A stretch of 64,000 bases of DNA from a virus. The stretch lies in the IMG/VR virus record IMGVR_UViG_3300044641_005643. One strand, written 5' to 3'. The notes beneath the pieces were generated by a model that did no database searches, was not told the DNA's origin, and saw only the letters and a program-made list of their open reading frames with translations. Positions within the stretch are counted from its first letter, which is position 1, and each line of letters begins with the position of its first letter. Shown here piece by piece: positions 1 through 64,000 of the stretch. The translations under genes were made by a program, and so were the position numbers.

Positions 1-28
1 ATACTGCCATTATAACCGGAGTTTAATC

Positions 29-472
29 ATGAAAGAAAAATTTAAACAGGCATACATGCAAACTGCACAAACTTTTGCAGAATTAAGTCACGCTCGTAGA
101 TTAAAAGTGGGCTGTATTATAGTCAAGGATGATAGGATAATCAGTATTGGTTACAACGGAATGCCAGCCGGCTGGGATAACAACTGCGAACACGAAATGA
201 AATGGCCCAACGGCGAGATTAGATTTTTACAGACCAAAGAAGAAGTGTTGCATGCAGAATCAAATGCGATTGCTAAATTGGCCCGTTCTGTAGAAAGCGG
301 AGAAGGTGCAAGTTTATTTGTAACGCATAGTCCTTGTTTGGATTGTGCTAAACTTATCTATCAGGCAGGAATTAAAAATGTGTATTATCTAAACGATTAT
401 AGAGATGATACCGGTATTCAATTTTTAATCAAATCTACAATACAAGTTGAGAAAATGCAGAATCAAGATTAA
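29..472 (+). CDS. dCMP deaminase
   Basis: HAESNAI and SPCLDC zinc motifs, GYNG motif. Confidence 0.93.
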   Translation: MKEKFKQAYMQTAQTFAELSHARRLKVGCIIVKDDRIISIGYNGMPAGWDNNCEHEMKWPNGEIRFLQTKEEVLHAESNAIAKLARSVESGEGASLFVTHSPCLDCAKLIYQAGIKNVYYLNDYRDDTGIQFLIKSTIQVEKMQNQD

Positions 473-1601
473 TTGTTAGCTCAGTCCAAACATCGTTGAT
501 AAATTGTTTTGAATAAAATCTGTTAAAGTTGTGTTCTAAGGTATCTTCCATTTCTAACATTAAGTCAGACAAGTCGTGATGTGAAAGCTTACAAATATTT
601 TCGACGATATCACATACTTTTGATAAACGTTGTATAGGATCTTTGCATTGGTCATAGCTTTCGTCCCACCATTTGTCAAAAGTTTTGAATCCATATTCTT
701 TTAGATAAGATAAATTTCCTTCTGAACCTAGCAAAACAAAAGGCTGTTTTAGAACTATTGGTTTAAATATTTTTTCAGTTAAATGTTTTTTTTGGTCCCA
801 AAAACAAGTTTCAGTAACTACATGTAAAAAACTTGATATTGACATAGATATAGGACCTACAGTAAAACTGTCATTTGTTATTTGTTCATTTATAGATCCG
901 TCAATTCTAAGATCTGTGGCCAAGTGGTGCTCTATTAGATTATAAGATTCTTTTAAAAATTCGTTTGATACTCCATACTCTTTTGCATAAAGTAAATTTT
1001 TTTTCAAACTTCCATGAACCGGACAGTTTTTGCTATAACTGATCATTCCATCGTGCAAAATATTTCTACGAATTAATTCTGCTATCAGTAAAGATCTATA
1101 CACTCTACTGTTTCCTGTAATTCTATTAAAACTAATGTATTTTTTTTCAAAACGTCTTTGTTTAATAGGAGTAATTTTAAAATCGTATTCATATCCCCTA
1201 TACCAATCAGAGGCAGCTAATGCATGATAAAAATAATAACAGTCAATAAACGGAAATTCTTTTAATATCTTTTCTTTCTCTATGCTATCTTTTTCTGTGT
1301 TTAACAATATAATAGGGGTCAATTTAAGATCATATTTTTCCCAATTTACTTGTATTAATGGTAAAATATCAAATGATGCCTTTAAATTCACATCTGTAAA
1401 TAAAAATTTGTTATAATGATGAATTAAAGGTTCTTGATCATAACAAAACAAAACTGGACCAGGTTTGTCGTTAGTTCTCAATATTTCTACATTCTGTACA
1501 AGTGTTGCACCAAATGGGAATAGATATTTGACAGTTGGATTTTCTAAATGTAGCCTTGCGTACGAGTAAATATTTTCGTAATGACTATGAATATTATACA
1601 T
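435..1601 (-). CDS. glycosyltransferase-like protein (GT10/fucosyltransferase-like C-terminus)
   Basis: VVTET...HLTEKIFKPI...GFKTFDKWWDESYD motif; paralog of 28165-29151. Confidence 0.5.
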   Translation of the reverse strand: MYNIHSHYENIYSYARLHLENPTVKYLFPFGATLVQNVEILRTNDKPGPVLFCYDQEPLIHHYNKFLFTDVNLKASFDILPLIQVNWEKYDLKLTPIILLNTEKDSIEKEKILKEFPFIDCYYFYHALAASDWYRGYEYDFKITPIKQRRFEKKYISFNRITGNSRVYRSLLIAELIRRNILHDGMISYSKNCPVHGSLKKNLLYAKEYGVSNEFLKESYNLIEHHLATDLRIDGSINEQITNDSFTVGPISMSISSFLHVVTETCFWDQKKHLTEKIFKPIVLKQPFVLLGSEGNLSYLKEYGFKTFDKWWDESYDQCKDPIQRLSKVCDIVENICKLSHHDLSDLMLEMEDTLEHNFNRFYSKQFINDVWTELTINLDSAFSQLVL

Positions 1602-3423
1602 GCTTGATATTTTTTATTTAGGTTCAAAACCAAATCTTTTTGCGTTCGAAAAAGAAGCAGAGAGTATTTTTGCTGCTGCTAGGTATAGTAAAACAAAGTT
1701 TTACTGGTTTATTTATGGTTCCAATGATTACAGCAATTTTGATTTTGATTGGCGGCCTGCTCCTTGGGAACAACATCACATACACTGTTTTGGAACCCAA
1801 TGGCAGAGAACAGGTGGGGCTTATCTAGTTAATAAAGATACTGTGCATAATAAAGAATGGCATTTTAGAACAGAGCAAAAAGTCACACGCTGTGTTGAGA
1901 AATCTCGTTGGATCATACCTGACAATGTTGATGACTCGGGATTTGATTATAGTTGGCACCCAGATGAGTTAGAACCAGATTATGAATATCATTTTGCTAC
2001 CAATTGGCAACGCGACGGTGGTCCTATATATCCGGGAACGGCCGGAATAAAATATGTTGGCAGTCAAAAGATTCGTGCCAACGCAACTCAAATATTCTAC
2101 ATGGATTTCCTTAATGCCGAAAGCCAATCACAATATTCTAATCTGCAAAAAACATTTCCAGATATTAAACTTACTCGTTACGTTGATAATCACTTGAATG
2201 TTTTTAAGCGTATAGTAAATCTTGCTTCTACAGAATTCATATGGATTACCAGTAGTATTTGTGATTACAGCAAGTTTGATTTTACATGGCATCCTGATCC
2301 TTCGCAGCGAGAAATGGTGCATGTGTTTGCCAGCGGAACACAACGTAGAGGTGATACATTTTACATACATGTTGAATCATTCAAGCAACAATTGTATGAA
2401 TTGGAATTGTTAGATTGGTTCAATGTTATCAACTACTCTACAGATCAAACAGTTAATAGATTTCGAGAACCTACTGTTGTGTACGAAGGTGACACTATCG
2501 TTGATGCAGTCAAAAATTATCAATTTGATTTTCCTTATGCTACATTTATCAACAGCAATGAATTCGTATATCGGGAAGAAACTATTTGTTTATGGTCTGC
2601 AAAGGATAGAGTAGCCGTACCTATCACCTGTAATGCATCCACATCTGTAATTCCTAGAGATGCAAAAAGTTATGTGAAAACACAAATATATGATTATCCT
2701 TATATCGTAAAAGATACAAAAAAAACACCAAACAAACCTTTAGACATTGTGTTTATTAGTAACGGGGAACCAGATGAAGAATTGATGTTTCATCATACAG
2801 AATACATGACCAACAGTGATGTAAAATGGATCCGTGGTATAAATGGTCGCGTGGCAGCTTATCAAGCAGCAGCAAGAGCAAGCACAACACCTTGGTTCTT
2901 TGCTGTTTGGGCAAAACTTGAAGTAAGTGGAGGATCGTTTCCTTGGCGCGAGTGGCAACCAGATCTTTGGCAACAGCCTAAACATTACATATTTAATGCC
3001 AAAAATCCTGTAAATGGTCTGGAATATGGTCATCAAGGTATGGTAGCATATAATAAAAAATTAGTGCTAGAAAACAATAATCCAGGTATTGATTTTACGT
3101 TAAGCCAACCCCATGAATCTGTGCCGTTGCTTAGTGGAGTAGCAAGATTTAATCAAAATGCATGGATGACCTGGCGTACTGCATTTAGAGAAGTTCTCAA
3201 ACTAAAACATTTTATGGTTACTCAACCTACACTAGAAACCGAGTATAGATTAGATGTTTGGCCAAAAGTTGCAAATGGAGACTATGCCGAATGGTGTCTG
3301 CGAGGTGCTGCTGATGCCGAGATTTATTATAACGAAGTGAACGGCAATTATGACAAACTTATGTTGAGTTTTGAATGGGCATGGCTAAAAGACAAGTTTA
3401 ATTATCTATATAAAAACAACTGA
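1600..3423 (+). CDS. multi-repeat glycosyltransferase-like (GT-A) phage protein
   Basis: Repeated FDF/YxWxP...H.F units; C-terminal DIVFISNGEP...NPVNGLEYGHQG...WRTAFRE domain. Confidence 0.5.
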   Translation: MLDIFYLGSKPNLFAFEKEAESIFAAARYSKTKFYWFIYGSNDYSNFDFDWRPAPWEQHHIHCFGTQWQRTGGAYLVNKDTVHNKEWHFRTEQKVTRCVEKSRWIIPDNVDDSGFDYSWHPDELEPDYEYHFATNWQRDGGPIYPGTAGIKYVGSQKIRANATQIFYMDFLNAESQSQYSNLQKTFPDIKLTRYVDNHLNVFKRIVNLASTEFIWITSSICDYSKFDFTWHPDPSQREMVHVFASGTQRRGDTFYIHVESFKQQLYELELLDWFNVINYSTDQTVNRFREPTVVYEGDTIVDAVKNYQFDFPYATFINSNEFVYREETICLWSAKDRVAVPITCNASTSVIPRDAKSYVKTQIYDYPYIVKDTKKTPNKPLDIVFISNGEPDEELMFHHTEYMTNSDVKWIRGINGRVAAYQAAARASTTPWFFAVWAKLEVSGGSFPWREWQPDLWQQPKHYIFNAKNPVNGLEYGHQGMVAYNKKLVLENNNPGIDFTLSQPHESVPLLSGVARFNQNAWMTWRTAFREVLKLKHFMVTQPTLETEYRLDVWPKVANGDYAEWCLRGAADAEIYYNEVNGNYDKLMLSFEWAWLKDKFNYLYKNN

Positions 3424-3430
3424 GTGTGCT

Positions 3431-4408
3431 TTAATTATTTCCTAATTTGTTTTGCCAGTAATAAGAAGATCGAAACCACTCGTGATATTTTACGAATCCT
3501 TCTTCCACATTGGTGGTTGGAGCATACCCAAAGTCTTTGACTGCACGATCAATGTTCAATCTACCACGCTTGGGAAAGGCCAAGTCTCTATCTTCTATCT
3601 GTAGGCTACCTTGGCCAGCTATGTTTATTGCCAGTTCAGCTGCATCTTTTAAAGTGTATTGCTGCTCTGCACTGCGAGTGATATTGTAAATCTTGTTGGC
3701 ACTGTTTGCGCTTATGGTGGCCTGAACAATGCCCATGGCAGCATCTTGCACATAGGTAAAGTCCAACACTTCGTTGGCGCCTTTTACTCGTAACACATCA
3801 CCGCGCATAGCCGCTAACATAAACTTGCTGACCACTCGATCTTCTACGTCTAATTCACCATATACTGCACTGGGGCGAATGATCACCGATTCAAATCCGT
3901 ACTGGCGGGCGTAGTCTTCCACTAGTTTTTCGCCCATGTACTTCATGATGCCGTATTGACCAATTGGCCTACAGATAGCATCTTCATTCACATCTGACTC
4001 AAAGTCTCCGTACACCATGCTGGAGCTGATATATACAAATCTTTTGATCCTGTTAAATCTAGCTGCTTCCAATAGATTGATTAGACCGGTTGCCATAACT
4101 TCACTGGCAACCACAGGATTTTGACTGACAACTTTTTGTCTTGGAAAACTGGCCAGATGAACAACGGTGTCGCAGTTAAAGATGCCTATTCTGGTTCTTA
4201 AGTCGTCGGTGTTTCTGATATCAGCCACAAGCGGCACTGCACGTATTCTTTTAAATCTTTCTTTTAAAAGATAATCCAGTTCTGCCTGCGGCACAAAGCC
4301 GTATGTGGTTCTATTGTCAATACCAAAACATTCAATGCCACGTTGCTCAAAAAAACGCACAACATTGTGGCCAATGAATCCACCAGCACCTGTTATAAAT
4401 ATTTTCAT
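3431..4408 (-). CDS. NAD-dependent epimerase/dehydratase (extended SDR)
   Basis: ITGAGGFIG, SSSMVYG, YGIMK (YxxxK). Confidence 0.9.
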   Translation of the reverse strand: MKIFITGAGGFIGHNVVRFFEQRGIECFGIDNRTTYGFVPQAELDYLLKERFKRIRAVPLVADIRNTDDLRTRIGIFNCDTVVHLASFPRQKVVSQNPVVASEVMATGLINLLEAARFNRIKRFVYISSSMVYGDFESDVNEDAICRPIGQYGIMKYMGEKLVEDYARQYGFESVIIRPSAVYGELDVEDRVVSKFMLAAMRGDVLRVKGANEVLDFTYVQDAAMGIVQATISANSANKIYNITRSAEQQYTLKDAAELAINIAGQGSLQIEDRDLAFPKRGRLNIDRAVKDFGYAPTTNVEEGFVKYHEWFRSSYYWQNKLGNN

Positions 4409-4635
4409 TGATATTTTAGTCTAAAATAAGTCGCTGCTTCAGGACTGAGCTTGCCTGTAATCACAACACGATAGCCCATTGTAGTTGGATCTGGTGTGAC
4501 ATGAAACACGGGTTGTTCTGTGACATTTGCCATCACCCACTTACCATGTTCGGTCTGTTGCCATTCGCCTATAGGGAATCCTGCATACAGATAAGGATCC
4601 TCCACATCAGGCATGTTAAATTCATGCAGTATCAT
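4405..4635 (-). CDS. hypothetical protein
   Basis: ORF translationally coupled to both neighbours. Confidence 0.7.
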   Translation of the reverse strand: MILHEFNMPDVEDPYLYAGFPIGEWQQTEHGKWVMANVTEQPVFHVTPDPTTMGYRVVITGKLSPEAATYFRLKYQ

Positions 4636-5549
4636 ACTGCCATTCGAGCCTTGATAGGTTCATGCGATTGATATCCGTCTAACACAATATCACCCATCGT
4701 AAATTCTGTAATTTCTTGTATGCCTGGACTTAATAGCAGTCGTGGAGCAGGTAATGGCTCACGCTTTAACTGTTCTTTTACCTGATCTACATGGTCCAGA
4801 TATATATGTGCATCGCCGAGTACATGAACAAACTCGCCTACATCGAGGCCGCACACATGAGCAATCATGTGTGTCAGCAAACTGTAGCTTGCTATGTTAA
4901 AAGGAACTCCCAAGAACATATCACAAGAACGCTGGTACATCTGGCACGACAACTTTCCATCTGCTACATAAAACTGTGCAAAACAATGACACGGCGGCAA
5001 AGCCATACGGTCCAGCTCTCCGGGGTTCCATGCAGTCAGTATTTGCCTACGACCGTAGGGATCAGATCGAATACCGTCAATCAACTGTTTTAGTTGATCC
5101 ACTTCTCGTACTTCAACATCGTTGCCTTGCCTGCGATATGCAACACCAAAGTCATCTCTAAACGTACCACCAGCAGCTCTGGGTTTAACAGTACGCCACC
5201 GACGCCATTGCACACCATACACACGACCAAGGTCGCCTTCAAATTTAGCACGAGGCCGCCAATAAGGAGCCATTGCATTTGGAGTCCAGATAGTTACCAC
5301 GCCGTCTCGAGTGCCGTGAGTAATTTCTGCGAGCCTACGCTCATCTCCGGATCCTTCAATCATCCACAACAGTTCGCCTACCACACTCTTCCAGGCAAGT
5401 TTTTTTGTAGTAACAGCTGGGAAACCTTGGCTCAAATCATATCGTTGTTGCATACCAAATTTGCTTATGGTGCCTACACCCGTACGATCATCTCTGCGTG
5501 TGCCTGTTTCTAATACATCACGTAAGGCCGTTAAATATTGTTGTTCCAT
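4632..5549 (-). CDS. thyA: thymidylate synthase
   Basis: DRTGVGT, LPPCH, YQRSCDMFLGVPFNIASY, GDAHIY. Confidence 0.97.
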   Translation of the reverse strand: MEQQYLTALRDVLETGTRRDDRTGVGTISKFGMQQRYDLSQGFPAVTTKKLAWKSVVGELLWMIEGSGDERRLAEITHGTRDGVVTIWTPNAMAPYWRPRAKFEGDLGRVYGVQWRRWRTVKPRAAGGTFRDDFGVAYRRQGNDVEVREVDQLKQLIDGIRSDPYGRRQILTAWNPGELDRMALPPCHCFAQFYVADGKLSCQMYQRSCDMFLGVPFNIASYSLLTHMIAHVCGLDVGEFVHVLGDAHIYLDHVDQVKEQLKREPLPAPRLLLSPGIQEITEFTMGDIVLDGYQSHEPIKARMAV

Positions 5550-6056
5550 TTATAAAGGTCTAAAAATATCTACGTTTTTGTAGATACTAAAGTTTAACAT
5601 TTTATCTGCGCTAGGTCTAGAACTAGTAATCCGCATACCAGTCATAAATGCCCGCATATCTATTCTAACATCACTGAATGCGGCACCTTTCCTGTGCGTA
5701 ACATATGCGTAATCTATAAGGTCCTTGCATTCCATAATAATGTCCGGACCGCCAATGATAAAAACATTTTTGTTTGGATAAAGAGTCTGTAGTGCTCGAA
5801 TCTGCGTTTTATAATCACCTGACAATCTTCTAACAGTATTATAGCCCAGTGGTTTGTTTGATATAACACAGTTGATCCTGTCCGGTAAGGGCTTTTTCAT
5901 TTTGGGATCGTTCCAGGTGTTACGGCCCATGACCACAATTTGATTTAGGGTATGTTCGCGGAACCAGGCCATGTCTTCCTGATCGATAGGCCAAGGCAAA
6001 GTTCCACGATTACCAAATGTGCCCACTTGGTCGGTGGCAAAAATTGTACAAATCAT
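5550..6056 (-). CDS. folA: dihydrofolate reductase
   Basis: LPWP...DM..FR, VVMGRNTW, PLPDRIN, IIGG; adjacent to thyA. Confidence 0.92.
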   Translation of the reverse strand: MICTIFATDQVGTFGNRGTLPWPIDQEDMAWFREHTLNQIVVMGRNTWNDPKMKKPLPDRINCVISNKPLGYNTVRRLSGDYKTQIRALQTLYPNKNVFIIGGPDIIMECKDLIDYAYVTHRKGAAFSDVRIDMRAFMTGMRITSSRPSADKMLNFSIYKNVDIFRPL

Positions 6057-6388
6057 AAGTTTTTCAGTAGTTCGTCGGTGGCAGGTTGCACTGCCTTTTG
6101 CACTGCTGCCACACTGATATAAAAATCAATGTCTTCAATTATATAGTCTAGAGCGGTGAGTTTGGTTTTCAACATTTTTTCAAGAACGTCTGGATCATTA
6201 CCTTCGTCTAACAGTTCTTTGATATTGATATTTACGATAGTGCCGTCTGTTAAATTAACTGACACACTTTCTAGTAGACCAATGGGAATCTCTTTTTTCT
6301 CTACCGATTTTAAAATTGATTCCCATTGTGTTTTGCTGTTTAAGTTAAGCCGCTTGCTTTTTTGTTTTTTTGGTTTCTGTTCCGACAT
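6053..6388 (-). CDS. hypothetical protein
   Basis: ORF in operon. Confidence 0.7.
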   Translation of the reverse strand: MSEQKPKKQKSKRLNLNSKTQWESILKSVEKKEIPIGLLESVSVNLTDGTIVNINIKELLDEGNDPDVLEKMLKTKLTALDYIIEDIDFYISVAAVQKAVQPATDELLKNL

Positions 6389-7019
6389 TATCGACCTTTG
6401 GACTTAGACTTTGTGCTTCTGCTTTCAATCTTTCTGCTTCAGCCAACAACTGTTTGGCACTGGCTTCCATTTTTTGTGCCTGTTCTAAACGTTGTGAGGC
6501 CAAGTCTGAATCCGAAAGCATGCCGGACAACATGTCAGCTGCACTGGTATTGCCCTGTGCTTCTCGGGTACGACGTTCGCCAACTTCTTGGATTTCTGCA
6601 CGCCGTGGTTTTTGTTTGCCGGTCATGCCGCGACTGGCATCAATTTCTTGTAGTTTTTTGACAGCTTCTTCGCCTTTTTGCATCTCGTCCAAGATGTCGT
6701 TTAGTTCATCAAGGCGAACACTCGAATTTGATGTTGGAGTAACTAGAACTTGATTGGTAGGTACTTTCTTCATCAATCCGTTACGATGCAGACTTTCTAA
6801 ACAGTTATGTCCATCGGCCATGATTGTTCTGAATAGTACATCACTCAACTCTCTTGCTTCTTGACCCTGCGGACTTTCTAGTGCTCGCATGATTTCGTCG
6901 TGAATCATTCTTGGCAATAAGTCGCTGTAAACTACCAGTGCCATGTGATCTAGTTCGGGGATTTTTCTAAAGACAATGACACATCTCTTGTCGTTGTGTT
7001 TGCCGACATGTTTTAACAT
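6345..7019 (-). CDS. hypothetical protein (coiled-coil C-terminus)
   Basis: AGGAG SD upstream, 224 aa. Confidence 0.8.
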   Translation of the reverse strand: MLKHVGKHNDKRCVIVFRKIPELDHMALVVYSDLLPRMIHDEIMRALESPQGQEARELSDVLFRTIMADGHNCLESLHRNGLMKKVPTNQVLVTPTSNSSVRLDELNDILDEMQKGEEAVKKLQEIDASRGMTGKQKPRRAEIQEVGERRTREAQGNTSAADMLSGMLSDSDLASQRLEQAQKMEASAKQLLAEAERLKAEAQSLSPKVDNVGTETKKTKKQAA

Positions 7020-7037
7020 AAAGTTTCTCCTTGATTT

Positions 7038-7259
7038 TTATACAGATTGTTCTGCGGGCTGTTCAGCGGGTGCTGATTTATTTATGGCGCCGCTGGCTTC
7101 TAAAAATTTATAAAGACGGTCATAAACTGTGCCAACAGCACTGAGTTCGTCGGCTTTGATAGCGCCGCGTTCGCTGGTTACTCGAATCAGATTTAGCAAT
7201 AATACTAGATCCGATAGAGCTAGATTTGGTTGTTCGGGTGTTTGAGGATTTTCGTCCAT
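7038..7259 (-). CDS. hypothetical protein
   Basis: GGAG SD upstream. Confidence 0.75.
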   Translation of the reverse strand: MDENPQTPEQPNLALSDLVLLLNLIRVTSERGAIKADELSAVGTVYDRLYKFLEASGAINKSAPAEQPAEQSV

Positions 7260-7260
7260 T

Positions 7261-7297
7261 TGTTCTCCATTAAAGTTACATATATTTAATGGAGACA
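7261..7297 (-). promoter_or_regulatory. SD-sequestering hairpin containing a TAAATA late-promoter motif
   Basis: Minus strand CTCCATTAAA-TATATGTAAC-TTTAATGGAG-AACAA-ATG; TAAATA at 7283-7288. Confidence 0.6.
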
Positions 7298-7314
7298 GGA
7301 TCTATTGAATTTTT

Positions 7315-7602
7315 TTATGTGTAGTAGGTTTGTTGGATTTGATCCAACATCAAAGAAAACATGCTGGCTTCACCGGCCAGTTCAAAGGCTGCACAAGCAG
7401 TCATGGCAATAGATCCACGTTCGGTTGGATAGTAAATGTCTCCAATCCAGAAACGACCTTCAAAGTTTTCCCAGATCCAATCGGTGATTTGTTTGTAGCT
7501 GTTGCGCAATTCAAATTTGACCTGTACAAAGTGCGGCGGACAGCGAGACAGTTCTCGCAGTCCATGTACAGTTAAAGGATTGGCTTCGCCGTTACGTAAC
7601 AT
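7315..7602 (-). CDS. hypothetical protein
   Basis: ORF in operon. Confidence 0.7.
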   Translation of the reverse strand: MLRNGEANPLTVHGLRELSRCPPHFVQVKFELRNSYKQITDWIWENFEGRFWIGDIYYPTERGSIAMTACAAFELAGEASMFSLMLDQIQQTYYT

Positions 7603-7879
7603 TCTTATTGCTCTCAGCGTCGTCGGTTACCACCAGGATCTTTTGTTGATCCGCACTCACACTACTGTCAGGGCGTACCATACGATCCTTCAAGAAATCG
7701 TTTGACTGATCAATCCAGGTGCTGAGAATTTCTCGTTGTCCAGTTACTTGTACAATTTCAGCTGCTCTAGTGATATCTTCGAGCGCATCTTCGGTCAATA
7801 ACAGTCGCTCTTGTAATTCATAGATTAGTTTTTTAATTTTTTTACTGGCTTTGATTTCATCAAATTTGACTGGTTCCAT
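7592..7879 (-). CDS. hypothetical protein
   Basis: Start moved to MEPVK (AAGGA SD). Confidence 0.7.
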   Translation of the reverse strand: MEPVKFDEIKASKKIKKLIYELQERLLLTEDALEDITRAAEIVQVTGQREILSTWIDQSNDFLKDRMVRPDSSVSADQQKILVVTDDAESNKNVT

Positions 7880-7889
7880 GAGCGTCCTT

Positions 7890-8108
7890 TTAAAGTTGTT
7901 GCTGCCAATTGAAACCAATATAGTATTCCATCAGTTTCTCCATGGCAGCTTTGTATTCACGATTGGCCACAAGATCTTGTTGTTTGTATTCGGGTAGTTC
8001 TTTTACAGACTCCAAGTTCTTAATATCCGAGCAAAGGGTTTTGTAATCTTGTAAAAGAATACTTTTTACAATACCATCAACTGCCTCTCCATTGAGTTCT
8101 ACAATCAT
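7890..8108 (-). CDS. hypothetical protein
   Basis: Start moved to MIVEL, overlapping the upstream stop. Confidence 0.65.
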   Translation of the reverse strand: MIVELNGEAVDGIVKSILLQDYKTLCSDIKNLESVKELPEYKQQDLVANREYKAAMEKLMEYYIGFNWQQQL

Positions 8109-9361
8109 TATCGTCCTTTCGCTGCTTCTTCGTAATGTGCCCAAATGCCCCAGGGTGGCTCACAACCAGGATTGCCTTTGATGATCCATACTGTTTCGCA
8201 GTAGTTCTCATCACCCCACGAATCACATGGCATGCCGTCTGTAAACATGATAAACTTCTTTGGCTCAATGTCCTCTTGCTTCATGAACTCCCAATTGACT
8301 TCGAAGTCGGTACCTCCGCCGCCCATGGGTTCGTAGTTCTCAATGTCTTCGATGTTGTCTGACGTGTAAGTCTTGACATTATAAACTTCTGTGTCAAAGC
8401 ACCACAAGGTGATCTTGTACTCGTCGAATGCCTCCATGATTCCGCGGATCTCTCCCAGGAACGCTTTGCTATCTTCTTCGTCAATGGATCCGGACTGGTC
8501 CATGGCAATACAGATGTCAATCATCTCTCCCGGCTTGAGACCAGGCAAGATAGCATCAATGTGCCAACCTCTACGGTTAGGACGATTGAATGTATAGTCG
8601 TTCTTGATTACACTGGTGATCTGTTGTTGTAGCAGTTCCTTCCAACCAATTACAGGTGCAGTAATGTCTTTGAGCAGTCGCTTGACACCTGCGGGCAAGT
8701 TGCCGGCACCTGCAGCCTGAGCCGCTGCGATCACAGCACCCTTGATCTCGTCGCGAATAGCTTGTGCTTCTTCTTTGCTCAATTTAGGCTTGCCGTTGCC
8801 TTCTTCATCATCACCGCCACCATCGCCATCTTCTTCAAGGTGATCATCAAGGATCATCTTCTCCAGTTGGCTGATGTCTATCTTGTCTGAATTTTCATAC
8901 AGGTAGTCATACACTTCTTCGTAACTCCAACCTTTAAACTTGGCATCAAACAAGATTGGCACTACACTGATCTTTTCACCGATCCGCTGTTCTACTAGAT
9001 CTTGATTAACACAGTAGTCGGCGGCAATGTTGCTCAGTCGCGGCATACGATCTCCGCGACGTCCCATGTGATCATAAACCGCATGCAGGATCTCGTGTCC
9101 GACAAGGAACTCGAGTTGTTTTAGCGGCATCTTGAACACAAACTCACTGTTGTAATAAAACTTGCGTCCGTCTGTGGCCGCGGTCGAACACCAAGTATCC
9201 GCATTGGTCAGCGTCATTCGAGTGGCCAATTGTCCAAAGAACGGAGCCTTTAACAGCAGGCCAATACGAGCAGTGGTCAGTTTTTCACGAGCCGCCGCAT
9301 CCGTTTTAGGATCAGTCACTGTGACTGCTTTTGCTTTGTCAATCGCTGTAGATTCTGCCAT
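8108..9361 (-). CDS. metallopeptidase-like + VWA domain protein (DUF2201-like)
   Basis: TAATDG, HEILH (HExxH), DQSGSI MIDAS motif, GGGTDF, FTDG. Confidence 0.85.
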   Translation of the reverse strand: MAESTAIDKAKAVTVTDPKTDAAAREKLTTARIGLLLKAPFFGQLATRMTLTNADTWCSTAATDGRKFYYNSEFVFKMPLKQLEFLVGHEILHAVYDHMGRRGDRMPRLSNIAADYCVNQDLVEQRIGEKISVVPILFDAKFKGWSYEEVYDYLYENSDKIDISQLEKMILDDHLEEDGDGGGDDEEGNGKPKLSKEEAQAIRDEIKGAVIAAAQAAGAGNLPAGVKRLLKDITAPVIGWKELLQQQITSVIKNDYTFNRPNRRGWHIDAILPGLKPGEMIDICIAMDQSGSIDEEDSKAFLGEIRGIMEAFDEYKITLWCFDTEVYNVKTYTSDNIEDIENYEPMGGGGTDFEVNWEFMKQEDIEPKKFIMFTDGMPCDSWGDENYCETVWIIKGNPGCEPPWGIWAHYEEAAKGR

Positions 9362-9384
9362 GGCCTCTCCTTAATTTGTAATAC

Positions 9385-9413
9385 ATTATAGCATGTTTTG
9401 GATTTATGGTCAA
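9385..9413 (-). promoter_or_regulatory. sigma70-like early promoter
   Basis: TTGACC-N17-TATAAT. Confidence 0.75.
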
Positions 9414-9727
9414 TTCCATTTCAACAACACATGGCTCAGCATTTCGTCATCCTTGATGTATATGTAGTTATTGTTGGGAAACTGTCTATCTATGTGCCAA
9501 CACCAAGGCGGGTCAAACGATCCGTGGTCTTTGAATCCCAATGCCGTGGCACTGTAGTAATCTCGTTCGCAGCTGGGTCCGTACAGTTCGGTCATCCAGA
9601 CTCGCAATTGATGAAACTGTCTGAATCTGTCGTGTTGGCTGGTGTATCTATCTTGAAAATACACTCGAGTCTTCCAGAACAAAGATCCATTGTATCTGCC
9701 ATCCAGTTTTTCTATCTTTAGTGTCAT
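9410..9727 (-). CDS. hypothetical protein
   Basis: ORF between the AAA and VWA genes. Confidence 0.7.
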   Translation of the reverse strand: MTLKIEKLDGRYNGSLFWKTRVYFQDRYTSQHDRFRQFHQLRVWMTELYGPSCERDYYSATALGFKDHGSFDPPWCWHIDRQFPNNNYIYIKDDEMLSHVLLKWN

Positions 9728-9731
9728 AACT

Positions 9732-9765
9732 AAAAGGAGGTCTTACGGACTAGGTCCAGCCTCCT
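9732..9765 (-). terminator. intrinsic terminator-like stem with an internal hairpin
   Basis: AGGAGG...CCTCCT followed by TTT; encloses GGAC-CTA-GTCC. Confidence 0.45.
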
Positions 9766-9784
9766 GCCTCACACGCGATGAAAC

Positions 9785-10891
9785 TTATTTACTTGAACCA
9801 GCTGCGGCTAACACATACTTGCCGTAACGCTGATGGAACTCATCGAAGCTTGGCATCTTGCCCGGAACCATTGGCAGGTTGTATGTGGTTAGTGCAACTC
9901 GCGCACCCATAACAGTAACTTCGGTTGTAAAGTTATCCATCATGAATCGCAAGAAGTTGTCAGCCATCTTGTGAAACTCGGCAATCTTGTCCTTGCCATT
10001 TTTTGTGTAATAGTCTTGCAACTCATAACACATACTGGTGGTCAAGCTATACATGGCCGACACTTCTTTGGTCTTGAGTTCTTTGACTTTGCCTGCCAGG
10101 ATGTCTTCGGGTTTGGGCAACGAACCAGCCACTTTGCGGTGAGCCATAAACTTGTGTGCAATACCCTCGCCCACACAGCCTGCAATAAGGTCCGTGAGTT
10201 CTGAAGCACTGACACCTTCGTCGTGGCAGAATTCACTTGCAAAGGTCCAAGTACGCGGTGTAGCAAACGAACGACTGTTGCTACGCGGATCAAAGTCAAA
10301 CATGTCGCTCTTGGCAAAGCTCAAATAACCCACAACATCCGCATGGATCTTGTTCTTTACAGCCCAATTCTGCCATGACTCAAAGTCTGGACGGACCTCC
10401 AAATGCACAAAGCGGTTGGCCAGCGGACTAGGCATACGATATGTAACACCCTTGTCGCTATCTCTGTTACCCGCTGCCACCATTACTACATTGTCTGGCA
10501 AATGATACTTGCCGATGCGACGGTTCAGAATCAACTGATATGCTGCCGCTTGCACAGCCGGCGCCGCCGAGTTCATCTCGTCCAACAGCAATACCACAAT
10601 AGGATATTGTGCTGCAAGTTCTTCGTCAGGCAATTCAATAGGCGGTGCCCAATCCATCTTGCCGTTGTCTTTGTTAAAGAACGGTATGCCGCGAATGTCA
10701 GTGGGCTCCATTTGACTCAGTCGCAAGTCAATCATGTGGCCACCTAGTTCGTGCGTAATGTCGGCAACCACTTCACTCTTGCCAACGCCTGGTGGTCCCC
10801 AAAGGAACATGGGTCGTTTGTGTTTAAACGACCGAAGAATACGACTACGAGCCTCCTCGGGCGTAACCGTACGAGTTTCTGTAACAGCCAT
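9785..10891 (-). CDS. MoxR-like AAA+ ATPase
   Basis: GPPGVGKS Walker A, LLLDEMN Walker B, AAGNR, PLANRF. Confidence 0.88.
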   Translation of the reverse strand: MAVTETRTVTPEEARSRILRSFKHKRPMFLWGPPGVGKSEVVADITHELGGHMIDLRLSQMEPTDIRGIPFFNKDNGKMDWAPPIELPDEELAAQYPIVVLLLDEMNSAAPAVQAAAYQLILNRRIGKYHLPDNVVMVAAGNRDSDKGVTYRMPSPLANRFVHLEVRPDFESWQNWAVKNKIHADVVGYLSFAKSDMFDFDPRSNSRSFATPRTWTFASEFCHDEGVSASELTDLIAGCVGEGIAHKFMAHRKVAGSLPKPEDILAGKVKELKTKEVSAMYSLTTSMCYELQDYYTKNGKDKIAEFHKMADNFLRFMMDNFTTEVTVMGARVALTTYNLPMVPGKMPSFDEFHQRYGKYVLAAAGSSK

Positions 10892-10923
10892 TAAGTTTCT
10901 CCCTTATCAACGTGTGAAGCATT

Positions 10924-10952
10924 ATTATAATGTATTACAGAATTAAGGTCTG
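10924..10952 (-). promoter_or_regulatory. sigma70-like early promoter
   Basis: CAGACC-N17-TATAAT. Confidence 0.55.
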
Positions 10953-10979
10953 TAGCATTTCTGCCACAGACCCTCATTG

Positions 10980-11375
10980 TTAGATGCCGTTCTTTTCGCG
11001 CCATGCATCAGCCTTGACTTTGGCGTCAGCCATCCAAGTGTCAAAGAACTTGGCAGCATCCATGCCTGCTTTGTACTCTTTGGGTACTCGCTTGGCTTTG
11101 ACTGCAACCACTTGAGTAGTCTTTGCAGCCTTAACCTTAACAGTAGCAGGCTTTGCAGCCTTGGCGGCACGAGCTGGCTTTGTAGCAGCGATGCCTTGAC
11201 CATTCAGCCACTCTACTGCTTCATCTTTGCCCATTGCAAACGGCAGTTGAAGCATGTTGATGTCTGTGCAACCAAACCGCTCAAGTGCTTTGGCACGATT
11301 GGCGTCGTTCGCAAACTTATAAACAACTGCGCCATTCTCCGTGCAAGTACCTGCAAAAGTAAAAGTCTTGCTCAT
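10980..11375 (-). CDS. hypothetical early protein with a Lys/Ala-rich segment
   Basis: AGGAGG SD; AATKPARAAKAAKPATVKVKAAK. Confidence 0.75.
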   Translation of the reverse strand: MSKTFTFAGTCTENGAVVYKFANDANRAKALERFGCTDINMLQLPFAMGKDEAVEWLNGQGIAATKPARAAKAAKPATVKVKAAKTTQVVAVKAKRVPKEYKAGMDAAKFFDTWMADAKVKADAWREKNGI

Positions 11376-11407
11376 TTAAAGCCTCCTTGTTAATTGACAA
11401 CATCAAT

Positions 11408-11436
11408 AGTATAGCAAAATGGGCTATTATGGTCTA
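11408..11436 (-). promoter_or_regulatory. sigma70-like early promoter
   Basis: TAGACC-N17-TATACT. Confidence 0.65.
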
Positions 11437-11452
11437 CCATTTTACAGTGTTG

Positions 11453-11668
11453 TTATTTTGCAACACAACGGTATTCTTGCTGATATTGCAACTGTGTGTC
11501 TATTACACGATTTACAACATCAATATATTGTTGCGAATATGTTAAGCTGGGTACAAAAAACGGTGTTGCATAAATGCTACGAATTGCATTTTCGCAACTT
11601 TTTTGTGTGTCATAAGTGCCCATGTAAGCGGGCGGGTTAATTGCTAGTGCTAGTAAAATAAATTTCAT
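11453..11668 (-). CDS. small exported protein, probably translated leaderless
   Basis: MKFILLALA signal-like start 6 nt after the -10 box. Confidence 0.6.
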   Translation of the reverse strand: MKFILLALAINPPAYMGTYDTQKSCENAIRSIYATPFFVPSLTYSQQYIDVVNRVIDTQLQYQQEYRCVAK

Positions 11669-11674
11669 ACTCAA

Positions 11675-11703
11675 ACTATAACAAATTGCCCAATTATGGT
11701 CTA
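11675..11703 (-). promoter_or_regulatory. sigma70-like early promoter
   Basis: TAGACC-N17-TATAGT. Confidence 0.6.
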
Positions 11704-12036
11704 GCGTTTTTTGTGTTGCTTTTTAGCAACAGTTTTGGGTGTTGCTAAAGGTGCAACTTTTGTTGCATTTTTCAAAATATGAAACATGTCTGTTGCTTTT
11801 TTAAAATTAAAATTTGGATGCTTGTACATATAATCAATTTTGCGTTCTAAAACTTGCAAAACTTCTAACAAATCCATTTTTGTTGTAAAATCGCTATCCA
11901 TTAATATTTTGTTAATATCGTGCTTGTCTAACATATACTCTACCCATTTTGTTGTAGCGGGTATTTTGTAATATTGTACTATTGCTTTTTTGTTATTGCT
12001 GGTTGCATATTTGTTAATGTAAGTACGTGCTAACAT
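11701..12036 (-). CDS. hypothetical basic protein
   Basis: AGGAGG SD before MLART. Confidence 0.75.
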   Translation of the reverse strand: MLARTYINKYATSNNKKAIVQYYKIPATTKWVEYMLDKHDINKILMDSDFTTKMDLLEVLQVLERKIDYMYKHPNFNFKKATDMFHILKNATKVAPLATPKTVAKKQHKKR

Positions 12037-12062
12037 ACAGCCTCCTTTTAACAAGACTGTAT

Positions 12063-12091
12063 ATTATATGCAAAACGTGAATTATGTGCAA
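12063..12091 (-). promoter_or_regulatory. sigma70-like early promoter
   Basis: TTGCAC-N17-TATAAT. Confidence 0.65.
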
Positions 12092-12097
12092 CGGTTG

Positions 12098-12463
12098 TTA
12101 AAGTTGCAAGTTGTCCAAGTACTGTTGCAAATTGTCCGCATGTAATTTGAGCATTACAGTTTCTTGTTCGCCTAACAGTACCACAAGATCAAGTTTCTGT
12201 ATATAGTACGGACAAGTCATCAGGCGACCAAGTTGTATGAGCGTTCTATTTCGTAAAGGTTCGGACAGCACACATTCATACACAGGGATCCGAGTAAATT
12301 TACGAATAAACTGTATTCCGGATTTGCTTAACCTGAGTGTGTTTGGATCAGTATGATTCCACCACCAAACTTTTATATACTGCGAATATTCTGCAACATC
12401 CCGACCTGCGGCCCTAAGGATGCCGGCGGTGTAATCGTGCTGATTATGGGTAGATTTGGTCAC
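12098..12463 (-). CDS. hypothetical protein
   Basis: ORF in operon. Confidence 0.65.
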   Translation of the reverse strand: MTKSTHNQHDYTAGILRAAGRDVAEYSQYIKVWWWNHTDPNTLRLSKSGIQFIRKFTRIPVYECVLSEPLRNRTLIQLGRLMTCPYYIQKLDLVVLLGEQETVMLKLHADNLQQYLDNLQL

Positions 12464-12731
12464 CTTGTTTCATTAGGACCACGGTGAATTTGTCGGTCTT
12501 GAACAGAGTGTTGAGTTTTTTTGCTAGATTGATAGCATGCCCGCTATTACTAAAACTTACCTTTTTGTATTTGGGACCAGGATAAGCTACCAACATGTTA
12601 GAGCTTTTAAGATTGATTGGTTTGTTGTCGTAGAATACTGCCCAAATTCCTTCGCTGCTGAGAACTTGATCGCTTTTGTAGTTAGATTTATTTACATGTT
12701 CTAACAATACTGTGGGTTTAGGTCTAGACAT
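12444..12731 (-). CDS. hypothetical protein
   Basis: AAGGA SD; TAAATA at 12752-12757. Confidence 0.8.
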   Translation of the reverse strand: MSRPKPTVLLEHVNKSNYKSDQVLSSEGIWAVFYDNKPINLKSSNMLVAYPGPKYKKVSFSNSGHAINLAKKLNTLFKTDKFTVVLMKQGDQIYP

Positions 12732-12780
12732 ACTTGAGTTCCTTGACTATATATTTATGCTAAAATATGGGTAGTTTAAG

Positions 12781-12990
12781 TTAAAAACCGCCACCGTCAA
12801 GGCTTATGTTTGTGGGCTGCTCGGGTTCTCTAGTGTTTTGCATTTCTGCTAGATTGGCCAACAAATTAAATATGTCTGCATGCAGGTTCCTTGCTTCTTC
12901 TGCACTCAAACTCAATTGTTTGCTGCCAGTCTGATTCATGACCTTTACACGGTCATTAAAATTTTTAACTGCTAAACTTAATTTTTGCAT
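12781..12990 (-). CDS. hypothetical protein
   Basis: ORF in operon. Confidence 0.65.
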   Translation of the reverse strand: MQKLSLAVKNFNDRVKVMNQTGSKQLSLSAEEARNLHADIFNLLANLAEMQNTREPEQPTNISLDGGGF

Positions 12991-13438
12991 GGTGTTCTTT
13001 CATGGCCTCTTTGGTTTCAAATGGCCCTTGGAATTGGTATCTACTCAATGTAATGTTCTTGGGACAATAGTGTTCGGACCAGGTACCGTTGAGTTTGATT
13101 AGGTAGTATCCGGCACAGAACAAACTTTTACTTTTTGCAGTCTTGCTATAAATGGGCAGGCGTCTTTGAACATCCCATACTTCATTGTAAAACTTGCCCG
13201 ACACAGGATAACCATAAACTGTTCGACCGTGTTCTTTTTTGGCCTTGTCCGCAGATCCGAACTTGATATTGTGTTTCTGTTTGAGGTTTTTTACACTGGC
13301 AAAAAATTCTCGTTGTTCGTCATGCACATACACGAACCCGCCATCAGCTCTGGCCTGGATGGTAGCAATCTTTTGGCCGCGATCTTCTACGACCCAAAAT
13401 TTATTTTTTATAACTGGTTTGGCTACTCGTTCGGTCAT
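12965..13438 (-). CDS. hypothetical protein
   Basis: ORF in operon. Confidence 0.75.
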   Translation of the reverse strand: MTERVAKPVIKNKFWVVEDRGQKIATIQARADGGFVYVHDEQREFFASVKNLKQKHNIKFGSADKAKKEHGRTVYGYPVSGKFYNEVWDVQRRLPIYSKTAKSKSLFCAGYYLIKLNGTWSEHYCPKNITLSRYQFQGPFETKEAMKEHHAKIKFSS

Positions 13439-13728
13439 GTTTTCGCCAGTGTATGATGAATCACAATCTTGCCTAACTCTTGTCCTAGATCTTTAGTGTC
13501 GTCGATCACATACATGTCGCCTTCGTTACCATAACCATTTGATACTCTAACAACATAGCCGCCGTGGGCAGTATGTACGTCAAATGATATTTTTTTATTT
13601 GGTAGTTTTTTATCTCCAGACCATGGGTTTAAATCAACTTGTGTGTAAATATCGCTCACAGTAAGCGGGCCTAGTGTGGCAGGCGAACTGCCGGCCATGT
13701 TCATTGTATAGGTAGTTGATGAACTCAT
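13435..13728 (-). CDS. hypothetical protein
   Basis: ATGA-coupled ORF; C-terminus resembles that of 13725-14000. Confidence 0.7.
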   Translation of the reverse strand: MSSSTTYTMNMAGSSPATLGPLTVSDIYTQVDLNPWSGDKKLPNKKISFDVHTAHGGYVVRVSNGYGNEGDMYVIDDTKDLGQELGKIVIHHTLAKT

Positions 13729-14000
13729 AGTTTCATTTGCTCTAACATAATTGCATGTGCCACTTGTCTGGCAAAATCTTCATCGTCGTGAATCATGTAC
13801 AGTGTGCCTTCGGTACGATCGGTTTTGGGATTATAATTACGAGATTCGAGAATATGACCACCCACTGCTTGATACAAACAAAAGTTCATACCGTTTTGTG
13901 CAGGTGCCGATCTATCTCTTTCTACTACCGTGGCTCGACTCATTTTAATTTCGTCTTCCTCATCGAGCCAACGGCGTAATTTTCGTCGTAACCAGTTCAT
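13725..14000 (-). CDS. hypothetical protein
   Basis: GGAGG SD before MNWLRR. Confidence 0.7.
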   Translation of the reverse strand: MNWLRRKLRRWLDEEDEIKMSRATVVERDRSAPAQNGMNFCLYQAVGGHILESRNYNPKTDRTEGTLYMIHDDEDFARQVAHAIMLEQMKL

Positions 14001-14341
14001 TGTTTTTCTTCCTCCATGCATAACACCTTCATGATTTCAAACTTGTCATTTAAATCTTTCAAGCCAGGGTGTCGATCCATTAGATCCTTGAGTTGTGCGT
14101 CTTGTTGCATTTTGTCACGTGCCCATTCTAATATTTTTGTTGTTTCTGTGGTCAAATTTATTGTGACAGTGTTGGCCAACACATGCCAAGTTAGACCATT
14201 ATAAACTTCTACTTCACCGTTGTTTGGATTGTATCTCAAATGACCGGCACTCAAAGCACCCGGACTGAATTGATGTTGCGCCGGTGAATAGGATTGATGT
14301 ATTGCAAAATAATCTTGGTTACTGTGAATATTTTTAATCAT
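13997..14341 (-). CDS. hypothetical protein
   Basis: Start moved to MIKNIH (ATGA overlap). Confidence 0.65.
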   Translation of the reverse strand: MIKNIHSNQDYFAIHQSYSPAQHQFSPGALSAGHLRYNPNNGEVEVYNGLTWHVLANTVTINLTTETTKILEWARDKMQQDAQLKDLMDRHPGLKDLNDKFEIMKVLCMEEEKQ

Positions 14342-14712
14342 ATGTAATCCGCAGTTAAAAATGTTACTGTAAATCCAATGATCAAGTAAATCATTGCATG
14401 TAAGAATTGATCCAGGCCAATCCACAACCAAAAGGCGTTTGAATCCACACTCAAACGCACAGTGGCTCTACGATGCATGTAGTCAAAGATATAATGCATT
14501 ACACTATCAAACACGGCAATTATTATGCAGGCCTGTATGTTTAAAAAGTGCATGAGTATCACATAGGTAAGAGCACCATGCAGTCCCGCATGTTGAAGGC
14601 CACCCAATCTACCCAGGTGACCTTTGTCCTTAATCATACGATCACTTTGCCAACAGAAGTCTGCTAGAAAGTGTTTAAAAAATAATAGAGCTAATACTAG
14701 CCAAGTTATCAT
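14338..14712 (-). CDS. DUF3307-like membrane protein
   Basis: HFLADF.WQ, H...H, H..FD, GLDQFLH. Confidence 0.75.
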   Translation of the reverse strand: MITWLVLALLFFKHFLADFCWQSDRMIKDKGHLGRLGGLQHAGLHGALTYVILMHFLNIQACIIIAVFDSVMHYIFDYMHRRATVRLSVDSNAFWLWIGLDQFLHAMIYLIIGFTVTFLTADYI

Positions 14713-15779
14713 CGGTTAACTAAATCTTCTTTTTTAAAAAATTTTAACTTTTTACTAGTAGCAAATATTTCGTTATTCGTTTTCACCTCTGGACAAAATT
14801 TGCATTGATCAATTGGCAACACCGAATTATCAAAAAACGCTTGCAATTCCTTGATACTCATATTTGAGTTTCCTGGGATATATGAATAAAAAAGTTTTCT
14901 ATCCTCGTCAGTTACATCTATACTGAATTGACTATCTAATGTAGCAAAATGGCCCACTGTGTTACACTTATAAATTTTTCCTTCATATACTTCCATACAT
15001 AATTTATGTTCGCAACTTTCGTGCGCTATAATAGGATTACTGTTATGCACTTTAATTTTACTTGGAAACTCGTCAAAAATCAAGGCTCCATTTTCGAAGT
15101 AGTTAATTTTTTTTGCCGTTATTGTTACATTGTTACTGTCAACAAATTTGTAACCTTGTAACTGATCTGCAAACTTATCCGGGGAAAAATTGAAAACTTC
15201 CTGACATTCCTTCTTAATGTAATCTGGCAAATTTTGCCAGTCATCAAAACTATTACAATTTGGCCAACTATCAGCTTTGATATTATTATAGGAGTTCTTC
15301 CAATTTGTGAAAAATGAATTTATATCTTCAAGATTATCCGGATATCTTGTTGTTTGCACCGGTGGCACTAACCACGACGTAGTTACATTATTAACAAATT
15401 CTTCAATAAAGTTTATATTATGTAAACTTACAGATAATGAGACTCGTCCGTTAGTAGAAGCTACTAAATCATACAATTTTTTATTACCAGGGACAATCGT
15501 TGAACCGTTAGTAATTATTTTACCAGTAGCATCCGGAAAGTATCTAATTAAACCCAATACCCAATCTTGATATGAAGGATTAAGAGTAGGCTCGCCTCCT
15601 TCTAATTGCCATTTTTTGAGATCTATTAGATCGGCATACTTTGCAATGATATACTCGTAATCTTTCCAGTATTGATGACCAGTAACATTTAAATTACTAA
15701 GAGTATAACAATCTGTACAATTTAAATTACAGTAATTTGTAATATTAAATACTAAGGTATCAATTTTTATTTTTAACAT
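14709..15779 (-). CDS. radical SAM protein with a Cys-rich C-terminus
   Basis: CNLNCTDC, GGEPTL, ITNG; C-terminal C..C..C..CKFC. Confidence 0.88.
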   Translation of the reverse strand: MLKIKIDTLVFNITNYCNLNCTDCYTLSNLNVTGHQYWKDYEYIIAKYADLIDLKKWQLEGGEPTLNPSYQDWVLGLIRYFPDATGKIITNGSTIVPGNKKLYDLVASTNGRVSLSVSLHNINFIEEFVNNVTTSWLVPPVQTTRYPDNLEDINSFFTNWKNSYNNIKADSWPNCNSFDDWQNLPDYIKKECQEVFNFSPDKFADQLQGYKFVDSNNVTITAKKINYFENGALIFDEFPSKIKVHNSNPIIAHESCEHKLCMEVYEGKIYKCNTVGHFATLDSQFSIDVTDEDRKLFYSYIPGNSNMSIKELQAFFDNSVLPIDQCKFCPEVKTNNEIFATSKKLKFFKKEDLVNR

Positions 15780-15901
15780 GGATTGTTAAAGATTGTACTT
15801 TCGTCTTTGCTATTTGTAGGCATTGGTTGCGGATCATTTATTATTTTGTAAATTTCTTTGCTATCTTTAAAAAAAGTTGCATGACTGAATGGAAAAATCA
15901 T
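15773..15901 (-). CDS. 42-aa peptide upstream of the radical SAM gene (not in the ORF track)
   Basis: MIFPFSHATFFKDSKEIYKIINDPQPMPTNSKDESTIFNNPC; fills the gap exactly and overlaps both neighbours. Confidence 0.45.
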   Translation of the reverse strand: MIFPFSHATFFKDSKEIYKIINDPQPMPTNSKDESTIFNNPC

Positions 15902-16887
15902 CCTGGATACTCCGCGCCTAAAAATTCACTAAAACTTGAACTTTGCTCACTTAGTCTATTCAGCTCGTATTTGCCACAGAACTTCAAGAACTGTGCGCCT
16001 ACCATTGGACGACTCTTCTTAACAGCACCTGCTGTTATAGTTTCTGCAATCTTAGACTTAATCTCTGGCGGTTGTGCAGTAAGATCCACTAGTACTCGAT
16101 TGCGTTCATAGTCATCTAGCACTCGATGTTCCACACCGTTGTGATCGGTCCATCTTTGAAGCATAAGGTTATTCCAAGCATATCCTTTTTTATGTTTGTC
16201 AGCAAAAGCTTCAGTGAGACCAATTTTGTTCTTGGAGCCCTTGGTCCTGACACCCGGATATGCGCTAAAGATATTATCTGTTGGATCTCCGCGCATACAC
16301 TTCTCAAACAAGATCCATTGCGGATCAGGTATCACTTTGGGTTCTTTGGTTTTCTTATCAATGACCAGTTTGCCTTTTTTGTCTAAAATACCTGCCAGCG
16401 TGTGTAGTTCGTCACTAACACCGTTGTATTGCTCGACATTCGGCGCCAATAGCTGGTAGAAATCGGTGTCGGAAGATATAATAACGTGATGGTCATTGGG
16501 GTGTGCGTGTATGAATCCTGCAATAAGATCATCTGCTTCAAGCTCTGGATGTTGAAGAACTGTGCAATTAGTCTTTTCTGACAGGAACGTTTTAAGGTTA
16601 TCAAACGCTTCCCAAAAAAGTCGGTCCTCCTCCTGCTCGGCTTCAGTGAGGGCTGCACGAGCAACTGCACGATTCTTTTTGTACGGCTCATAGAAATCTT
16701 TTCGCCAACTTCGTCCCTCCAAACAGAATACCACATGATCGGCTTTCTGATCCCGCCAAGCCTTATTAACCGAACCGAGGGTAACATGGATAGCGAATCC
16801 TAATCTATCCCATGTGTCCGATTGACGGTGGGCCGAATGACGAGCACGAAAGAATGTGTTTGCAGTATCTACAATTAAATATCTCAT
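15898..16887 (-). CDS. rnh: T4 RNase H-like 5'-3' flap exonuclease
   Basis: LIVD, WRKDFY..YK.NR, EADDLI, SSDTDF.QL, GD.TDNI. Confidence 0.88.
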   Translation of the reverse strand: MRYLIVDTANTFFRARHSAHRQSDTWDRLGFAIHVTLGSVNKAWRDQKADHVVFCLEGRSWRKDFYEPYKKNRAVARAALTEAEQEEDRLFWEAFDNLKTFLSEKTNCTVLQHPELEADDLIAGFIHAHPNDHHVIISSDTDFYQLLAPNVEQYNGVSDELHTLAGILDKKGKLVIDKKTKEPKVIPDPQWILFEKCMRGDPTDNIFSAYPGVRTKGSKNKIGLTEAFADKHKKGYAWNNLMLQRWTDHNGVEHRVLDDYERNRVLVDLTAQPPEIKSKIAETITAGAVKKSRPMVGAQFLKFCGKYELNRLSEQSSSFSEFLGAEYPG

Positions 16888-16893
16888 ACATTA

Positions 16894-16922
16894 ATAGTAG
16901 CATATTATAATAACCTGGTCAA
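16894..16922 (-). promoter_or_regulatory. sigma70-like promoter, leaderless start
   Basis: TTGACC-N17-TACTAT, ATG 6 nt downstream. Confidence 0.55.
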
Positions 16923-17585
16923 GCGTGGTAAAAGAAATTCTGCCCATTTTCTATGCGCATCTGCTCTAAAATGGTAAGATTGATTTGATTCAAATCCCCG
17001 GTCCGACAGCCATTTATAATATGTCATGTCCGGATCGTATGGGTCTATGTATGAGTCATGCCATTTCAAAGGGTCTTGATTGCGGAAATCATTGTAGGTA
17101 TTAAAGAACAAATGCGGTATTTTTAAATCAGATAATTCAGTGTGTAGTTCGTGTATTTGGTTGTGTGCTAGCTTGGTAGCTTTGTTCCAATCCAAATTAG
17201 CAACATAATGTGTATATTTTTCTTTGATTGAATCGGGCCAGTCCGATCCAACACCACCTGCATTGACTTGCCAATATGCACCATCATGTAACCATTCTTC
17301 TCGTTCCCAGGTACTCCAACCAATTATGATGACATCTGGTTTGTTATTTTTTATGTATTCTCGTGTGGTTCTAATAATTCTTGAATTTGAACTAGCAGAT
17401 TCTGCATCACAATGTAATATGGCAAATAGTTCATTGGCTATATTACAACCATAGCTGGCTCGTTCATTGTCTGGATGGGGAATACGACCCAGGCTATAGA
17501 AAAATGGATCGTCTTCGGCAAAACAGTAGTCATTTACTGCTTCGGCTCCGGCACTATGGCTATCACCATTCACGTAGAGAATCAT
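16905..17585 (-). CDS. SGNH/GDSL hydrolase-like protein
   Basis: YVNGDSHSAG, SN.RIIR, C-terminal H..A.AH. Confidence 0.65.
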   Translation of the reverse strand: MILYVNGDSHSAGAEAVNDYCFAEDDPFFYSLGRIPHPDNERASYGCNIANELFAILHCDAESASSNSRIIRTTREYIKNNKPDVIIIGWSTWEREEWLHDGAYWQVNAGGVGSDWPDSIKEKYTHYVANLDWNKATKLAHNQIHELHTELSDLKIPHLFFNTYNDFRNQDPLKWHDSYIDPYDPDMTYYKWLSDRGFESNQSYHFRADAHRKWAEFLLPRLTRLL

Positions 17586-17980
17586 GAGATCTCGGTACGC
17601 CCATTCCCTAAATCATTTCTATCTACCCGTCTTGGTCTTGCATCATATGGTTGATTGGCTTCCCATTGTTCAAAGTTTTCGTTTAGGATATTGCGACAAA
17701 TACTTTGAAACCAACGATCCACAATCTGATCATCGGTGTCGTCTTTGCGTTGCATGTAACCGGCCTTGACCAGTCTAGCAACAAATACGTCATTCCAATC
17801 TAGTTCAAATGACCCATTACCAATATCGTCAGGATCCAGTTCCACACTTAAAATACTGATATATGGCTCGCCTGCTTCGGTAGCAATCTCTTTGGCTGTT
17901 TTTGCTTTGGTTTTGACTTTTGGTGCTTCTGATTTTGCTTCAGGTTTTGCTTCTGGTCGTTTCTTTAACCAATCGAACAT
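17582..17980 (-). CDS. hypothetical protein
   Basis: ORF coupled to queE. Confidence 0.75.
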   Translation of the reverse strand: MFDWLKKRPEAKPEAKSEAPKVKTKAKTAKEIATEAGEPYISILSVELDPDDIGNGSFELDWNDVFVARLVKAGYMQRKDDTDDQIVDRWFQSICRNILNENFEQWEANQPYDARPRRVDRNDLGNGRTEIS

Positions 17981-18828
17981 TATGTCCCCCATTCGTTCTT
18001 GAACAACGGTACTTGTAATCTATCACTATATCTTAATCCATGTTTCATTGCTAGTAGTGCAACTGCTCTATTGTTTAGCGAATATATACTTTCTACCCCA
18101 CCAACCGGCATCAGATATACGGATCCTCTAAATCCAGCATCTCTATATACTTTGACTGCTTTTAATGCATCAGCAACATCTTCTTCGGTAGCAACAACAA
18201 ATTTCAAGTATGTGTGGCCAACAGTTTGGTATCGATAAACAACGTCAGGACGTATGGCTTCTGACCATGTCTCACCACTAGCTGGCAGCTTGGCACTCAC
18301 ACTAAATGTAACTTCACGGCTTAAATTCAAGCCCGGCATTTGCCATTCCATTAGATATTCAACAAATTCTTCAGATAATTCTTGTGTGCCGTTAGTTTCA
18401 AAAGTAATTTCTTTTAGCTTGCGCATACGTGGATGATTCAACAAATCTGGATAAGCACGTTGCCAACCTAGCAATGGTTCTCCTCCGGTGATAACAAGAT
18501 GCTCATCTCGCCATTTGCCATGAGGCAGTATCTCCATGATACGATCCACAACTGCATTACTTGTTAGTACAGGACTAAGATCTTTAAATCTAGGATCCCA
18601 TGATGCATAACTGTCACATCCAGTTGATACTAAAGGCAGTTGTTCATACTTGGTATATTTGTCAGGATCTACACTGTCAGCTTCTTTACTTAGCTGGCCT
18701 CTAGGCATGCCAAAACCAGCACATTTAAAGTTACAGCCAAATGTACGCAGGAACACACTAGGTACCCCCATATATCTGCCTTCGCCTTGTATTGAATAAA
18801 ACAGTTCTGCTACTTTGATTTTACTCAT
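17980..18828 (-). CDS. queE: 7-carboxy-7-deazaguanine synthase (radical SAM)
   Basis: ELFYSIQGEG, FLRTFGCNFKC...CD, VITGGEP, ETNGT, RLQV. Confidence 0.92.
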   Translation of the reverse strand: MSKIKVAELFYSIQGEGRYMGVPSVFLRTFGCNFKCAGFGMPRGQLSKEADSVDPDKYTKYEQLPLVSTGCDSYASWDPRFKDLSPVLTSNAVVDRIMEILPHGKWRDEHLVITGGEPLLGWQRAYPDLLNHPRMRKLKEITFETNGTQELSEEFVEYLMEWQMPGLNLSREVTFSVSAKLPASGETWSEAIRPDVVYRYQTVGHTYLKFVVATEEDVADALKAVKVYRDAGFRGSVYLMPVGGVESIYSLNNRAVALLAMKHGLRYSDRLQVPLFKNEWGT

Positions 18829-19343
18829 ACAAACAAGTCCTCATTCCATTCACGATGACCTTCACGAAATGCCATATTGCTTTGAGTTTCGCGTACTTCT
18901 ACTCGATAGCACCACAAACGTTCTGCTTCGCTCGGACCCCACATGTCAGGAATATACACTCCATTAACATATTTGTACAACATGTCTGCCAGTCCTTCAC
19001 AACCCAGTCTTGGTAATACAGTGAGCTTGGCCAACTTTTTTTCTTGTAACAGTTTAAAAGTTTCAAGTTCGGGATCGTCTTGTGCTACCAGCAAGGTATG
19101 GTCAAATTGGTCTTCTAGTATAGATTTAAGTTCTTTGAGACCACCATAGTCAGCGGCCCAGTTACGTACATCTAAATGATCTGTGCCAAAGAAAAACTTC
19201 ATACTAAATGAATAGCCATGAATTAGATTGCAGTGACTGTCGGCTCGCCATTGTCTATACGCACACGGAAATGCGTCATGGTATTCTTTCGTAGAAGTAT
19301 ATTTGTAAGTGCGTGGTTGTTGTATTTCGTTAAGATAAAGCAT
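18825..19343 (-). CDS. queD: 6-carboxy-5,6,7,8-tetrahydropterin synthase
   Basis: CNLIHGY, DYGGLK, FDHTLL, GCEGLA, VRET. Confidence 0.88.
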   Translation of the reverse strand: MLYLNEIQQPRTYKYTSTKEYHDAFPCAYRQWRADSHCNLIHGYSFSMKFFFGTDHLDVRNWAADYGGLKELKSILEDQFDHTLLVAQDDPELETFKLLQEKKLAKLTVLPRLGCEGLADMLYKYVNGVYIPDMWGPSEAERLWCYRVEVRETQSNMAFREGHREWNEDLFV

Positions 19344-19348
19344 TTTAT

Positions 19349-19420
19349 TCTCCTATGTTAAGATTTTAGCATAGGCTTGCAGAATTTGTAAAGCGGGATG
19401 AATGCCAAGAAAGGCCGCTG
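19349..19420 (-). ncRNA. candidate cis-regulatory (riboswitch-like) leader of queD-queE
   Basis: Stem AGCGG/CCGCT enclosing GCC/GGC, then hairpin CCTATG/CATAGG covering the AGGAG SD; perfect TATAAATA just upstream. Confidence 0.5.
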
Positions 19421-19430
19421 TGTAGAATTG

Positions 19431-19438
19431 TATTTATA
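19431..19438 (-). promoter_or_regulatory. T4-type late promoter
   Basis: TATAAATA. Confidence 0.6.
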
Positions 19439-19441
19439 CTG

Positions 19442-19990
19442 TTAGTTTTGCCACCAATTTTCCCAAGGGAAAACCACCCAACAGGGATCATCCAGTTTGT
19501 TGATGTTATGACTGCTATAGTCAATATTTTTAAAATTGCTAGATTCATTATTAATTAATACAGCAAATCTTACATTACGATTCCAGATGCCATCCCAGGC
19601 ATAATGCTGTGGCAGGCAACTGCTAGTCCAGTCTTTTTTGATCCACTCTAGTGTGGCACCTGAATCGTTAATGTCATCCACAATCAGAATATTTTTTCGA
19701 TAGGCAGGATCGGTATCAGCATCGCCTGAACCACGCTGATTTTTTGGGACATATCCAAATGCATGTTCGGCCATCCATAGATTACTTTCCGACTCACCGC
19801 CATCTCTCAAACTTACCTTGAGTGTTTCGCAAGGTACATTTAAGTAATGGCTAATCATTGTGGCAGCAGTCAAACCGCCTCTTGTGATACCTACAACATA
19901 GTCTGGGCGCCACTTGCTGTTAGTTATATCTCTACATAGAGTATTGACCATACCTTTTAGTTCTCTATTTGATATCACAAGCTGTTTCAT
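19442..19990 (-). CDS. purine phosphoribosyltransferase (Gpt/XGPRT-like)
   Basis: VVGITRGG, ILIVDDINDSGAT PRPP loop, WVVFPWE. Confidence 0.88.
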   Translation of the reverse strand: MKQLVISNRELKGMVNTLCRDITNSKWRPDYVVGITRGGLTAATMISHYLNVPCETLKVSLRDGGESESNLWMAEHAFGYVPKNQRGSGDADTDPAYRKNILIVDDINDSGATLEWIKKDWTSSCLPQHYAWDGIWNRNVRFAVLINNESSNFKNIDYSSHNINKLDDPCWVVFPWENWWQN

Positions 19991-20259
19991 CAGTCCCTCT
20001 CCATGTCAGCAGCTTCTTTGATTAGACTGATCAATTGATCCATGTCTTTGCAAAGAATTTTAGCTGTTGCCCAATCTCCGTTGTCGTCGCGCCCGCTGAT
20101 TTCTAACATAAACCCATTGTCATACATATAGACACTAAAGTTGTCATTGACTTTTTCGATTTTTTCATTCAGTTTCATTGTAGATTCTCCATTAAATTTT
20201 GCATTGTTGAGGTTTTTATTTTGAGACGGCCAAGCTGCTAATGGTTTAGTCTTACTCAT
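19990..20259 (-). CDS. hypothetical protein (alternative start 20178)
   Basis: ORF; GGAG precedes the internal MKLNEK. Confidence 0.65.
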   Translation of the reverse strand: MSKTKPLAAWPSQNKNLNNAKFNGESTMKLNEKIEKVNDNFSVYMYDNGFMLEISGRDDNGDWATAKILCKDMDQLISLIKEAADMERD

Positions 20260-20265
20260 TTCCCG

Positions 20266-20493
20266 TTATTTCAATCCTTTCTTTTTCTTTGATTCTTCAA
20301 TACCTGCTGCAATCATTTTTTTGAAAATTAATGTTACTCGGCCTTTTTCCTGTTCGGTAAGGTATTTTACTAACATTAGTTTATCGTCGTAGCTGTTGGC
20401 TCCTTTTAAAAACTCCTCTGGTACTGCCAATTTGGGTTTCTTTGGTTTGTACTTTTTTAAATTGGCTTTTACATCGTCGTTGTTGTCTGACAT
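20266..20493 (-). CDS. hypothetical basic protein
   Basis: ORF in operon. Confidence 0.6.
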   Translation of the reverse strand: MSDNNDDVKANLKKYKPKKPKLAVPEEFLKGANSYDDKLMLVKYLTEQEKGRVTLIFKKMIAAGIEESKKKKGLK

Positions 20494-20499
20494 TACGTG

Positions 20500-21177
20500 T
20501 TATTCTTTCCGATCTCCAAACAAGTGAAGCAAACTTAGAAACAAATTAATAAAATCTAAGTAAAGGGTAAGAGCACCCATGGCTTCAATTGCAGGACCAT
20601 CAGATTCCATCAACTGTTCTCTTATCTTTTGAGTATCATATGCTGTTAGGCCTAAAAAGATTACAACTGCTGCGGCACTAATTATGGTTTGAAGTAGAGA
20701 TGATCCTATAAAGATATTTACGATGCTTGTGATAATAATAGCGATTAGAGCCACAATCAAGTACTTTCCTAGGCTATCTAAACTTTGTTTGGTAAAATAA
20801 CCATACACACTCATGGTAGCAAATAGAATTGCTGCGCCAAAAAAAGCACTGACAATGCTGGCTGAAGTATATACAACAAAGATTGTGGCAAAACTTAACC
20901 CCATTAAGGCCGCAAAACCGTGAAGGCACAACTGCGCCACTGACTTACTGGGATTGTTTCCTAAAACGTATCCCACAGCAAATATAGCCGCTAGCGGAGC
21001 AAACAACACAATCCATTTGACAATTCCTGTAAATAGAAACGCCATTACGGCTGCATTAGATGATACCAAATAACTTACCACCATACTGGTGATTACCGCT
21101 AACGCCATGTTATTATAAACACGAATCATGGCATCATTGATTTCTGAGGCTGTTTTATAAGGTAAAGCGTATTCCAT
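20500..21177 (-). CDS. Bax inhibitor-1/YccA family membrane protein
   Basis: 7 hydrophobic segments; YDTQKI...ALTLYLDFINLF; start moved to MEYALP (AGGAG SD). Confidence 0.92.
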   Translation of the reverse strand: MEYALPYKTASEINDAMIRVYNNMALAVITSMVVSYLVSSNAAVMAFLFTGIVKWIVLFAPLAAIFAVGYVLGNNPSKSVAQLCLHGFAALMGLSFATIFVVYTSASIVSAFFGAAILFATMSVYGYFTKQSLDSLGKYLIVALIAIIITSIVNIFIGSSLLQTIISAAAVVIFLGLTAYDTQKIREQLMESDGPAIEAMGALTLYLDFINLFLSLLHLFGDRKE

Positions 21178-21187
21178 TTTAATCTCC

Positions 21188-21889
21188 TTATCTTGGTGCA
21201 AACTCTTGTTGCAGTTTGATGTTATCAAAAAATTCTTTCTTGACACTAGGGTCATCTTTGAACACACCTTTTAGAACTGTGGTCTGGGTGAGACTACTGT
21301 GTGCCATAATGCCGCGATTCTCGCAGCAACCGTGGGTGGCCTGAATGTATACAGCCACGTCTTTACTTCCAGTTGCAAATTCGATTTCTCTTGCAATGTC
21401 CATACAAAGCTCTTCCTGCAGAGTGCCTCTCCGGGCACACCACTGGGCGATTCTTGTATACTTTGAGAGACCAATGAGTTTGGGACCAGCAATAATCCCA
21501 ATATAAGCCACGCCAGTAACAGGCTGGTGATGATGGCTGCACACGCTTTTGAGCTCGCTTCGTACGACCAACATACCTTCGTATTTTCCATCAGTGTCAT
21601 TTGGAAATGCAGTTGCATTTGGAGTCGGTTCATATCTACCTGCCATCAATTCATTGTAATACATTTTGGCAAGACGCCGGGCTGTGCCTTGGCTGTTGGG
21701 ATCTGTAACTCTGTCAATAAGCAAAGTATCCAGCACTTGTTCAAATGCTTCAGTTGCTTCATCGATTAGCAAATCCTTGTCTGCATCATCAACATAACTG
21801 CTGATATTGTCTCCGGCCCAATATCTTTTGCCGTTTGCTTGCATTTGTTGTCTAATGCGATCACTTACTCGTGTGTATTTCATAATCAC
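21188..21889 (-). CDS. folE: GTP cyclohydrolase I
   Basis: SVCSHH, GLSKYTR, QEEL, HGCCENRG. Confidence 0.93.
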   Translation of the reverse strand: MIMKYTRVSDRIRQQMQANGKRYWAGDNISSYVDDADKDLLIDEATEAFEQVLDTLLIDRVTDPNSQGTARRLAKMYYNELMAGRYEPTPNATAFPNDTDGKYEGMLVVRSELKSVCSHHHQPVTGVAYIGIIAGPKLIGLSKYTRIAQWCARRGTLQEELCMDIAREIEFATGSKDVAVYIQATHGCCENRGIMAHSSLTQTTVLKGVFKDDPSVKKEFFDNIKLQQEFAPR

Positions 21890-21902
21890 CTAAATAAAAA
21901 TT

Positions 21903-21931
21903 ATTATACTAAAAATCCAGAAACTTGTAAA
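21903..21931 (-). promoter_or_regulatory. sigma70-like promoter for folE
   Basis: TTTACA-N17-TATAAT. Confidence 0.55.
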
Positions 21932-22437
21932 GTATATTTTACTTCCATTCCTGCATTGGTGCTCAAATGCAACACATTCGAATCCCAGATAAAACCGTCT
22001 CCTGCTTGCCAATTTACACTAGTTGTATATCCGTTATTCTCTTGATATTGAATAAATTGCCCAATTTTATAATCTTCCAGGTATATATTTGCTCTTACTT
22101 TTAACTCTGTTCTGTTAGGAAATCTTTTCGAAATCTGATAAAAAGTATCGCGATGCAAAGGAACAGTGCATCCTGGCGGTTGCATTATTGTACTTACTGT
22201 CACTACTTCAATTCCTAATTGATTGCCTAATTGTTTATAATCACACTGGGATTCATCCCACCATAATTGGTGTATTTTTGTGTTTTCAAAAACATATGAT
22301 TGAGGAAATCCTCCGTACTGTTCATGTATATCTGTTAATTCATAAACTTGATGTTTAATGCAACTACTACAATTTTGTGAATAATCTGCCTGTAAAAATT
22401 GGGTAAAATCATAATCAATATGTATTTTTTTAAGCAT
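21904..22437 (-). CDS. 2OG-Fe(II) oxygenase-like (DSBH) protein
   Basis: PLHRD (HxD) ... H.STN.G...KYTLQVSG; paralog of 25001-25525. Confidence 0.6.
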   Translation of the reverse strand: MLKKIHIDYDFTQFLQADYSQNCSSCIKHQVYELTDIHEQYGGFPQSYVFENTKIHQLWWDESQCDYKQLGNQLGIEVVTVSTIMQPPGCTVPLHRDTFYQISKRFPNRTELKVRANIYLEDYKIGQFIQYQENNGYTTSVNWQAGDGFIWDSNVLHLSTNAGMEVKYTLQVSGFLV

Positions 22438-23002
22438 TATTTTGCCTTGTGATATTGTTTGTAAAGTTATTTAGATGGGTTAACACTTGTTCTTTATTAA
22501 CCTCCCCAATTTTTTTCACAGGTGTTCCGCCATAAATTACCCACGGATCCAAATCTTGATTGACCAGACTATGAGCACCAATTCTTGTGCCTGTATTAAT
22601 AGTAATACCCGGTAGAACTGTAGATTTAGTTCCTAAAATAACATGTTCTTTCAAAGTAATATCACCATATTCCAAACCTTGTTCTACATTGTTATTATGC
22701 ACTATATGAAGTCCTGTTTGAAAATTATGGGTACCGCACATAAGAGTGCTATTACTACAAATGCAACTGTAAGGACCAACTGTTATTTTATTGTTTTGTC
22801 CGCCCATTAACACACTACCTGCTTCAATGGCACTGTGTTCATTTAAAATCAAACCTGTAGAGATAAAACAAAAATCATCAATTATAGTATTGTCGTGTAG
22901 TTCTACCAGTTCTGGAAAACGTATTCTAACAGTTTTACCAATTATAACATTCTTACCGATAAATTTTAATTTTTTTATATCAAAAAAGATATTATCATTC
23001 AC
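22430..23002 (-). CDS. hexapeptide-repeat (left-handed beta-helix) acyltransferase
   Basis: IGKNVIIG repeats; VLPGITI...IGAHSLVNQD...YGGTP. Confidence 0.88.
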   Translation of the reverse strand: MNDNIFFDIKKLKFIGKNVIIGKTVRIRFPELVELHDNTIIDDFCFISTGLILNEHSAIEAGSVLMGGQNNKITVGPYSCICSNSTLMCGTHNFQTGLHIVHNNNVEQGLEYGDITLKEHVILGTKSTVLPGITINTGTRIGAHSLVNQDLDPWVIYGGTPVKKIGEVNKEQVLTHLNNFTNNITRQNNA

Positions 23003-23615
23003 GTATTTTTATCTTTCTGCAGTCTGGATAATTGTATAATGAATCAACCTGTTCAACAAATTCATCATTAAGTAATTTATTCAAGCCTACAACACATTCT
23101 TCTGGCTTCAAATAATAATGGTATCCTATATCAAACTCCTGTTGCGTAGCCCAGTCGCGATATTTAAAAATGTCTCTACCGTCGTAGCGCATTCTACTTG
23201 CTTTTTCATATAAATTTTTGTCATCTGTTAATATACAACCGCCTTTACCAATTTCCAAAGGTTTAGTACGACCAAAACTAATGCATTGAATAGAATTTTC
23301 TACATACATATTTTTTTGAAAGTATCTTGCACAATCCCAAATATTACTGCCTTGAAAAACGTAATAATTTTTCCAATCTAGATCTAGCAAATCATAGGGA
23401 ATATTTAGTTTATGCATTATTTGTAAAACACTCAAATATGTTCTACACGGAAAACTAATTTTGTTATTTTGATAAGTTAATCGAAATGAAATTTCAATTG
23501 CATGAGTACAGCAATCAGTTGTAACAGCATAAGGAGCACCTGTAAATTCAGCTATTTCATGCTCAAATTCTAAAATAGCATCGAAAGCATTGTTATAGTC
23601 ATTTAATGTTTTCAT
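22995..23615 (-). CDS. DegT/DnrJ-family PLP aminotransferase-like protein (short)
   Basis: FEHEIAEFTG..YAV...CTHAI, DCAR, SFGRTKPL.IG.GG. Confidence 0.75.
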   Translation of the reverse strand: MKTLNDYNNAFDAILEFEHEIAEFTGAPYAVTTDCCTHAIEISFRLTYQNNKISFPCRTYLSVLQIMHKLNIPYDLLDLDWKNYYVFQGSNIWDCARYFQKNMYVENSIQCISFGRTKPLEIGKGGCILTDDKNLYEKASRMRYDGRDIFKYRDWATQQEFDIGYHYYLKPEECVVGLNKLLNDEFVEQVDSLYNYPDCRKIKIRE

Positions 23616-23619
23616 TAAA

Positions 23620-23973
23620 TTATTCTGATAGGTGATCTTTTTTAATTTCTTTGACTGAACAATGCAAGATATCTGCAATTGTGTTCTTGATATCTATTCT
23701 AGTGTTATTTAAATTTCTAATTTGGATCGCTCTTGATCCAATTTCTTCTAGTGAAAGATTTGATTCATTGCCTGATTTAAGTTCAGCTTCAAGATTCCAA
23801 ATGGCTATATGTATGCTATACAGTTTTTCAAATTCTTTATCAATCAATTCCCATTGAAATTTTTCAACAGCAGTTGAATAAAAATTATATTCTTGATAAT
23901 TGGCTCCGTTAGTTTTACCATATTTTAGTTTTGCAATTGCATATCTATCTATAAGTTCTATAACCGGAAACAT
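23620..23973 (-). CDS. hypothetical helical protein
   Basis: ELIDRY.I..LK ... IWNLE ... N..R..IKN.I. Confidence 0.7.
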   Translation of the reverse strand: MFPVIELIDRYAIAKLKYGKTNGANYQEYNFYSTAVEKFQWELIDKEFEKLYSIHIAIWNLEAELKSGNESNLSLEEIGSRAIQIRNLNNTRIDIKNTIADILHCSVKEIKKDHLSE

Positions 23974-25001
23974 TATAAGTAAAGACTTTCTAAATTTTGT
24001 GGTTGATCTATTATTTTTTGTATTTGAATATTACTTATGTTGGGCCTGCATGGAGCACAAAGATTAACATTTGTTTTGTTGTAAATTTCATTATGCCTAT
24101 CATTTAACCAAAGATCTCTAAAATCTCCTGTATCCCAACTGCCTAATTCAAATTTGGTATTTCCTTTTCCTTCACAACACACATATATTTTTCCATTCGC
24201 ACAGAATACAGGAAAATGATACATTTGATGACATTTTTTATAAGTTCGAGAAAGTGTTTTATTAATATTAATTTTATAATTTTGTTGATAGGTCTCACTT
24301 AAGTCTTTTAAAATAGATAATGTCGTTTCACTTATAGAGTATGCCTTATTGTTTAATATCACCGGACGGAAATAAAGAGTTCGTCCACCTAATTTCTTTA
24401 CTAATGCAAACAAATCATTAAAAGCTTCAAAATTATCATTGTGCTGATTGATTAGACATTTAAAATCAACATTACATCCTAAATCTATTAATGACTTGGC
24501 ATTGTCGCATACCTTATCAAACAAACTTTTTGAAGTTAAACTTCTTCTAATGACTTCGTATAAATTTTTTTCTCCAGCATCTATGTCTATACCAATCCAT
24601 GCAATTTTTTTTAATTTGTCAATTGAAACATTATCTCGCAGTTTATCTAAATTTGATCCATTTGTAGTTATGCTACATAAAAAACCCAAATCAATAGTGT
24701 GTTCAATAACTTTTTCGTAACCACTTAGAACAGTAGGTTCCCCACCACCGGGATATGTAATAGTATGTGTGGTTCCATAACTCTTTGGGCTGTGTGATCT
24801 CCAAGTTGATATTTTATCTAACAAAGAAATATATTCTTTATAATTTTTTTGCACAGGTTCTTTTTTACGAAATTCATAGGAGTTACAGTAAAAACAATCT
24901 TGATTACACACATTCGTCAAATCAATATCTACCTGTGCAGGCAGTATTTTCATTTGATCTTTATTTGACATCCAATGCACCAATTCAGCAAATTGATACA
25001 T
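23973..25001 (-). CDS. radical SAM/SPASM-twitch protein
   Basis: CNQDCFYC, GGGEPT, TTNG; C...G.IYVCC...G...C..C. Confidence 0.9.
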   Translation of the reverse strand: MYQFAELVHWMSNKDQMKILPAQVDIDLTNVCNQDCFYCNSYEFRKKEPVQKNYKEYISLLDKISTWRSHSPKSYGTTHTITYPGGGEPTVLSGYEKVIEHTIDLGFLCSITTNGSNLDKLRDNVSIDKLKKIAWIGIDIDAGEKNLYEVIRRSLTSKSLFDKVCDNAKSLIDLGCNVDFKCLINQHNDNFEAFNDLFALVKKLGGRTLYFRPVILNNKAYSISETTLSILKDLSETYQQNYKININKTLSRTYKKCHQMYHFPVFCANGKIYVCCEGKGNTKFELGSWDTGDFRDLWLNDRHNEIYNKTNVNLCAPCRPNISNIQIQKIIDQPQNLESLYL

Positions 25002-25525
25002 TAGATTCTTTCCACACCAGTTATTTGCATGGTATATCTAGGTTCTATTCCAATGTTTGCAGCAAAGTGAGAGGTGTTGTTGTTCCAAACTACATAGTCC
25101 CCTCTTTTCCAATTAACAAAACCTTGTCCATCAATTTCAAAATAATGTCCGCTTTTCCAATCTTCTAAAAAAACAATACAACGCCAAATTTTTGACGGAT
25201 CTTCTATATTATAAAGTTTTCTGTATGTAAGGTAACTATCATAATGTAGAGGAAACATGTTTAATGTTCGTTGGCAATAATAATTAATTGTCACATGATC
25301 CCAATCGAACATTGTTAAAAAAGGAACAGCGTACTCTGGCATATTTTTTTCTAAAGTTGGCATATTTACTGTCATGCCATTTAGTGTTACACCTACATAT
25401 CCTTGGCCACGCCATCTATCTTCGTCAAAAGTATTTTTAATTGGCAAATATTGAAAGTCTAATTGTTTAAAGGAATCATCCCACCAAGGATCAATATGAC
25501 CAAATTTGTATGAATGTGTTTGCAT
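25001..25525 (-). CDS. 2OG-Fe(II) oxygenase-like (DSBH) protein
   Basis: PLHYD ... FLEDWKSGHYF ... H.AANIG..PRYTMQITG. Confidence 0.62.
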   Translation of the reverse strand: MQTHSYKFGHIDPWWDDSFKQLDFQYLPIKNTFDEDRWRGQGYVGVTLNGMTVNMPTLEKNMPEYAVPFLTMFDWDHVTINYYCQRTLNMFPLHYDSYLTYRKLYNIEDPSKIWRCIVFLEDWKSGHYFEIDGQGFVNWKRGDYVVWNNNTSHFAANIGIEPRYTMQITGVERI

Positions 25526-25535
25526 TATAAAATAC

Positions 25536-26495
25536 TTATTTCATGTACCATTTATAAGCGGAATCTACTATTTGATCAAGTGTAGAATAACGTGGTTGCC
25601 ATTTTAAAATGTTTTGCGCTAAACTTGCATTAGCCACAAGTTGATCAGGATCGCCTGGACGTCTAGGTCCTATCTGTACTTTTACAGGTCCATAATTTAA
25701 AATTATGTAATCTATAATTTGTTGATTGCTTATTCCTTGATTTGTTCCTAAATTAAACACTGCCCAACGACCATCTGTGTTCCATTGGATAGCACGATAA
25801 TGTGCATCTGCCAAGTCCCAAACATGTATGTAATCTCTTATACATGTTCTGTCTGGTGTAGCATAGTCGGTACCGTTCAAAGTAAAATACTGGTCATTTA
25901 TTTTAGATTCTAACAATCTGGCAATAATATGATTAGCCCCAGATTCTTGACCAAGATCATAGTTGTGGGGTTCGGCTCCGGCAGCGTTAAAGTATCTAAA
26001 GCACACACTGGCTAGTCCATATGCCTGATTATAGTTTTGTAAAATCACTTCAACGATATCTTTTGAATGACCGTACGGAGTAATAGGTTTTACCCTGTCT
26101 GTTTCAACCAATGGAACACGATCAGGGTTGCCGTACACACTAGCACTAGAACTAAAAAGAACAAGCGGTTTCTTTTTATAATCCTTAACATGATTTAAAA
26201 ATGTAATAGTCTTTGCCACATTGTTGTCATAATATTTTGCAGGATCAAGCACACTTTCTCCAACAGAAATATCTCCAGCACAATGTACAATGACATCGGG
26301 TTGTAATTCATCTAACCATAATAAACTTTGTCGTGAAACATAATCAGTATGTAAGAAACCATCAACATTTTTTAGTGTGTGATCTCTACGTTCGCGATCA
26401 ATAATATACACACTAGAGTTTTCAATGCGTTGTTTTAGATAGCGGGCGATGTGGCTACCAATGTAACCACATCCACCTGTAATTACAATTTTCAT
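25536..26495 (-). CDS. galE: UDP-glucose 4-epimerase
   Basis: TGGCGYIGSH, VGESV..P.KYY.NN, FSSSA.VYG, RYFN.AGA, RDYIHV.DLA.AH, RRPGD. Confidence 0.9.
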   Translation of the reverse strand: MKIVITGGCGYIGSHIARYLKQRIENSSVYIIDRERRDHTLKNVDGFLHTDYVSRQSLLWLDELQPDVIVHCAGDISVGESVLDPAKYYDNNVAKTITFLNHVKDYKKKPLVLFSSSASVYGNPDRVPLVETDRVKPITPYGHSKDIVEVILQNYNQAYGLASVCFRYFNAAGAEPHNYDLGQESGANHIIARLLESKINDQYFTLNGTDYATPDRTCIRDYIHVWDLADAHYRAIQWNTDGRWAVFNLGTNQGISNQQIIDYIILNYGPVKVQIGPRRPGDPDQLVANASLAQNILKWQPRYSTLDQIVDSAYKWYMK

Positions 26496-27700
26496 TAATA
26501 CTTGCTTTCGTGCGTGTGTTTTCTGTAGTCTGTACTCATTCGCAACCAGGATTCTCCGTTGCCTTGGAGAATATCGCAGATCCTGTCAATTGTGAGATCA
26601 TTCCACGCACTGAATCGACCCATGTTTGGGTGCGGATGTTGTAAGAGGGGTACAAGTTTTTGTAGTGCATCTCTAATCGACCACGGGACATAAAGTCTTT
26701 CGCTATCATTTGCAAAAGCTTCTGGGAAACTTCTGTAGGCGGGGTATAATATATTAGCTCCAAGAGCGTCCGCTTCGCTTGCAGTATTTGAAACCCAATC
26801 CTGAAGAGCACAATTAAATAACACTCGCGTATCGTTGAGTAAAGCATAGTAATCATTCTTTTCAAGATCTTCATACACAGTCAGTTTTCCTTCGGCCTGC
26901 AGTCTGCGAGTACGATCCATGTAACTGCTATTGTTCGACCGCAATTTACTACCACTAAACACACAGAATTCAACTTGAGGCCAATTGTTATAAGGCATTG
27001 CTTGAAGTCTGTGATACTCTTCAATCAAATCCATGTAGAAGTCTGGTTGCTTCTCTTGATCCCAACGTGCTGCAAATCCCACACGGTACGCTCGATCTGC
27101 AAACTTTTTGAGTTCTCCGGGCACACGACCGCGAACTTCGTCCTTACCAAATGCCAATCCACTAATGTTATAAATCTTGCCCTTCCAGCCTGCAACCTTC
27201 ATGTGCATGACCATTTCTTCATTGGTAGCAAGAACAATGTCAGCAAAACTATCTACCATCTTTTCATAATGCCCCATCCATTCCTGCATGCCCCATACAT
27301 GAACAAAGTCATCAGGATCAATAGTTTGTGCAAGACAACGAACGGCAATGCGAGGACGCATATCGCTAGGCACTTGATCGAGAATGTAAGGTAGGCTCTC
27401 GATGCCGGGTTGAAACATGTCTTCAAAGTAGATAACATCTTCACTGGTAACTTCTCCTGCTTTCATCTTGCGAACCAGATTCATAAGTTGGCTCATGCCA
27501 AAATATGTACGACCGTGTGCATCCAACACTTGTCCTGTAACAATGGCTTGGTCATTGCTCAGTGTTTCGCCGGGTACAATTTCATAATTGATACCACGAC
27601 GTTCAAATACAGCACGATTCCACTCTTGCAATTGTAGTGTGTATCTTGCTTTGTAAGGCTCAAGGCCCATGTACCATAACTTACGCATCTCTCCACTCAT
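26495..27700 (-). CDS. GT-B fold glycosyltransferase
   Basis: FAARWDQEKQP, YYALL....LFNCALQD...EA, YRSFPE; start moved to MSGEMRK. Confidence 0.72.
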   Translation of the reverse strand: MSGEMRKLWYMGLEPYKARYTLQLQEWNRAVFERRGINYEIVPGETLSNDQAIVTGQVLDAHGRTYFGMSQLMNLVRKMKAGEVTSEDVIYFEDMFQPGIESLPYILDQVPSDMRPRIAVRCLAQTIDPDDFVHVWGMQEWMGHYEKMVDSFADIVLATNEEMVMHMKVAGWKGKIYNISGLAFGKDEVRGRVPGELKKFADRAYRVGFAARWDQEKQPDFYMDLIEEYHRLQAMPYNNWPQVEFCVFSGSKLRSNNSSYMDRTRRLQAEGKLTVYEDLEKNDYYALLNDTRVLFNCALQDWVSNTASEADALGANILYPAYRSFPEAFANDSERLYVPWSIRDALQKLVPLLQHPHPNMGRFSAWNDLTIDRICDILQGNGESWLRMSTDYRKHTHESKY

Positions 27701-27960
27701 AGCCAGCCCCCAGCTCTCGCAATACCAATTGCGCCAACAAAAATCCAGAAACCATTTAACAATGTATAGGCCTTGTCTTTCTTTAACATAGCACAATAAG
27801 TTAATAATATAGCGTCTAAGGTATTAACGATCCAAACTAACATAAATGGGCTAGCTGGTCCTAACCATGACACTAAACTAAAACAAAAAATACGCATAAC
27901 TACCCCAGCCATTTCCATCTGAGATATATTATTTTTAATGAAGTCAGTGATTAATTTCAT
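27697..27960 (-). CDS. small membrane protein
   Basis: 3 hydrophobic segments. Confidence 0.65.
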   Translation of the reverse strand: MKLITDFIKNNISQMEMAGVVMRIFCFSLVSWLGPASPFMLVWIVNTLDAILLTYCAMLKKDKAYTLLNGFWIFVGAIGIARAGGWL

Positions 27961-28175
27961 GTGCGTTCTTTTTTAGCATACCACATGTTGCGCGGTTCAC
28001 GACCTTTGAGACTGCGTTGAAAATCACCCCAGGGAGTTTTTTCATTGTATAGATGACGTTCGTCAAACGGGTGTCCGTATTGCACACAAAATTCACGATA
28101 ACGTTCGAGGTCATCAAAAATTTGATTGACTTCGGGTTTCATAGTCAAATACTTCTTAAGCCATTTAGCGGCCAT
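27957..28175 (-). CDS. hypothetical protein
   Basis: GGAG SD; coupled ORF. Confidence 0.75.
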   Translation of the reverse strand: MAAKWLKKYLTMKPEVNQIFDDLERYREFCVQYGHPFDERHLYNEKTPWGDFQRSLKGREPRNMWYAKKERT

Positions 28176-29151
28176 TTCGTTCTCCTTGGAAGTGTTGTTT
28201 AAGCTGAATAATTATTGGATCAAAAATTAATTTTTTAATATCGTTTGATATAAGTCTTTGTTGATTATATAGTCTTCTTTGATAAGTTTCAAATTTAATT
28301 TGTTCATGATCTAAAGTTGCTAAATGATCTAAGACTTTATGCATCTGAATAATTCGATGTTGCCAATCGTCGATGTTGTCATAGAATTGATGATCAACAA
28401 TATCATCAAATACATCAAATCCTAAATTTCTAAGAAGTTGCACAGCACCTTTTCTTGCGCATAATATTGGAATTTGTCCTACATGAAAAACTTTGTAGGT
28501 TTTTTCGCTAATATACAAATCCTCAACAGTATTTTCGGCAACAATATGAAATAGGCTTTCTTGGTACACTGGAAGATCAACAGCATACATAGACTCTACT
28601 ACATCAGTTTCAACAGTGGGCCATGTATAGTACTCTTGTTCAATTTGTTTAACAAATGAATAAAATTCTGTATCTTTTGCATACCAGTTAAGTTCAAATG
28701 GTGAATGTAATTTGAATTTAGAAATAAGAATTTGGTTAAAATATGATTTTTCTTTAAGTTTTAAATAGTTAAATATTTTTCCCGGGCGATAATTATTAAA
28801 ATTTCTTGATGCACAGGAAAAAAGATAATTTGTCTTAATTAGGCTAATATCTCTGATAATAATTGACTGAGTAAGCCACATAAACAAATAAATGCAGTAA
28901 TAAAATATATTGTTTTTTGGTTGAGTTATAAATTCTGTATCAAAAGTAAAAATAAAAACATTTGGTCCTATATTTTCCGGTATATCTAATTTACCATGGA
29001 ATTTATACAAAAAAATTATATCTTCTGTGGATGAATAGATATAATCTTCAACTGGAAAACATTGGGCCTTCTTTATTATCTCGAATAAATCTTTATCGTA
29101 GTTTTTAATGTATTGAACTAATGGTAAAAAATGAGAATTGTCAACCCACAT
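28165..29151 (-). CDS. glycosyltransferase-like protein (GT10-like C-terminus)
   Basis: HIVAEN...ISEKTYK...GFDVFDDIVDH.FYD; AT-rich; start uncertain. Confidence 0.5.
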   Translation of the reverse strand: MWVDNSHFLPLVQYIKNYDKDLFEIIKKAQCFPVEDYIYSSTEDIIFLYKFHGKLDIPENIGPNVFIFTFDTEFITQPKNNIFYYCIYLFMWLTQSIIIRDISLIKTNYLFSCASRNFNNYRPGKIFNYLKLKEKSYFNQILISKFKLHSPFELNWYAKDTEFYSFVKQIEQEYYTWPTVETDVVESMYAVDLPVYQESLFHIVAENTVEDLYISEKTYKVFHVGQIPILCARKGAVQLLRNLGFDVFDDIVDHQFYDNIDDWQHRIIQMHKVLDHLATLDHEQIKFETYQRRLYNQQRLISNDIKKLIFDPIIIQLKQHFQGERNGR

Positions 29152-29153
29152 TG

Positions 29154-29588
29154 TTAGATTTTTATTGATAGAGAGGGTTGATGAGTTGCGTAAGTGATAG
29201 TACAACCGTTTTCGTTGTCTTCACTTACACTGATTGTGACATCGCGTCCAGGATACCTGTCGGCAATTTGAATATACAAATCATCTGCGATCATTTCGCA
29301 GCTTTTGTAATCTAGTTCTAGAACCGCGTTCCCACCACTATACAGCCCTTCCAACCATCGTTTGAATTGGATGAACTCGATTTCCCGATCATTATGGAAC
29401 ACATCGATTGACACCCTAAAGTGGAAGATGTGACGATGAGGGTAACCAAGAAAACTAACGTCCGCAAGACCAGGATCCTCCAATGCTGCTGGGTATTTAT
29501 GAACGCCTTCCTTTTGAAAGGTAACCCATATTTGTCTTGCAGCACGGCCCATAATTCTATCAGCAGTTTCTCTTTGTTCTTGATTCAT
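29154..29588 (-). CDS. QueD-like T-fold protein, DpdL-like (putative CDG decarboxylase)
   Basis: LGYPHRHIF (LxxxHRHxF), REIEFI, SCEMIA, VSEDNENG; near the dpdA-like gene. Confidence 0.65.
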   Translation of the reverse strand: MNQEQRETADRIMGRAARQIWVTFQKEGVHKYPAALEDPGLADVSFLGYPHRHIFHFRVSIDVFHNDREIEFIQFKRWLEGLYSGGNAVLELDYKSCEMIADDLYIQIADRYPGRDVTISVSEDNENGCTITYATHQPSLSIKI

Positions 29589-30112
29589 CGAATAACCTCA
29601 TCGTTTGTGTATTTTGACCAATCAGTAAAACAATTTTCTCTTTGCATTAAATCGTGGACACTATGACACCAGACACCAGGATTGGTGCCTGCAAAGTCTT
29701 TGTCATCAAGTTTAATTGTAGCATTATATCCTAGTTGTTGTATATAGGGCAATTTAACCGATATCATTGGAATGAATTTGTGATATTCTGTCAAACTGGT
29801 TTCTCTCAATCCTTCTACTTCACTAACAGCTAGATCCAAAGTGCACCAATAACCGCGACTTATAAAAGGCATGATCATATTTTCCCAACGAGTCCAATCT
29901 GAACTAGTAGATCTTCCGTTTGGAAAACTTTGGTTAGCACCAAAATATATGTGTGTGCATTTATGTGCAATTGCTGCGGCGTCAATTAGGTCTTTGTCTT
30001 GTACGCCAACTACAAATAATGTTTTTTGGCCGTATGCAGGAGTGTGTTCAACTTCTGATCCTACAAAAAGTTTTGTATTCGTATGTCCTTGTCTATTCAT
30101 TACCGTATCCAA
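29585..30112 (-). CDS. hypothetical protein of the deazaguanine locus
   Basis: EVEHTP..G.KTLFVVG, HIYFGANQSF, KLDD.DF..TNPGVWCH. Confidence 0.8.
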   Translation of the reverse strand: MDTVMNRQGHTNTKLFVGSEVEHTPAYGQKTLFVVGVQDKDLIDAAAIAHKCTHIYFGANQSFPNGRSTSSDWTRWENMIMPFISRGYWCTLDLAVSEVEGLRETSLTEYHKFIPMISVKLPYIQQLGYNATIKLDDKDFAGTNPGVWCHSVHDLMQRENCFTDWSKYTNDEVIR

Positions 30113-30305
30113 TTCTTTGTGTGTCCTCTTCCCATTGTAGTCGATTTAGTTTGCTGATTTCATCTTTAAGCAGCAACTTTTTCTTTTTTAATTCTGCTAA
30201 ATGTTCTACATCAACTCCTGGATGATTTGTTTGCATTTCGTTTATTTGTTTGTCGAGTAATTTATGCATTTCTTCTAAATGTTTAATTCTACTTTTATAA
30301 CTCAT
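30093..30305 (-). CDS. DUF465/YdcH-like coiled-coil protein
   Basis: H..LD.QI...LKKKKL.LKDEI. Confidence 0.7.
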   Translation of the reverse strand: MSYKSRIKHLEEMHKLLDKQINEMQTNHPGVDVEHLAELKKKKLLLKDEISKLNRLQWEEDTQRIGYGNE

Positions 30306-30306
30306 A

Positions 30307-31845
30307 TCACTCCTCCAAATGAGATTGAATTAGATTTGATGCCTCTTGATCTGACATTTCATTTTCGTCATCTTCAACTACTTCAAACAGTGCATTGAAC
30401 ATTGTGTTACTGTTTTTGGTTTTTTTACCTTTAAATCCTCTTGTGCCAACAATGTCCATCCAATATCTTTCATAATGTTCAATGATAGATTCGGAAGTTG
30501 CTCTATCTGGTGCTGCAAATATAGCCTCAACAATGTCTTCAAATTTTGAATGATCACCATTGCGATACCATAACATGGCCGGTCTTTGTCCAGAATCAAA
30601 AGTTCTATTGGCTCGTTGCACACTTTCAATATGCATCCAAACATTATGACTCATCATTAATGCGTAACTAAAACTATCCCAACTGGTGCGACCTTCCTTT
30701 CCGTTTTTGTTTAGATCACCAGGCTTGTATATACAAACGTCTTTTATTGATAAATGCTTGCTAACGGGCGATTCATCAAACACATCAAAAATTCCATCCT
30801 GCAATACTGCGTCTCGAAATGTTCTGGTGTCTGTAGCGTATTTCTTGTCGTCGGCACTGGGTGACATTCTGTAACACCATTTTGCGTCATGAGGCAAGTC
30901 AATTTGATGATACATCTGTCCGTTGGCTGTGGCCAGAAACGGACTGGCACAATCAAAACTGATAGTAAAAGCAGGATTGACATACTTGCGTACTGCTCTC
31001 TGTACTACTGTTAATAATACTGCCCATTCTAATTTACTTGTTCCCAAAAAGTGCATCCAATCATGCACGCCTTCTTGAAGAAGGTTATCGTATTTTAACG
31101 CAATCAAACGTTTCAGCACAAGATGTATATCACACATGTTCTGTCCGCCCATAGCCCATCCGTCAAAATGTGTGTCTGGGTACTTGGCAGGATCACAAAA
31201 CTCTTTCATTTCTTCGTACCACTCATTGGCACTGGTATGATTGTCGCCTTGTAAAACATTTAAAAACTTTGCACCACCATTTTTCTTACCTCGACGATGC
31301 TGCATGAAATAGTTGTTGTTGAACTTTGTGGCATCAACGGCTTCTTCGAGTGTTGATATACCACAAGCGGCACTTGCCTTCTTGTCATGTATTACCCAGG
31401 TGGGAATATCAAGAATCATGCCATAATCAGCAATCCCATCGAGCCATTTAAGAACTGCTGAACGTTTTTTTTCAGCCTTGGCACAACCTGAGTTGGCACG
31501 CCAGTCACCTTCCCACAAGCCCTTGGCAATTTGGAATCCACCCGAATCACCTAGCATGAAAGTGCCGGGCTCGCGTTTGCGAACCATATCTTCACTGGCG
31601 TCTTCTTTGTTGAGATCTAGGTTGGCGTGACCACCTGAGTACAGACTCCATCTGTAAGGAAACAGGGCCTGTTGGCTGTTGAGCCAATTGAACTGTTCCA
31701 TGTCTTGTAACGCCGGTGGCATACGAGCAGGATCAACATAGTCATTACTAACACGTTGCTTTCCTATAAAAGTTGCGTAAAAACCAGAAATAGCAGGCAA
31801 GAACACTGCATAATCTGATTGTTTTACTGTTAAATTATCCTGCAT
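30307..31845 (-). CDS. TGT-family base-exchange transglycosylase (DpdA-like)
   Basis: GDSGGFQ, MILDIP, NVLQG, GWAMGG, HFLG, SFDCASP, HN; start moved to MQDNL. Confidence 0.8.
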   Translation of the reverse strand: MQDNLTVKQSDYAVFLPAISGFYATFIGKQRVSNDYVDPARMPPALQDMEQFNWLNSQQALFPYRWSLYSGGHANLDLNKEDASEDMVRKREPGTFMLGDSGGFQIAKGLWEGDWRANSGCAKAEKKRSAVLKWLDGIADYGMILDIPTWVIHDKKASAACGISTLEEAVDATKFNNNYFMQHRRGKKNGGAKFLNVLQGDNHTSANEWYEEMKEFCDPAKYPDTHFDGWAMGGQNMCDIHLVLKRLIALKYDNLLQEGVHDWMHFLGTSKLEWAVLLTVVQRAVRKYVNPAFTISFDCASPFLATANGQMYHQIDLPHDAKWCYRMSPSADDKKYATDTRTFRDAVLQDGIFDVFDESPVSKHLSIKDVCIYKPGDLNKNGKEGRTSWDSFSYALMMSHNVWMHIESVQRANRTFDSGQRPAMLWYRNGDHSKFEDIVEAIFAAPDRATSESIIEHYERYWMDIVGTRGFKGKKTKNSNTMFNALFEVVEDDENEMSDQEASNLIQSHLEE

Positions 31846-32461
31846 AAAATTTAATTGAGTTGATGAGTTTGTAATCTTCGACAAAATATTTTTCTAGATT
31901 ATAAAGGTATTTAGAATTTTGTTCAATGGCTTTTGTAAAAATAGTTTTAAACTTTTTTCTTTCCGGATCGTGATCTGAAATATGTTGATAATCATAATTG
32001 AAATACCTATTGTTCATATCTTTATCATTTAGAAACTTACTAAAATGCTGTCTGTAATTTTCGCCACACCAAAAAAAAGTACAATTGTTGAAATTTAATC
32101 CGTCAATGAATAGACTTTGTTTTTCGGTGTGATCGTCAAAAGCCACCCGATCAAATATGATGTCAAAAAAAGATTTTGAAAAATAAGCTGTATCAATTTT
32201 GGAATGATACAAACACATATATTCTGCCATGCCACTGATCCATCTTTCAACAGGATCGCGTAAAACAATTATTGCATGTTTAGAATATAAATTATCCTTA
32301 TGATAATTGTAAAATTCCCATCCCCAGTCTTTTAAGTTTGGTTTAGTCCATGAACTGGCATTTTTTGGAATATAGATATACATGGTATCTGTGTTTTGGT
32401 GACTCATACATTCACCAAACACATGACCTTTATTTTTGTAGTAATCTACAAACTGATTCAC
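31835..32461 (-). CDS. sulfotransferase-like protein
   Basis: YIYIPKNASS (5'-PSB loop), LRDPVERWISG (3'-PB motif), H...Q, DY. Confidence 0.65.
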   Translation of the reverse strand: MNQFVDYYKNKGHVFGECMSHQNTDTMYIYIPKNASSWTKPNLKDWGWEFYNYHKDNLYSKHAIIVLRDPVERWISGMAEYMCLYHSKIDTAYFSKSFFDIIFDRVAFDDHTEKQSLFIDGLNFNNCTFFWCGENYRQHFSKFLNDKDMNNRYFNYDYQHISDHDPERKKFKTIFTKAIEQNSKYLYNLEKYFVEDYKLINSIKFYAG

Positions 32462-33177
32462 TTGGTTTGCGCAGGCAATATGTAATTGTAAATTGCTAGA
32501 CCACTATCAACAGTGATCTGTGCAGCACCTTCATCACTGAAACGAATCATTTTGTCACCACTTAAACTTAGAATACTAATAACCGCACTCAATGGCCATG
32601 ACCATGCCTTGGTCAATGATCCTGCTACATCATGTGCAAATACAAAGTTACCTGCATGACTGCTATGATCGCCAAAGTAAAACATCAAGTTGTTGTTTTC
32701 GGTTTTGGCAATGAATGTTGTTTCTCCACTGTTGGCCTGTGCTTGGAATTTTAGGCGTTGGATAGCAGCAACACTGGGTTCAATCTCTACTCCCCACTTA
32801 ACACCTTTGAATTTTACTGTTTTGAGTTGATCATTCACAATCTCTGCACTCATAAAACGATAATCGTTTTTGAAATCACCGGCAGAATTTTCAAAGTGAA
32901 TGCCTGTTGGGGCTTCATCTTTTTTGGTAATAGACAATCTAGCGTCATCTCTGTATTCGGGAATATTGAGAATGGTATTAAGTTTTCCTAAGTTTGGCAT
33001 TCCAAATGTGCCAATAAATTCAGGCACAGGATTATGAAATTGTGCATTAACAATGACTGTACGTTCTTCGCTTAATGCTTCAACAGTGGTTGTGTTTTCA
33101 GTTCCAACTATTTTAACTAGATCAATAATTCCTAAATTATGTGTGTGTTGAACAATATCTTGTAGATAGTCTTTCAT
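32458..33177 (-). CDS. probable DNA polymerase sliding clamp (gp45-like)
   Basis: 239 aa two-domain alpha/beta pattern, FG..NL..L..IL; near PolB; clamp loader present in the window. Confidence 0.5.
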   Translation of the reverse strand: MKDYLQDIVQHTHNLGIIDLVKIVGTENTTTVEALSEERTVIVNAQFHNPVPEFIGTFGMPNLGKLNTILNIPEYRDDARLSITKKDEAPTGIHFENSAGDFKNDYRFMSAEIVNDQLKTVKFKGVKWGVEIEPSVAAIQRLKFQAQANSGETTFIAKTENNNLMFYFGDHSSHAGNFVFAHDVAGSLTKAWSWPLSAVISILSLSGDKMIRFSDEGAAQITVDSGLAIYNYILPAQTK

Positions 33178-33199
33178 GTGAGTCTCCGTAAATGTTAAT

Positions 33200-33229
33200 A
33201 TTTTAATACTTTGTTGAAGGTGTTGTCAA
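33200..33229 (-). promoter_or_regulatory. sigma70-like promoter
   Basis: TTGACA-N18-TAAAAT. Confidence 0.55.
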
Positions 33230-33240
33230 ATCTAAAAAGA

Positions 33241-34170
33241 TTAATTTTTTGTTTTAATCTCACCAGATGTTTGTGATAATTTGATTGATTTCAGCTGCCC
33301 TGGTTTTTTAAATTCAATTATGGAAAAGGCCGGGTTGGCATCATAACTAAAAGTAGTTTCAAATCCTAAACTTTCTGCCATTGGTTGTAAAATTGTTTTG
33401 GGCACATATGTCATAAAGAAGTTTTCTGCATAGGCAGCAGCAGCAGGAAGATCGGCATTGTTGTATGTAAAAATAATTTTTCCGCCAGGGCGTAACCAAT
33501 TCATTGCTTGATGCAAATACTGTTTGATACTATCTAAACTAAGATAGTTGAAATAGTTGTAGCTAAAAATTAGACCCAGCTGATTAGATGGCAAATTTAC
33601 TATTTTACAGTTTTCTACAATTTTGTACTTTCTTACCCTGCCTTGATAAAGATCTGGAAATTGCTGAACAGCTGACACTAAAAATTCATCAAAAGAGTCG
33701 GCTATGTACAGCGGATCGCTTGCAACCAAATATTTTGTCCATTCCCCATCTCTGCAACCAATCTCCAAAGCCGGATACTGCCAATTGCTGTATAAATTTA
33801 TTCTTTGTTTTAAAGCCAATTCAAAAATTTCGTCTTGAGCAATTTTTCTAATATTTTTAACTGTTTCTATTGAATTGCATGTCAATTCTAATTCATAGTT
33901 GTTGGAAAATAGTTTTTTAGCAAGAAGGTTTATTTTTTCTTGAGCATGACTTAACAAGCTCAAGATGTTGGATGATGTTGTGTCTAGATATTGTTTTACG
34001 TTTTTGTGCTCGTCGGCAATGGCCAATAGTTGTTGTTGTATTTCAGAATCAACTTTGTCTGTTAAATTTATAAATCGTTGATAGTTTTTATCAATTTCCG
34101 TAACAATCACAGAAGAATCATATGCTATCTGTAATTGATTACGAAAAGTAACAAGTTGTTCTAGATTCAT
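33241..34170 (-). CDS. class I SAM-dependent methyltransferase with an N-terminal coiled coil
   Basis: ALEIGCRDG motif I; LRPGGKIIF. Confidence 0.72.
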   Translation of the reverse strand: MNLEQLVTFRNQLQIAYDSSVIVTEIDKNYQRFINLTDKVDSEIQQQLLAIADEHKNVKQYLDTTSSNILSLLSHAQEKINLLAKKLFSNNYELELTCNSIETVKNIRKIAQDEIFELALKQRINLYSNWQYPALEIGCRDGEWTKYLVASDPLYIADSFDEFLVSAVQQFPDLYQGRVRKYKIVENCKIVNLPSNQLGLIFSYNYFNYLSLDSIKQYLHQAMNWLRPGGKIIFTYNNADLPAAAAYAENFFMTYVPKTILQPMAESLGFETTFSYDANPAFSIIEFKKPGQLKSIKLSQTSGEIKTKN

Positions 34171-34196
34171 CGAAGGCCATACTGTACAAAGATTAT

Positions 34197-36857
34197 TTAT
34201 TCAAACGTAAATAGGCTGTCAAATGTTGTTTTAATATCAGTATGCGAAGGAATATCCCACTCCAAAACTCCTAACAAGTTTTCCACTTTTTGATCCACAA
34301 TAGTGCCTTCCATCTCTGAATCGTCAAATGGCAACTCTTTGAACCAAGCGGGCAAGTGTGTTTCGTCTGTGGGATAACCAACTGATGTATAACCAAGGGG
34401 ATTGTCTTTGAGTTTGCACACAATAGTTTTCATACCATCCACAATGGCCATGCTGTAGTTGTCACTGTGCATTCTACGCAAATTGTTCCAGTTCATGGCA
34501 GCACGTACATGCCCGGGCATGTTGGCTCGACCCAGGCGTTCTTCTTCTTTGGTATATTTGGTCAAATTATTGACACGTTTAGGAGTACCTTTTTCCCAGG
34601 CCGGTCTATCTTGGAACGCAAGTTTAAAGTCTCTCACTTTGTTATAAACATGTTCTTGGGCTGAGCCTGTCAAGACATCAGTAAGCAAATCACTCAAGAA
34701 GTCCTGCACAACCTTGGGAGTGTCTGAACGCTTGAGATCCAGGCCCATGGCCTTGACCTTGCCTGGCTTGCCGTGTGTGTCTAATCTATGCCCTTCTAGA
34801 TCATATATGAGAACAGCGTATCGTTTCTTTTTTATAAACAATCCCTTACTTGCAACAAGTTCGCGTCCACCTTTAATAAGTTCGCCCATTGCTCTAGGCA
34901 CGTGACAAGCTCGCTCCATAAAGGCCGGGAAACTGGCATTGACTTGGTCGGCAATTGAATCATAGAGCTGGGCACAGATTTCTTTAGTCCATTCCATTCG
35001 CCCGGATTCAACTTCTTCTCTAACTGCTGGCCAAGCTGTGAAATAACATGAATCAGTGTCGCCATAGATAATACTTTTACCGACATGGTCGTACTCTCCG
35101 AATATGCACTCATTGATATACGCATCCATGTGTCTAGCGATGATCCGTCCAGTGAGCGTAGTACTTTGACCAATCCTTTTATCGAAAAATCTACAACCTG
35201 GATTGAGAATTGCTCCGTAGAGACTGTTAAGGTTAATCTTTTTGACAAGTTGTCGCTTGTCCCAGAACGCCTTGTCCTCATCTGTAGTGGCTTCTTTTTT
35301 CTTGGCTTGCAGTTCCTTACGTTCCGCATACCACCTTTCTAACAGTCCTGGTACAACTGCTTTTTGTTCATAACTAAAGATAGTTCCATTGGCACTCAAC
35401 ATCCAGGGTTGATTGCTGTCAAATATCATGCGCCAGACATCGGCAGCACTCATTACATCCGATCCACCTGCCTCCCAATCAACTGTGATTTCCGTGCCAA
35501 TTTCGCCTGCCATCACAGCAGTATATTCAAGACTACCAAACATGTTTTCCCAGGCATCTGCAAAGCTTGACCCTGCAGCCATTTTGTCTTGAATATATCT
35601 GTCGGTCATTATGGGCCGGAGTTGCCCGACAATCGACTCTTGTGCCATGTTAAGAGCGCGGATCGCTGACGGGTAGAGACTGTTGATGTCGATTGCGCCG
35701 ATCCAGTCGTGCATTCCTTTCTTGGGGAAAGCAACATAGGCACCTGCCGCTTGTGTGTCTCCTTGGTCATCTCTTCCTTTCCTGTTAGGTACAACCATAC
35801 CTCGTTGATGTGCTTCATTGATAATTGCTTGCTCGGTTACTGCTACAGCTCCCATTGTGGTTGGAAGCAATACTGTATTATCATGTGCCAGTTCATTGGC
35901 TAGATCTAGGAAACGCAGTTTCTTGTCTAGTTTAGCAACAAGCATGGTATCTTGCCTGTTGTAATCAATAAATTTAGGAAAGTCTTTGTTGTATAATTGG
36001 TCCAGTGTGCCTTCGTACTGTGTCTTGCGTTCTTCCAGTTCATATTCACCGATGGCATCCAGACTGTAACTGTGGCGTTCTTCGTATGTGTATTTGCGAT
36101 ACAGTTGCATATAGTCCATATGCACACGACCAATCAAGTCAAATGTGAGATTCTCTGCCCCAAAGCGTTCGAATGTTCTTTGTTTAGGCAGTTGCCCCCA
36201 CAAGCAAAATCTACGTGTGTCGTCTTTGTTCAGCACTCGAGTCACACGCATGACCATATAGGGAATATCAAAGCCTTCCGAGTTCCAACCACTTAGTATG
36301 TCAGCGTCATCAATTATATCTAGAAAAGTATTGAGTAAGTCTTCTTCACGTTCAAAGAGAAAACAGTTGTCATACTGATTGCAAATTTCTTGTGCCGTTT
36401 CCCAACTGTAACTCTTGGGTGGAACCACCAGTGTAACCAGTCGATCCATCCAGTCTAGATAAACACTTATTGCAGTAATAGGATTAAATGGATCCTCTGG
36501 CTTTGAGAAACCTCTTACCGGATCAAAATCTACCTCAATATCGAAAAAAGCAGTTTGTAGTTTAGGAGATTCTGCACCTAGATAATGTTCTTCTAGACAT
36601 CGGAACACTGGATTGATATCTGATTCCCAGACACGCTTGTTGCTATTGATGCGTAATTCTTTTTGAAATTCTTTATTCGAACGACATGAAAACCTACTAA
36701 CAGGAGTACCATAAACAGTACGAAATTTTCCGCGAGGGTCATCGTAGTAAAAGATATAGCTGGCCGGATATTCTTTATAACGTCGTTCTCCGCCAACACG
36801 TTCTACAATGTGGATACAATCCTGGTTACGATCATATAAAGCATCAATATAGCTCAT
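34197..36857 (-). CDS. family B DNA polymerase (gp43-like)
   Basis: Exo FDIEV, WNSEGFD, YNRQD; Pol DINSLYPS, KINLNSLYG, YGDTDS, KKKRYA. Confidence 0.97.
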   Translation of the reverse strand: MSYIDALYDRNQDCIHIVERVGGERRYKEYPASYIFYYDDPRGKFRTVYGTPVSRFSCRSNKEFQKELRINSNKRVWESDINPVFRCLEEHYLGAESPKLQTAFFDIEVDFDPVRGFSKPEDPFNPITAISVYLDWMDRLVTLVVPPKSYSWETAQEICNQYDNCFLFEREEDLLNTFLDIIDDADILSGWNSEGFDIPYMVMRVTRVLNKDDTRRFCLWGQLPKQRTFERFGAENLTFDLIGRVHMDYMQLYRKYTYEERHSYSLDAIGEYELEERKTQYEGTLDQLYNKDFPKFIDYNRQDTMLVAKLDKKLRFLDLANELAHDNTVLLPTTMGAVAVTEQAIINEAHQRGMVVPNRKGRDDQGDTQAAGAYVAFPKKGMHDWIGAIDINSLYPSAIRALNMAQESIVGQLRPIMTDRYIQDKMAAGSSFADAWENMFGSLEYTAVMAGEIGTEITVDWEAGGSDVMSAADVWRMIFDSNQPWMLSANGTIFSYEQKAVVPGLLERWYAERKELQAKKKEATTDEDKAFWDKRQLVKKINLNSLYGAILNPGCRFFDKRIGQSTTLTGRIIARHMDAYINECIFGEYDHVGKSIIYGDTDSCYFTAWPAVREEVESGRMEWTKEICAQLYDSIADQVNASFPAFMERACHVPRAMGELIKGGRELVASKGLFIKKKRYAVLIYDLEGHRLDTHGKPGKVKAMGLDLKRSDTPKVVQDFLSDLLTDVLTGSAQEHVYNKVRDFKLAFQDRPAWEKGTPKRVNNLTKYTKEEERLGRANMPGHVRAAMNWNNLRRMHSDNYSMAIVDGMKTIVCKLKDNPLGYTSVGYPTDETHLPAWFKELPFDDSEMEGTIVDQKVENLLGVLEWDIPSHTDIKTTFDSLFTFE

Positions 36858-36865
36858 AGTTTATT

Positions 36866-37000
36866 TTATTTTTTGTTAATAAAAAAGTCAAACAGTTTTT
36901 CACAACAAACAGCTACACGCAAACCAAGCCACATGCAACCAATAATACATATACCTAACAATGCCCAATAAAAAATTATTTCAAATAGAATCATCAACAT
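36866..37000 (-). CDS. 44-aa membrane peptide (not in the ORF track)
   Basis: MLMILFEIIFYWALLGICIIGCMWLGLRVAVCCEKLFDFFINKK; GAGG upstream. Confidence 0.45.
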   Translation of the reverse strand: MLMILFEIIFYWALLGICIIGCMWLGLRVAVCCEKLFDFFINKK

Positions 37001-37061
37001 TAGGTCAATAGCCTCGCCCAATCATCTCTAATGCATGCTAATATAATATATACAACATCAA

Positions 37062-37322
37062 TCAAAGAGTTTTACCTACAGTTTGAAGAATAGTGTTCAG
37101 TTCTTCGTTGTCGGCGTTTTCTTCGCCCAGTTTTGATTTGAATGCAGTACGTATCGCTTTTTTAAGAATAGCAGGCTTGATTTCCATTTCTTCTGCTACT
37201 GCTTTAATTGTGTCGCTCAGGCCGGCATTGAGATCTTCAACTTCTTGCATGATAGTCATGCCTTCATTGATGATTTGTGTAAGTTTGGCTTTTTGTTCTG
37301 CAGAGAACATTCTTGAACTCAT
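37062..37322 (-). CDS. T4 DsbA-like double-stranded DNA-binding protein
   Basis: 86 aa helical; KL..II.E...I.D.IK..AEE..IKP..L.K.I pattern; AGGAG SD. Confidence 0.6.
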   Translation of the reverse strand: MSSRMFSAEQKAKLTQIINEGMTIMQEVEDLNAGLSDTIKAVAEEMEIKPAILKKAIRTAFKSKLGEENADNEELNTILQTVGKTL

Positions 37323-37347
37323 AATATCTCCTGGATAATGTTTGATT

Positions 37348-37376
37348 ATTATAAACTACAAATAGGGAAAATACAA
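37348..37376 (-). promoter_or_regulatory. sigma70-like promoter
   Basis: TTGTAT-N17-TATAAT. Confidence 0.5.
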
Positions 37377-37385
37377 GAAAATTTT

Positions 37386-37456
37386 GCTCACTTTAACTCT
37401 TGGGGCACGACTCCTTTGAGTAGCGCAGCAGCCGCGCACACCGGTCCTAAGGGTGT
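37386..37456 (-). ncRNA. unassigned structured RNA (three hairpins plus a possible pseudoknot)
   Basis: GC-rich intergenic island: ACACC/GGUGU, GCGC/GCGC, CUC/GAG stems; loop GCUGCU complementary to tail AGUGAGC; strand not certain. Confidence 0.55.
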
Positions 37457-37457
37457 T

Positions 37458-37652
37458 CTATTTTTTTGATTCGCAGATTCTGGTTCTTTCTAATGTGCCA
37501 TCTGGCCTAGTTTCTTCTCGCCATTCAGTACAAATCTGTGTTTCTGTTTTGGGTTTTTCTGGTACCAATCGATCCACTGTATAACTGGCAGTCATCCAGC
37601 CCATGGCACTGAAGAAACCCCACACTATCATGTATGGTACTTCACCTAACAT
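37458..37652 (-). CDS. small membrane-anchored protein
   Basis: N-terminal hydrophobic segment, two Cys. Confidence 0.6.
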   Translation of the reverse strand: MLGEVPYMIVWGFFSAMGWMTASYTVDRLVPEKPKTETQICTEWREETRPDGTLERTRICESKK

Positions 37653-38220
37653 CTGCTATTTTCTTTTTGATGATTTCAATCACGTGATCATTAAGTACAA
37701 CTTCATAATGATTACATTCCAGTTCGATTAATTCCATGATGTCGGCTCTATGACTTTGACTGGCAATAGTAACCACACCATCGTTTAGTGCTGATATCCA
37801 GGGTGCCGATCCGGTTGTGGTCACAATGTTGGTCCATGGACGATGTAGATCAAATGCGTGTGCTTTTTTCATGGCCCACGAATTGGGACCGATGTCTTTT
37901 AGTAATCTACTGTACGGTAAGAAATATTTTGCAACATCTGCAGATTCAGCACCACCGTATGGCGTACTTAATGTTACCGCACCCAGCACTTGATCTGCGA
38001 ATTCTTGTGCCAAGTGCAGTGCGTATATACCACCCAGACTGTGACAAATAAAAAACATGTCTCGTTGAGCACTTAGTAGCTCCTTCATGTTCTCTAAATT
38101 TTTCTCAAAGCCATTTCTGCTGTCATAATTGATCAACAGCGTTTTGCCTTTGATTTGTCGTCTGATGTAGTTAAAACTTTCACTGGTGGCACTGGCACCG
38201 TGAATATAAACTAAAAGCAT
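37642..38220 (-). CDS. alpha/beta hydrolase
   Basis: YIHG, CHSLGG nucleophile elbow, STPYGG, NDGVV, NH. Confidence 0.88.
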   Translation of the reverse strand: MLLVYIHGASATSESFNYIRRQIKGKTLLINYDSRNGFEKNLENMKELLSAQRDMFFICHSLGGIYALHLAQEFADQVLGAVTLSTPYGGAESADVAKYFLPYSRLLKDIGPNSWAMKKAHAFDLHRPWTNIVTTTGSAPWISALNDGVVTIASQSHRADIMELIELECNHYEVVLNDHVIEIIKKKIADVR

Positions 38221-38226
38221 GATAGA

Positions 38227-38661
38227 TTATGTAAGCGTGGATCTCAGCATCCAACTGTGTTTGGCATGAGCATCTTGCCTGCTGGCCAAGAAATCACTGA
38301 GGCCGTGTTTGCCTAGTTCTTCGGCTGCACGGAATACGATGCGGAACATTTCTTCCAATTTATCACTGTCTTGCAACAACTCTACTAGCATTGATTCGGC
38401 TGGTAGCACTTCAGTTTCATCGTCGATCATGCTCAAGATGCTGAATCTAGTGAATGAACCTGGTGTGTAAGTGCCAGTGGCCCTAATTTCCTCTGCAAAC
38501 TTGTCTATGCTACCATAGACTTCTTCGTAGATGTTAGCAAACAGTTCATGATATTGTGGAAAGTTGGGTCCTTCCACATTCCAGTGAAAATAGTGGGCTT
38601 TTAGATAAAAAGCATATTCACTAGCAAATGCAATTTTGAGAGCGCGATGTAATGAGTCCAT
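38227..38661 (-). CDS. dps: Dps/ferritin-like DNA protection protein
   Basis: KAHYFHWNVEG..F...HELF, ID.FAE.IR, H.KH.WML. Confidence 0.92.
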   Translation of the reverse strand: MDSLHRALKIAFASEYAFYLKAHYFHWNVEGPNFPQYHELFANIYEEVYGSIDKFAEEIRATGTYTPGSFTRFSILSMIDDETEVLPAESMLVELLQDSDKLEEMFRIVFRAAEELGKHGLSDFLASRQDAHAKHSWMLRSTLT

Positions 38662-38669
38662 ACCTGTAT

Positions 38670-38819
38670 TTATCTGCCCTGTCCTCTATTGGGTTTGAAG
38701 CCACGGCGATAGCTCTTGTTCATGGTGCTGGTTTTTGGTCTCAGTCCGCCAACGTGAGTGCGTTTGACCACATGATCGATTGCAGGTTTGCCTGTTGCAG
38801 TTCCTTTCGCTTTTGCCAT
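38670..38819 (-). CDS. 49-aa basic peptide ending RGQGR (not in the ORF track)
   Basis: MAKAKGTATGKPAIDHVVKRTHVGGLRPKTSTMNKSYRRGFKPNRGQGR; GGAG SD. Confidence 0.7.
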   Translation of the reverse strand: MAKAKGTATGKPAIDHVVKRTHVGGLRPKTSTMNKSYRRGFKPNRGQGR

Positions 38820-38837
38820 TTTGTTCTCCGACTTAGG

Positions 38838-39521
38838 TTACTTAAAAGCTTGACTTTTACCATAATCATCTTTATGATTACTGGTCTTTTCATACATCAC
38901 TGTATCTGTGTCTCCCAGGCGCCATTTGGGATTTTGTTCTACCACATACTTGCGAGTACAAACTCGAAAATCAGGAAACTTCATGTCTGTAGGATTACTG
39001 GCAGCATCAAAGAACAAACAACGATTGTTGGGCTGTGCTGCATACTGTCCATTATCTAGTTCTATAAAGTTAAAACTTTTGTGATCTTCGGGCCATTCAC
39101 TGTAGCCAGTGTCTATAATGTTATGATCCGGGTGTGCATTATCTACGGTAAACAAATAATTACCCGAATACATTTGTTTGTCTTTGGCGTAAAACTTACA
39201 ACTTAAATTCTTTAAAAAGGCTTTTTGAATTATAGCAATATCGTAATCAAAACAGTCCCATATTTGTAAAGAGTCTAGAGGTAAAAAATTCTGTGTGTCA
39301 AGATTCTCTGTGCGTGATACAAACGCATGCAAAGGTAGTTTGTCATAAAGTGCGCCATAGTTGGGTAGATATGCTTCTATTCTAAATGCCTGCCCTCTGA
39401 TACTTTTTAAAGTGATCCAGATGCAAGGCTCGTATTCTCCGTGTCCTCGTTCGAAGTCATAAAGAAACTCTCGTCGAATGTACGAATGTATTGGTGGTAA
39501 GTTAGCTACTAAAAAACTCAT
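38838..39521 (-). CDS. hypothetical protein
   Basis: FLVANLPP, GALYDKLP, LQIWDCF, NGQYAAQPNNR. Confidence 0.8.
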   Translation of the reverse strand: MSFLVANLPPIHSYIRREFLYDFERGHGEYEPCIWITLKSIRGQAFRIEAYLPNYGALYDKLPLHAFVSRTENLDTQNFLPLDSLQIWDCFDYDIAIIQKAFLKNLSCKFYAKDKQMYSGNYLFTVDNAHPDHNIIDTGYSEWPEDHKSFNFIELDNGQYAAQPNNRCLFFDAASNPTDMKFPDFRVCTRKYVVEQNPKWRLGDTDTVMYEKTSNHKDDYGKSQAFK

Positions 39522-39530
39522 TGATTGAAC

Positions 39531-40106
39531 TCATGGTTGTTGATCTTGATCAGATTGCATTCTACGAATAATGCTGGAATTTTGTCTTGCAGGATCTATG
39601 TAATTTTTGATTTCTTGATCGGCAAATGCTTTAGGATCTTGTAACAATTTACCTGCTGTAAATACCTTGCCTAAAAAGTCAAGACCTTTTCTCAAATTGC
39701 TAGGCGGTTGTTGATCTTGCGGTTGTAATTCTGGAATACCTTGTTCCTTCATGGAACGAGTTTTTGTGGCCACATTCTTGGCAGCTCCACGACGTTCTGG
39801 ATTGGGATCTTCTCTACGCTTTTTTGCAGCACTACTGGCACGACCTTTTTTGCCTAGGCCGTGTGCTTTGCTAGCAGGTAGGCATTTTGGTTTGCCCTCG
39901 CTTGAATCTCTGCCGCCACATTCGCCGCGGATCTTACCATCCGGACCAAAGCGTACCCATTTTTCTTTAAACCATTTTTTGAGATCTTCTTCCAGCTCTT
40001 GTTCGCTCATCTTGACACAATTGGGAACCATGCGGTCGCCCTTTTTCTTCATACCAAGCTGTCGATAACCTTCCCAACAAGATTCTAGCAGTTCTCTATA
40101 TTTCAT
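39531..40106 (-). CDS. putative capsid-internal protein
   Basis: MKYRELLE N-terminus; CWEGY...VPNCVK and LKKWFKEKWV...PKC.P modules. Confidence 0.55.
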   Translation of the reverse strand: MKYRELLESCWEGYRQLGMKKKGDRMVPNCVKMSEQELEEDLKKWFKEKWVRFGPDGKIRGECGGRDSSEGKPKCLPASKAHGLGKKGRASSAAKKRREDPNPERRGAAKNVATKTRSMKEQGIPELQPQDQQPPSNLRKGLDFLGKVFTAGKLLQDPKAFADQEIKNYIDPARQNSSIIRRMQSDQDQQP

Positions 40107-40114
40107 TTAATGTC

Positions 40115-40504
40115 TCATTGAGCTTGTGCAGGGACTGCAACAGTAAATTCGCCGCCCACAGGTTGATCAAATCTCCAACCTTTTTGTCTAAACATGTTGT
40201 AGTAAGGACCAATCACTTTGCTGACATTTTGAGGGCTTACAACTCCTTCCATATCAGCATATTGTGTATCCATGGTACCTGGATGACCTTGAATCACAGT
40301 CACCGATCCGTCTTGATTGACTTTGCTATAAAACCCCCGTTCCCCTGGAGTGGTGCTAAAATAACTGTTCAATTTGTCAACAATTTCTTCGGCGTATTTG
40401 CCTGTGGCTTGTGGATCAACTTGCATATCGGCAGGTGGCACATCCTCGGCCATGGAAGCCTGTTCAATCAAATCAGCATATTTTCTAAAAAATCTTGGAT
40501 CCAC
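40115..40504 (-). CDS. putative capsid-internal protein
   Basis: RKYADLIE N-terminus. Confidence 0.5.
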   Translation of the reverse strand: MDPRFFRKYADLIEQASMAEDVPPADMQVDPQATGKYAEEIVDKLNSYFSTTPGERGFYSKVNQDGSVTVIQGHPGTMDTQYADMEGVVSPQNVSKVIGPYYNMFRQKGWRFDQPVGGEFTVAVPAQAQ

Positions 40505-40519
40505 AATTGTTCCTCTAAC

Positions 40520-41317
40520 TTATTTTTTACTCTTGTTGCCCCAGTTCTTTGCACCCACTTTGCGGCAGCGTACTAATGCACCGGATGCATAGGCCGACGG
40601 CCATACTTTGTAACGACTTTTTACTTTGTGATAGCAGGCATCTTGCTTCTCTGCCAACATCTTGTCTTCATATGCAAGACCTCCGCACTCGGGACATAAT
40701 GTTGCACGTTCGGTCACAATATCGTAACCGGCACGACGCATTTCTTCTAAATATCGTTCTACGCCTTCCGCCACACCTTGCTGACCGTGTGACATAAGCC
40801 AACCTTGGTTAGTGCCCATGTGGAATTCACCAATAGTCTCACCGTCCCAGCTTTGTGCTACCATACGAACTCTATCCCGCTGTGGGTATATTTCACCACC
40901 TGCTGCGGCGACTTCATCACTCCAACGATCATAATCGTTATGCTTAGTAACTCCTGTATTCTCTTTAACAGGTTTTTTATCCTGCTTTTCTTTTTTTATA
41001 TCTTTAATACTTTTTTCGTTATAACCAGCAATAGCGTCAAGTTCTTGTTTAGAAAGTTTTTTAGTCCAGCCTGGTTCGTTATATGGTTGTGGTTTTTTTA
41101 CATTTGCTTCGGCTACTTTATATTTCTTTTTAATTTCTGCTTGTGTCGCAATACGCTTGGCATCATCCTCAATGTCATATGATGTTTTTAATTCTTTATA
41201 ATAGTCGGGGTCAGGCAGGCCGCTCTTTTTCCTTAGTTCTTGATGACGGCGGTGTAGCCGATCTTGCACAGAGCCTTCTGTTATTTTTTTATTTTCAAAG
41301 AGATCATTAACGAACAT
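40520..41317 (-). CDS. putative capsid-internal mosaic protein
   Basis: MFVNDLFE N-terminus; C-terminal DACYHKVKSRYKVWPSAYASGALVRCRK module. Confidence 0.55.
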   Translation of the reverse strand: MFVNDLFENKKITEGSVQDRLHRRHQELRKKSGLPDPDYYKELKTSYDIEDDAKRIATQAEIKKKYKVAEANVKKPQPYNEPGWTKKLSKQELDAIAGYNEKSIKDIKKEKQDKKPVKENTGVTKHNDYDRWSDEVAAAGGEIYPQRDRVRMVAQSWDGETIGEFHMGTNQGWLMSHGQQGVAEGVERYLEEMRRAGYDIVTERATLCPECGGLAYEDKMLAEKQDACYHKVKSRYKVWPSAYASGALVRCRKVGAKNWGNKSKK

Positions 41318-41318
41318 T

Positions 41319-41819
41319 TTAAATGGCCTGTTGTCTAAGTTGCGCTATCTGTGAGGATAGTGCTTCAATTTGTTGTTTTACTCCAACTTTTTGTGCTTGC
41401 ATTTGTTGCAGGCTCATGGCCTTTTCCACAGGATTGGCACCTTGCGGGAAACCTTTGTTGAGGTCCGCCAGCTGGGCGCGAGCACCTTGTAGTTGAGATA
41501 CCAGTCCGACTATTTGATCTTTGATCTGTTGTTTGCCGGCTCGCATCTGTTCTTTGGCGGCTTTGTCTTCAGCTGCACCTGGCTCACCTGAAATACCAGA
41601 TCCTGGGGCACCGTATTCCATGAATTGTTTGCGTAGCACTGACTCAATATCTTCTTCCATACTCTCAGCTGCTCCGCCATCACCTACCATTTTACTGCGT
41701 GATTTTTTAGCACTATCAGTACCCCGCCAATAGCCAGGCCATTTGGGACCAGTAGGCTTGCGCTCGGCTGCACTCATGGCATCCATTTTTTCCAACAGAT
41801 TTTTGATATTGCTCATCAA
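41319..41819 (-). CDS. putative capsid-internal protein
   Basis: IKNLLE N-terminus; Gln-rich coiled coil. Confidence 0.5.
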   Translation of the reverse strand: MMSNIKNLLEKMDAMSAAERKPTGPKWPGYWRGTDSAKKSRSKMVGDGGAAESMEEDIESVLRKQFMEYGAPGSGISGEPGAAEDKAAKEQMRAGKQQIKDQIVGLVSQLQGARAQLADLNKGFPQGANPVEKAMSLQQMQAQKVGVKQQIEALSSQIAQLRQQAI

Positions 41820-42280
41820 TATACGCCTTTACCTACCTCAACTTTTTTAGGCTTGTAGGCATTGCCAACTTTTTTAGGCACACCAGATGTCTTTTTGTTT
41901 GCAGGGCCAGTCATTGATGTAGCTACTGCTCCGGCACTGCTTGCACCACCCGTGGCCATTTCATTAATCATTTTGTCAAGTGCATAATCAGCAGCCGCTT
42001 CTGCAAACGGCATCATCTCTGGTTCTTGACTCACAGCTTCGTATTTTAAATAATCTTGAACACTTTCCAAATATTCGCTAGCCACAGCAATTTTGGTTTG
42101 TACCCATCCTTCTAGGCCTTCCATTTCGCTTACATCTTTTAACAAACGGTGGATTTGAATGGCTGCTTGTGCTGCGCTGTACAACTGACTACGAGCCATT
42201 TGCACTTCGTGGTCTCGGTGCATGTCGTCAGCTTCCTGAGCAATAATGCTATTCTCTACAATAAATTCTGTTGGTTTCAT
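41816..42280 (-). CDS. putative capsid-internal protein
   Basis: MKPTEFIVE N-terminus; LEGWVQTKI..A..YL. Confidence 0.55.
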   Translation of the reverse strand: MKPTEFIVENSIIAQEADDMHRDHEVQMARSQLYSAAQAAIQIHRLLKDVSEMEGLEGWVQTKIAVASEYLESVQDYLKYEAVSQEPEMMPFAEAAADYALDKMINEMATGGASSAGAVATSMTGPANKKTSGVPKKVGNAYKPKKVEVGKGVY

Positions 42281-42289
42281 AATAATTTC

Positions 42290-42742
42290 CTAGGTTTTAA
42301 TATTTATTTTTTTGTTAAGAAGCCGGCTTTTCTGAATCAGTGGAAGATAGGTTTCGTAGGTTTTTTTAACTGGTCTATCTTTGTGTCTTAATTCCAAAAT
42401 TTCGCCAGAAGCTGTTGTTGTATTTTGATTTGGATTTACTCTATCTAAAACAAAATTCCAGGTGTATCCTTTATCAGTTGATCTCAAAAAATTTGGCTGT
42501 ACAATATTGCCATTAACCTTAAAGTTTTTCAACTCAAACATACTAAGGTCTTTATCTGTGTCAAGTTTTAATATATGAATGCCTGGGCCTAGCAAACAAA
42601 AGATGTTTTCATGTATGTAATGATTCTTTGACGACCAATGGAAGGTTCTTTCAGCGAACAACTCATCATCAACATATAATCTATAAATTGGCGGATTTTC
42701 GTACCAATTACAATGAACTTCTAATTCTAGTTTGCTTTCCAT
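42290..42742 (-). CDS. hypothetical beta-rich protein
   Basis: PPIYRLYVDDELFAER; loosely similar to 43677-44159. Confidence 0.7.
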   Translation of the reverse strand: MESKLELEVHCNWYENPPIYRLYVDDELFAERTFHWSSKNHYIHENIFCLLGPGIHILKLDTDKDLSMFELKNFKVNGNIVQPNFLRSTDKGYTWNFVLDRVNPNQNTTTASGEILELRHKDRPVKKTYETYLPLIQKSRLLNKKINIKT

Positions 42743-43647
42743 TATTTTTTACGCCCTGCGCAATGTGCTCGCTGGCTAAAGCCTTGCGGACGATTACAGT
42801 TGATACTGCGTTTGTACTTGGCACTCCACTTTTCTTTAAGAGTGGCAATTTGTTCTTGTAGTTGTGAAACACTGTCGGCTAGGTGCATTTTTTTAAGCTG
42901 TCGGCTCACTTCGCCGGGTCTCACATCTTTGGTAATACTCATACTGTATCTAGGATCACGCACTTGTTTTTTGTTAGCTACAACGCCTACACCAGCAGCT
43001 TCTTCATTTACTGTTTGTGGTATCTTATCAAGCACACGACCCAATTCGGGGTCATCTCTACCATACATTTGTAACAGGTATTCGGATCTTGATTTAGGAT
43101 TGTCTCGTACAGCATTCCAGGCAGCTCTAGCAGGTGTGCCATGACTGACATCCACTTGCTGTCCGTTGATTGTGATTACTTTTTGTCTTTCGTCAGCTAT
43201 AATCACGTACCCGTGTTTGTCAGCAGTTTCACACTTATCCAGGCTTTCAAAAGTTTTAAAGTAACTGGAACTGCCATCTTTTTTGACGCTGTCTGGACGC
43301 AAACGGTCTCGATCAGGTGCCCCTACAGCAACAACAAATATCGTGTTGGCAGGATTGAATCGCGGTTCGGGTAGTTTGTACGGATTGGTTACTTCAATAA
43401 TACGGTCGCTAGGAACACCAGCTGCGGTCATTAAAACTGTTTTGTCGGAAAAATTGAATGGACTTTTGGGTGGCTCTACTTTGTTGCTGGTAGCAATGAA
43501 AACACTGTCTCTACCAAATTTATTCTGCAGACTGCGAAATACATCGCCATGCCCAAGATGGAAGGGTTGAAAACGTCCTGGGTAGAGAACAACTAGTTCT
43601 GGACCAGCTTCGGCTATATAACTTTCAAATAAATCAGCAACAAACAT
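42742..43647 (-). CDS. HIGH-motif nucleotidyltransferase (cytidylyltransferase-like)
   Basis: YPGRFQPFHLGH, SPF.F..K, SHGT..R; MFVADLFE N-terminus; basic Cys C-terminal module. Confidence 0.75.
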   Translation of the reverse strand: MFVADLFESYIAEAGPELVVLYPGRFQPFHLGHGDVFRSLQNKFGRDSVFIATSNKVEPPKSPFNFSDKTVLMTAAGVPSDRIIEVTNPYKLPEPRFNPANTIFVVAVGAPDRDRLRPDSVKKDGSSSYFKTFESLDKCETADKHGYVIIADERQKVITINGQQVDVSHGTPARAAWNAVRDNPKSRSEYLLQMYGRDDPELGRVLDKIPQTVNEEAAGVGVVANKKQVRDPRYSMSITKDVRPGEVSRQLKKMHLADSVSQLQEQIATLKEKWSAKYKRSINCNRPQGFSQRAHCAGRKK

Positions 43648-43676
43648 GGAAATTCCATTATATTGCTGTATTTAGC

Positions 43677-44159
43677 TTAAATGTTTTCTAGTAACCAAAT
43701 GTAAAAAGGACTCTGAAACGGCAGTAGCCATTTACCGTTCCATCCAAGATTGACGCAGTTTTTAACTGAAGCAGGTAACTCTTTGCCCTTGGCCAGCATT
43801 GCACGTGCATAACTTTGGGGATAATTTGGACTGTAATCGCTGGCTGTCCATAACAAAGAGCCTAGATCTATTTCTTCAATTTCAATTGAATCAATATTAA
43901 GCAATAGATCTTCAATTATATTACCTTGCTCGTCTAGTACTGTGTCATAGATTGACTTATTTTTTAATTCTATTTCTAATGTGCAATTGCCTTCATTTAC
44001 ATTTGCTGAAAATTCAAAATATGCAGTTTCTTGTTTTTTAGCTTCTACACGACCCTGCACGAGTAACTCTCCATTTACAAATATATTAAACTCAGGTTGT
44101 TTTTTATCCGTAGAACTGCTTAGTCCTATTTTAAAATGGAGAGTTTCTCTATCACTCAT
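43677..44159 (-). CDS. hypothetical beta-rich protein
   Basis: Start moved to MSDRET; LGWNG.W...F.SPFY.WL. Confidence 0.7.
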   Translation of the reverse strand: MSDRETLHFKIGLSSSTDKKQPEFNIFVNGELLVQGRVEAKKQETAYFEFSANVNEGNCTLEIELKNKSIYDTVLDEQGNIIEDLLLNIDSIEIEEIDLGSLLWTASDYSPNYPQSYARAMLAKGKELPASVKNCVNLGWNGKWLLPFQSPFYIWLLENI

Positions 44160-44169
44160 AACAGTTATC

Positions 44170-45120
44170 TTATGCAGGAGCCTTTTGGGCCATTTTAATC
44201 GCATCTGCAAGTGCAGCAGGAGCAGATACATCAAGTTGTGGTTGATCACCAGCCGGTCCAAACTGTGGCATCTTGCTGAGGTCGCCCACAAACTCATAAT
44301 GTCCAATGTGATTCAACAACACTTTACCGTGTGCCCAGATTTCGCCACCCAGTGCGCTCCATCTGCGACAGAACAACCAATCCTCGCTCAGATAGTGTCC
44401 TTTTTCATCAATAGCAACATCAAAGATACTGTACATGGTAGGCTCGTACTGTTTGCCCAGGCCCACATCATCCACATACTTGGTTTCTGGATGTGCTTTG
44501 CATAGTGTTTCATACACATGTCGTTTGAACAACAAGAAACCGGTACCCATGGTATCTACAGTAAAGATATCACCTTGTACTTTGGTTTCACGTTTGAGAT
44601 TGATAACATAATTGACTGGAAGTGCTTTCTTGGGATACAGGCCACCAATTACATCTTTGTCGCAGGCCATCATCTGCAAGATACTTTCTGGTTGGAAACG
44701 AATATCTGCATCAATAAACATAAAATGAGTGGCCGATGTATTAGTCATCATTTTGGCCATTAAGTTGTTTCTAGCACGAGTAACCAAACTTTCATTGACC
44801 ATGGTGTCCAAACTCCAGTTTAGGCCAACTTGTTGCGCCATTAAGATGAATCGTAATAAGGATGTCATTGTGGGCTCACTAACATTGCCACCATAGCAAG
44901 GCATACCAATATGCAAATGACATTTGGTAAAGTCAAATGGCGTTCCCTGTTGCTGCTGTTGTTTTTGTTGTGCCTGCTGAGCTGCCGCAGCTTTGATCAT
45001 GGCAACTGCATCCTGCGGACTGGTTGCTTGTTGTTGCTCTCTTTGAGCCGCTGCTGCTTTAATTGCTGCCACAGCACTGGCCTGCGAAGAGGCTTTATCT
45101 CCAATTATTTTTTTGACCAT
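44170..45120 (-). CDS. GT-A glycosyltransferase-like protein
   Basis: MPCYGG, ESLVTRARN, FMFIDADI (DxD), GTGFLL, SEDW.FC; Ala/Gln-rich N-terminus. Confidence 0.7.
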   Translation of the reverse strand: MVKKIIGDKASSQASAVAAIKAAAAQREQQQATSPQDAVAMIKAAAAQQAQQKQQQQQGTPFDFTKCHLHIGMPCYGGNVSEPTMTSLLRFILMAQQVGLNWSLDTMVNESLVTRARNNLMAKMMTNTSATHFMFIDADIRFQPESILQMMACDKDVIGGLYPKKALPVNYVINLKRETKVQGDIFTVDTMGTGFLLFKRHVYETLCKAHPETKYVDDVGLGKQYEPTMYSIFDVAIDEKGHYLSEDWLFCRRWSALGGEIWAHGKVLLNHIGHYEFVGDLSKMPQFGPAGDQPQLDVSAPAALADAIKMAQKAPA

Positions 45121-45142
45121 TGAGTTCTCTCTTTGTAATTGA

Positions 45143-45307
45143 TTAGGCTTTGTTGGCTTCAACAACAACGTTGTCGCCGAGTAGTTCTTGAGCTACCTGT
45201 TCAAGAGCTGTTCTGATATCTTCAGTAATAAAGGTACCAGGTGATTCATCATTTTTGATTAATTTGCTTACTGTGATAACTACCACTTCTTCATGTACTT
45301 TTGCCAT
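45143..45307 (-). CDS. 54-aa hypothetical protein (not in the ORF track)
   Basis: MAKVHEEVVVITVSKLIKNDESPGTFITEDIRTALEQVAQELLGDNVVVEANKA; AAGGA SD; TAAATA at 45333-45338. Confidence 0.7.
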   Translation of the reverse strand: MAKVHEEVVVITVSKLIKNDESPGTFITEDIRTALEQVAQELLGDNVVVEANKA

Positions 45308-45331
45308 ATGAGCAATCCTTGAATAATAAAG

Positions 45332-46054
45332 TTATTTATTATCCAAGCATACCAGCTCAGAAACTTCTCTAATCAAGTCAGGATGAATGAGAGTCAAAAA
45401 CGTGGCCACATGCCTGTCATTGGTTAAGAAATTGGTTCCCCATATCCAGTTATATGGCTTGCTTAGACTTTCTCGCGCATGATCGCTGATTTTTATCAAA
45501 TCGCCCAAGCTGTCCAAATAAGCCAATACCTGTTGTCTTACATCTACTTCAAATTGTTTTTCTCTCAGCCACACACGGTATCGATATTTGGGCGGCTTTT
45601 TGACAAGAATGACATGATTTTGTAATATTGCTTTGATTTCTTCATTGGCCGGCCCAGTGATGGCAGCAATTTTATCTCTGTGATTGGGACCTATAGATTT
45701 GGCTACACTCTGTAAAACTAATTCATCCGTGGCATACACAGATATTTTGGGTTCTTCGGTTCTGATTTTGACATCAGGATATTCGTAATATAGATCTTTG
45801 AGACTGATCAAGAAACCAATGTCAGCTTCTTTGAGATGCTTGGCCAACTGTTTGTTCCACCATGACCCTTGACGTCTGTAATCTCTAATCCATTTTCTAC
45901 GCTTTTCAATGTCGTAGCTGACGTTTTCGCAACGAATACTTTTACAACCTGGTGCTGTAATGTCTAACCTAAAATAATATTCGTTATAAAACTGTTTGTT
46001 TGATTCTTGAATATCAATATTGGGCGATAGGTTCTTCCAGAACAATGTATCCAT
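45332..46054 (-). CDS. hypothetical protein
   Basis: 240-aa ORF. Confidence 0.75.
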   Translation of the reverse strand: MDTLFWKNLSPNIDIQESNKQFYNEYYFRLDITAPGCKSIRCENVSYDIEKRRKWIRDYRRQGSWWNKQLAKHLKEADIGFLISLKDLYYEYPDVKIRTEEPKISVYATDELVLQSVAKSIGPNHRDKIAAITGPANEEIKAILQNHVILVKKPPKYRYRVWLREKQFEVDVRQQVLAYLDSLGDLIKISDHARESLSKPYNWIWGTNFLTNDRHVATFLTLIHPDLIREVSELVCLDNK

Positions 46055-48305
46055 TTTCGTCTATTCTATGTTTGAAGTCAGCTGCTACCGGTTGAAATAC
46101 AAATTTGCTATCCACACAATCAACTACTATAGTGGCATTGGGCATGATAGCTTCGAACAAAATCTTTTTACTCAAAGGCACTTTGATTGATTCATTGATC
46201 TTTCTTTGCAAAGGTCTTGCACCCATCTTGCTATCAAAACCATTCAGGATCAATTCATCCACTGCCTGTTCTGTAAGTCGCACACGCAACTGTTTGTCAA
46301 GTAGCAGTTCATTTAGTTCATTGATAAATTTATTCACAATCTTGCGCATGCTGAGTTGGTCAAGCTTGCTGAATTTTACTACGCCATCCAATCTGTTTCT
46401 GAACTCGGGTTTAAAGAAGTCTTTGACAGCTCGGTCATCTTCACCTTCGCGTTCCAAGGCAGTGGTAAATCCAATGGTGTTTCTATCGTTGTCTGCCGCC
46501 CCAAGATTACTTGTTAAAATAATTATTGCGTTTCTGCAATCGGCTTTTTTGCCATTGCTGCTGGTAACTGAACCTTCATCCATCATTTGCAACAGCACGT
46601 TGCTGACATCTGGGTGTGCTTTTTCTATTTCATCCATAAGGATGATACAGTTGGGATTCTTTTCAATGTCGGATATCAACAATCCACCACCCAAGTTGCC
46701 ATCATCATAACCCACATATCCGGGCGGAGCACCAATCAGCTTGGCCACGGTATGACGTTCTTGATATTCACTCATGTCATAACGTAACAGTTTCATACCA
46801 AGTGTTTCTGACAGCAGTTTGGCCAATTCTGTTTTGCCTGTGCCTGTGGGGCCTAGGAACAAGAAATTGCCAATGGGCTTGTTGATTGATTTGAGTCCGG
46901 CCTTGCTCACATAGATTTTTTCTAGCACTGTATCTACAGCCCGATCCTGACCGTACAACCTATCCTTGATCCGGTGTTCTAGATAATCTACACCTGCACT
47001 GTCTGTACCGGCCTGCACGCCAATTTGATCCACTGGAATTTTGGTAATTCTACTGATGGCATTCACAATGTCTCGCTTGCCAATTGACCATACCGTGTGT
47101 TTGATTCTATTCTTCGCACAGCAGGCATCGATTAGGTCAATGGCCTTGTCGGGCAATTTTTTATCAGTTTGATATCTCACTGACAAATCAACTGCTGCGT
47201 CAATGGCGTCATCGTAAATGGTGCCACCATGGAAATCCTCAAAGTTGAATCGCAAACCACGCAAAATTTCTTTGGCAATTTCTGGCGTGGGTTCATCAAT
47301 GGTCACACGCTGGAACCTACGCATGAGTGCGCGGTCTTTCTCAAAGCTTTGTGTGTATTCTTCCCACGTGGTGCTGGCAATTACTTTGATCTTGCCTTTG
47401 CTGAGTGCAGGCTTGATCATGTTGGCTAGATCCACGCTGCTCTGACTGCCTGCACCGGCACCACGCATTTGATGCGCTTCATCAATGAAAAGAATCGTCT
47501 TGCCTTTTACGTTAAGAGCAGACAAAATTTCTTGTATCTTTTCTTCAAAGTCGCCTCTATATTTGCTGCCAGCCAACAGGCTACCAATATCTAGGTTATA
47601 CACAGTGTAATCGTAAAGATATTCGGGCACAGTTTTGGTCACTATTGATAATGCTAATCCTTCAGCAATAGCAGTTTTACCCACACCGGGATCGCCTACC
47701 ATAAGCACATTGGATTTATTTCTTCGTGCCAGTATTTCTACTATGTCATTGAGTTCTTGTGTGCGACCAATCACAGGATCAATCTTGCCGTCAGTGGCCT
47801 GCTTGTTGAGATTTTCGCAATAGTGATCCAACACTTTGTCGGCTCGATTGGTAGTTGCTATACTCTTTCTGGCATCGGACTTGTAGCTTTTGTTGTAGAT
47901 TTCAACCAGTTTGGCTCGATCAAGATTGTACTTGCTCATGAAGTAATGAGCATAGCTGTTTGATTCGGCATGAATGCTCAAAAACAAATCCATCAACTCA
48001 ATGTGTGTTCTAGCACTGAATAACACTTGTGTAAATGCCCGATTAAAAACACGTTCCAATGCATGTGTTTTTTTGGGTTCCTGTTCATCCACAATCAAGT
48101 TGGTGGCCTGTAACAGGTATGATTCTAGTTCGGCATCAAGACTGCCAACATCTGCACCAAATTGGGTCAAAAGGTCTTTGAACGGATCAAATCTGATCAT
48201 TGACAAGAACACATGTTCCAGTGTCACGTACTCGTGACTGAGGGTCTTGGCCAGTTCGGTGGCTTCGGCCACAATATGATCAATTTCGGGATTGGTTTGC
48301 AGCAT
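46014..48305 (-). CDS. clpA: ATP-dependent Clp chaperone ClpA
   Basis: Clp-N HEY.TLEH, GDPGVGKT, GSKYRGDFE, LFIDEAH, GPTGTGKT, DMSEYQE, MGARP. Confidence 0.93.
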   Translation of the reverse strand: MLQTNPEIDHIVAEATELAKTLSHEYVTLEHVFLSMIRFDPFKDLLTQFGADVGSLDAELESYLLQATNLIVDEQEPKKTHALERVFNRAFTQVLFSARTHIELMDLFLSIHAESNSYAHYFMSKYNLDRAKLVEIYNKSYKSDARKSIATTNRADKVLDHYCENLNKQATDGKIDPVIGRTQELNDIVEILARRNKSNVLMVGDPGVGKTAIAEGLALSIVTKTVPEYLYDYTVYNLDIGSLLAGSKYRGDFEEKIQEILSALNVKGKTILFIDEAHQMRGAGAGSQSSVDLANMIKPALSKGKIKVIASTTWEEYTQSFEKDRALMRRFQRVTIDEPTPEIAKEILRGLRFNFEDFHGGTIYDDAIDAAVDLSVRYQTDKKLPDKAIDLIDACCAKNRIKHTVWSIGKRDIVNAISRITKIPVDQIGVQAGTDSAGVDYLEHRIKDRLYGQDRAVDTVLEKIYVSKAGLKSINKPIGNFLFLGPTGTGKTELAKLLSETLGMKLLRYDMSEYQERHTVAKLIGAPPGYVGYDDGNLGGGLLISDIEKNPNCIILMDEIEKAHPDVSNVLLQMMDEGSVTSSNGKKADCRNAIIILTSNLGAADNDRNTIGFTTALEREGEDDRAVKDFFKPEFRNRLDGVVKFSKLDQLSMRKIVNKFINELNELLLDKQLRVRLTEQAVDELILNGFDSKMGARPLQRKINESIKVPLSKKILFEAIMPNATIVVDCVDSKFVFQPVAADFKHRIDENGYIVLEEPIAQY

Positions 48306-48313
48306 AAAAATAT

Positions 48314-49180
48314 TTATTGAATGTTGAATAGATTTCTAATACCCTGTTGCTGCTCTGGGGTAAGGTCGGTAGCTACTGTTATTTTAACATTGATTAAGAG
48401 ATTGCCCCTAACGTTTTGGTTCATTGCATACAGGCCTTGTTCGGCCAATCTAAAACGAGTGCCTGGCTGTGTGCCAGCTGGTATGTTGATGTCAAATCGT
48501 TTGCCATCTAGTCCGGCGACTGTGACTGAGCCACCTACCATGGCCAGCACACAGTCTATGTCAATGTTTTTGTGTAAATCTATATTATCTACACCAAATT
48601 CTGAATTGGCTTCGATATTGACTTTGACATACAGATCGCCTCTGGGCAATGATGCAAAGAAGTTGTCACCCAGGCCGGAATATTTTACAGTGCTGCTGGG
48701 TCTAACACCACGTGGTATTTTGACTTCTACAGGATAGGTATCACCATTGCTGGTGCGCACGTTTATGACCTTGGTCTGCTCTTGCAATGTGCTGGCTAGA
48801 CTCACTATCAATTCTATCTGTAAATCTTTGTTTCGCCTTGGTTGTCTAAAAACATTGAATGGATCTGCGTTGTTTGCAAAGCCAGATCCAAAAGCAAAAC
48901 CAAAGTTTCTCAACATCTCTTCCATTTCGTGCGGCATGCCTGAGCCCACGTCCTGTCCATTTACACTGAAACGGAATCCGCCCATGCCACGACGTTCGGC
49001 ATCGTATTGTGCTCTGCGATTGTCGTCGCTCAATGTTTCGTATGCAGATTGTATTTGTTGGAATCGATTGGTGTCACCGCCTTTGTCGGGATGATGTTGA
49101 TTGGCCAATTTACGATAGGCCTTTTTGATTTCATCCTGATTGGCAGATTCTGAAACGCCTAAGGTGTCGTAATGAGTCAT
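48314..49180 (-). CDS. DnaJ/CbpA-type co-chaperone (no zinc finger)
   Basis: J domain with HPD; G/F-rich region; C-terminal GDLYV, PAGTQPG. Confidence 0.92.
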   Translation of the reverse strand: MTHYDTLGVSESANQDEIKKAYRKLANQHHPDKGGDTNRFQQIQSAYETLSDDNRRAQYDAERRGMGGFRFSVNGQDVGSGMPHEMEEMLRNFGFAFGSGFANNADPFNVFRQPRRNKDLQIELIVSLASTLQEQTKVINVRTSNGDTYPVEVKIPRGVRPSSTVKYSGLGDNFFASLPRGDLYVKVNIEANSEFGVDNIDLHKNIDIDCVLAMVGGSVTVAGLDGKRFDINIPAGTQPGTRFRLAEQGLYAMNQNVRGNLLINVKITVATDLTPEQQQGIRNLFNIQ

Positions 49181-49186
49181 GATACA

Positions 49187-49215
49187 ATTATATACCTTTC
49201 GCTTGTGTTTGTCAA
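49187..49215 (-). promoter_or_regulatory. consensus sigma70 promoter, leaderless start
   Basis: TTGACA-N17-TATAAT, ATG 6 nt downstream. Confidence 0.75.
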
Positions 49216-49242
49216 ACAAAAAGAGCCCACGAATGGGCTCTT
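49214..49242 (-). terminator. intrinsic terminator after the lysis cassette
   Basis: AAGAGCCCA-TTCG-TGGGCTCTT followed by TTTGTT. Confidence 0.85.
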
Positions 49243-49261
49243 ATGTTTTGGTTGTGTTTAA

Positions 49262-49459
49262 TTACTTCTTGCCGCTGTCTTTTTTTGCATCTTCAATCTT
49301 AGTACCTTCTAACTTCTTGTGTACCTTGATTGTTTTGCAAACTTCTTTTTCTTTGTTGGTTTTGTTATCAAATTCTTTGACACAAACCCGCTTTTCTTCG
49401 GCTGCATAAACACTGGTCAGTGCCATTACGCCAATCATTAATGCTACGAAATAATTCAT
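49262..49459 (-). CDS. small secreted protein
   Basis: Signal peptide, two Cys, Lys-rich. Confidence 0.7.
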   Translation of the reverse strand: MNYFVALMIGVMALTSVYAAEEKRVCVKEFDNKTNKEKEVCKTIKVHKKLEGTKIEDAKKDSGKK

Positions 49460-49683
49460 TTTGGAATACCCTTTTTAGTAAATTTTTCTGATGCTGTGAA
49501 TCCTAGTCCGCCTAACACAATGTACATGATAGCATCAAAGGTTTGCGGACTTACTTTTTTTTCAAAAAACAACTCAGCGAGAAAACCAATCATGATCAGT
49601 AAAAAAGCCAAAAATGTGATGACTCTTTTACTGCTGGGATTACTCTCGCTTTCTCCAGAAAGCATTTTAATTAAAAAATGCAT
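49456..49683 (-). CDS. holin-like two-TM protein
   Basis: PSSKR then 2 TM helices, basic C-terminus; in the lysis cluster. Confidence 0.5.
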   Translation of the reverse strand: MHFLIKMLSGESESNPSSKRVITFLAFLLIMIGFLAELFFEKKVSPQTFDAIMYIVLGGLGFTASEKFTKKGIPK

Positions 49684-50198
49684 TATCTCTCTGGATGATC
49701 TGGTTGCACTGGTGCTTCTTTACCGCCAAATCCTCCACCTACCGACGGAGTAAAACTGGCTAGTGCAGCGTCGGCCAATGATGCTAGTGGTGCAGGTTCT
49801 GCTGCTCCAAATGCTGCTGGTGCTGCTGCTACACCAAAATCTCCCAACGTTGGTTCAATTCTGCCAGGTGCAGGCGCTGGTGTTGGTGCAGGCGGAGGAG
49901 TATAAGGTTTATTGGCAGCTTCTATTGCCTTGGCTCTCAATTCTTTGTCATCACCGGCCAACATGATACCTGACAATGTACCAGTCAAGAATGTGGCAAT
50001 AGGAATAATAAGTTCAAAGAATTTATTATCAACCGGACTCATACCGTTCATGGGCTGTGTTACAAAAATTAGGCTATACAATACAACAAAAACAATACCA
50101 AACAATGTTAAACCTAGTACAATACCAATAAAGAATTTTAATCTAACATTCAGTTCTTCGGTTGTGTATCTTGGTCCTTCCCAAATATCTTTAATCAT
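49683..50198 (-). CDS. two-TM membrane protein with a Pro/Ala-rich tail
   Basis: Two hydrophobic helices; lysis cluster. Confidence 0.65.
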   Translation of the reverse strand: MIKDIWEGPRYTTEELNVRLKFFIGIVLGLTLFGIVFVVLYSLIFVTQPMNGMSPVDNKFFELIIPIATFLTGTLSGIMLAGDDKELRAKAIEAANKPYTPPPAPTPAPAPGRIEPTLGDFGVAAAPAAFGAAEPAPLASLADAALASFTPSVGGGFGGKEAPVQPDHPER

Positions 50199-50437
50199 TT
50201 ACATTCTCCTTTTTTAGGTGCAGGTGCAGCGGGGGCAAAACTGTTGCCGGTCTGACCGCCTGCTTTGTCTTTTTCATATGGTGTTAGGTCTTCTGGGCAA
50301 GTGCCGTTAGCACTGCAAAATGGCTTCTTACATTCCTTTTTGTCCCAGTTGTCAGGATCTTGACAAGGATATCTATATCTCTCCTGACAAGCCACCAATA
50401 ACGGAAGTGCTAGTAGTAGAAATAGATATCTCATCAA
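50195..50437 (-). CDS. Cys-rich lipoprotein
   Basis: LVAC lipobox; RYPCQDP.NW...C..P.C...G.C. Confidence 0.7.
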   Translation of the reverse strand: MMRYLFLLLALPLLVACQERYRYPCQDPDNWDKKECKKPFCSANGTCPEDLTPYEKDKAGGQTGNSFAPAAPAPKKGECK

Positions 50438-51051
50438 TGAACTCCTAACACATGAAGCGCATGGTTGTAGTGTTTGATTCTATCATCTAGTCCAATAAAG
50501 CCGCCATTGATTTTGCGAGTCATGGTTTTGATATCACCGGCATCGGCTTCTTTGTTTAGTTTGTTGGTTTCCCAGAACCAGCAGGCACTTTGTGCTGCAC
50601 CCTCAAAGGTCTGCGTGTATTCAGCTGCCTCTTCGGCTGAGATTTCTAAACTGGCTGCAAACCAAGTGTAGTTTGTTTTTCCAGTCAATTGAATCAAGCC
50701 ACGACCACGATAGCGCCAGCCATCGCCCGACGCTTCATCACCGTTGCCCATTCTGTTGGCATAGATTCTGTTGGCAATTTTTTCTGGCTTCTTCTCGTAG
50801 GCCTTGGCTGTGGGCATGTCTTTAAAATATTTGCCAAAGATCTTCATCAAGCTTTCGGCTTTGTAATTCAAGTTTTCTGTAAGGAAAACAAAATTACCTG
50901 ATTCATGAGCACACTGTGCTATGAATGCTGCAATACGCTGCGGAGTATTGATTTCGTAATCCGGCAACAATTGACTCAAGGCATTGTGCCAATAGTCAAT
51001 GTATGGATTTTTAGGTAGTAATTCTCTCAACTGCTGTTTGGTTAATTCCAT
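50434..51051 (-). CDS. GH19 (chitinase-like) endolysin
   Basis: AAFIAQCAHES, ENLNY, YANRMGNG...GDGWRYRGRGLIQLTG..NY, INGG..G..DR. Confidence 0.92.
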   Translation of the reverse strand: MELTKQQLRELLPKNPYIDYWHNALSQLLPDYEINTPQRIAAFIAQCAHESGNFVFLTENLNYKAESLMKIFGKYFKDMPTAKAYEKKPEKIANRIYANRMGNGDEASGDGWRYRGRGLIQLTGKTNYTWFAASLEISAEEAAEYTQTFEGAAQSACWFWETNKLNKEADAGDIKTMTRKINGGFIGLDDRIKHYNHALHVLGVH

Positions 51052-51112
51052 TCCGGCTCCTTTTATCGATTGTGTTTGCCGCCACATACGGGGCAGGTTT
51101 CTTGTTGTTGCA

Positions 51113-51379
51113 TCACTTTACTTCCTCAAATATCTTTTTTTGTTTTGTGTGCCACTCGTTCCAGCCTTGTACCTTTTGAGCGCAGGCATAATATTCGGTA
51201 TAATTTTCTACTACCACCTTGTGTAAATCCACAATAGAAACTGAGTCGCCTTCAATTTTTTTAAGTTCCGGGCAACTGGCTTTTAACGATGGTGGTGCTT
51301 CGGGAAATTTGGCAACTACAGGTACAGTAGTAGAACAGCCAGTTAATAGTAATAAAATTAATATGCTAGATAATTTCAT
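51113..51379 (-). CDS. o-spanin (Rz1-like lipoprotein)
   Basis: LLTGC lipobox, P..P..L...CP, NY..Y..C. Confidence 0.75.
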   Translation of the reverse strand: MKLSSILILLLLTGCSTTVPVVAKFPEAPPSLKASCPELKKIEGDSVSIVDLHKVVVENYTEYYACAQKVQGWNEWHTKQKKIFEEVK

Positions 51380-51888
51380 TTTGCCGCCGCCTTATTCTGT
51401 TCTTCCACAATAATTCTTGGCACAGGGCAAGATTTAATAGCATCTAATAATTCTTTTTGTCGTGCTTCAAATGCAGCACGCTCTTCTGCGCTCATGTCTT
51501 TGACTATTTCAGTGGTTTTGCCTTCTACCAACCTAGTGATATATTCAACTTGTTTTCGACCTTTTTCTCTAATCAGTTTTGTGCGTTCTACAGTCTTGGC
51601 TTCTAATTCACTATTAAGCTGTTTGCTTTTGGCTTCAGCAGCAGCCACCTTGGCTTCCATTTCTGCCACACGCTCGCGCCAGGCCATTTCTGTGCTGTAA
51701 CCACCGTACCAATACAATCCTGAACAAAATAGGATTATGGATACAATTTGTATTGGAAGTTTGTATTGACTGACAAACGGAAGTTTGCCGAGGAAAAAAC
51801 CCAATATTATACCTGCCAAGCCCACAAGCAGCATGGCATAGGTGATATAGAGAATTAAACTGTCAGGTAGTAAATGTAGTAGCCACAT
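51376..51888 (-). CDS. i-spanin (Rz-like)
   Basis: N-terminal TM helices, coiled coil, C-terminal CPVP; ATGA-coupled to the o-spanin. Confidence 0.7.
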   Translation of the reverse strand: MWLLHLLPDSLILYITYAMLLVGLAGIILGFFLGKLPFVSQYKLPIQIVSIILFCSGLYWYGGYSTEMAWRERVAEMEAKVAAAEAKSKQLNSELEAKTVERTKLIREKGRKQVEYITRLVEGKTTEIVKDMSAEERAAFEARQKELLDAIKSCPVPRIIVEEQNKAAAK

Positions 51889-51931
51889 AATAAACTGTTA
51901 ATCGAAACTAACAGTATTTATGTGATTTTGG

Positions 51932-52480
51932 TTAAAGAATGCCTGCTAGGCTTCTAATTGATTGAGTATGATCATTGACAGGGGCTCGAGTGGTCACTTT
52001 TACACCTGCTGCTGTACGCATCTCATCCAGCCCTTTTTTGCCATATTGAGCTTGATATGCGCTGGTTGTTAGCGGAACATTGTTTTTGATAGTGTCTGCT
52101 GACAGTTCTAGTTTTTCTGGTCGCGATCTTATTTGAACACTCCAGTCGCTCATTTTTTGACTAGTTAAATTCAGTATGTCTTTCAGCATTGCTACGATGT
52201 TTTCTGCTGCGCCTGGCTCACGATCACATTCCACAAATACTAGATAATCACCGTCATCGAGTTCTCCGGCACTTACATCAGCATCAAGTACCCACTCGTA
52301 GCCTTTTTCGATGAAATTGACTAGATCTTCTGCTGGCTCACGTCCAGTCACTTTAAAACTTAGTACCAAAATATCTTCATCCTTGCCCATTTTGCTTTTG
52401 TACTCGTCAATGTGCAATTCTGGATGTACCAGTCTAGCCAAATCGTTTTGTTCTAGTCCTTCAGTGATATTTGCTGACAT
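51932..52480 (-). CDS. hypothetical protein
   Basis: AAGGA SD before MSANIT; HIDEYKSKMG. Confidence 0.75.
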   Translation of the reverse strand: MSANITEGLEQNDLARLVHPELHIDEYKSKMGKDEDILVLSFKVTGREPAEDLVNFIEKGYEWVLDADVSAGELDDGDYLVFVECDREPGAAENIVAMLKDILNLTSQKMSDWSVQIRSRPEKLELSADTIKNNVPLTTSAYQAQYGKKGLDEMRTAAGVKVTTRAPVNDHTQSIRSLAGIL

Positions 52481-52481
52481 T

Positions 52482-53018
52482 TTAAATTCCTTGAGCTGCT
52501 TGTGCAGGTGCTTGGGCATCTGTTTTGTACATGTTATCGTCAAGTCCTTCTTCATAGGCAGACTCCATTTCTTCTACATCCACAGTACCTGATTCCAGTT
52601 CCAAACTACCTTGATTGATTTCCTGCATCAGTTTCTTGGGCATGACAATTTCAACAAGCCATATAGGAGTTTTTGCCAATTTAGGAACTCTAGTACCGGG
52701 CTGAAAATCGTTTTGATCTTTGACCTTGATAGGATATTCTAGTATGTCTTTTTTGTACTTGATTTCGCAACCATAATCTAGCAGACGTTCGCCACCTCTT
52801 GGATCAGGCATTTTTTTATAGGGCCACATAAATGTACAAACCACAAAGTATTTTTCGTACTTTGGGCCTTGTACCAGCTCGCCGCGCTTCCAGTTAGCAA
52901 ATGCGTAGATGTCTAACCCGTCAATCACACGCTCAAAATCTAATAGTGTATTGACTGCGCTATCAGTCAATGAAATATCTTTAATATTTTCTAGTACATC
53001 GTTTATATTTGTAGCCAT
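52482..53018 (-). CDS. hypothetical protein
   Basis: LLDFERV.D..D.Y.F.NW..GE...GP; TAAATA at 53037-53042. Confidence 0.8.
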   Translation of the reverse strand: MATNINDVLENIKDISLTDSAVNTLLDFERVIDGLDIYAFANWKRGELVQGPKYEKYFVVCTFMWPYKKMPDPRGGERLLDYGCEIKYKKDILEYPIKVKDQNDFQPGTRVPKLAKTPIWLVEIVMPKKLMQEINQGSLELESGTVDVEEMESAYEEGLDDNMYKTDAQAPAQAAQGI

Positions 53019-53245
53019 ATAACTTCCAATATAAGTTATTTAGCGAATCAAGATTTGATTTCTAAATTGAAATTTTATAAGGTTTAAGCCTAGCTTAATA
53101 CTTAGTGTGTAATTTAATCCATAAAAACACAATTTAAGCCCTTGTTCTACAAATTAAATAGAAGCGTGGACTTGATAAAAAAGGTTGCCAAGCCCACTAC
53201 AGGGACAAGGCAATGACGGATCCACCAACCATAAAGGAGGAAGTC

Positions 53246-53962
53246 TTGAGCAAGCGCCGTAAAAGCGAAGCAGCACAATTGCAAGTAGTACAAATAGATT
53301 CATACCAAAAACAACGCCGTACCATTCAATTAATTCCCAAAAGCGTCAATCAAGAAACTTACATAGATCTTTTACAAAATCCACAACGCCTAATAGTTTT
53401 TGCCGCAGGTCCGGCAGGCACAGGAAAAACTATGCTGGCTGTGTTGGCTGCGTTACAAGCATTTAGAGCAGGCGAATGTTCTAAAATTGTTATAACCAGA
53501 CCCGCAGTAGGCGTTGATGACGAGCAACACGGATTTTTGCCGGGCACACTTAATCAAAAAATGGAACCATGGACTAGACCAATTTTTGACATCATAGAGG
53601 AATATTATAGACCACAAGAGGTATCGCGTCTGCTAGAAGAAAAATATATTGAGATTGCTCCACTAGCATACATGCGAGGGCGGACATTTAAAAATTCGTG
53701 GATTATTGCAGATGAGATGCAAAACGCGACACCAAGTCAGATGAAAATGCTGCTAACTCGACTCGGCGAAAACTCCAAGATGGTTGTAACAGGAGACACC
53801 CAGCAGGCCGACCGTAGGGCCAAGGACAACGGATTATTGGACTTCCAAAAACTTGTAAAGAATTTTGATAGCCAATACATTGCTGGTGTGGAATTTGCAG
53901 TTCGCGATGTTAGAAGACATCCGGCTGTGAGCGAAGTTCTTAAATTGTACGGGGAGGTTTAA
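53246..53962 (+). CDS. phoH: PhoH-like ATPase
   Basis: GPAGTGKT, TRPAV, GFLPG, YMRGRTF, DEMQN, GD..Q.D; TTG start after AAGGAGG (alternative ATG 53213). Confidence 0.93.
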   Translation: MSKRRKSEAAQLQVVQIDSYQKQRRTIQLIPKSVNQETYIDLLQNPQRLIVFAAGPAGTGKTMLAVLAALQAFRAGECSKIVITRPAVGVDDEQHGFLPGTLNQKMEPWTRPIFDIIEEYYRPQEVSRLLEEKYIEIAPLAYMRGRTFKNSWIIADEMQNATPSQMKMLLTRLGENSKMVVTGDTQQADRRAKDNGLLDFQKLVKNFDSQYIAGVEFAVRDVRRHPAVSEVLKLYGEV

Positions 53963-54441
53963 AACAACTTATATAATTCGTGCAGGGTGGTGTCAATATT
54001 GGTATGATGAATAGCGATACCACCGGCTGCTTTCCATTCTATTATATTACTTTGGCGATCGTCAATTAGGATATCACCAGGACGACAGTGATGCCATTTA
54101 TCTTTGCTAAATGGCCCAAACATAACTGGTATGCCTTGAAAATGTTTTTGTGCCCACTCTACTTTGTCATAAAAGGCCCACGGTACATCGTTGCCTTTGG
54201 GAACTGCTGTTAAGAATGCATAGTCGTAATCTCGTTTTAAACAAAGCTTGATACATATACGAACTAATTCATCAGCATAGGGTGTCTTTATTAAGTCACG
54301 ATAAATGCGAGGATTTTGAGCTAATTGTTGCCATTTGTCGTTGGGATATACGCCAGCACTCGGGGGAAACCCTAACGTACGATGTGCATATTCGTCGAAG
54401 TCTGCTACAACTCCGTCCATATCTAAGTAAAGTGTATTCAA
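53959..54441 (-). CDS. HAD 5'(3')-deoxyribonucleotidase (NT5C-like)
   Basis: YLDMDGVVADF, FLTA, K..W, LIDD. Confidence 0.85.
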   Translation of the reverse strand: MNTLYLDMDGVVADFDEYAHRTLGFPPSAGVYPNDKWQQLAQNPRIYRDLIKTPYADELVRICIKLCLKRDYDYAFLTAVPKGNDVPWAFYDKVEWAQKHFQGIPVMFGPFSKDKWHHCRPGDILIDDRQSNIIEWKAAGGIAIHHTNIDTTLHELYKLF

Positions 54442-54672
54442 TTATTTTTTCAGTTTGTCATGCACTGCTTGTAGATAAACAGTTTGATTATTGAGCTTAT
54501 TTTGTAGAGATCTTACTGTGTCTCGAAGATTATGTATTTCGTGCTGCATACTAATTATAACGTTTTGTTGATCTCTAATTTTAACATCATGCGTCATCAA
54601 ATTGGGGCGCGGAGGTGCATTGGGATCCACTGCCCTTTTCTTTTTGACACGCATGGCTTTAAAAATATTCAT
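54442..54672 (-). CDS. hypothetical coiled-coil protein
   Basis: Coupled ORF. Confidence 0.65.
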   Translation of the reverse strand: MNIFKAMRVKKKRAVDPNAPPRPNLMTHDVKIRDQQNVIISMQHEIHNLRDTVRSLQNKLNNQTVYLQAVHDKLKK

Positions 54673-54992
54673 ACGTAATATTTATCGCCTGGAACACTTG
54701 GAAATTTCAGTGCTACAACTTTGGTGTCTTCTAGATAGCGGGCATGATATTCTTCGCCCGGCTCACTGACATAAATATCTCCTGGACCAAATTCTTCACC
54801 GTTGATTACCATCCTTCCTTCTGTAATCAATTGTACTTCGGTAATTATTTTATGCAGATGCGGCGTATCAATATTACCAGCTTTGTTTGTTGCCCAACAA
54901 CATTCAAAATTCTTGGTTCTGACTACTGCTTCAGGAAAGTCTCCTACGAACCAACCACGTGCGCCACTATTACTCAGTTTGTACTTTTTCAT
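54669..54992 (-). CDS. cupin-domain protein
   Basis: RGWFVGDF, HLHK..TE.....G.M.ING...GD....PGE.H. Confidence 0.75.
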   Translation of the reverse strand: MKKYKLSNSGARGWFVGDFPEAVVRTKNFECCWATNKAGNIDTPHLHKIITEVQLITEGRMVINGEEFGPGDIYVSEPGEEYHARYLEDTKVVALKFPSVPGDKYYV

Positions 54993-55332
54993 CTTTGAGT
55001 TCTGACTGCATTTGATCTAACATTTGATTGAAGTATTCTGCATCTAATTTGACCATGACTTCAGTAATGTATTTGTGATAGCCTTTAAAAAAATATTTAA
55101 AAAGTTCGTCAAAATTCTTTACATCATTGAATGAATTTTTATCCACAGTTTTGTTTGATAGATTGAGAATGATCTTGGCAGTATAAAGATCTTGATTTCT
55201 CAATCTGGTACTAATTTGCACACGTTCATCGTATTGATAATTGGCAGGATCTTTCATGTAGCCTGCAATGTGTGTTTTGCGAGGATCTCTTGGTCTTGTC
55301 ACATATTGTGCTACGAGGTAAATGTTTTTCAT
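54970..55332 (-). CDS. hypothetical protein
   Basis: Coupled to the clamp loader gene. Confidence 0.7.
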   Translation of the reverse strand: MKNIYLVAQYVTRPRDPRKTHIAGYMKDPANYQYDERVQISTRLRNQDLYTAKIILNLSNKTVDKNSFNDVKNFDELFKYFFKGYHKYITEVMVKLDAEYFNQMLDQMQSELKDEKVQTE

Positions 55333-56252
55333 TGTATTTGACTCAATTCAACCAATGTGGCGCTAAGATTGATTTCTGGATCTGCTATTATAGGATGATT
55401 GACCAAGCCTTTTCTGATCAAAAGGATAGCTTGATCTTGTTGTTCCGGGGTTGATCCCCATAGATCCAAGTTTTGATACATCCAGGTAAAAATTTCTTCC
55501 ATTTCTTCCGGAGCGGTATGAGTACAAAGCAATGTGCGAGCGTCTCTAACTCGCCCTTGTTTGAACAATTCAATCACTTCCAATTTGTGATCTGCAGATC
55601 CGGACCCACTAGAAGTTTTTGACAAAATCAATTGACCGCTTACGCTGTTTGTTTGTAGTAGTTTTAAACAACTGCGTAGATCAGGATAAGTGGCTTTAAC
55701 AAAACTATCTAGTGTATCAAGTTCAAACTCAACGCCTTCGTTGATCAGTATGGTAGCAGCTCTGCTAGTAAATTCTGTTTGATCAGATTTATCAATAACA
55801 ATTTGTTGGCATCTTGATTTTAGTGGGGCAATAATTTTATGTGCTAGATTAGCAGTAAGAATAAATCTTGCTTGCGCTTGATAAGTTTCAATTAGGCCGC
55901 GTAATATTGCCTGTGCGTTATGCGACAAGTAATCGGCTTCATCTAACAGCACAATCTTCAAATCTCCAAAAGGCATAGTACTTACGAAACCTTCAATCTT
56001 GGTCTTTAAGAAATCTACGCCATTATCTCTACTTGCATTGACCTGTAGGAAATCGTAAGGATCAATCTCTAAAGTATTCACAAGTATTTTTGCTAGTGTA
56101 GTTTTACCTGTGCCTGCTGGACCAGTGAACAACAGATGCGGAATACTTTTTTCTTGAACAAAGTGTTCAATTTGCTCACGTTGTGTGGGGTCAGTGAATA
56201 CATACCCGTCTAGTGTTTGCGGGCGATATTTCTCAGTCCAAAGTTCTTTCAT
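55329..56252 (-). CDS. sliding clamp loader (gp44/RFC small subunit-like)
   Basis: LWTEKYRP, GPAGTGKTT, NAS, LDEAD, LKSRC. Confidence 0.93.
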   Translation of the reverse strand: MKELWTEKYRPQTLDGYVFTDPTQREQIEHFVQEKSIPHLLFTGPAGTGKTTLAKILVNTLEIDPYDFLQVNASRDNGVDFLKTKIEGFVSTMPFGDLKIVLLDEADYLSHNAQAILRGLIETYQAQARFILTANLAHKIIAPLKSRCQQIVIDKSDQTEFTSRAATILINEGVEFELDTLDSFVKATYPDLRSCLKLLQTNSVSGQLILSKTSSGSGSADHKLEVIELFKQGRVRDARTLLCTHTAPEEMEEIFTWMYQNLDLWGSTPEQQDQAILLIRKGLVNHPIIADPEINLSATLVELSQIQ

Positions 56253-56449
56253 TGTGTAAGTGCGTTAATAAAGTTTTGCATTGATTGCTGATCTAGCAGT
56301 ATTTCGTACTTTTTTTGTTCATCTTGAGAATTTTTAGCATTAAGCCATTGTGTAGTTATTTTAAGATGTCTAAATCCCGGAGGATGTGCGGCATCATTGA
56401 GATAAACATAAGTTCGAAATCCATCGTTATCATTGATTAAAGTTTTCAT
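56249..56449 (-). CDS. hypothetical protein
   Basis: Coupled ORF. Confidence 0.6.
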   Translation of the reverse strand: MKTLINDNDGFRTYVYLNDAAHPPGFRHLKITTQWLNAKNSQDEQKKYEILLDQQSMQNFINALTQ

Positions 56450-56868
56450 TCGTATTGTTCTCTGGTTCGGCGTTCTGCATGTACTGCGGTTGATAGTGTG
56501 TGAATGTTTTCTGGTTCGTTGTCACTTACAAAAATAATTGCTTCAGGATCCACTCTGCGTATTGTGAGTTCTTGTTGCTGTTTGAATATCTTTGTACCTC
56601 GGCTCCATCTTCCGTGCTCCACAAGCACCCATTGCCCTACACGAATGTCCTGCTGTTCAGGACCAACAGCAAACACTCGCGCCCATCGCGGTCTAATGCC
56701 ATCAGTCTTTCCATCATCGCCTAATAATACTATACCGCTGCTTAATTGTCTACCTTCAAAACTCATGTCTGTGACAATAATGTTGTTTCTTAGAGGCCTT
56801 ATTTCGCCATCTATGTCTAAACCAAATTGATATCCTCGTTTTTGATCAAACGGATTTTCGACTGCCAT
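56446..56868 (-). CDS. GroES-like co-chaperonin
   Basis: IRPL.N.I.V, SSGIVL mobile loop, V.AVGP, VGQ.VL. Confidence 0.75.
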   Translation of the reverse strand: MAVENPFDQKRGYQFGLDIDGEIRPLRNNIIVTDMSFEGRQLSSGIVLLGDDGKTDGIRPRWARVFAVGPEQQDIRVGQWVLVEHGRWSRGTKIFKQQQELTIRRVDPEAIIFVSDNEPENIHTLSTAVHAERRTREQYE

Positions 56869-56879
56869 GTTTTCCTCGC

Positions 56880-57314
56880 TTAAATTCTAGTTGGACCTGG
56901 TTTGATAGGTTCTGGTTCTTTGGCCGGTTGTGTTTTAGCAACTGAATTGGCTAAACTACCGCGTATGTTTTTAGGTAATGGTGCCACTTCTACTTTGACA
57001 TCTTGAGCAGAATCTTCAACAGATTCTGGTTTTTTAACAACCACTGGTTCTTCCCATTCGTCCATTAAATCCTTTTTCGTTTGTTTGGTTTCTTTGGGAA
57101 TTGGAATGTGATCGGACGCCACTGGGGTATTCAATTTGTAGTACTCTGCCATGACCTTTTCTCTAGTGCGTTCAATTTTTCCACCGTGGCCAAGTTCATC
57201 TCCACGTGCATTTACTTTCATATTTCCCACAGCTATAGAATCTTCATTTTGTGCAATCACAGTATCTATGTTAATAACTTTTCCATTGGCAGTTTTATAA
57301 ACTCTTTTACTCAT
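56880..57314 (-). CDS. hypothetical protein
   Basis: AGGAG SD; AVGNM.VNARGD.LG.GG; TAAATA at 57333-57338. Confidence 0.75.
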   Translation of the reverse strand: MSKRVYKTANGKVINIDTVIAQNEDSIAVGNMKVNARGDELGHGGKIERTREKVMAEYYKLNTPVASDHIPIPKETKQTKKDLMDEWEEPVVVKKPESVEDSAQDVKVEVAPLPKNIRGSLANSVAKTQPAKEPEPIKPGPTRI

Positions 57315-57335
57315 GTAACTCTCCTAGTCGGGTAT

Positions 57336-57854
57336 TTATCGCAAGAATTCTTCAATGTCTAAATCGTAATATATGCTGTTTATTCGATGCACGCCGATCA
57401 AGTACAACACATAACTGGCCACACTAGATCCTCGACCTACACCCCAAACAACATTGTTGGCTCTCCAGGTGTCCACTAGATATTTTAATTGTCTAAGTAG
57501 CGGAAACAAATTTCTTTCTTGGTACAATAACAGTTCTTGACCTACTCGTTGCAGTTCTTGTTGTGTGGCACATCGATCCAGTAACCATTTGGCTATGTCT
57601 AACTGTTGATAGTCTTCGGGCATATTCCACTGATCTTGTTTGGTCTTGTGAAATGTTTGCATAGAATAATTGTCGGGAAGAGGATGATATTCTTGCACCA
57701 ACGGGAGATCAGCAAACAACTGTTTTACTGCACTATTGTATCTATCCCAATCTTCGACAAAAAATCTATCTAGATCAATGTCGGGGTTTTTGTACAGCAG
57801 TTCGCATAACTCTGTGCTGGATACATATGTTTGCCCGAAGTTATCATATTTCAT
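57336..57854 (-). CDS. stand-alone fragment of DNA polymerase III alpha (DnaE) palm
   Basis: R...EL, WGVGRGSSVASYVLYLIG.H.I....YDL...EFL. Confidence 0.8.
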   Translation of the reverse strand: MKYDNFGQTYVSSTELCELLYKNPDIDLDRFFVEDWDRYNSAVKQLFADLPLVQEYHPLPDNYSMQTFHKTKQDQWNMPEDYQQLDIAKWLLDRCATQQELQRVGQELLLYQERNLFPLLRQLKYLVDTWRANNVVWGVGRGSSVASYVLYLIGVHRINSIYYDLDIEEFLR

Positions 57855-58087
57855 TGAATGTCAATTATGCCTTTGAAATTGTTGTTCTTGGCTTCCATTT
57901 CTTCCATCAGCTTGCGATTACGTGTATCCATTTCGTAACGATAATTTTCCAAGATCATCTGCATTTGCGGAATTGCGCCCATTGGTCCAAATCTGTAGGC
58001 TTGATTCAGTTTCTGCGTGAGTTCATTGTATTTCTTGTGCAATTCTTCGGTACTCAAGTTTGATAATTCTGGTACTAACGGGTGCAT
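57851..58087 (-). CDS. hypothetical coiled-coil protein
   Basis: Coupled ORF. Confidence 0.7.
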   Translation of the reverse strand: MHPLVPELSNLSTEELHKKYNELTQKLNQAYRFGPMGAIPQMQMILENYRYEMDTRNRKLMEEMEAKNNNFKGIIDIQ

Positions 58088-58521
58088 TATAAATCTCCTT
58101 CTCTCCTGTTCTCGGAATGATGTACGTCAAATTCACCGCCGGGATAACGAGCTTTTAATTTATTTACGTTTTCCGCAATCACTGCGTTTGGATCTAGATT
58201 CAGTGCTCTACAAGCATTGATCCAGTACCACATGATATCACCCAGTTCGCGCTTCATGTGGAACACATTTTCTTCAGTGAGTGGTTTGCCTTGAAAGTAG
58301 ATCTTTTTAGGAATTTCGCAGAACTCTCCAGTTTCTGCTGCTAGTCCCAGTGCTGCTGTTAGTAATAGAGGAACATTGATATCCGGACCGTGTGCTTGAG
58401 CCTCAAAATCCCAATTACCATCCAATTGATCAAGCCTGTTCATAAAGGCGGTTAGATCATTTGATGGCTTTGATGTTACTGCCGCTACAAAATCTTTGTA
58501 TCGGTTCAAATCTACAGTCAT
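58087..58521 (-). CDS. MazG-like NTP pyrophosphohydrolase
   Basis: GL.AETGEFCE..KK, RELGDIMWY, N..KL.ARYP. Confidence 0.88.
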   Translation of the reverse strand: MTVDLNRYKDFVAAVTSKPSNDLTAFMNRLDQLDGNWDFEAQAHGPDINVPLLLTAALGLAAETGEFCEIPKKIYFQGKPLTEENVFHMKRELGDIMWYWINACRALNLDPNAVIAENVNKLKARYPGGEFDVHHSENRREGDL

Positions 58522-58571
58522 AAAAAACTCCTAGTTAGCACAATTATAAACTGTGCTGATCTAGGAGTCAA
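58522..58571 (-). terminator. terminator hairpin overlapping a sigma70 promoter and the mazG SD
   Basis: ACTCCTAG-ATC-AGCACAG...TTGTGCT-AA-CTAGGAGT-TTTTT-ATG; TTGACT-N17-TATAAT inside. Confidence 0.65.
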
Positions 58572-58585
58572 TTTATTAGAACTAA

Positions 58586-59893
58586 TTATTCGCTGCGTAA
58601 CCAGTTCGAAGCTGCTGTACTGTATATAAATCTAGCAGATACATTGCCTGATGAAGCTGTGGTATTAGGGAACCATTGAACATCGGTCATTGAGCCACCT
58701 GGGCCTTTGGAAACCCAAACTGCTGTCAGTGGAGCCAAGAATGAAAGCTGAATTTCTCTTCCATTTTCGGCAGCTGATGGCAATGCTATCCAGGCATTTC
58801 CAATTGTGGCTGAACTTGCTGTGTCGAAGAATAGTGTGCCAAAATTGGTATTGGCAAAAAACATTTGACCGTTGGTCAATGTAACATAAGCAAAGTTTTG
58901 ATTGATTCGACCACCTGTGCCGCTTGTGCTAATAATATTGCCTGCGGTAACGATGTTACCGGCAATTCTGACATCACCTGTAGAAGCACCTATAAAAATG
59001 TTTGTGGCAGCATTGCCTACGCTGACAGTTGTTGCTGACACATTAAAGATATTGGCAACTGCCCCGGTAGTTCTAATGTTTCCGGAATTAATCCAAAGAT
59101 TTCCATTTATATGCACATTACTTGCAATACCAGCACCACCACGTACAACCAAAGCACCTGTAGTTGAGGAAGTTGAATTGATATCAGAACGTACTACAAC
59201 ATTGGCACCTACTGTGGAATTAATTACATTACCTAGTCTAACATTGCCTTCAACAGTCATGTCGCCAAAAAATTGGGCTTCGATGTTACCAAAAAAGTCT
59301 CTGTTTCTGGTAAGATCTTTGATACCTAGGGTAGCACCGCCATCAAATGTAAAAATTTCAAAAAAGTAATCGTTGGTATTTGCAATTTCTGCTGCGGTAA
59401 AAGTAATTGATTGACCACTAAATCCTGTTACTGTATCAGGATCTCCCAATGTCAAAATTAGCGGAAACTGTACTAAAAATGCAGAACTTGGATTAGAAAT
59501 CCATAATTTAATACTTGAATAAGAATTCTGTGTATTGGTTGGAAAACTAAAAGTTAGTTGGATTGTGCCAGATAATGTAACTTTTTGGTAGTTACCATTT
59601 GTAAAATTGATTTGATAAGCACCAGACTGAGTGCCATTGTTATAAAAAGTTTCACGCCAGCTGGTCAATCTTGGGTTTACAATGGCATTTCCTAGTAAAT
59701 CATTACTAAGAGTTGTGTTTAACAGAGCACTTTTAAGCACTGCTTTGTTTTGTAAATCTTCAATTTCTGCTTTGGCAAAAGTTAGATTGTTACGTAGATT
59801 AGTAAAGTTGTCTCTAAAACCTTGACTATCATTATCTTGTCCGGCAACTGGGTAGGTACCGTCGATATTATTCGGGTTAATTTGGCTTGTCAT
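58586..59893 (-). CDS. virion structural protein (tail fibre/baseplate-associated)
   Basis: YPVAGQDNDSQGFRDNF N-terminus; TTGALVVRGGAGIA beta-repeats; G/N/T-rich. Confidence 0.7.
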   Translation of the reverse strand: MTSQINPNNIDGTYPVAGQDNDSQGFRDNFTNLRNNLTFAKAEIEDLQNKAVLKSALLNTTLSNDLLGNAIVNPRLTSWRETFYNNGTQSGAYQINFTNGNYQKVTLSGTIQLTFSFPTNTQNSYSSIKLWISNPSSAFLVQFPLILTLGDPDTVTGFSGQSITFTAAEIANTNDYFFEIFTFDGGATLGIKDLTRNRDFFGNIEAQFFGDMTVEGNVRLGNVINSTVGANVVVRSDINSTSSTTGALVVRGGAGIASNVHINGNLWINSGNIRTTGAVANIFNVSATTVSVGNAATNIFIGASTGDVRIAGNIVTAGNIISTSGTGGRINQNFAYVTLTNGQMFFANTNFGTLFFDTASSATIGNAWIALPSAAENGREIQLSFLAPLTAVWVSKGPGGSMTDVQWFPNTTASSGNVSARFIYSTAASNWLRSE

Positions 59894-62800
59894 TTATACA
59901 AAAACTCCATCTTGTGGGAACTTGATATATTTATCTAAAGATTCTGGAACTATCCAAATATCTTTGTTGTTGCTAAATCTGGTACCGCCAGTAACACTGG
60001 TTCCGGGCACGTATCCTTCGCGCATCAGGCAGGTGCCACCGTCAAATGTGGTCTCCGATGTTCTGAATATACCTGTAGCAAAAGTAAATAACTCGTACTG
60101 CGGAGCCGATATTCCGGGCGCGAGTCTATATTGTAATGTAGAAACTTTGTATGTATCGCCAGTGCGTACTTTTACTGTTTGATCTAACAGTATTTCTTGA
60201 ACAAAAATCAATCGTACTTCGTCATCGTCGCTTTGATCAAAATGGCTGTATGTTAAATCTGATTGTGCTTCATCAAATCCGTACTCGTCCTCATCTAATC
60301 CTATATCTTCGAATGGTGTAAATTGAAAGCTCCAGATACCCCCTTGATAATTGATAGTAGAATTAACACCACCAATTTTATCTAGATATCCATAAACAGG
60401 ATCGCCTTTGGCATCAAACCATCCATCATTGGGAAAATCAAATCCTGACTGTTTGGCAAAGATTATTCGTTCGTTTTCTTTAATATCTTGCACTCCATCA
60501 ATTAAAAAGCTAGATTTTATAATACTTAAATTTTCGCCATCAATTGTTATAAAGGCAGTATCAACTGCATAATCAACAAAAGCTTCTCCATTGATTCTGA
60601 TAGCACCCGAAGCTGCTGAAGTCACATTGGCCGACAGGGTCAGTGTTGTTCCGGTTGAATTTAAATTACTGATAAATGTATTATCAGGTATAACAACACC
60701 TACTTCTCTTGATAAAATTCTCCAACCATAACCAACTCTTACTGTGTTTGATACCACAATAGTATTGGAGTTTGTGACAGCATTTATAATTTGTGTATCA
60801 ATAATTGCCTCTCCAACGTTGAGATTGGGATATTTGTCAAATGTGGTTGGAACACTTGGTAAAAATTGATTGGTATCTATATCAAAGAAACGTGATAGAT
60901 AATTGTCCCATTGATATCTATCTGCTACAAAACTCACATAATTCAAATCAAAATCACTGACTTTGACTCTATACGCTATTGTTTTTGATGCTCCTGGTTT
61001 GGTGTAGGCTAACACAACACAACGTATTAGACCCAAAACAGTTCCATCCTCTTGTACGCTAGTCATCCATCGCGGTAATGTGCTTTTGTTAGCATATCCT
61101 TTACCATTTTCCAATCTGGTTTGCATGTTAGGGAAACTGTTGGGATAGATAACATTATATGACTGGTTGTTGATCAAGAAACTATTTGCTATCGCTAACT
61201 GTACTTCTAAAGGTGGTCCTGGTGTGTTAAAAGTTTGATCGTCTATCAGTTCGGAATAAACTACTTCATATGCAACCGAGCCATCCTCATTCAGGGCTCT
61301 AGCAGTTTGTATATCTTTGAAGTTGATTCTTTTTTTATAATGATTTCTACTGATAGCACTTACAAAACTGTCTGCTGTGCCAACACTCAATCCAGAAAGA
61401 AACAGTGATTTGAAAGTTTTTTGTACTCCAAAATAGGAATCATCTGGTCTATAAAGTAATTCAGTGGGAAATACTGATTGATTTTTTGTCAAATTTTCCC
61501 ATGCCTGTCTCTGATCTATATCAGGTAAAGCTCGTAAAAACACATTCTCATATGGAGCTAGACTACGCGGCACTGTGGTAATAGTAAAATCTTTTGCTGC
61601 ACTGATTGAACCGTCGATGGCAGTGGCTCGTACTGTGAAGCCACACTGTTGATCAAAAGTGGTACGTCCGCCATCAATCGCAGTTGAAATGGCATTGCTA
61701 ACAGTGCTGACTGATGTTTGTAAAATATTGTTTGAAAATACTAAAATAGTACCTTGTTCAACATAAATTGCCGGGGCCACCTTTATGGTGTTTAAGTCTA
61801 TGATTTCAACAAGTTTAGAGCCAGCAGCAACTCCTACACCTTGTACGCTCATACCCACTGTGAGATTTGCTGTTGAAGTTACATTAAGTTCTGCACTTTG
61901 CCCATCTAGCACAAAATATCTAAAACTTACTCTTCCAATCAATCTGCCCGAACGTAAAAATTTTAAACCTTGCGGTAGTTTTCTAAAAGGATTGTATATG
62001 ACTTCGTAAGTTAATTCTTTGCCATAGGTATTGTAAGCTTCAACCTGTATTTCACTTATGGCACCGTTATCTATGGTACCAAGATCAAAAGGTGTTGTCC
62101 ATACTATTTCTTCATTTACATCTCGTTTGACCTGCAATGAAAAATTAACTTTACCACTTGTTATGGTAGGCGAAGTTGTTCTTTTGGCCTCTACATTAAA
62201 TGAATAACTTTTGATATTTTCAACTTGATCAGGCAATACTCCCTGTACCCAGCCAGTATTAATATCAATCACCAATCCAACTGGTAGTCCTTCTTCGCCC
62301 TGATCAAACAAAATACTGTCATAGCCGGTTGTGATTGAAATAAATTGAACAAAAATTGTGTCGGTAGTGGCAGGAGTCAGTGTGGTAAAAATTAACAATG
62401 CTCCGGTCACTGTATAATCAGTGATTGCTGTTAGTCTGACATCATTTACAAAGACTACAATTCTAGATGCATTAGCAGGAACCTGATCCAGCACATATTG
62501 ATTGGGCGCCATAGATCCATTTGTGCCATTCCCGGCCAAAGTTTGATTCACTGCTTCATCCAAATCATCCATGCCTGATACATCAAGTTCATCAATTTCC
62601 CATGAAATGTCTTGATCTTCAGCATCGTAAGCAATAAATTTATAAGCAAAGGTGCTGCCCGACACCAGAATAGGCAAGGATTCTGGATTGTTTAGAATAA
62701 TAGGATAATAGTTGTTGTCGGCATCAACACTGATAAATGTATTGTTAATTAATGTAATATTATTGTCTGCGCTATAATTGCCCTTGCTGACAACTAACAA

Positions 62801-63430
62801 TCTAACATTTACTGTGTCAGTTTTTAAATCATCGCTGACTTGCACTGTGAAGTTATAAAATTTATCTGCGCTTGAGCCTAAAGGATCATACACTGCACTG
62901 TCATTTGCTGCGGCTTCAAAACCCAATTGCGTAACATTAGCGGCAACCAGCTCTACTAGTCCAAAAAGTCTTCCAGATGAACTCAATGACACACTGGGAG
63001 GCAATTCTCCTTGTATTACACTCCATGTCTGAATGGCATTTGGATTGTCATTTACTGAAGTGAAAGTATAATCTAAAAATGCACCATCAAACCAGGCACC
63101 AATCAAGTCCGGTCTAGGAATAATTTGTGGTCCGTTGACGTTGCTTACAGTTAGGCTAAAAGTTCTATCTGCTACTGCACCATCAGGATTGGTTGCTCTA
63201 ACTGTGAATGTGCTGGTAACTTTCTGACTTACAGAACTCAAGATGGTAGGTATGCCACGTAAATTACCATCTCTGGTTACATACAGACCACCAGGCAATT
63301 GCCCACTTATAAAACTGTAAAATAATGTTTGTTGATCACTGTCTTCAGCTTCAAATTGAAAACTGTAAAAATAGTTTTCGGCTACTGTGCCTAAATCTCC
63401 GCGTGGTGTGGTCCAAGAAACTATACTCAT
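59894..63430 (-). CDS. large virion/baseplate protein with Ig-like (He_PIG-type) repeats
   Basis: Repeated W.TP..DLG, G.LP.GL.....G.L.G, FTVRA; TTFD..T.F and DKYIKFP C-terminus. Confidence 0.75.
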   Translation of the reverse strand: MSIVSWTTPRGDLGTVAENYFYSFQFEAEDSDQQTLFYSFISGQLPGGLYVTRDGNLRGIPTILSSVSQKVTSTFTVRATNPDGAVADRTFSLTVSNVNGPQIIPRPDLIGAWFDGAFLDYTFTSVNDNPNAIQTWSVIQGELPPSVSLSSSGRLFGLVELVAANVTQLGFEAAANDSAVYDPLGSSADKFYNFTVQVSDDLKTDTVNVRLLVVSKGNYSADNNITLINNTFISVDADNNYYPIILNNPESLPILVSGSTFAYKFIAYDAEDQDISWEIDELDVSGMDDLDEAVNQTLAGNGTNGSMAPNQYVLDQVPANASRIVVFVNDVRLTAITDYTVTGALLIFTTLTPATTDTIFVQFISITTGYDSILFDQGEEGLPVGLVIDINTGWVQGVLPDQVENIKSYSFNVEAKRTTSPTITSGKVNFSLQVKRDVNEEIVWTTPFDLGTIDNGAISEIQVEAYNTYGKELTYEVIYNPFRKLPQGLKFLRSGRLIGRVSFRYFVLDGQSAELNVTSTANLTVGMSVQGVGVAAGSKLVEIIDLNTIKVAPAIYVEQGTILVFSNNILQTSVSTVSNAISTAIDGGRTTFDQQCGFTVRATAIDGSISAAKDFTITTVPRSLAPYENVFLRALPDIDQRQAWENLTKNQSVFPTELLYRPDDSYFGVQKTFKSLFLSGLSVGTADSFVSAISRNHYKKRINFKDIQTARALNEDGSVAYEVVYSELIDDQTFNTPGPPLEVQLAIANSFLINNQSYNVIYPNSFPNMQTRLENGKGYANKSTLPRWMTSVQEDGTVLGLIRCVVLAYTKPGASKTIAYRVKVSDFDLNYVSFVADRYQWDNYLSRFFDIDTNQFLPSVPTTFDKYPNLNVGEAIIDTQIINAVTNSNTIVVSNTVRVGYGWRILSREVGVVIPDNTFISNLNSTGTTLTLSANVTSAASGAIRINGEAFVDYAVDTAFITIDGENLSIIKSSFLIDGVQDIKENERIIFAKQSGFDFPNDGWFDAKGDPVYGYLDKIGGVNSTINYQGGIWSFQFTPFEDIGLDEDEYGFDEAQSDLTYSHFDQSDDDEVRLIFVQEILLDQTVKVRTGDTYKVSTLQYRLAPGISAPQYELFTFATGIFRTSETTFDGGTCLMREGYVPGTSVTGGTRFSNNKDIWIVPESLDKYIKFPQDGVFV

Positions 63431-63431
63431 T

Positions 63432-63524
63432 TTATTTTGACTGAGAATGACAAGTTGTTACATCAAACTCGGTGTATTCATCACCAGATTTGGCAAGAAT
63501 TACACTGATGCTTTGTTTTGGCAT
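63432..63524 (-). CDS. 30-aa ORF filling the gap between structural genes
   Basis: MPKQSISVILAKSGDEYTEFDVTTCHSQSK; 1-nt gaps to both neighbours. Confidence 0.35.
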   Translation of the reverse strand: MPKQSISVILAKSGDEYTEFDVTTCHSQSK

Positions 63525-63525
63525 G

Positions 63526-63882
63526 TTATGTTATTACCTCATAACTCATTACAATTTGTGCTGTTGAATTTGCACTTACATTTGCCTGTAGGTAATCGCC
63601 TTCTTCGAGAAACAATGCTGTATCTCTTGCGATTACCGTAAGCGTGGAACCTACTGCAACATTTGCTGTTCCGGCAATATACCCTCGTGCAGCTCCGCGT
63701 CGCAGAATCACATTTGAAGAAATAGCACTTGTGCCGTAATTACTAATTGTTAAAGTATCAATCTTGACAAGATTTCCACTGCTTTCTGGATTTACTATAA
63801 CATTTGATAATGTGGTAGTTGCATCAAATATTGTTGTTTTTCCTAAAATTTGGGTACTAGCTAATAAATTTGGTGTTGCCAT
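63526..63882 (-). CDS. small tail-fibre-associated beta protein
   Basis: MATPNL...I.GKT, L.LEEGD.L, SYE.I; GGAGG SD. Confidence 0.65.
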   Translation of the reverse strand: MATPNLLASTQILGKTTIFDATTTLSNVIVNPESSGNLVKIDTLTISNYGTSAISSNVILRRGAARGYIAGTANVAVGSTLTVIARDTALFLEEGDYLQANVSANSTAQIVMSYEVIT

Positions 63883-63883
63883 T

Positions 63884-64000
63884 TTATCCTCCGAAAATCA
63901 TTACTGATGTATATGCTCTTGCTGCACTGGATGTACTATTACCAGGTTCAAATGACACTCCATTTCCTGACCAACGAATACCATTGCTGATGTATAACAA
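63884..64000 (-). CDS. 3' end of a probable tail-fibre gene (partial)
   Basis: Open frame ...GIRWSGNGVSF...AYTSVMIFGG*. Confidence 0.55.
   Translation of the reverse strand: MLYISNGIRWSGNGVSFEPGNSTSSAARAYTSVMIFGG

Follow-up and report, generated by a model that had tools for sequence, protein, structure and literature searches.

The 5' leader of a phage queD gene encodes, on the evidence of covariation among its relatives, an H-type pseudoknot of about 46 nt (19419-19374, minus strand), and a strand that can mask the ribosome-binding site of queD starts within the last strand of this knot. We consider it rather probable that the leader is a cis-acting riboswitch with ligand-ON translational control, and we put it forward as a candidate for an undescribed class. 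Two hallmarks of riboswitches were found: a covariation-supported structure in the 5' leader of one pathway's genes, and a strand common to the aptamer and its expression platform, this second one computationally and in three platform classes. An earlier note on this DNA, made from its letters alone, had read the queD-queE leader as a phage-borne aptamer joined to an expression platform. The comparative data strongly support that proposal, on account of the covariation, the invariant junction bases, the constant association with queD in divergent QueD subfamilies and the interchangeable platforms. The nested-hairpin inner fold in the same proposal did not survive, and a pseudoknot takes its place. 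All coordinates without a locus prefix refer to the window, that is, the whole 64,000-nucleotide stretch of viral DNA that was analysed.

Genomic context of the leader

The leader lies in a non-coding gap of 98 nt (19344-19441, minus strand) between queD and a PRTase-like ORF, and the letters quoted from it in the earlier note are correct. The main features of the locus are as follows.

21188-21889: gene for FolE (PF01227), upstream of queD
19442-19990: PRTase-like ORF (PF00156), on the other side of the 98-nt gap from queD
19354-19350, minus strand: Shine-Dalgarno (SD) sequence AGGAG of queD
19343-19341, minus strand: ATG start codon of queD
18825-19343, minus strand: queD, QueD-like 6-pyruvoyl-tetrahydropterin synthase of 172 aa (PF01242, 2.2e-14; phrog_2389, 2.4e-36)
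17980-18828, minus strand: queE, QueE-like radical SAM protein of 282 aa (PF04055; phrog_2076, 1.7e-52), overlapping the stop of queD

We infer that queD is the gene regulated by the leader, and queE is probably co-regulated with it. Phages can replace the guanine of their own DNA via the 7-deazaguanine pathway and escape restriction (PMC10516641), and a locus with FolE, QueD and QueE and no recognised QueC fits the gene set of the CDG or 7-deazaguanine branch of that pathway (PMC10516641). Searches of Pfam and PHROGs recognised no QueC downstream in the window, and for the ORFs at 28165-29205 and 30307-31884 (both minus strand) no DpdA could be confirmed by searches of Pfam, PHROGs and PDB sequences. 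Between folE and the PRTase gene lies a gene for a membrane protein of the Bax-inhibitor-1 family (20500-21267, minus strand; PF01027, 4.9e-51), an unusual passenger for a 7-deazaguanine locus. On the 3' side of queE are two ORFs without an informative family (136 and 226 aa; 16905-17992, minus strand) that accompany queE in many relatives.

Comparative evidence for a pseudoknot

A protein search of IMG/VR returned more than 589 relatives of QueD, and the leaders at the 80 loci that we examined are strikingly similar, with compensating base changes. The elements of the fold, in 5' to 3' order of the transcript, are these.

19415-19419, minus strand: P1 5' strand, AGCGG, pairing with 19392-19396
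19407-19414, minus strand: L1, starting N-C-U, 4-12 nt long in relatives
19399-19406, minus strand: P2 5' strand (GGCAU, U, CA), pairing with 19374-19381
19397-19398, minus strand: L2, a U and the unpaired C19397, directly 5' of the P1 3' strand
19392-19396, minus strand: P1 3' strand, CCGCU, partner of 19415-19419
19382-19391, minus strand: L3, 10 nt, with three invariant A and a terminal UC
19374-19381, minus strand: P2 3' strand (UG, C, AAGCC), whose final two C are the first two bases of the SD-masking hairpin
19352-19375, minus strand: SD-masking hairpin, a class A platform, part of the minimum free energy (MFE) fold

P1 had been drawn in the earlier note as an outer stem AGCGG/CCGCU, and it held: 99-100% of cells pair, with compensatory, two-sided changes at four of the five pairs. 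This level of pairing holds also in alignments that neither modelled P1 as pairs nor filtered for pairing. The inner GCC/GGC hairpin of the same drawing is not borne out, as 66.2% of cells pair versus 65.4% in shuffles, with zero two-sided changes, and the suggested CUUG/CAAG pairing fares no better (55.8% versus 54.6% in shuffles). Comparative pairing shows instead that the GGC-GCC contact, which had been offered as an alternative, is real and forms the core of the pseudoknot helix.

That helix, P2, joins the 3' part of the P1 loop to the tail: one pair is formed by the neighbours of two invariant motifs, the base directly 5' of UCA and the base directly 3' of UCUGC, and the helix extends outward from this pair. 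It spans 7-10 positions between loop and tail, broken by a conserved U-C mismatch, with 81-92% of cells paired and two-sided changes at six of seven pairs. The first four variable pairs, which are those proximal to the junction, are each 83-90% paired and each use several Watson-Crick types. Taken jointly they pair in 86% of cells, compared with 52 +/- 2% in 1000 shuffles and with far lower values in slid registers, and 24 distinct, fully paired versions of this 4-bp segment were seen. The invariant UCA and UGC lengthen P2 across the conserved U-C mismatch; where UCA has become UCG, UGC has become CGC, and there are no mixed cases among sequences aligned in register. The P2 of the window carries A-A and U-C mismatches and has a duplex energy of just -4.1 kcal/mol.

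Over 145 distinct aptamers, 88.9% of the cells of P1 and P2 are paired, against 74.8 +/- 0.6 in shuffles, and slid-register controls give 32-49% pairing. The covariation score in the same set is 0.368, against 0.131 in shuffles, a value reached by none of 500 shuffles, and 10 of the 12 pairs of P1 and P2 show two-sided changes. Two further samples were seeded by protein only, from two divergent QueD subfamilies, and were thus blind to the RNA; here pairing is 90.4% and 94.7%, with covariation scores of 0.445 and 0.475. Conservation and covariation among homologs, on which the earlier note had made its reading partly depend, were both found, in the 145 distinct aptamers and in the two protein-seeded samples. 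G-U pairs are frequent, which makes the fold specific to the sense strand. From this comparative evidence, we conclude that the queD leader encodes an H-type pseudoknot.

The unpaired positions are as telling as the helices. L1 is pyrimidine-rich, opening CCU or UCU, and varies in length, yet in the alignment of relatives its second and third bases, C and U, reach 90% conservation or more, and C19397 is an invariant column in 149 aptamers. The nearly invariant bases, namely the N-C-U of L1, the unpaired C19397 and the A-rich L3 ending in UC, all converge at the P1/P2 junction.

Folding of the single sequence was tried as a marker of the leader and rejected: its MFE of -15.7 kcal/mol (z = -0.55) is no better than that of shuffles, 60 of 200 of which fold equally well.

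Two observations concern the relation of L3 to P1. The middle P1 pair (columns 3/27 of alignment A2; 19417/19394) covaries with L3 columns 34 and 36 (19388 and 19386). When that pair is C-G, the L3 bases are C/U and A, and when it is U-A or A-U, they are A and mostly non-A. This pattern may be the signature of a base triple or may reflect mere shared ancestry. A compact variant (loci L381, L387, L389, L392 and L399) has a 4-bp P1, AAGG/CCUU, and an L3 of 7 nt instead of 10; it lies about 60-110 nt upstream of queD at 1501, behind sigma-70-type promoters, and was missed by our own covariance model at E <= 0.01. The covariation and the shortening of L3 together with a 4-bp P1 would fit an L3 that runs along P1.

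Three platforms that share one aptamer strand

Downstream of the knot, three unrelated classes of expression platform were seen. In class A, the type in the window, a hairpin buries the AGG of the SD; in class B, a long-range helix is formed onto the start codon; and in class C, a helix of the type GCCAUUG/CAAUGGC is formed onto the start codon. In all three, the masking strand starts within the P2 3' strand. Of 149 leaders, 94-100% have a nested MFE fold in which two or more nucleotides of the P2 3' strand, about 5 on average, are paired with the region from SD to start. Blocking the P2 3' strand costs 4-6.6 kcal/mol in nested folds of these leaders. For the window, an energy of -7.1 kcal/mol was computed for the platform fold, which comprises the SD hairpin and whatever pairs flank it; this becomes -2.6 when the P2 strand is blocked, and the hairpin scores 0 without the two C-G pairs that it shares with P2. 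The earlier note had described this hairpin as burying most of AGGAG; the hairpin itself stands, and its arms, CCUAUG (19375-19370) and CAUAGG (19357-19352), cover AGG. Its stem covaries in relatives, with CCUAUG/CAUAGG replaced by CCUAUA/UAUAGG.

As the masking helix forms by itself, the default state would be off. Since the P2 3' strand is the masking strand in all three platforms, formation of the knot should free the site, which would make the element an ON switch; the earlier note had given no direction of control. We infer this ON logic from the sequence overlap and from the energies of nested folds, which cannot score pseudoknots.

Many class A leaders whose gene starts GCAUGGCA (for example L320:1470-1515) have a second possible masking helix besides the SD hairpin, in which the P2 3' strand and the AUGC that follows it pair with the start-codon region. 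A correlation between P2 strength and platform strength (Spearman 0.36) was set aside because both helices share bases.

Position of the aptamer in the transcript

Promoter-like sequences lie immediately upstream of P1, in the window and in its relatives.

19431-19438, minus strand: TATAAATA, a T4-late-type promoter-like box, ending 11 nt ahead of P1
59935, 57340, 51922, 42308 and 34201, minus strand: examples of NATAAATA

Within the window, NATAAATA has 14 copies on the gene strand versus 2 on the other strand, mostly 6-35 nt before ORF starts, and it looks like the T4-late-type promoter motif of this phage. A TTGAC-N16-19-TAnnnT promoter was found in 41 distinct upstream regions and ends 7-8 nt before P1 in 31 of them; 107 other distinct relatives have an ATAAATA-like box, mostly ending 8 or 11 nt before P1. 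Judged by these predicted promoters, the motif starts 7-11 nt past the promoter and the aptamer is the extreme 5' end of the mRNA. No terminator was found in the leader.

A further putative promoter, sigma-70-like, is present inside the leader (19363-19392, minus strand: TTTACA, 18 nt, TG-n-TAAAAT), with its extended -10 in the loop of the hairpin that masks the SD. Of 80 class A leaders, 74 have a TGnTAnnnT box, which is a perfect TGCTATAAT in 40 and ends 6-7 nt before the SD in 65 of the 74. Transcripts from this inner promoter would have neither the aptamer nor the masking strand. In platform classes B and C the -10 is mostly absent, while the aptamer is kept. In the T4 lysozyme type of arrangement, a promoter lies inside a hairpin that masks the ribosome-binding site. 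Class A leaders resemble it in having a promoter-like -10 in the loop of the SD-masking hairpin, so that such transcripts would escape masking; they differ in combining a sigma-70-like inner promoter with a late-like outer one, and the arrangement is confined to one platform class.

Occurrence among phages

A degenerate DNA pattern of 19 nt, taken from the conserved core and blind to the downstream gene, matched at least 120 contigs. Among the matches listed, the whole motif is present at 116 of 119 pattern loci, and nearly all sites precede QueD, either directly or after one inserted ORF. In the converse approach, our own covariance model was applied to the two QueD-protein-seeded samples of 80 loci each and placed the motif immediately ahead of queD in 68 loci of one and 74 of the other. 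The QueD genes behind the motif belong to four subfamilies with about 40% mutual identity, and the flanking genes vary, with FolE, PRTase or small ORFs upstream and QueE, PRTase or others downstream. The window has one copy of the motif (62.6 bits, E = 6e-14), the next best hit of the same model scoring 9.3 bits. A small number of phages have one more ORF, of 113-293 aa, between motif and queD (L015:2157-2987, L128:6409-6750, L140:4432-5163, L173:4922-5803 and L182:7776-8657), so that the leader there would control the first gene of a longer operon.

All members are metagenome contigs: the motif was found on uncultured IMG/VR contigs alone, representing hundreds of phages. Searches of cultured phage records gave no match with 1.8 kb of DNA and chance matches only with a 53-nt aptamer query. 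The closest cultured phages with QueD, namely ACP17, R5C and Me-ZS1, have no such leader, and their queD is coupled to the upstream gene. When bacterial and archaeal genomes were scanned with the pattern, all 120 matches listed were chance matches by regular expression and covariance model. In these samples the motif seems to be phage-only.

Relation to known RNA classes

Rfam 15 was searched with the window, with the leader alone and with seven relatives, at gathering thresholds and at E <= 10. The leader has no match at either setting, and neither Rfam 15 nor the searchable literature held a description of this queD-leader motif or of a fourth preQ1 class. The earlier note had stated that the leader does not fit preQ1-I, -II or -III, and the Rfam covariance models confirm this. 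For preQ1-I (RF00522, gathering threshold 39 bits), there is no match even at E <= 10 in the window and seven diverse relatives, while the same model, in a positive control, scores Paenibacillus sites at 45-55 bits. Conversely, our own model R1, run on three loci with true preQ1-I sites, gave noise only, at 14.7 bits or less and elsewhere in the loci. The preQ1-III model (RF02680) found no match in the Rfam search. A preQ1-II hit (RF01054) was rejected: it has 16.5 bits against a threshold of 47, and its alignment skips the 69-nt core and covers only the promoter-like flank, with the inner-promoter box, and SD-AUG. Weak matches to freshwater-2 (12.7 bits) and Mu-gpT-DE (13 bits), on SD-AUG or promoter-like flanks, were discarded as spurious.

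The leader nonetheless has much in common with preQ1-I (RF00522; types I-III). Both are small H-type pseudoknots with a 5-bp P1 ending G-G/C-C and with a conserved unpaired C directly 5' of the P1 3' strand (PMC10622847), in both L3 opens (U/A)UA-N-AAA, as seen in real Paenibacillus examples, and both stand ahead of 7-deazaguanine pathway genes. The differences are in dimensions and in output. P2 takes up 7-10 positions with a U-C mismatch in the leader and 3-4 bp in preQ1-I; L1 is 4-12 nt versus 2-3; and L3 is 10 nt, with an extra UUC, versus about 6-8 nt. Moreover, the P2 3' strand is an anti-RBS strand in the leader, whereas in preQ1-I it holds the SD and gives an OFF switch, so the logic would be inverted. 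The leader motif, unlike preQ1-I, has been seen in uncultured phages only. Because the covariance models fail in both directions, because P2, L1 and L3 are longer and because of the anti-RBS strand, we do not count the motif as a member of preQ1-I and file it as a separate class, with a preQ1-I-type pseudoknot and a predicted inverted output.

Phages seldom carry riboswitches, and the examples described to date are copies of bacterial classes (PMC9004378). The glutamine riboswitches (glnA RNA) of aquatic phages resemble the leader in being carried by phages and in regulating phage genes (PMC9004378). However, glnA RNA in phages is a copy of a bacterial class (PMC9004378), whereas the leader motif is not in the 120 bacterial and archaeal matches listed.

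Proposed mechanism and ligand

In the mechanism that we propose, transcription would start a few bases before P1, and the first 46 nt or so (19419-19374) would fold as the H-type pseudoknot. A small ligand would sit at the P1/P2 junction, where the N-C-U of L1, the unpaired C and the A-rich L3 meet. With the ligand absent, the masking helix would win, and queD, and probably also queE, would be poorly translated; with the ligand present, the knot would be stabilised, the masking strand removed and the ribosome-binding site opened. The adenine (add) riboswitch is a translational ON switch of this kind, in which a strand of the aptamer is common to the helix that masks the ribosome-binding site. 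In both, a ligand-stabilised aptamer would free the site through the strand shared with the masking helix; add is built on a three-way junction and the leader on a pseudoknot, and the ligands and genes are unrelated.

In biosynthetic operons, shut-off by the end product is commoner, and an ON switch therefore calls for a precursor or a signal as its ligand. By analogy with preQ1-I, whose specificity cytidine C19397 matches in position (PMC10622847), the unpaired C suggests a ligand with a guanine-like Watson-Crick face. Such a face is common to 7-deazaguanines, pterins and guanine. Candidates are thus a 7-deazaguanine (preQ0, preQ1, CDG or 7-deazaguanine itself), a pterin (H2NTP, which is the FolE product, CPH4 or a folate) and guanine or GTP. 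The earlier note had listed GTP/guanine, a pterin, CDG and 7-deazaguanine as possible ligands. The ON logic and the frequent folE-queD position favour a precursor or signal, such as H2NTP, guanine/GTP or a folate, over an end product, and the likeness of the pocket to that of preQ1-I favours a 7-deazaguanine.

Alternative explanations

The same aptamer could instead work as an OFF switch, in which an end product (preQ0, CDG or 7-deazaguanine) binds and translation falls, the knot stacking on and stabilising what remains of the masking helix, or L1 pairing with the SD. Known preQ1 riboswitches on que genes are indeed OFF switches (PMC10622847), the pocket-like features are similar to those of preQ1-I, and the pyrimidine-rich L1 could, with its opening CCU or UCU, pair with AGG. 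We nevertheless think an OFF switch decidedly unlikely, as the P2 3' strand is here the SD-masking strand and not the SD, with an overlap of 2-5 nt in three independent platforms, and as a masking hairpin that forms without the aptamer would leave the default state already off. A translational operator for a protein or other trans-acting factor, be it a phage RNA-binding regulator or QueD, also seems unlikely to us. Pseudoknots bound by protein are known in phage mRNA leaders, that of T4 gene 32 among them, and the invariant single-stranded bases could contact a protein. However, the junction stays nearly constant across QueD proteins of only about 40% identity and across varying gene neighbourhoods, no gene for an RNA-binding protein travels with the motif, and interchangeable platforms fused to one strand of a knot are typical of riboswitches. 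An autoregulatory operator of the gene 32 type, moreover, would precede the gene of a nucleic-acid-binding protein, whereas the gene downstream of this leader encodes the T-fold enzyme QueD.

It is quite improbable that the leader is a ligand-independent 5' structure, such as an mRNA stabiliser, a thermometer or a device that fixes a low rate of translation. Its position at the very 5' end of the transcript would suit a stabiliser, and SD hairpins may serve as thermometers, but neither function needs invariant junction bases or a strand-competing pseudoknot in three designs, and the exclusive link to queD would be left unexplained. We give hardly any credence to an element that acts as DNA, as promoter or operator. 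The sigma-70-like promoter with its extended -10 does overlap L3 and the hairpin loop; yet the many compensatory G-U pairs would be A-C mismatches on the opposite strand, and the aptamer persists in the platform classes that mostly have no -10. Furthermore, the canonical promoters just upstream of P1 imply that the element is transcribed; they place the aptamer at the start of the mRNA, so that a reading purely at the DNA level is ruled out.

Implications

Returning to the ligand-ON riboswitch that we favour, we see a somewhat better than even chance that it constitutes a phage-confined class, in which a preQ1-I-like knot has been rewired as an ON switch that senses a guanine-faced metabolite and times the synthesis of precursors for 7-deazaguanine DNA hypermodification. 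Possible metabolites are a 7-deazaguanine, a pterin such as the FolE product, and guanine set free when DNA bases are exchanged. If this is true, phages alone would carry a riboswitch class, present on hundreds of contigs, that controls the entry step of the pathway by which they replace the guanine of their DNA. The element would be a compact natural ON switch of about 46 nt, possibly for a ligand without a known natural aptamer, and would illustrate the rewiring of a preQ1-I-like scaffold. The control of DNA hypermodification would then become accessible in vitro by way of a short synthetic RNA.

Follow-up and report, generated by a model that had tools for sequence, protein, structure and literature searches.

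The window (the whole 64-kb stretch of viral DNA that was analyzed) carries on its minus strand a 71-nt, GC-rich spacer, positions 37386-37456, that can be folded into a compact RNA and whose G+C content (~59%) exceeds that of the surrounding DNA (~35-40%). This RNA starts 2 nt past the stop codon TAG (37458..37460, minus) of a 64-aa upstream ORF (37458-37652), and a sigma70-type promoter (37348..37376, minus; -35 TTGTAT, 17 nt, -10 TATAAT) starts 10 nt beyond its tail, outside the RNA. After the promoter come a Shine-Dalgarno site and the ATG (37322) of an 86-aa gene (37062..37322, minus), here called dsbA, the usual downstream neighbor of the element; its product matches PHROGs of DsbA-like double-stranded-DNA-binding and late-transcription proteins (PHROGs 12534, 639 and 254). 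Next past dsbA lies a T4-type DNA polymerase gene (34197-36857, minus), and two genes upstream of the element is a 227-aa gene (38838-39521, minus) that matches PHROG 3704, annotated as a ferredoxin (an auxiliary metabolic gene). A DNA-binding protein gene is also among the neighbors behind sigma70-type promoters. A consensus scan made no call for TTGTAT-17-TATAAT because its -35 hexamer matches at only 3/6 positions; the promoter is kept in relatives as TTGCxx-17-TATAAT. The earlier note had placed the element at the 3' end of a late operon, just before a sigma70 promoter. The 3' end of a transcription unit and the promoter both stand, but a DsbA-like protein and a T4-type DNA polymerase as neighbors point to a replication/early-gene region of a lake-water T4-like phage rather than to a late operon.

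From 5' to 3' on the minus strand, the RNA consists of P1, P2, a P3/P4 hairpin, an A-rich linker and a tail that folds back onto the P2 loop. In P1 (37438..37456), ACACC pairs with GGUGU (37456-37452 with 37442-37438) around the 9-nt loop CUUAGGACC (37451-37443), while P2 (37423..37437), whose stem covaries, has two GCGC strands around the loop GGCUGCU (37433-37427), the 5' strand of a pseudoknot. P3 (37396..37421) pairs ACUC (37421-37418) with GAGU (37399-37396), covaries strongly and encloses P4, present here in its class-A form with GG (37414-37413) and CC (37405-37404) around the loop AGUCGUG (37412-37406). Behind the linker, the tail AAAGUGAGC (37386..37394) supplies AGU(G)AGC, which pairs with GCUGCU of the P2 loop as an H-type pseudoknot with a bulged G and one G-U pair. 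The tail marks the 3' boundary of the element, since the DNA past its terminal GAGC differs in relatives with inserted genes. The sequence agrees with the three minus-strand hairpins described in the earlier note, the CUC/GAG stem of that description being included in P3. Folded as a single sequence, the minus strand is no better than its shuffles (z = -0.63) and the plus strand is mildly better (z = -1.87); the window copy thus proves nothing alone, and comparative data decide.

A covarying family of phage RNAs

More than 250 distinct copies of the element occur in IMG/VR lake-phage contigs, carried by T4-like and giant phages of lakes, and they form two classes distinguished by the P4 loop. 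A 34-nt core is identical across 19 IMG/VR contigs despite wide divergence of the coding DNA on either side. A looser pattern matched at least 119 contigs and gave at least 105 distinct versions of class A (alignment A1), to which class B, with its other P4 loop, adds 116 further distinct versions. The P1 stem is variously ACACC/GGUGU, CUUCAC/GUGAAG, AUACACUA/UAGUGUAU, AUCAUCC/GGAUGAU and others, while the loop core CCUUAGGAC stays invariant as the stems change; long forms carry an additional covarying hairpin, P1a, within the P1 loop. P2 and P3 show dozens of double changes, and 3/4 pairs of the P2 stem have many. P4 is invariant in class A and in class B has a covarying stem of 3-4 bp with the loop AUUCGCUAC, A-N-U-C-G being the sole element common to both P4 loop classes. 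Around 30 bases in loops and junctions are invariant.

When 87 distinct class-B rows were aligned with a model, 93.5% of their cells at paired positions were paired; shuffles gave 72.7% and slid controls 32-45%. The covariation score of 0.489 (0.151 in shuffles) was reached by 0/500 shuffles. G-U pairs exceed A-C pairs (21 vs 8 and 43 vs 25), which, together with gene direction, assigns the RNA to the minus strand. For the pseudoknot, double changes were found at 3/6 pairs and 95.4% of cells were paired. Compensatory loop/tail combinations include GACUACU/AGUAGU, GCCGCU/AGCGGU, GGGUGCU/AGUGACC, GGCCACU/AGUGUGGC, GGCUACU/AGUAGC, GAACCC/GGGUUC and UCUCCCUG/CAGGGAGA. Because divergent members keep this pairing of a hairpin loop with a downstream strand in wholly different sequences, the H-type pseudoknot is proven, and the P2 loop/tail contact with one bulge and one G-U pair, proposed from the window alone, is confirmed. 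In both classes the canonical, imperfect pairing of loop and tail is surprisingly well preserved.

The element is a real and undescribed phage RNA family, in which P1, P2, P3, class-B P4 and the pseudoknot all covary. A cmscan of the whole window against Rfam 15 at the gathering threshold gave no match for the element, and nothing relevant appeared at E <= 10 on either strand for the window element or for long class-A and class-B members. Full-text literature searches yielded no description of such an RNA family, and those on the loop motifs and on phage RNAs complementary to 23S rRNA yielded nothing relevant. The suggestion of an unassigned structured RNA on the minus strand, for which an Rfam search and a collection of homologs had been proposed as checks, is thus borne out on both counts: its novelty stands, and the homologs have covarying helices. 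The resemblance of the plus strand to twister and twister-sister elements was not upheld, since no ribozyme model matched either strand at E <= 10 and the excess of G-U pairs favors the minus strand. A widespread, sharply conserved fold that belongs to no Rfam family amounts to a new RNA family with a proven pseudoknot. A tRNA/tmRNA search returned no tRNA or tmRNA, and a reading of the spacer as a mini-ORF was dropped as not conserved among members.

Two family members queried by blastn had no match among GenBank phages. Four cultured jumbo phages, Sinorhizobium phage Phosso, Pseudomonas phage PA5oct, Agrobacterium phage Atu_ph07 and Salicola phage SCTP-2 (L331-L334), have a DsbA-like gene followed by a T4-type DNA polymerase gene, with a spacer of 64-124 nt upstream of dsbA; the covariance model found no copy in Phosso, PA5oct, Atu_ph07 or SCTP-2, though the DsbA-polymerase synteny is kept. 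A bacterial genome collection gave 2 matches. One (L130) was set aside as a chance match without P1 or P2. The other (L131), the only real family member in that collection, is a phage-like contig that carries both the element and dsbA and was assigned to the MAG of an uncultured Lishizhenia sp. (Bacteroidota); this binning may be a weak hint at the host, or an artefact.

Placement among exchanged phage genes

In ~100/126 related loci, a same-strand upstream ORF ends between -11 and +8 nt from P1, and these ORFs belong to many gene families. Since the ORF ends within a few bases of P1, the element behaves as a 3'-UTR element. Two relatives (L012 and L015) have the 64-aa upstream ORF reduced to a stub that runs into the element and stops at a UAG within the P1 loop motif, and the same -11 arrangement is seen with other upstream genes. 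The window holds no promoter of the element's own, and transcription would presumably occur as the 3' UTR of the upstream message, possibly followed by trimming to a stable RNA. One contig of metatranscriptome run X24 covers dsbA of a relative only (37127-37318), outside the element.

The element lies within 4 kb upstream of dsbA in 186/241 element-bearing loci. Among 75 syntenic DsbA-polymerase relatives, collected via the DsbA-like protein and required to have sufficient flank, it is present in 32 (~42%) and absent in 43, in which the promoter directly follows the upstream gene. In other relatives, inserted genes sit between the 3' edge of the element and the dsbA promoter, which travels with dsbA. 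The many syntenic relatives without it and its nearness to dsbA in most loci indicate an optional, self-contained insert at a hot spot. A riboswitch or 5'-UTR regulator of dsbA was rejected because the promoter lies downstream of the element, 43/75 relatives have no element and inserted genes separate the two. Gene insertions fall exactly between GAGC and the dsbA promoter in L002, L008, L024, L032, L037, L045, L106, L124 and others; several of the inserted genes start 11-26 nt past GAGC with no visible promoter or Shine-Dalgarno site, and in L037 and L124 the distal insertion junction repeats GAGC plus spacer. Judged from these junction sequences, insertions at the GAGC edge evidently mark a hot spot of module exchange.

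Such a position, between a stop codon and a sigma70-type promoter, with gene cassettes exchanged exactly at the 3' edge, could also suit a passive 3'-end element, such as a terminator, an insulator or a barrier to exonucleases, at which the upstream message would end ahead of an early promoter. The GC-richness of the element in an AT-rich genome fits such a role, as does the resistance that a pseudoknotted 3' end would be expected to offer to 3' exonucleases. PeSLs are simple hairpins with many repeats per genome. Arbiol et al. reportedly described them in 2010 as cassettes of T4-type phages that combine an early promoter with a stem-loop. Like a PeSL, the element is structured, stands directly upstream of a sigma70-type early promoter and lies at a boundary of gene-module exchange; unlike PeSLs, it is pseudoknotted, has invariant loops and is single-copy in the window, in whose 64 kb the covariance model found one copy and a repeat search found no repeat family that involves it. 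A look-alike at 47511-47540 was discounted as a partial chance match in apparently coding DNA. Invariant loops and a conserved imperfect pseudoknot exceed what a stability hairpin needs, and more than half of the syntenic relatives manage without the element. UUUU follows the tail within 10 nt in only 57/187 family members, and a terminator scan of the window called none at the element. An intrinsic (Rho-independent) terminator was rejected for want of a U-tract, so the original remark that the element has no U-tract and is no terminator was roughly right. Overall, we regard a passive role as unlikely.

The upstream gene itself could be the object of regulation if the structure stimulated -1 frameshifting or readthrough. 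An in-frame A AAA AAA run (37461-37467, minus) directly precedes the stop codon, 5 nt before the structure. However, this heptamer and spacer are features of the window only, most long forms having other upstream genes and no slippery run. UAG and UAAG variants shift the register of the -1 frame, which is not conserved, and P3 indels are not multiples of three. A recoding signal is therefore highly improbable. An analogy with T4 oriE was likewise abandoned, as a review places no such structure at oriE, and a role as an R-loop primer does not suit an element that lies upstream of the promoter.

Complementarity to ribosomal RNA

The main lead to function, which the earlier note did not contain, is the complementarity of the invariant P1 loop to 23S rRNA. 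The stretch CCUUAGGACCG (37441..37452, minus) holds the exact complement of E. coli 23S rRNA 1920-1930 (rrlH, E. coli K-12), which we take to cover the 3' strand of helix 69 and to run into the start of helix 70, and the duplex has a predicted energy of -19.2 kcal/mol. In long forms, CUACCUUAGGACC extends the complement to 13 nt (23S 1921-1933). The P1 loop is unpaired in the predicted fold, so that, as in antisense RNAs, an invariant exposed loop faces a defined complement; it starts with CUUA, a match to the YUNR motif in the loops of antisense RNAs that pair fast. Furthermore, 23S 1930-1937, which directly adjoins the stretch matched by the P1 loop, has its complement in the class-B P4 loop AUUCGCUAC, and the proportion of shuffled class-B P4 loops that landed in this 23S neighborhood was 0.002 (~0.2%). 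Sites complementary to the P1 loop showed no enrichment within the window.

A contiguous 17-mer antisense to 23S 1921-1937 occurs in 22 IMG/VR contigs (L335-L356). Two of these (L352 and L353) hold true 23S genes inside 'viral' contigs, and L343 includes a piece of 23S, 57 nt long with its end at position 1921, which may be an interrupted rRNA gene. In the remaining contigs the 17-mer sits in diverse, unrelated, non-rRNA scaffolds, several of which carry extra blocks that are antisense to 23S 1945-1975. In 8 of ~14 distinct scaffolds the 17-mer lies 7-74 nt past the end of a same-strand ORF, and in some it is followed by a terminator that has the antisense orientation. By itself, the number of 17-mers does not greatly exceed what chance would give in so large a collection, and it is the scaffold flanks that carry the weight.

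The same matches could alternatively reflect DNA, with the element acting as a recombination hot spot or as a partial mimic of a homing-endonuclease site in 23S rDNA. This stretch (rDNA 1915-1938) is a known homing-endonuclease target (PMC2602781), gene insertions are concentrated at the locus, and the 23S fragment of L343 ends within the same stretch. Duplex DNA would nevertheless have no need of the RNA-type pairing (G-U pairs and a pseudoknot) that covariation preserves, and the site is represented here by only 11-13 bp; we consider a DNA-level feature very unlikely.

The reading that we tentatively prefer, and rate at somewhat under an even chance, is that the element is a 3'-UTR RNA whose displayed P1 loop pairs with host 23S rRNA. 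The scaffold would hold out the invariant P1 loop for pairing with 23S 1920-1930, and in class-B relatives the second loop would pair with the adjoining 1930-1937. Helix 69 and its neighbors are a hub of the subunit interface. The target stretch is base-paired in mature ribosomes, which counts against pairing with 23S there, and the likelier target would be nascent or unfolded rRNA, or a free 50S subunit. Candidate consequences include a block of 50S assembly or subunit joining, ribosome tethering and rRNA cleavage.

Several other observations count against pairing with 23S rRNA. The motif is partly or wholly buried in an extended P1 in some members (L135, L152, L185 and L099), the class-A P4 loop, as in the window, has no significant rRNA complement, and the variable P3 shows chance same-sense 11-mers to rRNA. 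The nearly palindromic CCUUAGG raises the chance of an rRNA match, and covariation cannot separate rRNA pairing from an internal contact, because the invariant loops never vary. A further match was tried and rejected: the P2 loop with its closing pairs, CGCGGCUGCUG (37425-37435, minus), is an exact complement (9-11 nt) of 16S 519-529, which we take to be the 530 loop, but variants change the loop, lose the 16S match and restore pairing with the tail. The match is a by-product of the fold, and attractive rRNA matches can thus arise without function.

These look-alikes, and the burial of the 23S motif in some members, lend substance to a different possibility, in which the 23S match is coincidental and the invariant loops bind a phage or host protein, form a ligand pocket or make up the active site of a new self-cleaving ribozyme by which the polycistronic message is processed. 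Compact folds that combine a pseudoknot with ~30 invariant loop and junction bases are typical of ribozymes and aptamers, and A-N-U-C-G, common to both P4 loops, is what a tertiary-contact motif might look like. However, even at E <= 10 none of the models of known ribozymes and riboswitches gives a match, the downstream promoter argues against a 5'-UTR switch, and such a role would leave unexplained both the adjoining second complement of class B and the unrelated scaffolds that combine the 17-mer with further 23S-antisense blocks. We regard this as the main rival, rather unlikely and somewhat less probable than pairing with 23S rRNA.

Relation to known RNAs and the ribosome

Antisense RNAs that present a loop to their target include CopA/CopT of plasmid R1 and RNA I/RNA II of ColE1, and CpxQ and SroC are base-pairing small RNAs derived from 3' UTRs. 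The element resembles the former in its stable scaffold, its short invariant loop complement and its YUNR-type CUUA start, and the latter in its location in a 3' UTR. It differs from CopA, RNA I, CpxQ and SroC in that its presumed target is rRNA rather than an mRNA or a replication primer, with pairing that is here predicted, and in that its scaffold is a pseudoknot with an embedded hairpin in which neither an Hfq-type 3' end nor a terminator is conserved. In the topology of its fold it equals the preQ1-II riboswitch, likewise an H-type pseudoknot whose hairpin loop reaches past an inserted hairpin and an A-rich linker to pair with the tail. Unlike preQ1-II, it lies outside a 5' UTR and sequesters no ribosome-binding site, and the Rfam comparison showed no similarity of sequence or model.

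Pairing of an mRNA or a guide RNA with rRNA is known from the TURBS of caliciviruses and from snoRNA guides. As in those systems, both the short complement and the rRNA stretch that it matches are conserved here, and in class B the complement is bipartite and covers adjoining rRNA bases, whereas TURBS and snoRNA guides are eukaryotic, act on 18S rRNA or as box-motif modification guides, and have motifs that are absent here. We know of no phage RNA that acts on the host ribosome through its rRNA, and effects of this kind are known only from man-made antisense oligomers. A synthetic PNA against helix 69 of E. coli 23S rRNA blocks translation and inhibits growth, in the account of Kulik et al. 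2017 given in PMC12828698. The element complements the same 23S region, but the PNA described there is artificial and directed at the helix 69 hairpin itself, whereas the element is a natural RNA that would pair with the 3' strand of helix 69 and with helix 70 (1920-1937).

Pairing of the loops with 23S helices 69-71, if real, would mean that phages can act on the host ribosome directly, RNA on rRNA. It would also point to a natural target for antisense RNAs in the ribosome that is universally conserved. Its short length (71 nt in the window) makes the idea directly testable with synthetic RNA and purified ribosomes.

A bolder form of this proposal, which we hold with less confidence than loop pairing as such and consider somewhat unlikely, is that a dedicated folded RNA seizes host 23S 1920-1937 at the helix 69-71 hub and, by docking on free or nascent 50S subunits, controls subunit joining or assembly, with several scaffolds convergent on this target and the class-A P4 loop perhaps mimicking the small subunit. 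If so, it would, to our knowledge, be the first natural antisense RNA directed at rRNA in a bacterium or a bacterial virus. The sequence AGUCGU of the class-A P4 loop (37407-37412, minus) is of the same sense as 16S 1493-1498, presumably the helix 44 strand that normally contacts helix 69; a 6-mer match to 16S is expected by chance, and only its location is suggestive. In two members (L155 and L159) the same-sense match extends to 8 nt, GAAGUCGU (16S 1491-1498).
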